Shown here: positions 1-64,000 of the stretch, piece after piece
Numbering within the stretch: the stretch's first letter is position 1
Layout: the number at the start of each line of letters is the position of its first letter
From: Emiliania huxleyi CCMP1516
Taxonomy: Eukaryota
DNA: 64,000 nt
Reading direction: 5' to 3'
Assembly (NCBI RefSeq): GCF_000372725.1
Contig: NW_005201412.1
Coordinates: forward strand, 263,643-327,642
Notes under the pieces: generated by a model
The model's input: the letters and a program-made list of their open reading frames with translations, nothing else
Databases searched by the model: none
What the model was told of the DNA's origin: nothing
Program-made: the position numbers and the translations under genes

Positions 1-1315
1 GCACCGATGGTGTGCTGTTTGCGTGTGCGTTATGGGGGTGTCATTGACCAGCATGAAGATGAGGAAGAGCACAACGTAGAGCGAATTCTCCAGCACGCCC
101 GAGGCGGAGCCAAGAAAATTGACGATCAGGTCGGACACGTCGAGCTGTTTCGCCATTTCCTTTTCCAGGTCTGCAAAGTGGCTCATCTTTTCCTGCGGAG
201 GCGTGATGGACGAATCATGGGCATTCTTGACGTTGAAGCTGACTTTGGGGCCTCGTACCTCGGCTGAGGCTGCAGTGGTCGCGTTCAGCATGCCTAGCGA
301 TATCTGCGCCGCAGTGATTGCATCGAACAAGTTCTCGATCAACTCCTACGGGCTCGCTTTCGACGTGTCACGAAACGCCTCCCGCTGGGAGGCGGGATCA
401 CTGATCACATCGTCTGTCGGGCCGCTCGCCTCGATGCGCGCATTGTAGACGCCAGCCTTGCTCGCAAAGGCAGAGAGCGAGTTGGCGACAATGAGCGAAA
501 GCATTGTCATCGCGACGACGACGGTCACAAGCGCGAAAAACACCGCCCATTGCCGCGGCAGCCGGAAGCAGCGGCGCTGATGTCGCTGACACAGCGGGTG
601 CTGGCAGGAGAGAAAGTCGATGAGTGGAGTCAAAAGGTACCTTAAGGCGAGGGTCGGGGTGAGATGAGGTGACTGTGAGGATGAAGGGTCTGAGGGTGAG
701 AGGCTGCTCGAGGCAAGATCGGGATGGCGTATTCGTCACGGTGGTGTGTATGGCTGTGCATATGCTGAACTGGTCACTTGAGAGCGACGGCCAGGAAGAA
801 GAGGACGAGAACGTGGCTGAGGGAGTACAGCGCAAAGTAGACCACGGCGATGGCGCAGACGGTCTGGCAGAGGGTGCGGATCCGCTCATCGATGGTCTGC
901 TCGACCACTGAGAGCGGTGCGCGAGGAAGCAAGGCAGGCGGCTGGCTGGGTGCCCAGGACTTGTGCGCGTATTGGACCTGCGGATGGAGGCTCAAGGATG
1001 AAAGCTTCGGTTTGCCCAACTGCGCGGTGTTGTGGCTGTGTCACGTCACCTCTGCATCCAGCCTCTCCAGCTTCATACGCAGCGAGCTTATCTCCGTCGC
1101 CTGGGAAAGACGAGGCGTTGCATACCGTGGGTGGCATGAAGGGCAAGAATCAGGTACTAGGCAGGCGCTGTTGAGGGAGAGATGAGGCACGAGAGCGATA
1201 CTGTGGCGCTCACCTGCTCAATGATCCTCTGCTCCAGCACGCGCTCCTTGGCCTTGGCCCACCAGTTGGTGCTGATCTCGCCTGACTCTGGATCCGCCAT
1301 ACTCATCGTACTCAT
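1..1315 (-). CDS. AI-2E (PerM/UPF0118)-family membrane transporter, multi-exon, 3' end runs off the window
   Basis: Spliced minus-strand reading gives ...TVCAIAVVYFALYSLSHVLVLFFLAVALK|YLLTPLIDFL...WAVFFALVTVVVAMTMLSLIVANSL...SGVLENSLYVVLFLIFML. This matches the AI-2E N-terminal pattern 'l.pf.lA..laYLL.Plv..L' and its TM spacing. Probable ATG at 1315 (MSTMSMADPES); the first exons are less certain. Confidence 0.65.
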
Positions 1316-1697
1316 CGTATGTCGCTGCACCCTGCCCGCGGCGCCGCGAGGGGGACTGTCGCAGAGTGGCCCGCGCTCGATGTTACTTTATTAGGGGTCG
1401 GTATTAGTGATTACGCTTCGTCAGCAAAACTCTGGTTTAGTCGGTGTGTATGTGTATCCTGGATCACTACTTCACTTTCTCTCAGGGTATCATCACTTCG
1501 CGTCCTCCCAGCGTCCTCTTCCTTCCCTCCCGCCCGCCACGCCCACCAGCGCATGTCTTAATGGTGGGCTTGCGATCTCCTGCGCGACGCGCGTTGTATG
1601 GGTGTCTGAGCACGCGCGCAGCGCGCGAAGAGTCCACGATATTTTAGTGCACGTGGATGCTCTTCACAGCCTTGTTATTGAGAAGAAAATACCTCCT

Positions 1698-3914
1698 ATG
1701 GCGCTGTTCACACATGCCGACATCGCCTCCGTAGAGAACAGGCTCGGACACTGGAGTAGGTATCGGGGCTCACACGCGCCAGTAGCGTTCGTGCCTATGA
1801 ACCGAAATGGCACAGCGCAAGTCTCCTTCGTCCGGATCGGTGCTCCCACGCACTCGTTCAGCGTCTCTCCACTGCGGTCGCCAAGCCAGTCAAGCCACAG
1901 GAAGTCCGACATTGCATTGGCGGAGGAGGGGCTGCACCCGACCAAGCTGCGACAGACGGCCCCACTGCGAGTGATTGCATTCACGCAGCTGCGCCGCCTC
2001 GGCCATCTCCCTCGCTCCTCCGAATGCAGCGCCACCATCCCTGGCAAGGGACGATGCGGGGCCAACCACGCCCACCTAACCATTGAGGTGGAGAGGGACT
2101 GGCCGCTTGCGGCCAAGCCCATTGTGATGGTCTCTCACGTGTGGACGGATGGCTCCGCGGGCAGGCCGGACAACAGCGCCAATCGCAAGTTCGCCATCGT
2201 CTGCGACGGAATCTCAACCCTGTGCCGCAAGCACCATCTCAATGAGGGGGCGGTGCACGTCTTCATCGACTGGTTCTCGGTCGACCAGGAGGTGGAGGGG
2301 ACGGCAATGTTTCGCGAGTATATGGCCTCATTGCCCGCCTTTGTCGCGCAGATGTCGTACGTCCTCGTGCCACTCGACTCGCGCCTCCTTCTCGACGATA
2401 AGTTCAGGCTCGATGAGGACGGTAACCCTACACCGATGAACTGGGCGATGTACAACGTGCGAGGCTGGTGCCGCGTCGAAATGCTCATCGGACGCGCGCT
2501 CGCCGCACTCGGCTCGGGGGTGCGTGTCTACCGCTTCGACGCCACCTGGCCGGTGGGTCGCCTTATCGAGGTGCCGCCCTACTCGCACGGAGCGCCGCAC
2601 TCGGAAAGCCGCGCAGAGTCGACCGTAGGACGTGTCACGTGCGATGGACTTCGACTGTAGGCTCCGATGCGATCATGCCCACCGCGCCCGACGCCTTTTA
2701 CACGTGCTGTCAGAGGGACCACTGGAAGGACGGGCCGATCGCGTGCGACCTCGACGCTGTGCGCCCCGTCGAGCGGATGATGAAGCAGCTTGTCATGTCG
2801 GACCGTCGGTTTCGGCACCAGCGCCTCTTTGACGCGCTGCCGCCGCCGCCGAGCTGGCGTGGGCTGCCGGCGGTGCCGCTCGCGTCCTTCCTCGCCTTTG
2901 GCCGGCTGCCGACGTTCACCGACCTGCTCACGCGCTTCTACTCGGACACAGAGTTGCGCGAGAAGAGCGTCTTTTACATATCGCACCGCAACTGGAACCT
3001 TCACGCGTGGTTCGAGGAGCACCTGGAGGGGCGCACCTCCATGGTGGACGCCCCGCCGCTGCGGAGGAACCAGAGCGTCGCGCAACTATTCGAGACGCCG
3101 CTCCTTATGCTCAAGTACCGCTGGATCTGCACCGTGCTCCTGCGGCTCGTCGATACGGAGCGTCTCAAGCCCGAGGCTGCGCCTTCCCCGCACCCCGACC
3201 GGCCAGGCCGCGCGCCACCACTCTCTTCACACGGCGGACTGTGAGCAGGCTTGCCTCCTGTACATGGACTGGTTTGCGCTGCCAGACCCGCTCACGTGGA
3301 AGCAGTGGGTGCACTCTCCCGTCGAAGCCGCCGCGCTCAGGCGCGAGGCGGAGCTCATCGTCGCCAAGCTAGTGCGCTCGACCTATGTGGTCGTATTCAG
3401 CACCGATGCGAACGGCACCTCTGAGGGCGGCTGGCGGCGCGGCTGGATCCGCTTCGAGCGCTTCGTGCCTAGCGTGCTCGCCAGCGGCGGCGTCTACACA
3501 GCGCTGTACGAGACGACTCTCTCCAACCTCTACTCCCTCGCCGACATGCAGCTGCAACCGCTGCAAATGCAGCCCCTTGACATATGCTGCACGCGCGACC
3601 GCTACGTGACGAGCGCGGCCCTGGAGGCGGCGCTTGAGGCGGCGCACGCGGCCGTCGAGGCGGACGACCTCTGCCCCTGGACGGGCGAGTTCGAGGTCGA
3701 CTTTGAGCGGAGGGTGGTGTCCGAGGCGTGCCGGCTGCTGCTGCACGGCGTCGCGAACCTGCCGCCCGTGGCGGACCTGAACCACGAGCTGGTGGAGCAC
3801 GCCTGGCCGCCGTCAGAGGAGCCCGAGCCGCGGTGCCAGGCGTGCGCCCCCTTGGAGTGCGCCCCCTTCCCGCCGCTGAGCGAGTCCTTTGTGTGCAGCA
3901 GCAGCGACTTGTGA
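1698..3914 (+). CDS. Protein with two tandem HET-like (TIR-related) domains, ~2 introns
   Basis: Domain 1: MVSHVW...PDN...VFIDWFSVDQ...SLPAFV...YNVRGWCRVE. Domain 2: FYISHRNW...LYMDWFALP...WRRGWIRFE. The SH.W / .D...Q / RGW...E motif triad is typical of HET-like domains. Introns end near 2660 and 3248. Confidence 0.6.
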
Positions 3915-5155
3915 CGCTGGGAGCGAGGTGGAGTGAGTGCATGCATGTGAAATTCTTTCGGTGTCGAGCCTGCGGGCTGCTTTGTTAATAGTTAGAGGCT
4001 GCGCAGGCCTCCCCCGGTATTTTATTGGTCGATACGAGTAGAGCCGCATTATATGAAAACCCCAGAACGGGTCGGACACCGTCCCACCGTCGCCTCGCTA
4101 CAGACGTCACGCCCCCGCGCGCGGGGTGGCGCGAGAGCGGAGAGGAGGCAGGAGCTGCTGCCGGGGCGCGTCCCGCGCGTGTGTCTGGGCGGCGAGGGGA
4201 CCAGGGGTGCCCCCCCCCCCCCCCCCGCGCGCTGAGCGCTGTCAGCGGTGGGCCACCTCTCGGCTCACGCCGCTGACCCAAGCACCCAACTGCATGCGTG
4301 GCGGCGCCGGCGGCGCAGTCAGAGTACAGAGAAGGCGAGAGTGTGCACAGGCTGTGCGCACCGCGGCCGGGACGGTGCGGAGAGGCTCGCCAAGGCCCAA
4401 GCACCGCTCAGCGGCGAGGGGGAGGGCGGTGGCGGCGGCGGCGAGGCGCGAGGCGGTGGCAGCGGTGGTGCGGACGGCGGGATTGACAGGGGAGGCGGCG
4501 GCCACGAGGGAGCGGCGGCGAGAGGGGGGCAGCGGCGAGGCGCGCCGGCGAGCGACAGCGAGGCGCCCGCGCCATCAGAGGGACGCCGCCGCGAGATGGA
4601 GGGCGGCGGTGACGGAGGCGAGGGTCGAGGCGGCGGCGGCGGCGGCGGCGGCGAGAACGGCGGCACCGAGTTTGTCTCGGTGAGCGGACCGGCGGCGGGA
4701 GGAGGAGCAGCGGCGGCGCTCTCGCTGTTGAGCGTGCTGTTTTGAGCCTGGGATCCCATGTCACTGCGACCGGCGTGCCCGGGAACGGAGATCGCGCGCG
4801 CGCCGCATTCACGACGCGCGCGCGATCTTCGCGGAGTCGGGTCCCCAGAGGGCAGCGGTCTTTTTGGCCGACGTCCAGCGGCGCGCAAGGAAGCAGGCGC
4901 AGCGCCGGCGGTGTCGCGCTGCATGGGCCAGCAGGGTGCAGTGGCGAGGGGCGGCGGGCTCGGACGTCCACCGAGTCGCTCCGCGCGCCAGGCGGAGCGC
5001 GCGCGCGGGCCAGGAAGCTCTCAGCAGGCTGAAGAGGACATCTGCGCTTATTGCGGGGCGGGACTCCACTTTGTATTCGGCACACGCCTCCCTACCGGTA
5101 TAAATACCGGGGGAGGTATTCTTTTAATCATCTGAACGCTCACGAGAGAGATTAC

Positions 5156-8100
5156 ATGTACATGTACATGTTGCACATCTCGTGTGCGCTGGCGCTGGCG
5201 CCATTTTACCCGCCATCGACTCTCAGCCCGTCGCCGCACCCGCTGCGCCACGCAGCTCCAGCGCTCGCTAATTGGTGGTCCAAGGATCCTGATCCAAATT
5301 GGACGCGACAGTGGGAACGGGCTAAGGAGGACGCTGCCCTGCGAACGCCAGAGGAGAAGGCTGCAGTCATGGAGAACGCACAGAAAGTGGAGGCGGCAGT
5401 GACATCCACCGTTGATACCCTCTTTGCGGTGGGCGCGTTGTTCAAGGAGGCGCAGGAGGAGAGGGCGATCGAGGAGAGGCGGCGTGCCGGGCAACGGGCA
5501 AAGGCGGCGGCGGCGTTGAAGGAGGAGAGGGCAAAGGCGGCGGCCGCGCGCGCAGCGGAGGCGGAGGCGGAGGCGGAGGCGGCCGAGCAGAAGCGGTTGG
5601 CGGAGGAGCGAGCCGCGGCCGCCGCCAAAGCGGCGCTGGCAGCGGCAGAGGCTGAGGAAGAGGCAGAGAGGGCGGCGGCAGCAGCGATGGCCGTCAAGGC
5701 TGATACCGAAGCAGCCGCGGCCGAAGCAGCGGCGGCAAAGGCGGAGCTGGAGGCAGCAGCACGGTGGGAGGCCGAGGCGGCCGCAGCGGTTGAGGCGGCA
5801 GCGACGGCAGCGGCCGAGGTGGCCGAGGCGGCCGAGGCGGCCGAGGCGGCCAAGGCGGCCGAGGCGGCCGAGGCAGCCAAGGCGGCCGAGGCGGCCGAGG
5901 CGGCCGAGGTAGGGGCGGAGAGGGCGGCAAAGGCGGAGGAGGCGCAGCTGGCAGCCAGGGCCAAGGTGGAGAAGGAGAGGGGCGTGGCCAAGGCACGGGC
6001 GGTCAAGCCGGAGAAGGCAGTCTCTCCGCCAGCCGCCCCTCCGCCGCCGGCAAGTGGCAAAGTGCCGGCGCCGCAGGCGGACGTGCGCGAGAATGCGCAG
6101 CAGATCGAGGCGGCGGTGACGGGGGCGGTGGACGTCATCTGGGCGGTTGGGGCGCTGTTCAAGGAGAAGCAGGAGGAGAGGGCGGCGGAGGAGAAGCGGC
6201 GTGCCGAGGAGCGGGCAGTAGCGAGGGCAAAGGCGGCGGAGGAGAGGGCAAAGGAGGCGGAGGAGGAGGCGGCGGCGGAGGCAGCGGCCGCAGCGGTACG
6301 CGAGGCGGAGGAGGCGGCTGCGAAGGCGGCGGCGGAGGCGGAGGCGGAGGAGAGGCAGATCAGAGTCCTGTACCGCGAGGTGCAGCTCACTAGCCAAGAG
6401 TAGCCCACTCCTGCACCTTCTCGCACCACGGCCCTTGCCGTGGCGACGCCGACGCCCCGCCTCTTCCCGCTGCAGGTGATCCGCCTCGACAGCGCGGCGC
6501 AGGCGGCCCGCATCCGAAAGGCGCAGCGCCCCGCCGACCCACCCACGACGCTTCGCCCTCCTCACCCCCTCCCGCGCCTCCGAGCCGTCAGGCCGTCGCC
6601 AACAGAGCGGCGCTCGCGACTCTGGCCAAGAAGGAGGCGGAGCGGGCGGTCGCCGCGGCTGAGGAGAAGAAGAAGGCGGCGGCGGCCGAGGCGGAGCGGA
6701 AGGAGGCGGAGGCGGCGCAGGCGGCGAGGCGGAAGGAAGCCGAGGCGGCGGAGGTGGCGAGGCGGAAGGAGGGGGAGGCGAAGGCGGCGGAGGCCCGCGA
6801 GCAGAAGCTCGCCCGCTTCACGACTCCGGCCGAGAAGGCGGCGACGGAGAAGGCGGCGAAGGGTGCCGAGGAGGCGCGGGAGGAGGCGCAGCTGGCAGCC
6901 AGGGCCAAGGTGGAGGAGGAGAGGGGCGTGGCCAAGGCACGGGCGGTCAAGCCGGAGAAGGCAGTCTCTCCGCCAGCCGCCCCTCCGCCGCCGGCAAGTG
7001 GCAAAGTGCCGGCGCCGCAGGCGGACGTGCGCGAGAATGCGCAGCAGATCGAGGCGGCGGTGACGGGGGCGGTGGACGTCATCTGGGCGGTTGGGGCGCT
7101 GTTCAAGGAGAAGCAGGAGGAGAGGGCGGCGGAGGAGAAGCGGCGTGCCGAGGAGCGGGCAGTAGCGAGGGCAAAGGCGGCGGAGGAGAGGGCAAAGGAG
7201 GCGGAGGAGGAGGCGGCGGCGGAGGCAGCGGCCGCAGCGGTACGCGAGGCGGAGGAGGCGGCTGCGAAGGCGGCGGCGGAGGCGGAGGCGGAGGAGAGGC
7301 AGATCAGAGTCCTGTACCGCGAGGTGCAGCTCACTAGCCAAGAGTAGCCCACTCCTGCACCTTCTCGCACCACGGCCCTTGCCGTGGCGACGCCGACGCC
7401 CCGCCTCTTCCCGCTGCAGGTGATCCGCCTCGACAGCGCGGCGCAGGCGGCCCGCATCCGAAAGGCGCAGCGCCTCGCCCGACCAGCCCGACCTCGCCAC
7501 ATCCAGCCCCTCACGCGGCCTCTCCTCAACCTCAGGCGGTGTCCAACCGGGCGGCGCTCGCGACTCTGGCGAAGGAGGCGGCGGCGCGGGCGGCGGCGGA
7601 GGCGGAGCAGAAGAAGGCGGCGGCCGCTGCGGAGGCGGAGAGAAAGGAGGCGGAGGCGAGGCGCAAGGAGGCGGAGGAGGCGGCGGAGGCGAAGCGCAAG
7701 GAGGCCGACGCCGAGGCGGAGATTAGGCGAGCTGCAGAGGAGACAGCGGCGAGGGTGGCAGCGGAGGCGGAGGCAAAGAGGGCGGCTGAGGCGGCGGCAG
7801 CAGAGGCGGCGGCGGAGGCGAGGGCGAAAGCGGCAGTCGCGGCCGCCGAGAAGGCGGTCGAGGAGGCCAGGGTGGCGGCGGAGGCAGAGGCGAAGGCAGC
7901 AGCCGAGGCGGCGGCGGTGGCGGCGGCGGAGCGGGTGGTCGAGGAGGAGAGGGCGGCTCGGGTCAAGCAGGAGGCCGGACTGCGGCGATGCGGGAGACGG
8001 CCCTCCCCAGCTCCCAACGCGTGCACTCTCGCTTCTAGGACGCCGATGCCCTCACGGCGGGCATCTCCGGTGTGCTTGATGCCTTCCTCGCCGTGGGAGC

Positions 8101-9384
8101 TCTCGCACAGGCCCGAGCCGAGCCCCCCCCCCCCCCCCCCGACACGACCCGATCAACTCTCTCCCTCACGCTCGACCTGCCCCTCCTCTGCCTTCCACCC
8201 CGCTGCCCTCACCCGTCGCACACAGGAGCGGGCGGCGGCGGCTGCTAACGAGCAGCAGCTGGCAGAGGCGGCGAGGGCAGAGGCGGCGGAGGAGAAGAAG
8301 GCGACGGCGGCATCACGCGACGAAGCGGAGGGTGCGAAGGAGAAGAGGGCGAAGGCGGCGGTGGAGCTGGAGAGGGCAACGGCCAAGGCCAAGGCGGAGG
8401 AGGAGGCGGCGAGGGCGAAGAAGGAGGAAGATGCGGCCTTAGCAGCGGCGAAGGCGGACGAGGCTGCGGCTGCGGCGGCCCGCGAGGCAGCGGCGACGGC
8501 GGCAGAGGAGGAGTACAAGGCTTTGGCGGAGGCGCGGGCGGCGGAGGAGCGGCGAGCGGCGGAGGCGGCTGCGGAGCGGGAGCCGGGCGAGGGGAGCGCG
8601 GGGCGGGAGGCGGAGGCGAGGGCGGAGGTGGGGGCGGCGGATGAGAGCGCGGCTGTGGCGGCACTCGCGACGAAGGGTACGGAGGGCGACGACGACGGCA
8701 TCAAGTACGTCGTGGCGGCGGCCGCCGCCGCAGCGGTGGCTTACCTCTCCACTCCTGGCGTCGAGCCGCCAGGCGCGCTGATGGCGGGCGCGGGCCAGAG
8801 CGGGCTGAGGGAGGCGGCGGCGGCGGTGCGGGCGGAGATGCGGGGGGCGCTGTCTTCCGCGGGCAGTGCGAGCCGGGCTGCGAGGCTGGAGACGAGCCGG
8901 TCGGTGGCGGAGGCGGCGGCCCGTGCGGCGGCCGCAGGCAAGGAGGCGAGCAAGACGGCCGCGGAGACGGCGGCTGCGGTTGCACAGGGGACGGGCCAGG
9001 CGGCGGCCGAGGCGAAGCGGTCGGCCGCAGAGGCGAGCAAGGAGACGGGGCGGGCGGCGGCGGCGGCGGCGGCCAAGGCGGCAGCGGAGACGAGCGCCGC
9101 GGCCGAGGGCGCCGGCAAGGCGGCGGTTTCTGCGAGCAAGGTGCCTCGCGTTGCGCGGGCTTGCGCTAGAGTTCGAGCGCACGCGTATGGCGCTGCTTGC
9201 CTGCGCTCTCCCATAGGCGGCGGCCGCCGCGAGCGAGGGGGCGAGCAAGAGGGCGGCCAAGGCGGCGAGGGCGGCGGCGGAGGGGACGCGCGAGGCCGCA
9301 GCCGACGCCGGGCGCGCGGGCGGCAAGAAGGCGGTCGAGGCCAAGCGAGAGGCGGTTCTCGAGCGCCGCTTCGGGCGGCTCTAG
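5156..9384 (+). CDS. Large Ala/Glu/Lys-rich coiled-coil protein with N-terminal targeting-like peptide and one hydrophobic segment; multi-exon
   Basis: ORFs 5051-6403, 6754-7347 and 7539-9551 are joined by pyrimidine-rich introns. N-terminus MLHISCALALAPF... The module ENAQ..EAAVT..VD...AVGALFKE.QEERA occurs three times. TM-like IKYVVAAAAAAAVAYL near 8700. The last exon reads ...EAVLERRFGRL* with TAG at 9382-9384. Confidence 0.6.
5935..7474 (+). repeat. Intragenic direct duplication: 5935-6530 = 6879-7474 (~596 bp, offset 944)
   Basis: Near-identical sequence including the intron gtgcagctcactagccaagagtag...ccgctgcag. One difference noticed (gagaaggag vs gaggaggag). Confidence 0.9.
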
Positions 9385-9669
9385 TGCACGGCGGCGCGAG
9401 GCGGAGCGGAGGAGTGCACCCAGAGAGGAGGCGCGACGGCGAGCGGAGCACGAGCGTTAGCGTGTGGCCGGGCCCGCATTGGTCAAGAGAGCGACCTCTC
9501 CGCTCTCGCGGCGACACGCGAGAAAACACAAAAAGGCGCGAAGCCAGATAGTGCAGAGAGCGCGCACTTACGGCTTTACATATGTGCATGTGGTTTCGCG
9601 AGAGTGTCGCACGTTTTTTTTCAACGACCATGCACATGTACATGTATCTCGTAACTAACACAGCACGCT

Positions 9670-11269
<1,600 letters not shown>

Positions 11270-11626
11270 GGTTGTTGGAGAGTGGTTGTCTGCGCGGGAG
11301 GGGGAGGGGGGGGTGAGGGGCTGGGGGCTGGGGGGCGGCCCGTGGAGCGTGCGAGAGAAGGCGAGCGCGAGAGTGTGGCGCGGCGCGGAGGTGCGGGGAG
11401 GTGTGGGCTGGGTGAGATGGCAGAGATCTCAGTCCTCCGCAACAGCGTGCGCGCGGTGCTTTGCGTGAGTCGCGCGGGTGTGTGCTGTGGGTACTCGACG
11501 TGGACCTGAGTTAGATTTTCGTGGAAGCTGAACGAGCTGTGCACGCATCTGGCGACCGAGAGGTCTCGAGGTGGATATCCTTTGGTCGCATTGGGTAGCG
11601 AGGATTGGTGTAACCCGAGGGAGGGT

Positions 11627-11896
11627 CCCAACTTGTGACTCGTGATTTTGGGTGAGTTTGTTTTGTTAGGTTGGGTTGTTTGGGTGAGGTTGTTCGATGC
11701 CGGCGAGCGCATGGCGCACGCCTTGGACGGGCGAAGCCAAACAAAAACACCGATGGTGGCCGTCCGCTGGCGTGAGCGGCGGCGGTCGAGACTCACCTTC
11801 GCGCCGACGCCCTGACCTCACTCGGAACAACCTCACCCAAGCACAATCCAACCTAACACGGAAGAAACTCACAAAAAGCACGATTCTCAAGTTGGG
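11627..11896. mobile_element. MITE-like element (~270 bp) with ~70-bp imperfect terminal inverted repeats
   Basis: cccaacttgtgactcgtg...tgggtgaggttgttc (11627-11695) is the inverted counterpart of gaacaacctcacccaa...cacgattctcaagttggg (11825-11896). No clear TSD. Confidence 0.6.
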
Positions 11897-13150
11897 TAGC
11901 ACAGGTCATGAGTGAGGCCACGCCAGCTGCCTCGGGTGCTCCGTCCGTGTGGTCGGCCTGGTCCCTGGTGCCTGGACCTTGCCGCAAGCCTCGAGCAGCG
12001 GAGAAGCGTTGTCCTTGAAGTCCAGACATGCTTCGCCGCCGTGGCGCAGCGCCGCAGTGCGAGCGAGCACTGCAGTGCAGTGCTCGCTTGCAGTGCGGCA
12101 AATCACATACGGTGTACTAGCACGGCGCATCCTGCGCCGTGCCCCACGAATGTCGATACTCCAGTATCACACCCTCAGTGCCACAATCGTGTGTCACGTG
12201 TGTGGACGTCCCTTAGTCGGCGCGCTACAGTCAGCCAGCCATCCTCCGGCTCTGAGCCTCCGCGCTCAAACGTGGTACAACCGGTGAGGTGCAAACCGCC
12301 CACCAGGCCATGGCGGACAAACCCGCCACGCCCCAGCGCGATGACATGGCCGCCGTCGCACTCGACACCGTCCTTACTGCAGTCCTCGTGCTCATGGACT
12401 TCGTGGCATACGCCGGCGCCGCCGCTATGCTCTGGATCAACCGTGAATTTCTGATGCCGTTCACGGCACCAACTCACCATCCCAATCGCCACCGCCATCT
12501 TTGTCGTCACCATCAATTTTGTCCGCATTTGCTCATCCCCGCCCGCTTTCTCACAGCCTACGCATGCAAAGGGTACACTGCCGCTTGCGCTCTCGCGGCG
12601 GCGTGCGTGGCTCGCGTCAAGACTTGGGTCGCCTTCGGATCTGAGTCGCACCAACGCTCCGTCAAAAGCTCCGTCTGTGATGTCCACATGGCACCCCGGG
12701 GAGAAGCTTCCCACGAGGGGGCGAGCTTTTGACGAGCCGTTTTGCCGGCTCAATCGAGATGAGTTTGAACGACAACTCGCTTGAGACAGCCCCGGGAGCG
12801 CTACTGAGCGCGATTGCGGAGGCAGCCGGTGTCGACCAGGTTGCTTGAGACTTGAGAGTCCTTGTGAGAGAGAGAGATTTTTAAAGACCAACAAGAAATC
12901 ACGACTCTCACAGTGATTTGGGCTCGGCAGCTTGTTAGCCCTCAGCCGAAGCTGGGGCCGGTCCCGTAGCCGAGAGAGCCCGCGCCGATGAGTTCGACGC
13001 GGTCGGGGGGGCCTGCGAAGAGGCCAGCGAGATGGCGATCGCTGTACTTCATGGTGTCATCAAGTGACCGGCTGACAAGCCAGAGGTCGATACTCTGGGC
13101 GACCCATCGGATGCCACGAATGCCTGAAGGAGAGGGAGGCGAGGCCAGCG

Positions 13151-13250
13151 GCAGGCTCAGCTGCTCTCGGGTGATCCCGCTTTGGAGGCTGAAGGACCCG
13201 ATGGTCCTGTCACATTCGTTCGTGGGGTCGCGGGGGTAGAAGAATTCGAG
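13151..13250. repeat. Dispersed repeat; inverted copy at ~37313-37413
   Basis: gcaggctcagctgctctcgggtgatcccgctttggaggctgaaggacccgatggtcctgtcacattcg...gggggtagaagaattcgag matches the reverse complement of 37313-37413. Confidence 0.85.
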
Positions 13251-15403
13251 GTAGGGTGCCCACAGGACCCAAAAGAAAATAGCTTGACGACTCAAAAAGG
13301 GACGCACGAGGCAAATCTGATGTTGGCCAGTTCCAATAGGAGCGAGGCCTCTTCCGTTGGGGGACCGAGTTCATAGGAAACGAGGGTTTCCCATTGTGTC
13401 CCGCTCCAGCGCGAGCGTGACACTGCACTTGGCGCCGAGCGCCCGCGGCTCAGACCTTGTGCAGGCCACCCCTCGGTGAGTGCACCGGTCCGGACCGATG
13501 GCGCTCGGTGTGGAGCAAGCAAGACCCCCCCCCCCCCCTCGGGGCGCGCTCGCCATTCCAACGGCCGCCAGGAGCACCAAGAGGACTCCTCATGGCTGCA
13601 CTCAAGTGGGCTTCGACCGGCCTCGGCTGGGGGGGCGGGTTGTCCCGGCTGCGGACGCCTTCTGCAGCCCCCTGGGATGGGGACAGCACCCAAAAACTGC
13701 CCCCGGCGGCATACAGCACTGCCAGCCAGCCTCTTCCTCCTCCTCAAGGGCTGTACTATAGGCCATATTGCGCCGCCTCCTACTGGCAGCCGGGCGGGCG
13801 CGCGCCGCGGGCGCCTCGGCGCGCGCACGGCTCGCAAAGTTCGAACGAGTACTGCCGCCCGGCCGCCTCAAGGCTGCCGGGCGGCAGTACTCGCCTCGCA
13901 AGGCGCGCACCGGCTGATCTGGCTGCTGCGCCGGCGGCCGCTGCGTTGGCCGCTGCTGCGCCGGCTGGCGGGCGGTACGGCCGCCGGCGGCCGCTGCACC
14001 CGCGCCTTCCCTCGCGGGCGCCGTCGCGCCGCGCGCGCCCAACTCTGCTGGTACACGGCACGCGTCGTCACACAGCCGCGGAGAATAGGCGGTGCAGCGC
14101 GCGAAGCGCGCGCGATCTCGTACTTTTAAGGCTGGATCCGGCCATTCCAAGGGTATACCTTTGAGAATCCCCAGCGTCCCACCCTCCTAGTCACACTCTC
14201 AATTTCTCGACTGGCCAACACGAAGTGCTGCGCGTCGAGGTTGGCCCATTTCTTTTTTCCTTTCAGAATCAAGTCAGCACATCCTTGTAGTACAGCGGAC
14301 CGCCAATCTCGCCAGTAGCATCCGCAGGGAGGCAGCATATGAGGCACCAGTCTTCTGCGAAGAGCTCAACAGCTGCGGCCGCGATGGCAGAGTCGGCCGC
14401 GGTTCGAGCGAGCAGCTTTTGGCTGCAGGATCGAATCGCGGAAGGCTCATGGTCATGCCCTCGCGGAGCGCGCGGGTGTGCGAAATGCGACAAAAGACGA
14501 AAGACGACAGGCGCCTGAGCGCTGTACGCCTGAACTTTTGTCGCCGCAATCGCCACCGCCGCCATCTTGACGAGCAGCGCGAGCGCGCTCGTCGGCGGCC
14601 AGCCGTCGCGGGCCGGGCCGAGCCCGGCCTCAACCGGCCGCGCCGCCGCAGCAGGCCCGGAGGCCCACATGGCGGCCGACCAGCTGATAAGGAGGCGCTC
14701 TCTCTCACTTCCTTGTGTAGACTTGCGAGTGGCCCCATGCATCCACGAGATTGGAGAGAGCGAGAACCGAGATGAAAAATGTCCCGGGTTGTGTTCCTGT
14801 GGACGCATTTGTTGTTGCGTGTGCTGAGGGTCATGGCGATGCGGGCTAGGAAAAGGTTTCTTTTTTCTTAGCTTCGGCTTTACCTCGGCGAGGCGCGGCG
14901 GAGCAATGACGGATGAGCTGAAGCGGTGAAGGGGAAGGATAGAGGAGCGGGAAACCGCCCCTAATTGGAACGAATGAGCGAAAAACGCGCATCCCCGGCC
15001 GGGGGGCGGGGGGCCGATGGAGCCGGAGAGTCCCGCGAGCGCACACGCGCAGGAGAAAACCAAAATCAAAAGATGACATTTCGGCGCATCCGGGCAGATA
15101 TTCGCCACGAAGTTCTTCGAACGCCACGCTCCACAGGTGCTCGTACCGCTCTCGCAAAGCCGACGCGAGCTGTGGCTCCCTTGCGCGCCCGCCCGCCGCC
15201 CGCCCAACCACGCAACACGCACTCGTGCAGCCTCCCGTGACGGCCGACTCGACTTGCAACTCCAGCCCACACCTCCCCGCACCTCCGCGCCGCGCCACAC
15301 TCTCGCGCTCGCCTTCTCTCGCACGCTCCACGGGCCGCCCCCCAGCCCCCAGCCCCTCACCCCCCCCTCCCCCTCCCGCGCAGACAACCACTCTCCAACA
15401 ACC

Positions 15404-17003
<1,600 letters not shown>

Positions 17004-17321
17004 AGCGCGCGGCGGCACGCGCGGAGAGGAGAGAGGGAGGAGAGAGGGAGGAGGCGGGGGGCGCACCGGGGCGCACCCGCCACGCGGCCGGAGGGCGCGC
17101 GGTATCGAGCTACGAGGACGTTGGAGAGGACACTTGTCTGTGGAGAGGACCAGTGGGAGGGGATGCGGAGCACGGATGGATTACACACTTCTACTACTGT
17201 CAATGTGATGAATGATGCGATACACCGACTGCAACAAACACCGTTTCACCTCTGGGGGGAGGCGGGGGCCCCCGGAGGCACCGTGCGCCGGCCGCCGCCG
17301 CGCAGCAGAGAGCAGTGACCA

Positions 17322-17961
17322 CGCACTAATCCCGACCCCCGGTTTTTTCGCTCAGGTTTTCAAACTTGTTCTATCATAGTTAGCTGCTAAGTGAGAGCAA
17401 GTGGCACATCGCGTTCTCACCACGGTCGCCGCTCATGGCGCGGCGCGCCTGCGCAACGCGGCCCCGAGAGGGGCTGCCTGGCCACCGCTGCCACTGCGCC
17501 GCACGGATTTCACCCCACTTTCGCGACTGTGGCCGTCCAACAGTCTGCCGGCGCGGCGGGCGCATTCGAATGCGCCCTCTGCGCCGGCAGACTGTCAGTG
17601 CTATCCCGGGCGGCGCGCCAGCGAGCCCGGACGCTGGCCAGCCGCGAGGACAGCGCCATCGTCATCGGCGTCTCCTGCAGCAACTTCAACAGCACAAGGT
17701 AGCCGGGTCGGAGGCCTCCCGCCGAGCTGCCGAGCCACCCCGCACCCGCGCCACCCTGCCTCAGGGAGTCAGTTGAGAGGGTGCGCAAAACCTTACCAAA
17801 ACTGGCACGGGTCACGCGCCGCTCGGGAGCCGCGGCGCAGCCTCCAGAGACTGCAACGACAGCGAGCATACGCGCACGCGACTAAGCAGCTAACTCGAGG
17901 GGTTCCTCAATCAACCGAACGCACTAGGCTGGCGAAAAAACCGGGGCGCGGGATTAGTGCG
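17322..17961. mobile_element. MITE-like element (~640 bp) with 30-bp outer and 15-bp inner inverted repeats
   Basis: cgcactaatcccgacccccggttttttcgc (17322-17351) vs gcgaaaaaaccggggcgcgggattagtgcg (17932-17961). Inner pair agttagctgctaagt (17378-17392) vs actaagcagctaact (17881-17895). Confidence 0.65.
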
Positions 17962-18753
17962 AGTGTGCGGAAACGGGGCTCCGGCTCCGTTAGTCTCCGT
18001 TAGCACCGACTTCCCGAATGATCACGGTTGATCAGAGGGCAGATTTGGAGAGATCTCGAGGAGTACATACAGATAGACCCTCCAACCATCAGAAAACTCC
18101 GACCTGATCGGTCGTACTGACCGCGCCGACAGATCGCACTCCAGACAGCAGACAGGCCGACGTCTGCACACGGCCGGCCGGGCGAGAGGCTTGACACGAT
18201 CCGACCCTGCGACCCTGACGCTGCTGCTCTAGCTATCAGACACGCACTGGTGACTGCTGCCACAATGTGCGACCGGTGCTGGCCCACTTGGCGGCCTTCC
18301 CGGTCAGTGGTGAGGCGCAGTTCAGAGCTATCGATGGCGCGATGCCGCACTGGTCCCACATCGGTGACACGAGACCACCACGTTTGCCGGTCCACAAGAG
18401 AGGCGCCGGTGCTGTCCTGAGAAGGTGCGTGGTCCCTCTTGACTGCGCATGCGCGCGAGGCTGTGTAGGCATAGCCTCGAGAGTGCCACTGCCAGCAGCC
18501 AATCCGAGGCAGCCCCCAGAGGTTTTCACGTAGCCGCAGCCCGCACGAGTAGAAGATCACGGGGGCGTGCGTGACGCGGTTTCCCTTTCCGGTTACCGGT
18601 TTGGCCTCTCTGCACTCTGCTCTCTGGGGGGCGGAGCCCGCTCCTAGTGCGGTCCCAGCCCCGCCACGCGCCAGCCCGGACGCCGGAGGGGCGGTGCCGC
18701 CCCCCGCCCGCAGCGTTTGGCGTTCGCGCTCGTCGCGTTTTTTGCAGCTTGCA

Positions 18754-19689
18754 TGGTTGGGTAGTAGGGCTAGAGGGTCGCTCTACACTTAGCCTCTGCA
18801 GCGAGCGAGCGCTCAACTTATGCAGTGAGCGAGCGCTCAACTTAGCCCCCGCACGGAGCCGGGCTCAGACTTAGACGCTGTATGTCGGGGGGCCTGAACT
18901 TAGACGACATAGGCCAACTCCGGGTAAAACCCGGGTATACCTGCAAAAGTCCAGGTTTACCCGAAAAATACCTGGACGCGTCCCAGGTACATATATATAT
19001 GCCGCGCACGCCTACTCCCAGGGCCAGTGCGCTACTTGCGGCGCGCACCGCCTGCTCAAGTACCCGCACCGTACCATGTGCGCGCTGCCGCTACGCGTGC
19101 CAAAAAAAACGCGGCTGCGGCGCAGCGGCGAGGGGCGAGCGCGGCTTGCCGATGGCGGTGCGGACGATGCGGTCGTGCCGGCGTTCTGCTACAAGATCAA
19201 GGCGGTGCTTGGCATGCGCTTCTGCGATCCCGATCAGCTCATCGCAACGAAGCAGCGCAACAAGCTGGCTGCTGCCAACAAGGCCCTATGCTACCTCACG
19301 CGCGGATCGTTCAAAGAGGACCAGCACACACAGGCTTCACCGTCACACGTTTGATTAAGCTTGAGGAGCTTCGTGTCATGTGGGAACTGTTTGGCTAGAC
19401 GTCGCTCAAGAATGAAGGAGCAGCAACGAAAATCGGAAGAGGAGGATGCTGAGGCGGCGATTGCTAAGCATGAAGAGGATCGACCGCCCGCCGCAGGCGA
19501 AGAAAATTTGGGGGCTGCGCCGTATCGTTGATCACGGTGGGAGCCTCCTGGCCCCAGGCCGTGCCACGGCCGACTTAGCCGATGTAGGAGGCTCCCGCTG
19601 ATCTTAGACCGCGCAAGCACCCCAGCGTGCCAGAGCACACTTAGACCCGCTCAGCCTCGAGGCTCAGAACTTAGACTACTACCCAACCA
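18754..19689. mobile_element. Non-autonomous DNA transposon (14-bp TIR, periodic ACTTAG subterminal motifs)
   Basis: TIR tggttgggtagtag / ctactacccaacca. Flanks cagcttgca / gtgcttgca share 7 bases. ACTTAG-like motifs recur at both ends, with ORF remnants in between. Confidence 0.65.
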
Positions 19690-20117
19690 GTGCTTGCACA
19701 TCCGAGACCGACATGTGCATTTGTGGGTCTCTGATCACTTTTTCAGTGTCACTTATGCGGCTTGGTCCTTGGTGTGCCGGTGCGCGCGAACTCGTTCGAA
19801 GGCGCGGAGCCCGGAGGCGCGGGGTCTCGCGCTCACGCTCGGACGCTCGGCGCGGTCCGCGACACCGCGAGTGCACACACGACACACGTACATGCTCCCC
19901 CCCCCCCCCCCGGGGCCCTTCCGCTCGCCGCTGATAGCGCTGTGCCCTGACAACTTTCCTCGATCGGTGGTATGTCGCGCGCACCTGGCGCGAACATCCG
20001 CGCTGTCGCCTGTGTAGGTGTCGGTAGTCACGCGCCACGTACCTCAGCCGCCTCTGGGCTCTCCGCTCGAGCCGCGTCTCGCGGGAGGCGGGAGGACTGT
20101 CCGTACTGGCTCGCGTG

Positions 20118-21473
20118 TCACTTTTGCTTTCTCTGCGAGAGGGGCTGGTCCTCCTCGTCAGACGAGTCCGGGGGCGGCTTGTTGGCTTGTTGCTTGCTGG
20201 CCGTCGCCTTCTCCTTGCTGGCCGCCTTCTTGACGGGGGGCGGCTTCTTCTCCTTGCTCGCCGCCTTCTTGACGGGGGGCGGCTTCTTCTCCTTGCTCGC
20301 CGCCTTCTTCGGCGGCGGCGGCTTCTTTGCGGCCGCAGAGAACGCCTCGTCCTGAGGGCAGGGGAAGGAGGGGAATGGGAGAAGGAGGGAGGGTGAAAAG
20401 AGTAAAGGGAGGGAGGGAGCCGGTGTGTAGGCCCGCTCTGGTGGCGGTCAGTGCGGCGGCCGCTAAGAAGCGGCGATTTGCGGGGCGGAAGGCCTCGGCG
20501 GCGGTTACTGACCTCCCGGAAGGTGGGGGGAGGGCAGAAGCAGGGGCCAGGGAAGAAGGAGGGCCGCGGCGCCGCACGTCGCTTGAGTCCGGCTCGCGCT
20601 CAATCTTGCGCTGCGGCTTCTTCTTTTGGCCCTGGGGGGAGAACAAGAAGGGGGGGAGGGGGNNNNNNNNNNNNNNNNNNNNNNNNNNNNNNNNNNNNNN
20701 NNNNNNNNNNNNNNNNNNNNNNNNNNNNNNNNNNNNNNNNNNNNNNNNNNNNNNNNNNNNNNACCCGGCGACGAGAAAACCGAATGCGAGAGGAAAGCAA
20801 GAGCCCGCAAGCCGCCAGAACGATCCCGCAGACCACCCCAGCCGAAAGGGGAGGGCCCCGGCGCACAAGGCGCCCAAGAGCACGAGCCACGGCCAGAGGA
20901 AGGCGGCCGGGCACACAGAGACGAGCCACAGGAAGGAACAACAAAGGGCACAGAGGCGGGTGGTGGGGTCGGGACGAGCGGAGCCGCGGCCGCAAGCGAT
21001 GCCACGGGGAGGGCGGAGAGCGCCGCCCGCGGGGAGTGCTGCGGTGACGGACGGGAGTGCTGCGGCGAGCGAGCGTTGCAGCGAAGGAGTGCGGCGCACC
21101 GCCTTAGCCTTCTTGGCAGGCGCAGCCTCGAAGTCGTCGTCGCCCGCTTTCTGTGGTGGCGAGGGGAGAGGAGGCGTCAGGCGTGGTCCGGTCACACGGC
21201 CGCGCGGCGCGACGGCTGCGAGTCACAGACCCTTCTCGGTTTCGACGCACCACTGCCACCAGCCTTGGCGGATTTTCCAAGCTTCTTGAGCCAGGCCTGC
21301 GCGTCGTCGTCCTCCAGCATCCCGCGCTTCAGCAGCCACTCCGCCGCCATCGCGCTGTCGGGCCGCTGCTGCATCAGCGTCTCATAGAAGATCTTGAGCG
21401 CCGGCCCGTCAGGTGTGGTCTCATCAAAGTCGATGGTCTGGCCAATCTTCTCGAAAGTCTTCTTTGGCGGCAT
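20118..21473 (-). CDS. Lys/Ala/Pro-rich uncharacterised protein, multi-exon, spans the assembly gap
   Basis: MPPKKTFEKIGQTIDFDETTPDGPALKIFYETLMQQRPDSAMAAEWLLKRGML... resembles the small conserved eukaryotic 'GQ....P...LRIFYESL..Q.P.S.MA..WL...G.L' domain. C-terminal KKAASKEKKPPPV repeats (39 bp); TGA at 20118-20120. Confidence 0.65.
20663..20762. other. Assembly gap (100 N)
   Basis: Run of N. Confidence 1.
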
Positions 21474-21854
21474 GGCGGCGCGGTGTGTGTGAGAGTGGCT
21501 GTGTCCTCGAGCGGGAGAGCCGGTGCAGAAGAGGAGTGCGAGAGGGGAGCGCGGGCTTGCTCTGCAGGTATGGCGCGAGAGCGACGGCGAGCGCCCAGCG
21601 CTCTGCAAAAAGATTTTTCGAGGGCATGCGCAGCTGAGAGACGGCTAGCACGAGGGACCAAAATACGCGGAGAGGAGAGCGGATGCGACGGTGTATCGGA
21701 TATGCAACGGTGGCATAAAGTGAATGATACACCGTCGCAGCGGAGTTACGCAGAAAGGCGAGAGAAGCAGCGGGAGCAAGAGATCGGCAGACGACAGCGG
21801 CGTCTCAGAACGAGGCCGAGGAGAGCGATGAGTCAGGGGAAGAGACAGCAGGAG

Positions 21855-22715
21855 AGAGAGAGAACGACGAGAGTGGGAAGAATGCGAGGTGGCATGAAGG
21901 TCGCTGCAAGAATTGGTGATAAACTGCGGAGAGAGATAGGAAGTGGTACTTGTAGTATAGTAGGGTGAGAATTACCTCGAGTAGACGCCCGAGGGTGGGC
22001 GACGGCTAACACCACACTTCTCCCCTAAAATCCCTGTGTGGTGGCGGCGTGCCGTCCTCCCATCCCTCCCTTTGGGTTGCCTGTTTTATTTATTTCTTTT
22101 TGAGACGGCTAGCACCACACTCCTCCTTAAAATCCCTGTGTGGTGGCGGCGTGCCGTCCTCCCATCCCTCCCTTGGCGCTTGGGTTGTCTGTTTTCTTTC
22201 TTTCTTTCAGAGACGGCAAAGGAGCGCAAATCAAGATGGGAAAAGACAGCGAGCCGCTCCGATCCGGGAAGCGAGCCCTGAATGTGAGAAAGCAGCGCCA
22301 CATCGACACACGACAGGCTCGAAGACGCGACAGAGGAAGAAGCGACAAGCGAGAGAACAGGACGACGGGCCAGGAGAGATCCCTGGTCTGGACGATTCTT
22401 TTCGCGGTATCCGCGGCGGGATATGGCGGGATATGGCGGGATACGGTCAGATATGGAGAGATACATCAAGATACCGCGAAAGAATCGTCCAGACAAGGGC
22501 TGGAGGGAGAACGACGAGAGTGGGACGACCGCGAGGTGGCCATGAAGGTTGCCGTGCGAGAACCGGCAGGAGACTGCGACGAGAGATAGGGCGAGTCAGA
22601 TGGCCACATGGGCAAACAGGGGGGCGGCTAGCAACACACCCCTTTCCATGAAATTCCTGTGTGGTCAGGTGGCGGCGTGCCGTCCTCCCCTGTCCCCTCC
22701 CTCCCTTGCTGTTTG
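21855..22715. repeat. Complex local repeat cluster: ~103-bp tandem unit x2 plus a diverged third copy, a diverged ~85-bp duplication and a 120-bp palindromic mini-element
   Basis: gacggcta.caccacact...aaatccctgtgtggtggcggcgtgccgtcctccc at ~22001, ~22104 and ~22625. gagaacgacgagagtggga...gagagatagg at ~21860 and ~22507. Inverted arms at 22381-22411 and 22470-22499. Confidence 0.75.
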
Positions 22716-22996
22716 GCCGCCCCAGTAGCCCCATTTTCAATCGGGGCCGTGGTTTCGTGGCAAAACTCGTCACAGGCTTGGCGCCAAAGCAGATTTCACG
22801 GCGTTCGAGAGACGGGTGGTTCAAACCGGCCGGATCACACCTCCCACGCTCTATTCGCTCGTTGGTTGGGTCAGGGGGGATAAATTAGTGCGATCGATGA
22901 ATGTGATTAAAGCGTCTCGAGCGTCTCGAGTCACAGCGGCTCAAGAGAATCTCTCTTTTAGCGGCTCAAAGCTGTCTCGGGCCGCCTCCCGCCTGC

Positions 22997-23255
22997 GGAG
23001 AGAGATTTTTGAAACCCCCAACAAGAAATCACGACTCGCTCTCTTTTATGTCCCACCATGCAGAGCGCATCTCTCACTCTCTCTGTTGTGCGAGGCGTGA
23101 ACCGCGCCATTCGCTCTCACCTGGCAACCCTGTCTGCACGTCTCGCGCGCGCGTGGACAGGGCGTGAAGATCTGTTTCCCACCAACCTTTAAGTGCCAGG
23201 GCTCCAGGCCCCAAATGATGTGTGAGTGTAGAGTTGTTTGGTATTCTAAAAATCT
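22997..23255. mobile_element. Short dispersed element bounded by AGATTTTT...AAAAATCT; inverted copy at ~31757-31933
   Basis: 23035-23250 matches the reverse complement of 31757-31933, apart from a 39-bp insert flanked by cagggc direct repeats (23158-23163, 23197-23202). Confidence 0.7.
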
Positions 23256-23937
23256 AGACTCTCAAAAATCTCGACTCTTCGCCTGCGGTCGCTCGGCCGG
23301 AGCTTCTTTCTCGGTCGGTCGGAGCGTGGAGGTGTGCGTGCAATCGGGTTAGGGCAGCGAGGGTGAGAGTGCATCACTGATGCTTAGCGAATAATGAGGA
23401 ATATTCTAAAACAGGCACTTCACCAAGATGAGTGTGTGTCTGGGGTGTGCAGGTGTAGTTTATTTTTGCTTGGCCGTACGAGAGAGAGAGATTTTTAGCA
23501 ATACCAAACAACTTTTGTTTGCCGTACGTCATGCTGAAATTCTGCAAAAACCTGGCCGGCCCCTGCCCAGCCCCTTCCTACCTAGCTACGAACCTTCCTA
23601 CCTACCTACCTTACTTATGGGAAACTAAAAAAGAAATCACTGGATGGGTGAAGGTGCGGTATACTATACCAACAAAGTGATGGCTGGTGGTACTCTCCTG
23701 CAACCACAGTCCTTCCTGTGCATGGCAGGCCACTCTCAAGCCCTACAAGCACCAGATCACCCACTTGGGGAGGGCTGAATCCGGTTTTTGAAAATTCCGG
23801 CGTGAAAGTGGTGGAATACATGTCCCACCGACAGCGTCTGATCCCACACGTAAATTAGACTGAGTGTCTTCTTCGTTCCTCGCTCGGTCCAAGCGGCTCA
23901 CGCGAGAGCGGCGGGAAAGTCGCCGCGCAGCAGGCAC

Positions 23938-24535
23938 CTCCGCCTCCGCCTCCACCTCCGCCTCCACCTCCGCCTCCACCTCCGCCTCCGCCTCCACCTC
24001 CGGGTCCGCCTCCGCCTCCACCTCCGCCTCCGCCTCCACCTCCGGGTCCGCCTCCGCCTCCACCTCCGCCTCCGCCTCCGCCTCCGGGTCCGCCTCCGCC
24101 GCCGCCAGCAGCTCGGCCGCCGCCGGCACTTTCGCCGCAAGCTGCTCTGCTGCCGGTGACGGCTCGCAAAGTCGCGGCGAGAGTGAGGCGGAGGAGCGGG
24201 AGCGGGAGGAGGAGGAGGAGCGAGAGCGGCTGGAGGCCGAGGAAGAGGAGGAGCGGGAGCGGGAGGAGGAGGAGGAGCGAGAGCGGCTGGAGGCCGAGGA
24301 AGAGGAGGAGCGGGAGCGGGAGGAGGAGGAGGAGCGAGAGCGGCTGGAGGCCGAGGAAGAGGAGGAGCGGGAGCGGGAGGAGGAGGAGGAGCGAGAGCGG
24401 CTGGAGGCCGAGGAAGAGGAGGAGCGGGAGCGGGAGGAGGAGGAGGAGCGAGAGCGGCTGGAGGCCGAGGAAGAGGAGGAGCGGGAGCGGGAGGAGGAGG
24501 AGGAGCGAGAGCGGCTGCAGGCCGAGGCGGAGGAG
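23938..24535. repeat. Two adjacent minisatellites: C/T-rich 6/36-bp array (23938-24100) and 57-bp x ~6 G/A-rich array (~24190-24535)
   Basis: (cgcctc/cacctc)n, followed by the unit gaggagcgggagcgggaggaggaggaggagcgagagcggctggaggccgaggaagag. Coding status unclear. Confidence 0.9.
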
Positions 24536-25722
24536 GAAGGCGGCGAGGAGTGGTGACTTCGCCGGTTCACTCTAGTGATGACCCGTCAGCCTGACGTCAG
24601 CGTCGTGGAGCGGGTTCCGCGCCACACACACCGCGGCTCTGTCTATGTGTGCGATGGCCGCGTCGCGCGTAGCATGTGCGATCATGCAGAGCGTCTGTCG
24701 AGACCACACGTGACACGAGAGCGAGACCGCTACCCCACAATAAAGCCGTAACACTCACACACACCACACATACGTCACACACACCGCGCAAAACGAGCTC
24801 TCGAGACATAAATCATAGTCTGAGACAACGTCACAACGGCAGACGGTGGTGTCTGTGCTAATTTCAAATTATGGTCTCGACATATATAAACCCGTGACTG
24901 GGCTGGTTTTTACATTTTAGGCATTGTGGGGTTGGCACTCCCATCGACCCTCATGACCTCCTGCGGTCTCTGAGATGGACACCAGTGGGTGTGGGACCAC
25001 AGGCAGGATACACTCGAAGGCTGGGTAAGCAGTAGAGGTCGATGCTCGACGCGTCCCACATGGTCTGTGTCGCTGTCGGCACGCTGTCGACAGGACGTCG
25101 AGCGACACCGGTGGCAGTGCCACCCAGGAGTGGTCGGGCGGTCTCCCGTCATGAAAGAGCCACCATGTGATCCGTATGATGGTTCCTGACAACCGCCTAA
25201 GTCAACTTTCGTCACAGTTCCCGCTCTGAGAGGAGCTGCGGGTCAGTTCGACAGCTGGAGCTGTGTCGCCGGCGTGCGGCGGCCTGCCTCCGGAGGTGCC
25301 TCTGAGGTGGACATTTTTTGGTCACCGTGAGAGAACGCGTTCGAATTTTCACTCCGGAACTTCAACTTCGCACGCGCACCGGCCAGGGCTACAATAGTGC
25401 CAGTGAGGCGGAGGCGCGAGTCGGAAGGCCGATTCGTTAAGTGTTCCCGTCATTTTCCTACCCGGGTACAATGCTGTGAACCCAGCCACGTAGCAGAGCA
25501 GGGACGGGCTTAGAAGTGCAGGGGGGGTACGGCTTTACCCATACACACATAGGTAACTCAAACTGAAAAGGAGCCATCCGGCGATAGGCCAAATAGGGCA
25601 GTACACAAATTCATCAACAAATCACACGTGGGTTCTGAAGGAGGAGGCAGAGTTCTGATATTGTGTGGCTGAAGGAGCAAAAGACAGAGGCCAGCGCGCC
25701 GCCGAGCGAGGCGCGCACGCGG

Positions 25723-26191
25723 TTAGCAGATATCACGCTTGAGCGCGGTGGCGAGCCACGGCATGTCGCCGACCTGACGGAGAAGGGGGCGGGGTTGGAG
25801 TTGAGCTGATCGCGGCTGGCGGTCCCCGGGGCGTGGCCGCCTCTGCGATGAGCTTTTTGTCGAGGAGGAGCTGCGCGAGCTCCTGGTTCTTCGGGCAGAG
25901 GATCTTGTGGATCTTCTCGGCGAGGTCGGCGGGAGCCTGCTCGCAGGCGGCGGGAAAGGTAAGGGCGGCGGCGGCTAGGGAGAGAGAACATGCACATGCG
26001 TGGGCGGCACCTCGGCGATGTACGTCCTCCCATTCTCGTGGACGTGGCCGTCGGAGCCGACGCCCTTCGCGGCCGGCGACGACTTGAAGATGAGGTCGTT
26101 GTGCACCTGGGAGAGGGAGGGCGAGGAGGGAGAAGGGGGGAGGGGGGAGGGAGTGGGGGAGGGGGCACACACGCACGAGGACGACGTCGCA

Positions 26192-26277
<86 letters not shown>

Positions 26278-28959
26278 TGAGTGAGTGAGTGAGTGAGAGG
26301 AGGGCATGGGAATGGGAGAGCCGGCAGGAGAGGGCGCAGGCTCGTCGCGCGCCTCTGCGCCGCTGTCGCTCAGCCCCATGAAGCGCGCAAAGCGGCCCAT
26401 CGTGTCCTTCATATCGCCCGCCTCCTTGAGCCTCTCGGACGGGATCACCAGCAGCTGCTCCGCCGGGTACACCTGCCGGCAAGGGTGCGGGCAGAGGGCA
26501 TATGAGGGCCTGGGGTCAGGGCTGGGGCACACCTGCTGCCGTGGGCGGCTCCGCACGCCGTCGCGGCGAGGCGCGGAAGAGGGAGGAGAGGGGGGCCAAA
26601 TGGGGAGGGGGGCGTGAGGGGCGAGGAGGGCCGCGCCTTGAGCCACTTGGCGAGGTGCTCCGAGTACATCGACCGGTAGAGGAAGAGCGCGCCTTCCATC
26701 AGCGCGTACAGCTTCGCCTGCTCGAGCCCCTGCACGCCGAGGCAGGACCCAAGCTCCTCGAAGGCGCCTAGGCGCGTCAGCCTCACAAAGGCTCACCCCG
26801 CGGGCCGCGGGTGGCCTAGCCGTGCGGCCCGAGGCGCACCGGGCTTGGCGCACTCGCCCAGCCGCCTCTCTTCGTCGCTGATGGCGGCGCTCAGCTTGTC
26901 GACAAAGTCGCGCCGCAAGCAGTCGTGGTCGAGCCCCTTCTTGTCGACAGAGCACTCGTTCCAAACCTTGACGGCGGCGGCGCGCTGCTTGGGCGCCACG
27001 TTGTTCTCGTTGATGACCCGCATCGAGGTGACGCCGTTGTAGCAGTCGGTGCGCGACCAGGTGAGCTTGCCGCAGATCTCGACCTGCCACTTCATGTTGA
27101 AGGAGGAGACGAGTCGCGCGACGGGCTCGCGCAGCAGCACCTGGACAAGGCCGAGCCAGGGCTCGAGGACGGTGCTGCGAGCAGCTGCGAGGCGGGCTCG
27201 TCCAGCCGCGCCACGATACGTGCGCTCGGCAGCAGCATCGCCGCCCGCTCCGCCGCCTTAGGGTAGTCGAGGTACGTCGCGCTCACCTCGCCGCGCAGCT
27301 TGGTTTCTTCGGCGCACTCGCCCAGCCGGTCGCCCGAGCCGTCGAAGCGCTGCTGGTAGGTGAGCGGGCCCTGCCGGAACTGGTCGTCCCACGAAAAGTA
27401 GTGGATCTCCTTCTCGCCGCTGTTGACGCGGACGGCGTCGTGCCAGCCCGACTTGAGCAGAAAGTGGAAGGAGGAGGTGCCGCCCTTCTGCGTGCCGATG
27501 ACGAGGAAGGAGGGCAGGCAGCGCGTCATCCGCTGGTGGCGCTGGTAGAGCTCCGAGCCCGCGCTCGCCCGCACGAGGTGCGTGTCCATCGTCAGGTGGC
27601 GCAAGCCGAGCAGCGAGAGCACCTGCGCGGCAGAGATGAGCCGAGATGAGCCGAGATGAGCCGAGGTGCAGCCAGCCGAGAACAGCACCTCGCCGCGGAG
27701 CCGGGCACGCACTCGGCGACGCCTCGGCCAATCTCGGGGCGACGATCTCGGGGCGAACTCGGCCGAGAGCTCGGCGCGATCCTCCGCCCTTCTACGCGCG
27801 CATGCTGGCGCCTGGTCGTCGCCAGAGGTGTCCAGGAGGTGTCCAGGAGGTGTCCAGTGTCTCGGAAGTGTCGGGGCGTCTGCGCCTGGTCGTCGCCAAA
27901 GGTGTACGCCTCGATGAAGGCGTTCTGGCACTTGCGCACGCCGCCGTCGTGCCACGAGCCGTTCTCCGAGTGGCCGCGGCACATCTGGCAGCCGGCGTAC
28001 TGCACCACGAAGGGGATGGCGTCGTTGCCCCACACGGGCAGCGCCAGCTTTGGCTTGCCCGGCACCCACTTCTTGGCATAGTCCATCCAGTTGCCGTTGA
28101 GCGTAAAGTTGCGCTCGAGCTGCACGCGATCCTTCCACCTCTCCGCCTATACATGTATACGTGTATCACGCGATCCTTCCGCCTCTCCGCCTGCGGCGGC
28201 CAGGCGAGGTGGGTCGGGGCGCTGCCCTGGCCCCCTGGGCCATCGCCTCGCCCCTCACCCCCCCCCCCGCCCCTCATCCCCCCCCCCCCGCCCCCCGCCC
28301 CTCTACCCCCGGCGGCCCCGCCTGCGAGTGCAGCACCCACGTCAGCGCGCCCTGCTCGGCGATCCGCCCCTTGTTCCCAATCTGCCTCCGGATGCTCGGC
28401 GTCGCGAGCGCGGCCACCTCCGCCATCAGCTGGCGGGACCACTCGCACTTGCGGAGCAGGAAGACGCCCGTGTTGAGGCCCTGGATGTCGTTGGCGCGGT
28501 AGACTCTCTGCGGGTCGCCCCAGATGACGAGGTTGATGCCTGCGCCAGCCGCGTGCGCCGCGTGAGCCGGTCGGGGCTTCAGGGCGGGTCGTGTCGCTCT
28601 CCTCTGGCGACGGCAAGGCGGCGGGGAGGGGGAGAGGGAAGGGGGGGGGGGGGGGGGCGCCGTCACGGTCGTACTGCTCGAGGGGCATCGTGAAGTTCAT
28701 GTCTGTGAAGATTGCGTCGTCGTCCATCCAGAGCAGCCACTCCACGCCTTGCGTCACCTGCGGGGCAGGCGCCTCCTCTCGACGCACCGCTGCGAGGAGC
28801 CGCACCCCGCCTCCCGACGCACCGGCGACTCCGGGTGCATCAGGACGTACAGGAGCGGGATCTTGTTCCACGCGGCCTGCGAGGAGCCTCCGGGAGGGGT
28901 GAGCTGCCTCCCCGCGGGCAGGGCCGGGAGGGCGGCCCGGCCAGAGGCAAGAGGCCAGT

Positions 28960-28991
<32 letters not shown>

Positions 28992-29739
28992 CCTCGAGGT
29001 CCCACGCCGACACGAGCTCGGTGCTCCACCAAGTCTTGTAGTCGTGCAGCGTCGCGTACCTGCAGCAGCGGTGTGGGAGTGAGACGGTCCAGTGTGAACA
29101 CGGCCGAGGCAGCGGCGCACATCAGCTTGTTGCGCAGCGCGAGCTCCATGATCCAGTCGCCGCGCCTGTGGGAGGGGCTCCGAGCAGCTCCTGGGAGGGG
29201 CTCCAGGCGAGGACCAGGCAGAGCCCCTCGATGAGGCTCCGCCCGCCGCGCCGCGGAGTGAAAGGCAGCGGCTGCATCTCGGATGCATCTCGGCTGCATC
29301 TCGGCTGCATCTCGGCTGCATCTCGGCTGCATCTCGGCTGCATCTCGGCTGCATCTCGGCTGCATCTCGGCTGCATCTCGGCTGCATCTCCCACCGCGTC
29401 GTGCAGGGCAGCGGCTGGTTCGCAGTCACCATCATCACGCGCGCGCCTACGGCCGTCACGGGCGGGTCGGGCGCACCCCCCTCTGCTGCCTCGCGGCGGC
29501 TCTCTCCCTAGCACGCCGCTCGGCCCGCGAGGCGCCGGCATCGCACCCCCGGCCGGCAGGCCTCCGAGGGCCGCCGGGAGGGAGTAGTGACCGTGCAGGG
29601 TGGTGGAGTAGGTGGTGGAGCGGGTCATGCGGTGGTTGGTCGAGCGGACGTGGTAGATCATCGCGGGCAGGTAGAAGGAGAGGATCGTCAGCGTCACGAT
29701 GAGGACCGTCGTCGAGTAGACGATCAGGCCGCACCGCAT
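25723..29739 (-). CDS. Type II membrane GT34-family glycosyltransferase fused to a PAPS-dependent carbohydrate sulfotransferase; many introns
   Basis: N-terminal TM (LIVYSTTVLIVTLTILSFYL). GT34 motifs: VMMVTANQPLPC, LRNKLMYA.LH, WNKIPLL, EWLLWMDDDAIFTDM, LNTGVFLLRKCEWS, EQGAL, PFVVQYAGCQMC, AYTFGDDQVL. Sulfotransferase motifs: LPSFLVIGTQKGGTSS (5'-PSB), KEIHYF, GEVSATYL, VLLREPVARLVS (3'-PB), SMYSEHLAKWLKVYP.EQLLV. Inferred last exon VGDMPWLATALKRDIC*. Confidence 0.88.
26194..26296. repeat. (GT)n plus (GAGT)n microsatellite, intronic
   Basis: Direct reading. Confidence 0.97.
29270..29390. repeat. 11-bp tandem repeat (GGCTGCATCTC) x11, intronic
   Basis: Direct reading. Related intronic repeats lie at ~27633-27665 (gccgagatga), ~27822-27858 (ccaggaggtgt) and ~28940-28988 (ggccaga). 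Confidence 0.97.
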
Positions 29740-32602
29740 CGTCGGCTGGTTCCGGCTGCCTCGCGCCGCCTTGCCCTGCGGCTGGGAGGAGGCGCCGCCG
29801 CCGCCGCCGCCGTCGGAGTGGAAGCCGCGCAGCGCACGCACGATCTTGAAGATGTCTCCCACCACAAGGCCGGCCCGCTGCAGTGGCGAGCAGTGGCAGC
29901 GTGAGCGGTGCCCGCAGTGGCGGTGGTGGCTGCAACTGCTACGGACAGCTGCTACGGACAGCGGCGATGACCGTGGTGGCAGCGAGAGGTGGCGGTGGGG
30001 TAGAGGGCGGCGCTGCGGCGCATGAAAGGAAAGCAGGAAGACACAAGCAGCAGGCGTGTACACGCCTGCAGCATCGCCTCGACTCGGTGCTCCGGCTCGG
30101 CGATGAGGTCCGAAGCGCGGACGTGCGACTGAGAGAGCAGCCGGCGGATCTCGGAGCCGTCCACGCGTGCCTGCGATAGGATCCCGTCGAGAAGCAAACC
30201 CTCGTCGCACTCGGACTTCATCCCTCGCAAGGTGCCCGCCGACGAAGAAAAATTATTTTCAGGCCGGTCTGAGACCGCCAGTGGAGTTGGGAGTCCACCG
30301 TGCGCTGCGAGCCAGTCGTGTCCCTTGTCAGGAGCAGGAGAGCCCCACCTGTCCCCCTGATCGTCCTCCCCAAATCCTGCTCGTGCAGGTGTGGACCCTG
30401 TCCTCCTCCCCCATCCCTCGTTTGGGTTTGTCTGTCTGTCTGTCTTTCTTTTGCTACTGCGGGAGCTCGCAGGAGAGGTGACGAGTGAACTACAGGTAGT
30501 GGGGAAGGCAGCCTCGATTGCCATACAGACATGGGTGCGAAACAACGACAAGACCAAGAGAGAGAGATTTTAGCCCCCCGCTACCCGGTTGCACTCGTGC
30601 GACGTAGCGGGGGGCCACAACTACGTTTACGAAAACATAAGTAGTCCCGCGAGGTGTGAATTGGCCGCCCCAGTAGCCCCCATTTCCACTGGAAGCGCTT
30701 TTCGTGGCAAACCCAAAGTTGCGCTGCGCGCGAAGCCGCTTTTGAAAGCGCGAAACAATCTCGTCCTACCTCCCACCGGCCCCACCGGCTTTTCGTCGCC
30801 CATGCTCGGTCTCGACTTGAGTGCCGCTCGACTGGCCGATGAAGAGCGACCCGTACGACGCGCACTTGTCGTCCTCCCTCCTCGCCACATGACGGCCGCC
30901 CCCCGACACCGACAGTCGCGCTCCGCACGCCTTCGAGGTCAGCTGCGGCCGAGCGACGACCGGCTCGCCTCCGATCGCTGGGCGCGGTCACTCTCCGGCC
31001 CATCACCCACCTGCCGATCACCTGTCCGCCTCGCCGCGCGCGGGCCGCTCGCCTGCTCGCCACCGCCGCCGCGCGTCCCCGCGCCGCCACGCTTCCCTGC
31101 ACCTGACCGCGCTCGAGCTGCGCAGACGGCGCGCTCTGGCAGACAGAGCAGCGGCCGCCCAGGCGGTCGCTGCTCCGCCCCGTCCGAATCCGTCCGCCCG
31201 CGCGTGCCGCTGCCGCCGCCGCCGCCGCCACCGCCGCCGCGTTTCCCCGCCGCCACGCGTCCCCGCACCTGACCGCGCTCGAGCTGCGCAGGCAGACGGC
31301 GTGAGAGTTGCTTTGTGTATGTGTATATGTCTATGTGGACAGCGACACTTATGTCACACTTGAGCCTCTATCTATGATTGTAGACCGGTACTCGGGTTTG
31401 GATGGTAGCGGGGGGCCCCGCCGGAGGCTGGTTACTGATTAGCCGTACAGCCGGGCAAAATGTACGTTAGGCAGTCGGGTGTGTACGTGACGGGGGGTGT
31501 CGGGGTGTCTGTGTCCACTAGCTCCGAGTAAGGGGGCGTTCTGAAGTTAAGGGGAAACCCGGTACACGGAGCCCTCTCGGAGACCCGTGTTTACTTCCCA
31601 ACTTTTACTTTATGGCCCTTTCCCTGCGAACGCGCACCCCCAGGGCTAGGGCTTTCTTGCCCGCAACCCGATGCCAATCATCCGGCCCGCTGGGTGCGCT
31701 TCTTAGCTCCCCGGCCCTGGATGTGCGGTTGCTAACTGCACTCCAAGTGCTCCAAGTTTAGCAATACCAAACAACCTCTAACACTCACACGTCATTTGGG
31801 GCCTGGAGCCCTGTTCACGCGCGCGCGAGACGTGCAGACAGGGTTGCCAGGTGAGAGCGAATGGCGCGGTTCACGCCTCGCACAACAGAGAGAGAGATGC
31901 GCTCTGCATGGTGGGACATAAAAGAGAGCGAGTACTCGGGCGAGTAGGCCGTGCGGTCGACGCTGCCGCGCGCGACTTTGCGCGCGAGGCTGTTTTGTCA
32001 AGACCAAAAGGCCACGGGCAGAGGAGAGAGAGAAGAACATAGGATGGATAGGGCGCCTGTTCACGGCATGAAGAAAGAATGTACGCGCAAACAACGCAAC
32101 TCCCTCGCACAACACTGGGCCGCACGGGACTGGCGCGCAGACAATTTTTTCTCGGAAATCGATTTCTTTTTTTAGGTTGAGGAGGAATCGTGCCGCAGCG
32201 TGGCCGGTTGAGCGCGAACAGGCAGGTCTGCAGGCAGGCAGGTCTGCAGCTAGGCGAAAGCAAAGCTGGCGAATGTACTTCCAGCCTGCTGTGGGAACAG
32301 CTGACGCAGTCTCGCCGAGGCTCGCCCCAGCACGGGTTGACTCGGCCAGATAAAAAAAACCCGGGAGCGTGGGAGTACCACCTCGCCAGGGCGAAAGATG
32401 CAAGATCGCGAGGCTCGTTCGCTCGTAGGCGGAGCATCACTCGACGCAGATCGCGGATCGCTCCGCAGAAGGCTCGCGCGACTCTCTCTCTGTCAGCGGG
32501 TCGAAGCGGGCGTTTTCCAAAAGCAACGACAAAATAACAACTCAGCGCGCTTCGCGATACCGCGAACGTCCGCCCCACTCAGGCCGCACCAATCGCGGCA
32601 CA

Positions 32603-34145
32603 ATGACAATCATGCGCCGGCCGACGGAGCTCTGCGAGGACAAGCTGGGCGCCCGCCTGCGGCACGTCTTCAGCCAGCACGACGGCAGCAGCGGCGCCGT
32701 CTCTGCCTCCGCGCTCGAGGAGGTACTGCAGCAGCTCGACCTGCCGCAGGCGTATGCCGCACGGCTGGTGCGACAGATTGACGTGGACGGCAGCGGCAGC
32801 GTCAGCTTCGAGGAGTTCCACACGTTCGTGCGCCGCCGGCTCAAGCAGCTGCACGCCGCCTTCAACGCCGTGGATCGCGAGCAGAGCGGAAGCATCCCCA
32901 TCGGCTCGGTGCACGAGATGCTCGAGGCAATGCACCTGCAGCTCACCGCCGAGGACGAGGACGTGCTGGTCAGCCAGCTGCGTGCCGGCAGCAACCATGT
33001 GACCTTCGAGTCATTCCTCAAAGTGTTTGCGCTGCTTCAACCCATCGACCTACTCACCCTCTACGACAATGATGCAATCCTGCTTGAATTCGGCTCGCCG
33101 ACCGACTTTGGCGGCTTGCTCCGGCGCAGCAGCAGGGGCAGCCTGACGCGCCGCGAGTCTCTCGCACTGCAGAAAGCCAAGGCTTCGCCCGCCTCGAACG
33201 TCCTCGCTGCGCGTCTCTTCCTCGGCGGTGTCGCCGCAACAGTGGCGCCTCTGATTTCTTGAGCCTCTCTCTCACTCGCTCTCCGACTCTCTCTCACACG
33301 CGCGCGCGCTCTCTCAGGCACAATTCGTTGTGCACCCCGTCGAGACGGTCAAGGTGCGGCTGCAGAACCAGGGCTCCTCCGGCGAGCGACGGTACACGGG
33401 CTTCGCGCAGGGCTTCCGGGTGGTCGTGGCGGACGAGGGGCTGCTCGCGCTGTACAAGGGTTGGTGGCCGGCGGCGGCGCGGGAGATGCTGTACTCGTCG
33501 CTGCGCTTTGGGCTGTACGCGCCGGTCAAGGGGCTGCTCGGAGCAGAGGACCCGCGCGACACCCCCTTCTGGAAGAAGCTCTTCGCTGGCGGCTTTGCAG
33601 GCGGGCTCGGCTCCGGGATTGCCAACCCGACTGATCTCGTCAAGATCAGGCAGCAGGCGGACGCGAGCGTCTCCAACCCCAAGAGCGTGATGGCGCACGC
33701 ACGGGATATCTACCGCGCGGACGGCGTCCTCGGCTTCTGGAAGGGAGCTTCGACCACCATCGTGCGCGCCGTCGTGCTGGGCAGCACCAAGCTGGCGACC
33801 TACGACGAGGCGAAGGTGCAGCTCAAGGAGCGATTGGGCCTCGTCGGCCTAGCGCAGCAGGCGGGCGCCTCCTGCGCCGCCGGCTTTGCGTATTGCGTCA
33901 CCACCTCGCCGGCCGACGTCGTGAGGACGCGTTTCATGTCGGCGCAGCAGGCGGCGGAGCAGACGGGCCAGCCGATGAAATACTCGGGGCCGCTCGACGT
34001 GGCGCGGCAGACGCTCGCAAAGGAGGGGCCGCTCGCTTTCTACAAGGGCTTCTTGCCCCAGTGGGCACGCGCGATGCCCTACTCGATGGTCCAATTTCTG
34101 GTGTGGGAGCAGCTGGCCAAGCTGGCTGGTCTTACGACGGTATAG
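32603..34145 (+). CDS. Mitochondrial carrier (SLC25) with N-terminal EF-hand domain; carrier of UCP/dicarboxylate/oxoglutarate type; intron ~33245-33317
   Basis: EF loops DVDGSGSVSFEEF and DREQSGSIPIGSV plus two degenerate ones. Carrier signatures PVETVKVRLQ, PTDLVKIRQQ, PADVVRTRFM. Splicing gives in-frame LFLGGVAATV|AQFVVHPVETVK. Confidence 0.9.
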
Positions 34146-34891
34146 GACCAGGAGGGTAAGCGTGCCGTCGGCCTTGTCACCGTCGTCGCCCGGGGAGTCT
34201 AACAATAGGACATGGAGCCGTGCGATGCCGGATCGCGTGCCCCCGATATCCCGATTTTTACACCCTGCCTCTCTCTCAAACACTGTGAATAAGTGGTAAA
34301 GTAGATCCTCAAGCCGTGTTGAGGGCAGATTGAGGTGGTCTCGCGCCGCGAGGAGTCGGCGGCCTCGCGCCGCGGGGGCCCGTCGCCGGTGTGGACCCCC
34401 GGCCGCGCGGGCCCCGCTCACCTGATCCTGAACACAGAGGTCCAGCTGCTCTTGGCGCGCTCGGGGCTGAGCGTGTAAGCAATCTATCGGCAAGGCGCGC
34501 GCCCGACGAGCCGACGAGAGCGGCCGGGAGCGTCGAGTCGCTCTCGTGTCTTGAGAGAAAATCTTGAATGTTGAAAAATAACGAAAGGACGCGGTGTGTG
34601 GTGTGTGGAGACGACCGTCGGTCTCGGTGAGCGAGAGGTCCGTCCCAGAGGTGTGTCTCTCTCCAACAGCGGACACAGCAACGCGGCGGCGCACACCAAC
34701 CTTGGTGGCGTGTGTGAACTGATCTCTGGCCTACCCCCTCCCCCGGCGCGCGTCTGACTCTTCAATAGCGCAAATGACGACAGCGGCCAGCCCACGGCAC
34801 CGCTTGCGCCGATAGCCGCAAACAGCAAAGCCTCCCAGCCGCCGCGGCGGCCGTGCAGCGCCCGATCCCTACGCTGCGCCTGGGCCCCCCT

Positions 34892-35986
34892 CTACTCGCG
34901 GAAGACGACAGGATACCCGTCGGGCTCCTTCCCCTCCTCCACCCCCTCCTCGCCGCACCCGGGCGACGAGACGACCAGCGCCTCGAGCCCGCCGGCCTGC
35001 TGCACGTCCGCCGCCGAGTAGACGTACCGCAGCTGCAGCACCGCCTCGTCGCCTAGACGCAGAGGCGGCCGCGGGCTCGCAATCGTGTCACGCTCGAGCG
35101 GGAGGCGGAGGGGGTGCCCTCGCCCGCCGCGGGGCCGCAGGGGCCGGTGGAAGGCAGCGCGGCCGCGTCTCCGAGGTGCACCGAGATAGAAGCCTCGTTC
35201 GGCAGGTTGGCTTGCCAGCGCAGCGTCTCGAGGCCGCGCCGCTGCCACCAGTCCTCGCTCGCCTTCCACGCGGTCACGTCGCAGCGCGCGGCGCAGAGCA
35301 CGCCTCCCTCTCCCTCGCCCGCCTCGAAGAGCAGGAGCGGGTAGCCAGCCGGGTCTGCGACGGTCGCCTGCCGTCGCGGGTTCGGCGGGGCGTCGGGCGG
35401 GGCGCCGAGCTGCGCGCTCGGCGAGAGAGAGGGAGAGGGAGGGAGGGAGAGGAAGGGAGGGAGAAGCGGACATGGAGACGTGCCGATGCGCGGTCTGTGT
35501 GTGTCTCTCTCCGCCTCCCACCTGCGTCACAGCAGTGACCACGTCCACTCCCTCCTCCGGCTTCGAGGAGGGGCCGTGCTCAACGGTGGCGCTCTCGGAA
35601 AGCACGGTGCCGCCGTTCTCCCGCGCGGCCGCCACAGCGGCCGCCACGTTGCCCACCCGAGCAACCAGGCCGCGGTATCCGCCCTCTGCGCTGTAGCCAG
35701 CGGCGGCGCCATCGGCGCCGCCCTCCCGGAGCTCGAGCTGGAGGCTGCCGCCGCCGCCGAGGAGGTGGCGCGGCCGTCCGTCGTCGGTCGTGGCGTCCGC
35801 CGTCGCCACCAGCCCGAGCGTCGCCTCGTAGAAGGCTGCTGCCGACGCAGCATCGCCGACGCTCACCGCGACCCGCTCGAGAGCGGCGAGGCGCGGCGGC
35901 GTAGCGCGCGGCGTCGCGGTCGCGCCGTGGCGTTGACCGCCGAGTAGCACTAGCGCCGTGGCGGAGGGGCAGAGGAGCGCCATCAT
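34892..35986 (-). CDS. VOC/glyoxalase-superfamily protein (glyoxalase I-like), probable signal+transit peptide; 2 introns
   Basis: MMALLCPSATALVLL...LERVAVSVGDAASAAAFYEATLGL...LQLELRE...Y...GGYRGL.ARV.NV.AAV...RENGGTV...|ATVADPAGYPLLLFE... and second-domain LQLRYVY...EPDGYPVVF. Confidence 0.75.
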   Translation of the reverse strand: MMALLCPSATALVLLGGQRHGATATPRATPPRLAALERVAVSVGDAASAAAFYEATLGLVATADATTDDGRPRHLLGGGGSLQLELREGGADGAAAGYSAEGGYRGLVARVGNVAAAVAAARENGGTVLSESATVEHGPSSKPEEGVDVVTAVTQVGGGERHTQTAHRHVSMSASPSLPLPPSLSLSLAERAARRPARRPAEPATAGDRRRPGWLPAPALRGGRGRGRRALRRALRRDRVEGERGLVAAARPRDAALASQPAERGFYLGAPRRRGRAAFHRPLRPRGGRGHPLRLPLERDTIASPRPPLRLGDEAVLQLRYVYSAADVQQAGGLEALVVSSPGCGEEGVEEGKEPDGYPVVFRE

Positions 35987-36066
35987 CACGACGGCCTGAT
36001 CTCTTGCCGCGGGAGTGTGGCCAAGCGCGAGCTCTGCTGAGACAAAAGAATAACGGCAGCCGCCCT

Positions 36067-36273
36067 CAGCGGAGCTGGGAATAGGACCGCCGCGAGCGGC
36101 GCGGCGTGGAGCGGTTGAGCATCCCTCCGGGGGCCCCTCTGCGCCGGGGAGGCGTTGTTGGAGGCTAGGACGCAAGCGTCCGTCGCCCTTTTTCAAACTC
36201 GGGGCCCACTCCGCTACGCTCCGACCCGAATTTGGAGGGCCTAAAAGTTTAAGGTGTTGCTGCGCAAAAGGGG
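36067..36273. repeat. ~205-bp dispersed element upstream of the glyoxalase gene (second copy 59960-60173)
   Basis: cagcggagctgggaataggaccgccgc...gctgcgcaaaagggg is highly similar at both loci and in the same orientation. Confidence 0.92.
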
Positions 36274-37466
36274 AAGACGCTCCACGCACAAAAACCGGGA
36301 ATGTACGTAAGAGCCACATACATTGAGAGAGAGAGCTCGCTTCCGAGCTCTCACGCCGCGCGTAGGGCCCTTAGGGGCCTAGAGAACACACACCCCCTCT
36401 CTCTTTTCTCCCAGTAAGCTAAAAGTACGTACATTGAGAGAGAGATTGAAAAAGTATATGTATCAGTTCTTACGAACGTACTTCCTCTTAGGCGGACCCT
36501 CCCGATGCCAGGACGCATGCGGCCAACAACGCTATTCGTGCGGAAGAGCCACTGCAAGCGGACTGTGCCCCCTGAGCCAATGCGGCGGCGAATGGCAAAG
36601 CGCATACAAAAGTCGGGGTCGCAGAGAGCGTCGCGCAGCAGTTGAGCATGCTCGTCGGTCGCGTTGTTTAGGACGCCACGCCAATTATCTGCGCGCCCAT
36701 CTGTTGCCTGGCATCCCCGGCGAATTCGTCGCTCGTGATCAGCTCCGCTGCCGCTCGGAGCAACCAGTGCCGTGTCGAGATGAAGCTCCGCGACGACGCC
36801 CGTGGACTGCACGCGCAGGGAGAGGCGCACGAGCTCCCGCACGGCAAGCGACTTCTCGGCATGCGCCGCCTGACGCCTGTCGGCATCCCATTCTTGCAAG
36901 CAAGCCATTTCTACCGACCGCGTATTTGGTCGACGGGACGGACGTTTTGGTACGTTTTGGCACCAGCTGAAGGCTTGCCCCCGCAAAAGCCCGTTGCCAA
37001 CCCCTTTTTTGCCAGAGTATCGCGAATCAATTGGCCTCCGCTCAAGGTGTGAACATATTCGCTGCGGTCATTAAGAGCGCCACAAGCACACTCGTTTTTT
37101 TCTGTTTTGTTTTTTCTTTCTTACGGGACTGGCGCGCACTGGCACTAACACAGGTACACCACGGGAGCCGCCTAAGCGACTCCTCCTTGAAAAAATTTTA
37201 ATGAATTTGCCTTCACCCGGGCACAACACTGAGAATATGCTGCCTCCCTGCGGATGCTGCCGGCGAGCCTGGCGGTCCGCTGTACTACAAGGAAGTGCTG
37301 ACTCGATTTCTACTCGAATTCTTCTACCCCCACGACTCGGAACGCGAATGTGACAGGACCATCGGGTCCTTCAGCCTCCAAAGCGGGATCACCCGAGAGC
37401 AGCTGAGCCTGCCTCTGGAGCGGCCGCACATTGCTCGGTACCCCCCCTGCACATCTAAAGTCATCC

Positions 37467-37565
37467 CTGCTGCTAGGGGGGGGGGTCTGACCCCCCCAGC
37501 AGCAGAGCGCTGCTGCTGGGGGGGGGGTCCCGACCCCCCCAGCAGCAGAGCGCTGCTGCTGGGGG
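37467..37565. repeat. Tandem palindromic array (cccccccagcagcag-agcg-ctgctgctggggg) x2
   Basis: Direct reading; chained inverted repeats. Confidence 0.85.
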
Positions 37566-38294
37566 TGGCCGGTCTCCGAGTCCTGCTCCTCGCCCGAGTC
37601 CTCGTCCAAGTTCGAGTAGTCTTGTCCTCTTCGTCCTCTTCGTCGATCTCGTCGAGCCGGCTCCTGGCCCGACGCCCGTGACGCTGGGGCCGACTTGCTA
37701 CGCGCGCTGCGACCCGGACCGCCACCTCTGCTGCCGCCTGTGCTACCCGTAGTCCTTGCCGGCGAGCGAGTGCCTTTTGCGGCGCTGTCGCCAGAGCGGG
37801 TGTCGCCACGGCCGTCTTCTGATCTGTTTTGTGGTCTGGTCTGGGGCTCTGCGCGCTGCGCTGCGCTGCACGTCTCGAGGCGCGCCGCAACACAGCCCGT
37901 TAAATGGGGTAATGGATGAACCAAGCATCCCCGATGGCCGGGGGGGTGTCCCATGGCCCCGGGGTGGCCGGGGGCACGCAGGGGGCGCCGCTACGGGCCG
38001 CTGCGGCGCCCATCCTTTCGAAGAATGCCATCCTGGAATATAGGTGAGACCGCACAGGGGAACGGGAGCGGGGACCGGGGAGCGCATGAGGGGGGCTGCG
38101 CAGGGTTCAGCCACATGACAGGGTCCCGGCATTCCCCTCCCGGATACGACAAAATTCCACGCTCACCGTGTTTTCTTTGAGCTTAGCCTTCGATGTTATG
38201 AAACAAAGCAAGGCGGACATGGCATGTCGCTCTCGGACAAAGAGTTTTCTTTTGGTATTTATCGACCTCGCCAGGTCGCTAAGCTTCTTGCGTG

Positions 38295-39810
38295 ATGCTG
38301 TCCACTTTTGTCGCCTCCTCGCTCAGCCTGTCGGCGCCGATCGGCGTGAGCCGGGTCGCGCAGAGCCGCGTCGGCTGCACGCGCATGTCGGACGACGAGC
38401 CGTGGAACTCCAACGCCCAGTCCTCCACCACGCTCGACAAGAGCACGCTCGAGTGAGCACCACAGCCCGCACTACCCTCTGCCCCTCATGCCGCAGTCGG
38501 TGGGAGGGCGTAGACAGTGGCGGCACCGCCCCCACCGCCGCGCCTCCCGCTCACCAGCGGCGGCTCTCTCCACAGGGCTGCGTACGACGCGGCGATGAAT
38601 GCGCCGGCGCCGGCCGCGGCGGGCGGCAAGCAGGACTTCCTGGAGGCGGAGCCGTACTGGGACCAGTCGACGATCCCGGTCAACACGTACAAGAACAAGG
38701 CGCCCTTTGTCGGCAAGATCGTCTCGACCAAGCGCATCGTCGGCCCCGAGGCGCCACCCGCCGCCGCCGCCACGCGCCCGGGAGAGGGACGGAGAGGGAG
38801 CTAGTGAAAGGGCCGTGGAGTCCGCCCTTGTCCGAGCCCCCGCGGCGCCGCCCTCCGCCCGGCAGGCGACGGGAGAGACGTGCGACGTCGTCATGTCGCA
38901 CGGCGGCAAGATGCCGTACTGGGAGGGCCAGTCGTACGGCGTCATCCCGCCGGGCACCAACCCGAAGAACGGCAAGCCAAACTCGGTCCGCCTCTACTCG
39001 ATCGCCTCCTCGCGGTACGGCGACGACATGACGGGCACGACGACGACCCTCTGCGTGCGGCGGGCAACCTACTGGTGCCCCGAGCTCAAGGCGCGGGGTG
39101 GAGGGGGGAGGGGGGGGCAAGGGAGGGAGGAGGGAGGGGGGAGGGGGTGGGCGGCGAGGGGGCGGCGGGCGGACGGAGCCGCTGGCTCACCGTGGCACCC
39201 CGTGCGCGTCTGTGCGCAGGCGGACGACCCCGCCAAGAAGGGCGTGTGCTCCAACTATCTGTGCGACTCCAAGCCGGGCGACGACGTCAAGCTGACCGGC
39301 CCGTCGGGCAAGGTGATGCTCATCCCGGAGAAGGACCCGAACGTCGACCTCATCATGGTCGCCACCGGCACCGGCATCGCGCCGTACCGCTCCTTCATCC
39401 GCCGCCTCTTCGTCGAGGAGACGCCCTTCGGCGAGGCGTACACCAAGGGGAGCGGGCTCGCCTGGCTCTTCCTCGGCGTCGCCAACAGCGACGCGCTGCT
39501 GTACGACGACGAGTGGCAGTCCGTCCTCAAGGCGCACCCCAAGAACTTCCGGCTGGACTACGCCCTCTCGCGCGAGCAGAAGAACAAGGACGGCGGCAAG
39601 ATGTACATCCAGGACAAGGTCGCGGAGTACTCGGACGAGATCTTCACGCGGATGGACAACGGCGCGCACATGTACTTTTGCGGCCTCAAGGGCATGATGC
39701 CCGGCATCACCGAGATGCTCGAGGGCGTGTGCAAGGAGAAGGGGCTCAAGTGGGAGGACAAGCTGACGCAGTGGAAGAAGGCGGGGCAGTGGCACGTCGA
39801 GGTCTACTAG
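38295..39810 (+). CDS. petH: Plastid ferredoxin-NADP+ reductase; 3 introns
   Basis: Transit-like [15 protein letters not shown]...; [83 protein letters not shown]. Confidence 0.97.
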
Positions 39811-40444
39811 GCGGACGAGGCGACCCCCCTCACCCCCTGGACAGACCGCCGACCCCCGTACACTCTCGTCTCTCCGCCCCCTCTCCGCGCCTTTTCTCCT
39901 CCCCCCCCATCTCCGACGGGAGAGCGTCTCGCATTTGTGCGGCAGTTTATCTCCGGGTCTCTGCGGGTGTGTGGTTGTGGGGCGACAGCGAGAGCGATGA
40001 TGATGTCTGTCGAAAAATACGATTGGGAAGCCGCGGAGAACGACGAAAAACCACCGGCGCCACACCGGGAGGCGGGAGCGGGGTCTCTCACGGGTCACGG
40101 GTCACCGGGGACCGGGGTCAGCGGCTCAGAGTTGCGAGCAGAGACGGCCCCTGACCGGTGGCGGCTGGCGCGGCGTCGGGGTGGGTCGTGCTAGTCACGG
40201 CTCACGGCGCGCGGGCAGTGGGGGCGGGCAGCCTGCAGTGGGGCGTGCTGCGGCACGTACCGGTACGACGTAGCGCAGAGCTCAGTGACTCTCCGCCCGC
40301 GGCGCCGGTGCGGCCCGTGCGGGCCCGCGGCAAGCCGCTGCCCGACACGCTGTGTGCGCTGGTCCGTGGTCGTCGAGCGGCTCGGCTGGCGTTCTCGCTA
40401 TCGAGAGCCTCTCTCTCTCCTATAGGCCTCCTGCCCCGCCCGCC

Positions 40445-43400
40445 CTACTGGCTGCCGGGCTGCACCGACGCGATCGGGACGAGTCGGACGAGGCGTGGCT
40501 CGTACAGCTCCTGGTTGCGCATGTAGACGACGCCCCACAGCATCTGGCTGAGCCACAGCTGGGAGTACTCGTTGGGCACGCAGCTGCGTTGCGGGGTGCG
40601 GTGCGGGGTGGGGGTGTGGGGTGTGGCGCTCGCTGCACAGGCGGGAGGGCGAGGGGCGCTGAGCGAGAGAGAGGGGCGAGGGCTGGAGGCATCCGGGTCC
40701 TTCGGCGAGCGCGGGAGGGGCTAGCAGGGGAGGGGCTAGCAGGGGCGAGGCTAGCAGGGTTCGGGGGCGGGCAGGGGCGGGGGCGGGCAGGGGTCGGGGG
40801 CGGGCCGGGTTCGGGCAGGGTTCGGGGGCAGGCAGGGGCGGGGCGGGCAGGGGCGGGGGCGGTGCGGGGCCGGCGGGGAGAGGGCGCCGCACCGCCGGAC
40901 AGAGACGGGCGGCGGCGGAGGCAGCACGCCCGCGAGGGAGGTGGCGCGCAGCATCCGCCGCACCTAATTAATTAGGGAGGGGGCCTGAATCACCTAACTA
41001 ATTAGGGAGGGGGAGCGCAGCCTCCGCCGCACACCTCGCGAGCACTGGCGGTGCCCGCCGCTCTCGCGCCCGCCGTCCGCGCCTTCGGCTCCACGGCGTC
41101 CAGAAACAAAAAGATGGCCTGCAGCGGCAGCCGTGCCTTCCAGCCCTCTACCCACGCCGCCGTGGCCGCAAACGGCTCAGCAGCGGCTGCATCGGCGTTG
41201 CCGCCGCCCGTGTCGCCTCCGTCGGCCTCCCCCGCGGCGTCGCTGCTCGCCGGCCCGGCACCCTCCCCGCGGGTGCCGTCCGGCTCGAGGGGCTCCTCCG
41301 CCTCGGCCGGCGGCGGCGGCTGCAGGCTCGGCAGCGCTCGCAGCGGTGCGGCGGCGTGGAGGAGGGCGTGGAGGAGGGGCAGGTTGGCGGCGTGGTGGTA
41401 GAGCAGCGAGGAGGAGACGACGGCGAGGGCGGTGATGAGCAGCTCGGGCCGCGCCTCGCCCCCGAAGAGGTAGCTCGGCTGCGCGAGGTCGAGCAGCATC
41501 GCGGTGAGCAGCGCGGCCGCCTCGTCGGAGAGCATCTTGGTGTGCGGCGCCAGGTTGGCGAGCAGCGCGAGGGCGGCGGGGAGGAGGGGCTCGAGCCTCT
41601 CCTTGCCGGCGGAGACGAGCTCGGCCACGCTCGAGAAGAGGAGGTCTGCGATGGAGGGCCCGGTCGGGCGGCTGCCCGGCAGCGGCAGCGCGACGGGGCA
41701 GGGCAGGTTGACGATGGACGAGAAGCCCGGCTCGGCCGAGAGGAGGAGGAGGGAGAGGAGGGAGAGGTGCACCCACGAGTGATGCGCCACGGCGCCGTCG
41801 CCGCTCCAGACCACAACCCAGTAGACGAGGCAGAGGACGACCTCGGCCAGGTCCTCCTGCCGCTGCAGCAGCGCGAGGCGGAAGGCGGCGTTCCTCTCGA
41901 GAAAGCAGTGCAGCAGCAGCAGCAGCTCCTGCTGGCACTGCAGCGCCGCCTGCGCAGACGGCAGGTAGGTGCCCCGCGAGGCGAACCCGTTGCGCAGCAG
42001 CCGCCGGAAGCCAGCCACGAGAAACGCCAGCGTCTCTGGCCGCTGCAGCCCCACGAGCAAGCGGCTGATCCCGTCGTCTCGCCCTTCGCCCACGGCGGCG
42101 GCGCCTCCGCCGCCGCCTCCGCCGCCGCCCGCGCAGCCGCCCGCGCAGCCGCCCTCGCCGCCGCCCTCGCGCGCCAAGGCAGCCGGCGTGCGGGGCGAGA
42201 GCAGCACCATCAGCAGCTGCGACGCCGCGTGCACGACGCCGCGGTGCGAGTCTGGCAGCAGCGAGTGCGCGTACGGGATGCCGTAGCCGACGGGGTCGTA
42301 CGAAAAGATGACCTGCGAGCCAGAGGGGGGCGGGGAGCTGTGAGTGGCGAGGCGTGCCGCGAGTCCGGGGCCTGGCTGCGCGGAGAGCGGACCGAGAGCA
42401 GCGCGCGGAAGAGCGCTTTGCCGAGCGGCGGCGGCGCGTTGACCGCCGCGAGCAGGGCGCGGTTCGGGGCGGCGGCCGAGCCCGCCCCGGCGAGCTGCTG
42501 CGGCGAGAGGAAGAGGGAGGCGGAGCAGGAGACGAGGAGCGCGCGCCTGGGCATGTCCCGGACGTGTCATGGACGGCGTCTCGTGACGGAGGCGGAGCAG
42601 CGGACGAGGAGCCGCGCGCATCGCCGCCTCGCGCGCCTCGTCGGTGGCGGCGGAGGATGCGTCCCACGCGGCGGGCGAGAAGCGCTGCTCCTGGTACACA
42701 CAGGAGGGCCTTGTCGAGAGGAGGGGGCGAGGTGTCGCGTGCTGCGGGCGGCGCGGCACTACTTCCTCACAGGCGAGGAGCGTGAAGCCGGGCACGAAGA
42801 GAGACCGCACCAGAGCGAGGACCAGGCAGCCGCCCAAGTTGAGCGGCGGGGCCTCGGCGGGCAGCGCGGAGGGTGCGGCCGCTGCGGCGCCGGCGGGCGG
42901 CTGGTCGATGCCCTCGACGGGCGAGGCGGCGAGGTCCGTCCAGAGCAGGTGCCGGATGCCTGCGTCGGCGGGATCCTCGAGCAGGAGCGGCATCAGCCTG
43001 GCCACCATCCGCAGCCCGTTCATCAGGCTCACCCGCGCGGCGCCGCCCCGCGACCCCTCGCCGCTCGGCTCGCTCCGCCGCCAGAGCAGCCGCACCAGCC
43101 GGCCGAGCAGCGCCTGCAGGGCAAGGCGCACCGGAAGGTCGAGGACCCGGGCGGTGCCCTCCCGCGCCCGCAGAGGCTGCTCGCCGCGAGCCGGCCCTGG
43201 TTGCACGCGCGGCAGCAGCGGATCTCGCGCGCGGAGAGGGAGCCGCCGCTGAGCGCCGACGAGGCGCCGAGGCCCGCGTCCCAGCTGCGCGTGTGCGCGT
43301 CCTCCACCATGCCCTCGATCGTCTTCATCGACGCCGCAACCTCCTCCCGCCGCGCCGCCACCCGCGCCGCCTCCCCCTCCAGCGCAATCAGCGCCGCCGC

Positions 43401-44543
43401 AGCGACGCCGCCGCCTCCCGCCTCCCCGCCGCCCGCCGCCTCCGCCTCCGCCCCCCCGAACGACGAGCGGCGCGACGAGCCGGCCCCCTCGGCGAGCAGC
43501 GCGTCCACGAGCGCCTCGAGGCACCCCGGCGAGGAGTTGGTGAGGGGGTGGCGAGGAGGGCTGTGTGCGTGCGAGGGCTAGTGGCGGGGGAAGTATCCGG
43601 GAAGTGTCTCTGCTTGGCCAGCGGCGGCTCCGAGGAGAGAGGGGCCAGGGTAGCGGCGAGGGCGAGGGCGGTGTGGTGGGTGGGGCATGGGCGAGGGCGA
43701 GGGCGAGGGCGAGGGCGAGGAGCGCCTTGGCCTCGAGGAGCGGCTTGGTCGGCGCGTCTGCAGGCAAGCGCAAGGTCTTGCCGTCGCCTACTCGCGGCGG
43801 TGCGGGCTGAGCCGGCCGCCCCTCCGCCGCTCTGCCGCTCTGCCGCCCCCCCCCGCCGCGCCTCCCTCGGTGAAGCCCGCCGCACGCATGAGCGACGCGC
43901 CTCCCGGCGCCATCCAGACGCGCTCCTGGAAGAGTGCGCTGGACAACTCGACCCTCCGGAAGGCAGAGTTGGCCTACACGCAGTCTAGGCGGTGACACGA
44001 GGCACGCAACCCCTCCTCCCCGCCGCAGCCAGCGCGGACCGAGTTGGCCGAGAGCGCGTTCCCCAGGTACAGAGCCAGCGCCTGCAGCGTCGAGCGGCGC
44101 GCACCGGCGAGCAGCATCGCCGCAGCCTGGAGCTGGGGCGGCTGACGCGCCGCCCCGACCGGCCCCGCCTCCACCGGCGCTGCGGCGGCCGGGTCCACGA
44201 TCTCGTACTCCTCCTCCACCTCCTCTTCGTCGGTCGGGTCGGTGTCGCCGCCGTCACTCTCGGCAACCTCGCCCTCCTCTTCGTCCTCCTCGTCCGCCTC
44301 GTCGCCCTCCTCCTCGTCGCTGTAGCCGAGCTCCTCGGACGGAGGCTCCCACAGGTCTAGCGCCCGGTTGATGGCCATGATCTGGCCGTAGAGCAGACCC
44401 ATCGGCCGGAGCACGTCGCGCCGCTCCGGCAGCTTGGCGCTCGCGAGGAGGCGGAGGCTGAGCCCCTCCGCCCGCAGCCTCGCCGCGTACTCGGAAGGCA
44501 GCCCCGCCTCCTGGCAGAGCCACTCCTCGCCGCCGGGCGACAT
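40445..44543 (-). CDS. HID1/dymeclin-family protein with N-terminal SAM-like and PUB-like domains; multi-exon
   Basis: HID1 hallmarks: LMNGLRMVARLMPLLLED, SLFVPGFT, IFSYDPVGYGIPY, RLLRN..ASRGTYLP, CQQELLLLL..LERN..F, HLSLLSLLLLSAE.GF, N.PLLHALL, WVEGWKARLPL, TSLAGVLPPPPPVSVRR, WLSQMLWGVVYMRN. N-terminus EWLCQEAGLPSEYAARLRAEG (SAM-like) and LALYLGNAL...FRRVELSSALFQERVWMAPGGASLMRAAGF (PUB-like). Confidence 0.8.
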
Positions 44544-46496
44544 ACACACATACATGCACAAAAAAAGCAAAAAAGAAACGTGATCCGCCCAAAGATTTTT
44601 TTAGGTCATTCACGGGTGTCCGCGGCCCACTGTGCCCGCTGGTAGGACAGTGATCGCCGCAAACCCTGTGGTCAGCTCCATATGATCTCGGATATTTTTT
44701 GTAGGCACCGGAACACCAAAAAACTTCTCTTTCTTCGAGTGATCTGTGATCTGTGAGGGTCCGCCCGCAGGCAGGCGCATTTTGTATACCGAGGCGGTGC
44801 CCGGTGCCGAGCGCAGGCCGGAGCCCACAGGTCGGACCTTGAGACAGCATTGTAGATCCCTGGGCGAGGGTGGTGCTGGTGGAGAGGGCGGTCCGTCGGC
44901 GCCAAACCACCTCCCACCGAGGCGGGCAGGTTCCACGCGTTCCCAGACAGCCCCATTGGAGGTAGACCGCTCGTCTAGCCAATCAGCCTTAAGCGAGCGG
45001 CCTGGCCGTTGGAATGGCCGAGGAGGGGAGCGAGGACGACTGTCTCTGACGGCGAACCTCAGTTACGAGCCGCCCTCCCCTCGAGACGCGAGGCCAGTGC
45101 ACTTGGGGCCAAGCCCCAGCGTGCACCGTCCCACACGCCTCACGCGGCCTCTGGCTGGAGCGGGATCGCAAGCGAATCCCCCAGGCCGGCGCACGTCTTC
45201 CGAGAGAGGAGCAGGAGCGAGGGACCTTCTTAGTTGTCCGGCATGCAGGCGCATGCACGGCCGTTCAGAAATTTTCCCAGCCGTTGGAACGGCTCCGCTC
45301 CTGCCCCTCACCGGGCCGAACGGGTAGTGGGCGTTGGCGCCGAAGAGGGAGGAGTCGCTGAAGGACGGGTAGTCGTCGGTCATGCGGGGGGAGGAGGAGT
45401 CGGCGAGCAGCAGGGAGGAGAAATGCCTGAGAGGGTGGGGAGGGAGGCGTGAGGCGCGAGGTGAGGGGCGTGGGGGCGCGGGGGGCGGGGCGTGCGTGGG
45501 ACGCGCGGCGTGAGGCGCAGGGCGTGAGGCGGGAGGGCGCGGGGGCAAGGAGTTGTGTGTGTGTGTGTCTGTTTGTGTGTGTGTCTGTGTTGGTTTGTTT
45601 CATTGTTTGTGCGAGGGCAGGGCAGGGCAAGGCAGGGCGGCGGCGAGCGGCGAGCGGCGTCGGCGAGATGGATCGGCGACGAAGAGAGGCGATGGTGACA
45701 TACACGTCGGCATTGTTCACGGCAGCAGCGCCGGTGGCGGCCCCGCGCAGCGGCGGCGGCGCCCTGAGTGAGGCAGACTGCCCTGCACAGCCTGCTGGGA
45801 ACGCTCCCGACGAGCGGCGCGCCATGCGAGCCCGCCGCGGGCGACGCGGGCGGCGAACCGACACGCGTGTCGCAGGCGTAGACAGCACTGGCGAAGCGAG
45901 GCGGCTGGCGCCGGCCCCGGAGGCGGCTGCAGTAAGAGCAGCGAGGCAGAAGTCACTGTCCAAGGCGTACTGAGCAAGCTGCCATCGAGCAGCGCGCCAT
46001 GCGGGCCTGCCGCCGGCGACGCGATTGGAGAGCCGACAGGCATCGAAGGGGTAGGTACTGAGGAGGGCCATCGCGCCCGAGGCGGTCCGCGCCGGCCCTG
46101 CAGGCCGTCTCAGAGAGCCTGGCGAGGCTGTACAGAATGCCAAGAGCATACTGAGCAGGCTGCCGTCGAGCGACGAGCCATGCTGGCTCGTCGCAGGCGA
46201 TGAGGTCGAGGAGCCGATCGGAGCGTCGCAGAGGCTGCCGACCAATGCCGTTCGCCCTCGGGCCCAGGGGTGGAAGGCAAGCTTCCTGGCGTTTCTGGCG
46301 AGCGTCCAGACGTCGCAGAGCATCCGGCAGGCGCGCAGCGACCCAAATTTTTGCTCACCGCACGGCCGTGCGAGCCGTCGGTCGGTGGTGATGGTCGGCG
46401 TCGGCGCGCGCCGACCGACGCGGCGGCGGTGGACGTCATGTGGCGGGCGTGGGAAAGAGCATTGTCCGTTGTTTGGTATTGAAAATCTCTCTCCCC

Positions 46497-46607
46497 TTAA
46501 GGTGCTCTACAACCTAGGCACAAAAGATATGGCATTGCAGGCCATTAGGGCCCTTTAGACGATCACTGAGTAGGCCAAAATCCCCGCTGGGCCGGGAGCA
46601 ACCTTAA
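46497..46607. mobile_element. Possible ~100-bp TTAA-flanked mini-element
   Basis: TTAA-ggtgctc ... gagcaacc-TTAA; short imperfect TIR. Confidence 0.35.
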
Positions 46608-48000
46608 AGACAAGTGAGGCGACAAAAACAAAAAGGCGTCGCTCCTGGAGATGTCTGCTCTATTTATTTATTTAGAGGAGGAACTGAGCAGAAATTCTTT
46701 ACGCGAGGAACGCCGAAGCGACAAAAAACACAAAAAACAAAGTGAGGTGAGAGTTGTGAGAGAGAGAGATTTTAAATAATTGCTGCCCCAAGAAAAAAGA
46801 GGGCCAGGTTCCCGAAACACAAGTCGGCCCCGAGCGCAACCCCAGGAACTCGGCGAGAAGAGCGCAACCCTTCCCCAAATGGCATCGAATCATTCCCCCG
46901 TCGACCTCTCCGTGAGTGTCCACTCGAGCCCGTGGCGGTGGTCTGAGAACTGCGCCCGCTTCACCTCGCTTCCCTCTCCGCCCTGCCACTCGTCCGGGCC
47001 GATTGACGAGTATGGCAGCGAATTGAAGGCAAAATCATCAACCTGCTCAGTAATTTTGCCGCAGCACGGCCACAGCAATCACGCCGCACGACGGCCACAG
47101 CAATCACTCCACCTCAAGGCCCACGGCCACCACCACCCCATCCTTCCCTCAGGTCCCATCCCTGCCTCGCTCGGTGATGGGTGACTCTGCGATGGGCCGG
47201 GCGGCCGCCCCCGCCATCGCGGACATCGTCAAGGCCCATTCGGACGAGATGGAGCGCTGTCTAGCTGCTCGGGCGGCGCAGGCGACCCGTGCGCCTTCGC
47301 AGCGGCAAGCAGCGCCGGGAGCGGCCAGCTTGCCCGGCGGCATCGAGTTGCGGCGGTCAGGACTCTCGAGCCTGGTGGGGGCGATGGAGGTGGACTCCGA
47401 GCCTGCCGGCGCATCCTCCGCCTCGCTACCCTCGCCTCCCTCCTCCTCGCCGCCCCTCCCTCGCCGAGCCTCGTCGCTCAAGCGAACCTGCTCGCACCTC
47501 TCTGTCGACGCGACGCCCTTCTACCCGCGCGGCGAGCCGGCGGCGGCGCGCGACGCCTCGCCGCCGCTCTCCCTCACCGCCGAGGAGCAGGCACTGTGAG
47601 ATGAGATCGGCGGGGAATGATGATGCGGCAGAGAACTTGGGATCCACCGAGTTCTTGGCCAGGGTGCATAGCCGAGGCTGGACCTCGGCCGGCGATTCCT
47701 CTGCCCCGACACCCGCTCGCCGATGAGACCTCGCCTTGTTGCCCCCCCCCCCCCCCCCTCTCGCGTGGGCAGGACGAGCGGAACCGCGCCGCCCCCTCCG
47801 ATGCGTGCGAGTACGCGTGCACACCGCCCTACGGGTCTCCGGGCCTGTGGGGCGTCTAGCCGTGACGCCTCTCCTGCCCGGGCACCCCGTCGCGTGCACG
47901 CCACCGCTTCAGTAGCTTCCACGCGCGGCGGGGCCGGCCCAAGGCGGGGTGTTGTCGTTCTTGTTGTAGCGCGCAGCGGGCCGTCGTTGGCGGGTCGTTG

Positions 48001-50675
48001 TAGTGGGGGAAATGGTAATTTTGAAAGTCGCCACTTCAAGTACAAGCCCGGCAAGCTCAGCACTGACTGTGCATTCGTGCACAAAGCAGACACCAGACCT
48101 CGGTTTCCCATCGGGTTTCTGCTGCGGTTTCCCATGGCGCTTGGCGGTGTTTCCCATAGCCGAAAACCCAGGGGTCGGTCGATTTCTGGGATCTGCCTGT
48201 GGGTCTGGTTTCTGCGGTGTGAATACATCTCCCGCTTCGTCCTAATGAGCTCATTCCGGCCAATGAACAGGTGTCCCCCATCCGATTTTTTTCAAGTGGG
48301 AACAGCAAAAAAGCGGCTGCATTGGTTTCTGGTTTCTGGTTTCTGCTTTTTGGTCGCGACTGGTGATGAGTGTCAACGCCGGGTGCGGGTAATCTCGGCA
48401 CGGATCGGCACGTGTGGTAGCGTGCGATGAGGCCTTGCCAGCTCCTGGTGGTGCCCTCAAGATCGCCGCGCGCATTGGCCGCTCCGCCGACGTTGTGATA
48501 GAGCTTCTTTCTGTCTCCAACAGAGTAGATCCAAACACTCTATTGATAGGTGATAGGTACTCAAAACACTCGCACAACGCCTGCTTTCACAGCTCAGCCT
48601 TTCAGGGCTTGGGCATGACAAGCAACGCATCGCAGGCCTCCCTCCCTGCACGTGTCCGTCATGAGGACCGTGCCCTCGCACAATCGGTGCAGGCCAACGT
48701 TTTCCGGCGACGGCCCGCCCGCCGCCGCCCAGCTGCCCGCGCCCTTCTCCTTCTCGTGCTGCGCGATCCACGCGGTGAGGACGCACCTCGAGTACGACAG
48801 GATGCGCTCCTCGATGTGCGCGAGCAGCGCTGCCGACGTGCCGTCGTGCGGCAGTATCGAGAGCCCGCGCAAGCACACGTCCTCGATGGTGCCGTCGAAG
48901 TGCTCGAGCTGGAAGTTGCAGCTAAAGACGGAGTTCCCGAACTTGATCGACTCATCCCAGCCGAACGATATGACGCGCCTGCTCGCCGCGAACTTAAAGG
49001 CGGCCATCGCCTCGCCGGCGATCGTGACCTCGCCGCGCATTCGCTTGCTCTGGCGCGCGCAAGCGGCCGGCACGCCGTGGCCCAGGCACAGCACGTCGAG
49101 CACGTCCTGGATGTTGGCGGAGACGGTGGACGAGGCTACGCCGCGCGCACGCGCGCAAGCTGCGCGTGCCGCAGCCTGCGCAGCTCTGCGGACTCGGCCT
49201 GCCAGCGGCCGTGATCGTCGCGCCGCGGCAGCAAGCCGACGATCGGCGAGCAGCCCGGGCGCGGCGACGGCTCGTCGTCCTCGGACTCGGACTCGTCCTC
49301 AACCCTGAGCTCCTCGACCCGCGCCTTGAGCTCCTTGACCTGGAGCTGCAGCCCAGGCAGCTTCGCCGCGTCGCCCTCGACGGCGCGCGCCCGCTTGCGC
49401 GCCGTCGCCACCTCCGTCTTCTTTACGTCGAGCGCCGCCGCATGCGCGAGGCCGGCGTCCTCGAGCTTCTTGTTTGCCCGCGCGAGCTTCTTTGTCAGCA
49501 TCACCACGCGCACGTAGGCCGCGCGCTCGACGGCCGCGTCGAAGTTCCGCTTGCGCGCGGCGAGCTGCGCCGCCCGCGCCGCCTTCTGGGCCTCAGAGTA
49601 GCCGCGCTGCTGCGCCTCCTTGTACTTGCGCGCATCAGCCCGCTTACGCTCCGCGCGCTTCTTCGCCTTGGCGAGCTTGTCGGCGAAGTCGGCGAGCTGC
49701 GCGCGGCAAATCGCCAGCTCGCGCTCGAGCGCGTTGATCAAGCCGAGAGCCGCGCGCAAGACGGGGCCGCGCCGGTGGATCAGGTCGGCGACGCGCGTCG
49801 CAGCCCACGTTTTGAAGCGCAGCGGCGGCCTCTTGCGCGGCGGCTGCGGCAGCCCGCCAACCCCGCCACTGTCCGGGCGTTTCTTTAGTCCGGAGTGGTA
49901 CGCGTTCAGCGTCTCCTTGTGCCACTTGCCGTCGATGAGCCGCTGAAACGTGTCGTAGTAGCCGGCGGGCGCGGCCGCCGTCGCCCAGCCCGCCCGCTCA
50001 TCCGCAGCCTGCGCGGCGAGAGGCGCCATAGCCGCCGCGGTGTCCTCGGCGCTACTCTCGGTGTGGACGATGAAGAGGGCGAAAATCAGCACCTCCGTGT
50101 CCGTGGCGTCGGCGTGGTGCCGAGCGAAGAACGTGTCGCCCTTGGAGGTGATGGAGGACAGGAGTTTCTCTCCTGCGCAGGCGCGCGAGCGAGCGTGAGC
50201 GCGCCGAGGTCCACTGCGTGTGACTGCACCCGCCGTGGCCGCGCGCAACAGGTCGGCCAGAAAGAGCATCGCCGACGGTCGCCTTGAGGGCCAGGGCGGC
50301 CCCGGGGAAGCCATCCGCCCGAGCTGTGCATACCAAGGTGCTTGGCAGCACTTGGTGGGTTGAGCCGTGTCTCACAGCCCTGGCCGTGAAGAGGTAGCTA
50401 CCGCCCCGGCCTCCGGCGACCCGACGGCCGCCTCCGCGGCGGCGGCGCCCTGCGCGCCCAGCTGCAGCTCCATCGCCAGGGCCAAGCAGTCCACGCCCTG
50501 AGGCCCCCGAGCAGTGCAAACATCCATCGCTTCCATGCCTCGAGGAGCGATCTACCGGTTGTCACCCGCCGTCATCTAGACGCCGAACGAAAACGCCTCT
50601 CATGTCAACCTCTTCGAGATTCAGTTTGGGTTTGGGGCTTGGAATGAATGTTTTAGTGGACCATTTCCCCCACTA
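48001..50675 (-). mobile_element. Defective TIR DNA transposon (hAT-like ends) carrying a disrupted DDE-transposase-like gene
   Basis: Perfect 16-bp TIR tagtgggggaaatggt (48001-48016) / accatttcccccacta (50660-50675). 8-bp flanks ggtcgttg / gctcgttg (7/8). Subterminal GGTTTC repeats at 48100-48345. Confidence 0.8.
48594..50314 (-). pseudogene. Frameshifted, probably truncated transposase-like ORF (coiled coil + ISFGWDES...VLMTDTC)
   Basis: ORFs 49136-50314 and 48594-49103 join in frame if one copy of an 8-bp tandem duplication (49142-49157) is removed. WDES and MTDT resemble the first two catalytic Asp motifs; no third acidic motif was seen. Confidence 0.6.
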
Positions 50676-51507
50676 GCTCGTTGCGCAGCGGGTCGTCGTT
50701 GGCGGGTCGTTGGCTAAAAATTGAAATCAGCATTTCCCGCACAACCCGCTCGTCTCGGTTTCACCGCGCACCGGGCTCCGCCAAATCGCGCGATCGCCGA
50801 TAGGCAAGAACGTGTTAGGTCTTAGGACATTGAATGAGCCGTGCATGCTCTTGCCTCTTCGCACACACACCACCAAACACATAAAGCGCACCATCTACGG
50901 ACGACGACCCCGCGCAGCCGCGCTGTGGTCTATCTATCTATCTATGCCGAGTGACGCTTGAAGCTCGGAGTGCGTCCCACCGAGTCCTCGTCCCCCCCTC
51001 GGTCCTCACCCCCTGTGGTACTCCAGCCGGCGACGGGCCGGCGCTGGGTTCCCCAGGGTCCGTGTGGGTCCGTGTGGTGACGGCCACGCTGGCGGCGGGG
51101 GTGGGGGCGGGGGTGGCGGGGGAGGTGGGTATGGGTGTGACTGACCCTGCGGCCTTGCCAGCCGCGGCTCCACGCACGCATCGGTCGTCTGCCGCACCCG
51201 GGGGGGGTTGTCAAAGGTAGGTAGGTAGAAAGGTGAAGAACAGCCAGGCTCGGACTGGACACCAACGCGGGATGGGTGGACGCTAGACAGATGATGACGG
51301 CACGCACGAGCGACACACAGACACAAACAAGCTCACAAGACACACAGCCAGCGGCTGGCTGCCACACACCCTGAGTTGGCGTACACATAACTCAAGGCCA
51401 CATCCTCCCTGTCGCCCCCCCCAGCACTCCAAGGTGAAGAGAAAAAGCGCACCACATCACAGGTTAAAGAGAAAAGAAATTAGGTTGCTGATTATACCTC
51501 GTTTGGA

Positions 51508-52435
51508 ATGAATCGGAACGGACATCGACGTTCATTCGATGAGCCGAGTCGATCTGCAGCAGGGGCATTCGCCAACACCACCCAGGTTTTGCACAAATAC
51601 ATGGAAACCGCCGCGCACCAGGCGGCTGCGGGCGCGCCGGCGGGCGCGCTCGTCACGGTCGGCACCCTCGACCATGGCACCTCCGCCGCCCAGCCGGCCG
51701 CGGGCGCCCCCCCCCAGAGCTTCATGTACACGATGGCGCCTGTGTCTGTTGATGCGGGCGCGCAAATGGCGGCGCACGGGATGGCTCCGGTGATCATCCC
51801 CGGGGTGATGAAGGCGTCTCCCCGATGGGCCATCTCCAAGAAGGCGAAGCTCATCCTCGAGCAGATATACCAGATGGAGCGCTTCCCATCTGCCGAGATG
51901 CGGCGGCGACTCGCGGAGGACTTTGAGGTCGAGCCGCGCCAGGTGCAGTTCTGGTTCCAGGCGCGCGCGCCCGCCCGCGGAGAGCGGAAGGGCGAGCGAA
52001 TGGGCCTCCACCCCTCGCGGAACCTTCCCGCCCCTCCCTTCCCTCCTCCCCTCCCTCGGCCCCGCAAAACATGGGCGCTCGCTCTGACCAGCCGCGCCTC
52101 CGCTCCCCAGAACCGGCGGCAGCGGGACTCGCGCGCGCTGAAGCAGTCGCACGTCCTCACCAGCGGGGGAGCTGACGTCAAGAGCCAGACCTCCACCTCA
52201 AACGCCGAAGCCATCCTCGAGCAGCTCCGTATGATGAACCAGGCACCCTACCCCCCCCCCCCCCCCCCCTCTCCCCTTCTCTAAGGCTCTCCCTCAGTGC
52301 AATCTCTGCCCCCAGGCGCCTATTCCCGCCACCTATTCACCGCCGCAGCTGAGCGGCGAGCTGCCCCCGGCGGTGGGGCTGCAAGCGGGCTACTCTCTAC
52401 CCACCTCTTCGGCCGTCGAGCAGCCCGCCTCCTGA
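51508..52435 (+). CDS. Homeobox transcription factor; GC-AG introns 51961-52110 and ~52243-52315
   Basis: PRWAISKKAKLILEQIYQMERFPSAEMRRRLAEDFEVEPRQVQFWFQ|NRRQRD; helix-3 WFQNRR is restored by splicing. Confidence 0.9.
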
Positions 52436-53117
52436 GCCCGCTTCCGCAGGGCTGCGGTCCGGGGGCGGGAGGCGCGGGCCCGCTGGGCCCAAGGCGCGGC
52501 GAGCGGCTGTATAGCGTGGCTGGTTGGAGCACAGGAGAGGGTGGGAGCACGGGCAGAGGGGTAGCATGTCTGGCCTCGTCGAGATCGGCGTCGCCATGCA
52601 AACGCTTGCTTGGCAAGGCGGCGTGGCCGCGGCTAGTCGCCGGCGACTTCGTCTGGCTCGTCTGGCTCCGAATACGGACTGGTAGGTGTACAAGGAGCGC
52701 AGTGGGAGCATGTGGGACTCTATGTGACAGGCGTTCACTGAGACGCCTCTTGGGGGAGAGAGATGTGTCTTGAGAACGAGAGGAACCGTTCCCTCAACCC
52801 CACGCACCGGGAGTGGAAGAGCGAGGCGAAGAGCACACACATCCACATGCATCTCGTGGGTGCGGGTACGGGCGCTAGCCGCTACGGCAGTCGGCACGGC
52901 TTTACCAGTAATATATACCACGTACACGCAAGGCAGCTCCAGCTGCGTGTTCGGCCACATTGTAGTTGTACTGGTTGTGTAGGCTGTATAGCCCTCCCGG
53001 TCCGGCGTGTTCCCCACACCTACCTGTAAGCTATATAAACGCGCGGCGCCCCGGTCTCCAGGGGGGCAGTTTCCACTAGCACTACGGAGTCACCTGTGGC
53101 GCACAGCCTCTCACACA

Positions 53118-53769
53118 TCAACTACCTCGCTGGCTGCCTCCGGTACCGGTCGATCCCGCAGGCTTTTCCTCGGCGTCGCCGCCGCCGCTGCTCTTCTCGA
53201 ACACAGCGGACACCAGCATGCCGCCCAGTATGACGACGATGAAGATGAGGGCGATCGTGCATGCGATGAAGCCGCTTGCGAAGACGTTGATATGGCACTC
53301 TTCTGCGAGTTCCTCTGCGCTCGAAGAGCGACTCCCACAGAGAAAGGAGAGGAAGTTTATCTGGCATAGATACCGCGCGTTTGGCCACGCGAGAACTGCC
53401 ATCCAGATAGCAAACGGCAGGATCAGTCCCCCGAAAGCACCGACAGCCTTGTCGAGCGAGGACTCCGCACCAAGCTTCTTCTTCTTCTCGAGGCGGAGGA
53501 TGAATTGGGCGAGACCGTTGACGATGGCGATGGCGCCGAAGACAACTGTCAGCCACCAGAGGTTTGGAATGGCCGGGCAGGACCTGAAAACAGCACACGA
53601 CGGCCGTGAGAGACCGAGGCGCGTGGCAAGGCCGATGCGGTGGCAATGCAAGCCCAAAGGGTGGCAGCGGCATGATGATCAGGCTCAGCGTGCCCAGGGT
53701 GCTCACCAAGCCTAACCACTCCTCCTTGGTGCGGTTCTCGTAGATGTCGACCGTCGGAGTGGACTCCAT
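53118..53769 (-). CDS. Uncharacterised ~4-TM membrane protein; 1 intron
   Basis: MESTPTVDIY...WLGLVSTLGTLSLIIM...|SCPAIPNLWWLTVVFGAIAIVNGLAQF...FGGLILPFAIWMAVLAW...FIACTIALIFIVVILGGMLV. Confidence 0.65.
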
Positions 53770-54059
53770 TATTGTGCCACACTACTGAGCAGCCGCAAGC
53801 GCAACCGACGGACGTCCGCATCGTCTATAGTGTAGAGCTAGCAGCACGTTTAGGTCGATAGGCTAGCAGCACGTTTAGTAACCTTACCTATCCCTTTCAA
53901 CACACATGCACATGTCATGCACAACATGCACATGCACATGTACATGTTGTTGTTGTGTCTGTCTGTGAGAGGCGTTGTTTGTGCGATCCTGCCTGGTTGG
54001 TTGGTGCGATCTATCTTGCTTGCTTGGGCCCGGGCGCGGACGCGCGGTCGGTCGGTGGG

Positions 54060-54188
<129 letters not shown>

Positions 54189-55042
54189 TGTGGTGTGTGA
54201 GCTGCGTGCGAGCTCTCACACTTACGAGCTAGATATAGAGCTCACACGCAGAGGCCGTCATCGCATTCGCCTTCCTTCCTGGGCCACCCACAGTGCTGCC
54301 TTCTGACTGTCGTCGCTGTCTGACTGCCTGTCTGTCCGTCTCTACTGTCTGTGCCACTCTTCGGATCGCTGGTCGAGCGACCCGGGGGAGGCCCCGCGCG
54401 CCTGACCCAGGGCGCGAGAAATGAATCTGCGAGGCGAGGCCGCTTGTGCGGCCCGATGGGGGGGAGGGGGGCGGAGCGGCGGACTATGGGGATCGGCTTC
54501 TTACACCGCCCTTCCGCGCAGCGAGAGACCCCTCCAACCCACCCGCGATAGGTCTCGGGGGACGCAGGGGTCACTCCCGCGCGAGCTCGGGAACTGTGGC
54601 CGGGGCAGTCGGAGAAGCGGGGCAACTCCGCGCACTGACGGTCGGCCGTCAGAAAACATGCCTGCATGGACCGCGTCACACTAATCCTTGCTACCCAAAT
54701 CTAACACTTTATTGGGGGCCTGGAACCCTGCTCACGCGCTTTGTATTCTTTGTGTGCTGTGAGAGGCTTGAGAGAGAGCGCGCGAGCGAGAGAGAGAGGG
54801 AGTCTAGGTAGGAGGGAGCGAGCGAGCGAGTGAGACAGAAACTCTCTTCTTTCTTGGCTTGTGCGATCTCGGCTGGTGAAATCTTGGCAGAGAAATTATG
54901 TTTTGTTGGCTCCATCGCATCGCCAACCTGGGCGAGCTAGATCTAGTGACCCTTCCAAATTTCGTGGTCTGAGACTGCAACACGGCGTCTGTGTCGCCTA
55001 CGAAGGGTAAACGCCCTTGTCGACCCGGCGCGTCCATTGAAG

Positions 55043-57060
55043 ATGCCGGTTCCGCCGCCGCCGCCTCCTCCGCCTCCACCGCCTCCTCCGCCTCCTCCGC
55101 CGTTGGATTCTGACCCCTTCTCTCAGCTGGCAGAGCTTGTCGAGGAGCTGCAGCTTCCGCTCGCCAACCTTTGCGAGGGCTCGTGGGCGGCGACAAGCGC
55201 GCAGGTCAATGAGGTCGTCGAGGCGAAGATTGAGGCTGCCTTTGAGAAGATTGCCGAGCGCATCCGCCAGCAGCTGCAGCGTCCACGCGAGAACGAAATC
55301 CCGCGCCTGCTCGGGCGCGGGATGCACGCCGTCTTTGAGAACGTGTGGCCTGACCTGCGCGAGATGCTGCTCGAATACGCAATGAGCGGCGTGGAGCGGG
55401 GCCTAACCCGGGTACGGAAGGACCTACCCCTCAAGCCGCCACCCTCGCAGCCGCCATCCCGCCTCGCCCGCGTCCGCAACCGGCTGCTCTACACGCTCTA
55501 CCCGTACGACCGCAGCTTTCTGTCTCAGTGCTGCCAGGCGCGCCGCACTGCTCGCGACGCGGCCCCTGCTGACTACTGCACTCACACCTGTGATGCCTCC
55601 CCTGAGAATGCAGTGGCAGTACTGGCTCCTCTTCGGCATACAGTGCGTCGCCTATTTCGGCATCTCGTCCCTCTTCTTCCTCGCCGTCGGCGCCAGAGAT
55701 GAGCCACCGTGCCGAGCGCGGCGAGGGCGTCGCCTCACCGGCCCCGCCCGCGTGCGCAGGCTGCCTGATCGAGCGGAGAGACGAGTTCCAGCTCGCGCAG
55801 CACGTGCTCTACATGAAGGGCTTCATGTTCCTCTCCACGGGCTTCCTCGGCCTCGTCTTCTACGGCGGGTCGGACATGTACTGCGCCGCGGCCGCCTCGC
55901 CCGAGACGCTGCTCGCTTGCCTGCACGATGTCTCCCCGGGACGGCGAGCGAGCTACGCGGCAGAGTGCGTCCTCTACAGCCTGCAGGCGGACTGCCACCA
56001 GCACCGCCGTGTGTCCTCGTAGCGCGTGCCTTCTTCCCGCGCGTTCTTATAGCACGGTGGGGTGCAGCTGGTGGGGTGTCCCCTGCGGCCACGAGACCCT
56101 AGACAAGTCCCTAGACGAGACCTCTCGAGTTCGAGCGGCGTCCCTCCCCGAGACGCTTCTCTTCTAGCCGTGCCGCAGGTGGCCGCCGTCTGGTGGGCGA
56201 TGCTGCAGCTTCGGCTGGCGGCGCAGAGGCAGGCGGCGCCCGACTACGCGCCCCTCGGGGACGACGGCGAGGAGGAGGGCGAGAAGGCGGGAGGGCGGTC
56301 CTCCGCGCCCCGCTCCCCTCTCCCTTCCTCGGTGCCGTCCCCTGTGCCGCCTCGCGCCTTCGGCCGGCGGCGAGGACAGAGCATCAAGGGGCGGCGAGGC
56401 GGCTGGCTGGCGCGGCTGATCGCGTACGAGGTGTGCTGCTTCGGGCTCTGCGCAGCCCTCTTCGCTGCCGCGGCGGTGCACCACGGCTTTCGGGTTGCCG
56501 CGGGGGGAGGGCCTCGGCCGGAGGCGAGGGCGCCGAAAGAAGAGACGGCAGGGGTCGCCCGGACATGAGGCTACAGAGGGGTTGGCGTGTGCGCCGCGTA
56601 GGACTGGACGATGATCTGGACAACCCTCACTTGGTGCAAGACGCTGTACGGCCTTCTGGCGGCGCGCAACCCCTCGCCCCCCTCGCGCCTCCCCGCAGCC
56701 CTCGGCACGCGGCAGCACTCGCGGGGGGTCTCCTCTCTCCTAGGCGCCCTACCTCCTCTTCATGCTCCCGCTCGTCGGCGAGATTTTGCTGCAGGTGCCG
56801 CTCATGACGGGGTACGACGAGCACGGCGCGCCGCGCCGCGCCGCACTCCTCGCCCCTCTGTGTGTGTGTGCCTGCTCAAGGTGGCTGCTGACTTGCCCGA
56901 TGACACGTCCGCAGGCCAGCTGCAGCGCTACCTGACTGCGGTCGAGCTGGACAAGGCGAGGGAGGCCCGGCTGATCGCGCGCCTGCAGGCGAAGCAGGCC
57001 CGCGAGCTGGCCCGGGATCGTGAGCGGGCGGGTTGCGGGTCGCCCTGCTTGAACCCTTGA
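55043..57060 (+). CDS. Uncharacterised multi-pass membrane protein with N-terminal poly-Pro; multi-exon
   Basis: ...VWPDL...RNRLLYTLYPYDRSF...|WQYWLLFGIQ...ERRDEFQLAQHVLYMKGFMFLSTG...WCKTLYGLL..PYLLFMLPLVGEILL...TGYDEHG; coherent exons with GC/GT-AG introns. Confidence 0.65.
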
Positions 57061-57541
57061 CGACTGAACCAGCCAGGACTGAACGCGGAGAGTCGAGCGA
57101 GAGAGTGCCGGTCAGTGTCGCTTCTGTGCATAAGGCCTTCTTGCCTGTCGCACTCTTGCCTGTCGCACACATGCACATGTGCAATCGTTTCGCAGTTGGG
57201 GCCTGTGTCAGACCTGGGCTTGAGATTGAGGAGATATCGCGTCGGTTCCGGTAATCGGATATCGGATATCGGTCTGCGTGGAACATTATGTAAGTTCCAA
57301 ACAAATAAATTCCCGAAAGACCGCACAGACAGGTGACAAACACAACGCTCAGCCTGTCCTCAGGCTCAGCGGCCAAAAGGGCGAATAATTTAACAAACAT
57401 GACTCTCTCTCACAGCAGACAGATTCGCCGGAACTAACACACACAGGCGGAGTGAAGTGTGAAGAAGTCGCGCAGCTGCACCCCAGGCATGAAGCAACCG
57501 TTACGAGGCTAGCCTCGTACCTCGAGAAGATATGTGTACAT

Positions 57542-58720
57542 ATGGCTCCTGTCGTCGCGAAGAAGGGCAGTAGCACCAGTAAGATTGCTCCCGAACCGAG
57601 CGCACCAACCGGCAGAATCGGCAGCTCTAAAGAGGTATCATGCAAATCCGAGCCGTCTGGCATGGCATCCAAATCCGAGCCGACTGGCACGGCACTGCCA
57701 GCGCCGCGACCATTTCTTTCGATCTCCAACGACCTCTGTGGCCTTGTGATTTCGTCTTGGCTCGTGCCGACGGTGAGGCGTCCTCGCAAAGGTGTCCTGA
57801 CCTTTGTGGGTGCCTTGTTGGCTCAGCTTGGCTTCCTCTTGTACATGGTTGAGATCATCATCCACGGAGGCAAGAGCACCTGCGAAACGCCCGCTCTGCT
57901 TCAGTTGGTCGCCCTCTACACCTTTGGCTCCGCATGCGCCGCCGGATCGCACAGCGACAACCTGCTGCAAGTTGCCCTTGTGTGCCAGCGGCTGCGGCTT
58001 CCCGCCGCTCCTGTGGCCGACAGCCACGGGCGGCTGACACAAGGCAGCGAGGCAAAAGCCGCTCAGGGGCAGAGGGAGTGGCCATGCCGCGACATTTGCA
58101 CCGTTGACGTTGCCACGCGTCAACAGGTGATCATCCCAGTCCGGCCGACGTCACGGCGCGCGCGGATGCTGCTCGCGTGCGCACCTCTCGCTTCGATGCT
58201 CATCGAGCTCCTCACGCTCTGCGTCGGCCCGATCTCCTCAGCTCTCTTTCACCAAAGCATGCCACTGCTCTCATCATCAATCCACGGTAGGCGCTGTCTA
58301 CCTGCTCTTGTCTGCGACCACCGAGGAGCTGATTCTAAACGCGGTGAGATCCGGCAGAGACGCGTGGGTTTAGTTGTGGGTGAGTGTCGAGCGCTCCCGG
58401 CGCGGCGTCAGGTGGCGACGAACTTCGTGACGCAGATCGACGAGGTGATGCTCACCGCGTTTGTGCACCGCGCGTCGCGCGATCGGCTGAGCAAGTACCA
58501 GTACGAGCATCTGTGGGGCGTCGAAGAGGGCGACACCCGGCTGAAGAATGTGAGCGATCGGTCGAGGTGGCTCGCGCGCAGACAGGAGCTGCTGCCACTC
58601 GTCTTGCTGCTGCTCGCCACCGTCACGGTCGGTGCCGGGCAAGCGTACGGCAGCCCTCAGGACGGCGAGTCGTGCAGCTTCGTCTACCCTCCCGAGAGAG
58701 AGGCTCCAGAGGCTGTCTGA
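57542..58720 (+). CDS. Uncharacterised membrane protein; probable intron ~58227-58410
   Basis: Long ORF with several hydrophobic segments (VLTFVGALLAQLGFLLYMV; LLQLVALYTFG; LLPLVLLLLATVTVG) and VATNFVTQIDEVM. Start uncertain. Confidence 0.55.
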   Translation: MAPVVAKKGSSTSKIAPEPSAPTGRIGSSKEVSCKSEPSGMASKSEPTGTALPAPRPFLSISNDLCGLVISSWLVPTVRRPRKGVLTFVGALLAQLGFLLYMVEIIIHGGKSTCETPALLQLVALYTFGSACAAGSHSDNLLQVALVCQRLRLPAAPVADSHGRLTQGSEAKAAQGQREWPCRDICTVDVATRQQVIIPVRPTSRRARMLLACAPLASMLIELLTLCVGPISSALFHQSMPLLSSSIHGRRCLPALVCDHRGADSKRGEIRQRRVGLVVGECRALPARRQVATNFVTQIDEVMLTAFVHRASRDRLSKYQYEHLWGVEEGDTRLKNVSDRSRWLARRQELLPLVLLLLATVTVGAGQAYGSPQDGESCSFVYPPEREAPEAV

Positions 58721-58948
58721 CGTCAGGGCGTGCGTGCCGCTGCCGGAGAATGCACTTGTCTTTCACAAACGACAAACTTCGCGCCAGTTGGGGATGTGCG
58801 CGGGCGTCGCTCTTATCAGTCAGTGCGCGCAAGTTCGTTGCCGGCATCGCGCATGCTCATTTTAGATTTTTTATAAGCGCATCAATAACAATATGTGTGT
58901 TCTCTCTTGTGACTCGCCCAGGACTCGCCCTGCCGATTCTTGGGGCTT

Positions 58949-59027
58949 GGCGCCGCGTCACGGGGCTCGAGCAGGGAGGACGGGCGCGGTGCCTTTCCCC
59001 TCCCCGCCGTCATGCCGACGCGACACC
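58949..59027 (-). promoter_or_regulatory. SECIS element (type II) in the glutaredoxin 3'UTR
   Basis: Minus strand: GGUGUCGCGUC-ggc-AUGAC-GGCGGGGAGGGG-AAA-GGC accgc GCC-cg-UCCUCCCUGCU-CGAG-ccccgu-GACGCGGCGCC. It shows helix I (11 bp), the UGA/GA quartet, helix II (11 bp), an AAA bulge and an apical mini-stem. Confidence 0.9.
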
Positions 59028-59109
59028 ACAGGGAAAGCTGGCCTCTCGGCGACTCGGCCCGTGCCTCCCCAACTCCCTTTGCACATCGCGAGTCCCGCCG
59101 CGCCGGCGC

Positions 59110-59844
59110 CTAATTTTGCAGCATCGGCTGCAGCTTGCCCGCTTTATCAAGCGTCATCACGCCGCCCAGACCGCCGTCGTTGCAGCCGCCGACAAACTCG
59201 CCGCCGATGAAGACGGCAGGGACGGAGGTGCGTCCCGTGAGGTCTGCGAGCTCTGCGCGGAGGGCGTAGCCGTCCTGCACCTCGTTCAGCTCGACGACGC
59301 GGTACTCGGCGCCGTAGCCGTCGAGCACCTGGCGGGCGAGCGGCGAGGAGAGCACTCTCGGGGTTGTGTGCGTGCTGTTCGAATGTCTGTCGAGGTGGCG
59401 TTGGCAAGGCAGCGACGCCAGCACTCGCCTGCTTCGCCTTGACGCAGAAGGGTCAGGTCGTAAACGAGAACATTACCACGCGGTCGCCTAGGGAAGGTGC
59501 CGCGAGCGGGTCTGCGATCGGCCAGCCCACTGAGGGCATGCACAGGAGGTGTTGCCGGCAATGATTCCATCGAGCTGCGCACGCATCGCGATCTCGTCGT
59601 AGTCGCCGGCCTGCAACTTGGCGAGCCCCTTCTTGAACTTTGCCGCCGGGCTGTTTTGGATGGCCTCTTGCAGACCGTTGATGGCTTGGATGAATGGGTT
59701 GCCGGTCGGGTCCTCAGCGCAGGTGAGCACAGAGGCGCGTGCCACGGAGGGCAGACGCGCTGAGCGCGTCGACGAGGGGAGAGAGAGCGCGTGGCCATCT
59801 GGGGCCAGGCAGAGGAAGAGCGCGATCGCTGCTCGATACAGCAT
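59110..59844 (-). CDS. Selenocysteine-containing glutaredoxin (UPFC active site) with N-terminal signal/transit peptide; exons 59844-59556, 59487-59429, 59328-59110
   Basis: Spliced: MLYRAAIALFLCLAPDGHAL...DGIIAG|DRVVMFSFTT-TGA-PFCVKAKQ|VLDGYGAEYRVVELNEVQDGYALRAELADLTGRTSVPAVFIGGEFVGGCND...; TGA at 59453-59455. Confidence 0.92.
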
Positions 59845-59959
59845 CTCTCTCTCTGTTGTCGTGTCAGGCTCTTGTGTCAACAGTGGCGAGCCGTTTAGGC
59901 AGCAGCGAGCCACAGCAGCGAGCCAGCGGAAGCTTCTCTCTCAAAGAAAACAACCTGCG

Positions 59960-60173
59960 CAGCGGAGCTGGGAATAGGACCGCCGCAAGCGGCGTGGCGT
60001 GGAGCGGTTGAGCATCCCTCCGGGGGCCCCTCTGCGCCGGGGAGGCGATGTTGGAGCTAGGACGCAAGCGTCCGTCGCCCTTTTCAAACTCGGGGCCCCA
60101 CTCCGCTACGCTCCGAGGCCTCCGACCCGAATTTGGAGGCCTGAAAGTTTAAGGTATTGCTGCGCAAAAGGGG
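59960..60173. repeat. Second copy of the ~205-bp element, upstream of the glutaredoxin gene
   Basis: Matches 36067-36273 with small indels. Confidence 0.92.
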
Positions 60174-60285
60174 TCGGACACAGGGCGCAGCTCATGCTAA
60201 GAGCTAGAAGGGGAGCTAGAGAGAACGACTACCCTGTCCCGTTATTGCGTACACCAACACCACAAAAGCTCTCTCTCTCCTGTCC

Positions 60286-60621
60286 TCACTCAGAGCACAG
60301 AGGGGGGTCACAACTACCGAGTCCCTCGACTAGCTGCCACGTTGCCGACCGAGAGCGGATCTCCTCCTGCTCCACAAGGAGGGTGGCCAAGGCTAAAGTC
60401 TTGCCGGAGCCGCCGGGCGCGTTGACGACTTGGAGAAGGTCGCCCTTGTACTTGTGCTTGTAGAGATGCTCGAGGGGGTGCTTTGTGGGGCGGTGCGCAG
60501 CCAGGCCAGCAGTGAGGGGAGGCGCACCCTCACTCTCCTCGGTTGCAGAGCTCGTCGGAGGCTGCGTCACGACGGGAGGGTCGCGACAGCAGTCCTCGGG
60601 CGAGCCGACGCGCATGTCCAA
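60286..60621 (-). pseudogene. Possible P-loop NTPase/helicase fragment
   Basis: LQVVNAPGGSGKTLAL is a Walker A resembling the PIF1/Helitron 'APGGTGKT'. No further motifs; neighbouring frames are interrupted. Confidence 0.3.
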
Positions 60622-61621
60622 CCAGCGCTGGGACTCGTTGTGACGGCAGACGCCGGCTGCCTCTCCAACCGCTTCTGCAGCGTCCTTCTCTGGGCTCGAT
60701 CAGCGGCTTTCCCTCAGTTGCTCCGAAGCACGGATTTGGCGGACGTTCTTGGTTTCAATTTTACGGATGTCTTGGCACCAGCTGACATCCCAGCTGAAGG
60801 CTTGTACGGCTCAGATCACATGGTTTCTGCACGGTATTCGGATTTTGCTATTTGCTCGTGTGGGGGTATATTGCAGATTTGTCAATGGTACCGCGTCTCC
60901 GTCTGCGACGCGGGCGCCTTGCTTGCGGGCAGAGCCCTTAGCCACCCTTTATATCTTGCGCGGTCAAAAGCGCGGGCAGTCTCTCGCATTGTCCGAATCG
61001 ACATCAGCGCCACTGCTTCGGCGGCTAAGCCATTTGCGGCGGGCGCGCCACCGGCAGCCGGCGGGGGACAAGTGCTCGAGGTGAGGGTGCCGGCAGCGGC
61101 GCACGGACGCGAGGTCGAGGTGGTCGTCGCGGCAGAGAAAATTTGAAGTGAGACGAAAAGTGTCCCGAGAACGGCCCCGCGAGTCGTACGTACCGTCTAC
61201 CGTCTACGAGTGATCCGCTCACTGATCTCGCGTCGCTCGGGCACTGACACGAGCTAAAATGTAAAAAAACATGTGTGTGTGTATATCCACCACTGGACTA
61301 CGCGTAATCGTACACCTATAGACTTCCAGCGGGCAGCGATGTGTGTTACGATCTCCTCCACACCGCACACGGCTGGCCACTGAGACTAGAGAGCCGTCAC
61401 GCGTAGGCCCGTACGAGCGGCCAGGGAGGGTATCGCATGCGTCAATGGCATGTACGAACAGCTAGCAGAATATCCCAGGACCCCCACCTCCTATCTGGCG
61501 CCCTCGCCGGCTGGAAGCTAGCAGCCGCACGGGGGCGCTGCCCCGAGCCGCGATGCAGCCGAGAATTGCCGCCAGAGTGAGCCGGGACGCGGAGGATGTG
61601 CGACCAACCCCGCCCCTCGAA

Positions 61622-61945
61622 TTACTCCCCCTCCTCCAAACGGCGCCGCTTGGCGAACGGCGAGCCGTCGCCATCGCCTACGCAGAGAGAGCCGCCGAGC
61701 AAAGTTAGCCGAGATTGACCCGAGATCGCTCCTCGATGCAGACAGCCGGTCGGTGCCTCCCTCGCTGTTCGACGCCTCCACCGCCGATGCCGCAACCGGC
61801 GCCGGCGCTGCCTCAGCCTCCTCCATCTCAGTGTCGCGTGCGCCCTCGCCCTCGCCCTCGCCGCCGCCCTCGCCCTCGCCCTCGCCGCCGCCCTCGCCGC
61901 CGCCCTCGCCGCCGCCCTCGCCGCCGCCCTCGCCGCCACCCTCGC

Positions 61946-61977
<32 letters not shown>

Positions 61978-63801
61978 TCGTCGCCGGCGGCGCCTGCGTT
62001 GGCACTGAGCGCCGCCGCCGCCGCGCGCTTGCGCTCCGCGGCGTGCACCTTTCGCTTCCACCGCCGCTGGCGCTGGTAGCGGTGCATGTCCCTCTCTGCG
62101 CGCCGCTCGAACGGCCGCCTCTCCTCCTCGCTCAGCGTCGCGTACTCGCGCCGCAGCAGCTCCGCCACCTCCGCCGCCACGCCGCTGCTCGCAGCCCTCT
62201 CTCCGGTGGCCGCCTCGCAATGCCGCTTGTAGATCTGGATGGCGCTCATCGGCGGCACGACGCCGTCGAGCCCGCGCGCGCGGTGCGCCGCGCGCCGCCT
62301 CTCCCGCTCGGCCAGCAGCCACGCCGACTCGGCCGCCGACGCCTGCAGGAGGGCTCAGAGAAGCAGCTCAGAAAAGGGTCCCCGCCTCCGCCACGCCGCC
62401 TCTGCCGCCGCCGCCTCGGCGCGCAGAGTGCGCACGCCCTCGGCCGTCGAGCGCCAGATGGCGAGGGCCTCGTCGACCTCGTACTGCTCGAGGTCCTCCT
62501 CGTCGCCGTCGTCCATCACCACGTGGAAGAGAACCTCGCCATCCCCGACCTCAGTGTGCGTCGCCACCTCCGCCGCGCCCTCGCCGTTGCCCTCGCCGCC
62601 GCCGCCCGCGCCTTCGGCGACGCCACCCTCTGCCGAGGCGGCGGCCGCGACGCCAGCCTCGGGGCCCGCGACGCCAGCCTCCGGCCCCGCGAGGCGCGCC
62701 TCTGGATCCGCGCCACCGTCGGTCCGCGGGGTTGCCGCAAACGCCGCCGCGGCCTCCGCAGCATCGGTGCCGTTTGCCGCTTCGCCGCCGAACTCCGCCG
62801 CTGCGCCGCCGCCCTCCGGGGCTTCGTGGAGCGGCGAGCCGTCGGCGGGTTGGCTGGCGTCTGCCGATGCTGCCGCCGGCGGGTCGGCCGGCGGGTGCGG
62901 CTCTTGCGGCGAGGGCGCGGCGGAGGGCGGGAGGGCGGAGGGCGGGAGGGCGGAGGGCGGGAGGGCGGGCAGCCAGCGCGTGATTGTGCCGAGGAAGGGG
63001 CGGCCTCCGCCGATGCCTTGGAAGCGGCGCGCGACGCGAGCGCCGATGAGCTCGTGCCCCGCCTCGAGCCACCTACGGGCGGCCGGTCCTGTCCCTCGCC
63101 GTGCCCCGATGCCCCCCCCCCCCCCCCCCCGGGTAGCTGTGGCGCGCCCTTCCTCCTTGAGGCGAACCGCCTCGGCCTCCGCCTCGGCCGCCTCGGCCGC
63201 CTCCTCGGCCGCCGCCTCGGCCTCGGCTTTCTCCTCCTCGTCGAGCTCGAGCTCGAGCTCCGGGCCCGCCTGCGCCTGCTCTCGGGCGGGGTGGCGAAGG
63301 GGCAGGGCTGGAGCATGGCGCAAAGGCGCGACAGGTGATGAGAGGCCGAGGCACGCGTGCACTATTGAGGGCTCCCGCCTGCTCGAGCGCGCGCTTCCAC
63401 TGCTTTCGCATCGCCTTGGACTTGCCCGAGTACGGCATCTTGGCCGCGTACTCGTCCGCCCGCTCCGCAAACGGCACCATCGTGCCGTCGCAGCTGACCG
63501 TCGCAAAGTCGCGGCAGTCGCCAAAGGTTGTGCCGCAGAAGCGCACGCGCGCCTTCCATGCGGCGGCCGCCGCCTCGCCGCCGGGCACGCCTCCTGCGCT
63601 CGCCCCATCGCCGCCCTCGGCGGCCCCGGCCTCGTCGACCGCTGCCGGAGCCGAGCGCTGCTCGAGGCGGCGCACGCGGGCCGGCCACCACGGGAAGCCG
63701 GGCAACTTGGCCCAGACGAGCTCGCCGCGGCGGAACGGCTCGGCGCTCTGCACGGCGCCCTCGGCGGGCGATGGAGCCGGCGTGAGGATGGAGTCGGGCA
63801 T
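61622..63801 (-). CDS. Chromatin protein: PWWP + split Tudor-like + HMG-box; multi-exon
   Basis: GELVWAKLPGFPWWPARV...VRFCG (PWWP). LIGARVARRF...FLGTITRW...LFHVVMDDGDEEDLEQYEV (Tudor-like). PPMSAIQIY...EVAELLRREYATLSEEERRPFERRAERDMHRY (HMG). C-terminal AKRRRL NLS-like; TAA at 61622-61624. Confidence 0.85.
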
Positions 63802-64000
63802 TGCTTCAGCCGCTACCCAATATGCCCCTCTCTAGCAACGCGGGAAAGATTAGTTTGCACGTCAGCTTTTCTTCTTTTTCTGGGAGCGCTCTGATTAAAT
63901 ACGGCGTCGCTGTCGATTGGCCATCGGCTGCCGCTGTGCTGCTGCGGGCAGCTGCACGTGACACCACACCCGCGCTTGTCCGCGGCGAGAAACATTCCGA

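Follow-up and report, generated by a model that had tools for sequence, protein, structure and literature searches.

On the minus strand of a 64-kb stretch of Emiliania huxleyi DNA (64,000 nucleotides, referred to below as the window) lies a transcribed nuclear gene whose spliced frame carries TGA at the position of the first cysteine of a CPFC glutaredoxin (Grx) active site. With a probability of approx. 0.65, we read its product as a plastid-imported selenocysteine (Sec) glutaredoxin acting as a glutathione-linked disulfide reductase, the import being predicted from its leader and the catalysis from its fold and motifs. That the gene encodes a Sec-glutaredoxin, putative at the protein level, is close to certain, and the first-pass annotation, which had proposed this from the DNA, very likely described a real selenoprotein gene of a known class; its observation is confirmed. 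The features of the gene are as follows.

59845..59950, minus: 5' UTR, from RNA contigs with 5' ends at 59938-59950
59844, minus: ATG start codon, opening the first of three coding blocks
59556..59844, minus: exon 1, with start codon, predicted leader, N-terminal helical extension and first Grx-domain helix, from RNA contigs
59788..59844, minus: predicted signal peptide, residues 1-19, cleavage G-H-A / L (own rule)
59716..59787, minus: predicted transit peptide, residues 20-43, Leu first, Ser/Thr/Arg-rich, no acidic residue (own rule)
59605..59715, minus: N-terminal extension, residues ~44-80, two predicted helices, the first amphipathic; conserved, and seen in an orthologue model
59488..59555, minus: intron 1, GC-AG, 68 nt, RNA joint in 8/8 runs
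59429..59487, minus: exon 2, 59 nt, active site FSFTT-U-PFC, from RNA contigs
59453..59455, minus: in-frame TGA, codon 108 of 188, at the first Cys position of CPFC
59329..59428, minus: intron 2, GC-AG, 100 nt, RNA joint in 8/8 runs
59110..59328, minus: coding part of exon 3, with the RTSVP loop, the GGCND motif and TAG at 59112-59110, from the PF00462 match
58867..59109, minus: 3' UTR including the SECIS, from RNA contigs
58949..59027, minus: type II SECIS hairpin, from our own scan, the fold and RNA contig cover

Gene structure and transcript evidence

The transcript evidence comes from eight runs of five studies (13 runs are listed and 10 contain this stretch), four of which are recorded as RNA and four of which were taken as RNA by guess. 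Each of the eight runs gave one contig of approx. 900 nt that skips exactly 68 and 100 nt and spans from approx. 59940 to 58867-58898, i.e. past the SECIS hairpin. These joints bear out the two GC-AG introns that had been proposed and give a spliced frame of 188 residues with UPFC at 108-111. For intron 1 the DNA alone allowed 31 frame-keeping donor/acceptor pairs, including a 56-nt GT-AG intron; this and the other candidate joins were excluded by the RNA joints. The window has a GC content near 65%, and GC donors are the majority among E. huxleyi junctions, at 56-65%, in PMC4028052.

Exon 2 showed no other letter in any of the eight contigs, so that the TGA at 59455-59453 is present in spliced RNA. 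The first-pass annotation had asked that exon 59487-59429 be sought in RNA, where it was found with its TGA in 8/8 runs, and had named three observations that would tell against it. None was made: TGC or TGT at 59453-59455 occurs in no contig; exon 2 is skipped in none of the eight, rare skipped forms being beyond the reach of such contigs; and a poly(A) site upstream of the SECIS finds no support in contigs that run past the hairpin, the poly(A) site itself not being visible in them. No upstream ATG occurs within the RNA-covered 5' UTR.

At position 59761 all eight contigs differ synonymously from the window, and their source may therefore be another allele or strain. The protein record P0093 is identical with the window protein over residues 1-107, and the genomic records P0002-P0008 indicate, at the level of protein records, a second allele in which intron 1 starts differently. 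The intron 1 donor (window 59555-59540) is apparently allele-dependent, as genomic read-through records give two different peptides after an identical exon 1.

Several other features of the surrounding DNA were observed. A dispersed repeat (59960-60056 and 36067-36163, 97% over 97 nt) lies just upstream of the 5' end of the gene, and numerous RNA contigs align to stretches of 59960-60300 before continuing into other sequence. On the plus strand a 443-residue stop-to-stop frame (57389-58720) converges on the Grx 3' end; it has no Pfam match, and no RNA cover was found at 58600-58827 in four runs. A perfect 1749-nt inverted repeat (9663-11411 and 15262-17010, 3850 nt apart) could be a recent inverted duplication, the ends of a mobile element or an assembly artefact. 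Positions 29247-29423 hold a tandem array of approx. 12 copies of an 11-nt unit, and a direct repeat with identical copies no shorter than 300 nt (5935-6234 and 6879-7178, 944 nt apart) falls within an Ala/Glu-rich low-complexity region. No tRNA was found in the window.

SECIS element and probable recoding of UGA

A SECIS directs eukaryotic Sec insertion via the standard SBP2/eEFSec route. The type II element that had been placed approx. 80 nt after the stop is present, its helix I starting at 59027, 82 nt past the stop, followed by an AUGA core at 59013, a helix II with 11/11 pairs, AAA at 58996, an apical stem of 3 bp and, at 58968, the 3' GA. A rule-based scan of both strands of the 64 kb returned this element as its sole match, and shuffled UTRs matched the rule in only 2/2000 cases. 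Its fold gave a z score of -3.2 over 86 nt and of -1.3 for the 59-nt core alone. Rfam models detected no SECIS in the window; as they also gave 0 matches in 17 related loci, they look insensitive to such algal elements.

The same strict rule matched 0/12 TGA loci among the relatives and 2/21 Cys loci (one gene). With looser rules, which were chosen after viewing the sequences, dropping the helix I test gave matches in 3/7 long-flank TGA loci (two of them near copies) compared with 1/12 Cys loci, and the loosest rule in 5/7 TGA and 2/12 Cys loci, where shuffling leads one to expect 1.4 and 3.0 respectively. Two loci, L042 and L055, had no match under the strict or the looser rule. The candidates in L029, L051 and L079 (z scores of -2.0 to -3.5) have the same anatomy and differing sequence; alignment with MAFFT failed to bring the four SECIS candidates into register, and for this reason we made no covariance model and do not argue for covariation. 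In a Cys-coding diatom-like gene (L054, also L110) a SECIS-like hairpin lies over the stop codon, approx. 270 nt after the motif, and is possibly a remnant of a Sec-to-Cys change, or due to chance.

The codon used at the site by relatives was read with a DNA pattern that allowed any TGN, in a scan covering 29 of 64 metagenome parts and returning at least 119 metagenome loci and nine viral loci. A fixed family rule retained 33 of the 128 loci, with 12 TGA (about eight distinct sequences), 16 TGT, five TGC and no TGG codons at the site; the 95 non-family matches had 21 TGA, 49 TGY and 25 TGG. The nine matches on viral contigs were rejected as relatives, all being off-frame chance matches. These family counts (12 TGA/21 TGY/0 TGG) agree with the proposal that TGA replaces the first Cys of CPFC, and in the TGA loci the frame goes on past the TGA into a full Grx domain.

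Spliced RNA, the exchange of TGA and Cys among relatives and the SECIS thus all uphold the reading as a Sec-glutaredoxin. It is very improbable that the UGA is instead a true stop, in a truncated protein or a decaying gene, or that it is read as Cys or Trp. Database records do terminate at FSFTT, and a pattern restricted to TGN leaves TAA and TAG at the site outside its view, but the domain downstream of the TGA is conserved among relatives at 45-74% identity and the same mRNA carries a SECIS. The site is recorded as Trp in 2/53 relatives, which may reflect the caller's choice of code, whereas TGG was found at 0/33 family loci; as to a changed code, the gene terminates in TAG and no sign of an altered code was seen.

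Glutaredoxin domain and active site

The spliced protein matches Pfam PF00462, exon 2 covering profile positions 1-17 and exon 3 positions 19-60, and exon 3 alone scores 35.2 bits (E = 1.4e-8) against a cut-off of 22.9. An AlphaFold model made for the mature orthologue from L042 rather than for the window protein (41 sequences) shows a Grx fold with pLDDT 88 and pTM 0.78, preceded by two extra N-terminal helices of lower confidence. With this model the best Foldseek matches were class I glutaredoxins of buckwheat, poplar, zebrafish and wheat, over approx. 110 of 153 positions, and the top ten had TM scores of 0.79-0.94 by target length. The class I features present are the Grx fold (in the orthologue model), the C/UxxC site, the cis-Pro loop and the GG motif. 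Three full-length relatives reached 61-66 bits with the NCBIfam GRX_euk equivalog, below its cut-off of 87.25; the score of an orthologue was 65.

A full site is present in 53 of 63 homologues, and in these the activator position, three residues ahead of the catalytic residue, holds Phe in 42, Thr in six, Trp in two, Gln in two and Leu in one; 0/53 have Lys or Arg there, and the window protein has Phe105. In the same set the cis-Pro loop RTSVP is kept in 40/53 and GGCND in 51/53. A nearly invariant Arg aligns with the Gln of class I enzymes, and we take this position to have a glutathione-binding role. The predicted fold is that of a class I glutaredoxin, with one feature of the active type failing. 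According to PMC5382279, the activator Lys acts on the enzyme thiolate and on GSH, and an uncharged residue there is typical of inactive isoforms. The Lys is missing from the Cys forms too, and selenium is therefore not the whole explanation for its loss.

In the mechanism that we propose, Sec would be inserted at codon 108 under the direction of the SECIS, and the selenolate of Sec108 would attack protein disulfides or the mixed disulfides of proteins with glutathione; Cys111 would be the resolving residue and GSH the reductant. With Phe105 in place of the activator Lys the GSH step may be slower, and the selenolate would stay ionized without the Lys. Docking, be it on a membrane or on a client protein, may be the role of the N-terminal helices.

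Leader and predicted plastid import

The leader was assessed with a fixed rule of our own, modelled on criteria given in PMC4329603 and distinct from SignalP, ASAFind and HECTAR. The window protein satisfies the full pattern of signal peptide, F/W/Y/L at +1 and transit peptide, as do 100/2000 shuffles of its N-terminus; the first 20 residues of the transit peptide contain seven Ser/Thr, three Arg and no acidic residue, with Leu at +1. Residues 1-19 would direct the protein to the chloroplast ER, from where residues 20-43 would take it into the stroma.

Of 70 relatives examined, 46 had N-termini long enough to be judged, and the rule accepted 33/46 compared with 4.1 in shuffles, 29 of them with Phe at +1. 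Under a slightly wider rule, records truncated at the site gave 23/44 against 2.4 in shuffles. The close TGA orthologues L021, L042, L029 and L055 have Phe at +1 and classic A-F cleavage sites, and several of the relatives that fail the rule have, by eye, a green-alga-type transit peptide without a signal peptide. The leader thus tracks the plastid type of the host, and it is this that argues most strongly for a location in the plastid. Plastid import, suggested at the outset from the signal peptide and the Ser/Arg-rich stretch, has in this way gained comparative support and stays a prediction; on the evidence of the leader we consider it probable.

Alternative locations and reaction partners

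Two further readings accept the Sec-glutaredoxin and differ on where it resides or on what it reacts with. The protein might stay behind in the ER or the periplastid space, or follow the secretory route, rather than reaching the stroma, which we regard as unlikely. The window protein has Leu at +1, and predictors of this type can also select periplastid proteins (PMC5462543), but Leu is one of the four +1 residues accepted by ASAFind (PMC4329603), the four TGA orthologues just named have Phe, and the C-terminus has no ER retention motif. In PMC8834552, on the single alga for which we found such a test, 0/24 Ostreococcus tauri selenoproteins have a chloroplast transit peptide, whereas green-type relatives in the present family have a transit peptide without a signal peptide, which speaks against the secretory alternatives.

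Somewhat less improbable, yet still unlikely, is a plastid selenoenzyme with a Grx fold that does not cycle with glutathione and draws its electrons from a thioredoxin-type reductase, or acts on one client recognized via its N-terminal helices. The loss of the activator Lys in all 53 relatives fits such an enzyme, since an uncharged residue there marks inactive isoforms and other thioredoxin-fold proteins (PMC5382279), and so do the conserved extension and a five-residue insert after GGCND, both absent from the closest solved glutaredoxins. Against it stand the motifs of the glutathione groove, retained at the frequencies given above, and the nearly invariant Arg at the class I Gln position, presumably a glutathione-binding one. 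We retain the glutathione-linked plastid enzyme as the preferred reading.

Relatives and evolution

Diacronema lutheri and Prymnesium polylepis, both haptophytes, supply the nearest named relatives; together with the GC content and the two GC donors they point to a haptophyte gene, likely one of E. huxleyi or a close relative. A quick tree was made from 79 rows, ten database matches without a full site having been excluded, and in it the window protein falls in a group of 11 with a support of 95, comprising six Sec, four Cys (including Diacronema) and one Trp form. Sec also occurs in a diatom-like clade and in L058 and L079 among green-alga-like rows; the Sec/Cys label changes four times on this tree, at least three of them forced, with no direction assigned. 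In the atlas a Cys homologue is found among all-eukaryote clusters, chiefly of diatoms and chlorophytes, and a narrow family-motif pattern had 0 matches in the prokaryote genome collection.

The family members with TGA that group with green-alga-like rows lie at L058:1260-1880 and L079:495-1077, both on the minus strand. L058 has a transit-type leader that lacks a signal peptide. In L079 the SECIS is canonical, and P0194, which matches the available stretch of L079, likewise has a transit-type leader without a signal peptide. Genes neighbouring L058 and L079 encode an MA3-domain protein and a helicase OB fold. We tentatively suggest, as a possibility somewhat short of even odds, a family of selenoenzymes of the plastid stroma that extends across the algae, from haptophytes and diatoms to, probably, green algae, missed because its members are cut at the UGA, lacking the Lys, bearing a helical docking extension and switching repeatedly between Sec and Cys.

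Truncation in databases

The first-pass annotation had expected gene finders to mis-model the gene, and this is what the records show: four transcriptome records of the window gene end at FSFTT after 106-107 residues, and genomic gene calls read into intron 1. P0002 is such a read-through, and a search with it accordingly gave just four proteins. With a profile made from the N-terminal half, 183 clusters (50% identity) were retrieved; among the best 150 of the 183, 65 end right before the site, 19 have CPxC and 66 are other fragments, a ratio that is biased because the profile itself stops there and was derived from sequences that are probably Sec forms, and site-truncated protein records do not reveal which stop codon is present. 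Many database records of this glutaredoxin subfamily are thus shortened at the UGA and carry no domain label. In P0060, a haptophyte-like genomic read-through record, FSFTT is followed by Cys-Thr-Cys and then by unrelated sequence; an intron may split its active-site codon.

Selenoproteins are usually regarded as cytosolic, ER or mitochondrial. A stromal location of the enzyme would bring the selenium needs of bloom-forming algae into contact with the redox control of photosynthesis, and would require UGA recoding to operate together with ER-coupled plastid import. Should the algae-wide plastid family hold, selenium would enter chloroplast redox control directly and natural Sec/Cys enzyme pairs would be at hand. 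The close diatom relatives with Sec (L055 and L087) and with Cys (L054 and L095) offer a clean test of what selenium adds and of whether it compensates for the missing activator Lys.

Comparison with known systems

An apicoplast location has reportedly been described for a Plasmodium selenoprotein. In the literature searched, which omitted most subscription papers, we found no description of a plastid-targeted Sec-glutaredoxin, nor of any plastid or apicoplast selenoprotein.

Clostridial Grx1 is a bacterial Sec-glutaredoxin. Bacterial forms (NCBIfam Uxx_star) share with the present family a Sec placed first in a UxxC-type site and the Grx fold, but an orthologue scores 19.6 bits against their cut-off of 66, and the algal gene has a eukaryotic SECIS in its 3' UTR. 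The class I dithiol glutaredoxins used as a reference set (wheat 5zvl, buckwheat 5kqa, poplar GrxC1 and GrxS12, and Chlamydomonas GRX2) have the same fold, CxxC-type site, cis-Pro loop and GG motif; the family differs from them in its Sec at the first Cys position, its Phe at that of the activator Lys, the five-residue insert after GGCND and approx. 40 extra N-terminal residues. The leader resembles the bipartite leaders of proteins bound for red-lineage secondary plastids, with their ASAFAP motif, as described in PMC4329603, in its hydrophobic signal, small -3/-1 residues, F/W/Y/L at +1 and hydroxylated and basic transit peptide, and departs from them in having Leu rather than the commoner Phe at +1. 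That type of rule was trained on diatoms (PMC4329603) and has been used for haptophytes (PMC5462543).

The closest precedent is the work of Jiang et al. (2020, PMC7539508), which reports Sec-GRX in SAR algae and haptophytes and none in Plantae, as well as a Sec/Cys GRX pair in Fragilariopsis cylindrus; glutaredoxin is also listed among Aureococcus selenoproteins in PMC5917014. The gene first called 'hidden' is thus hidden from standard annotation but not from the selenoprotein literature, and it may well be among the 96 E. huxleyi genes of PMC7539508. Our family agrees with that account in the replacement of Cys by Sec in the Grx of selenoprotein-rich algae and in the mixture of Sec and Cys forms within one subtree. 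It differs in that L058 and L079 combine TGA with leaders of the green type, and in the matter of location, the words chloroplast, plastid and signal peptide occurring 0 times in the main text of Jiang et al. Sec-glutaredoxins of haptophytes are therefore already known, and the new part is the plastid-directed subfamily that lacks the activator Lys.
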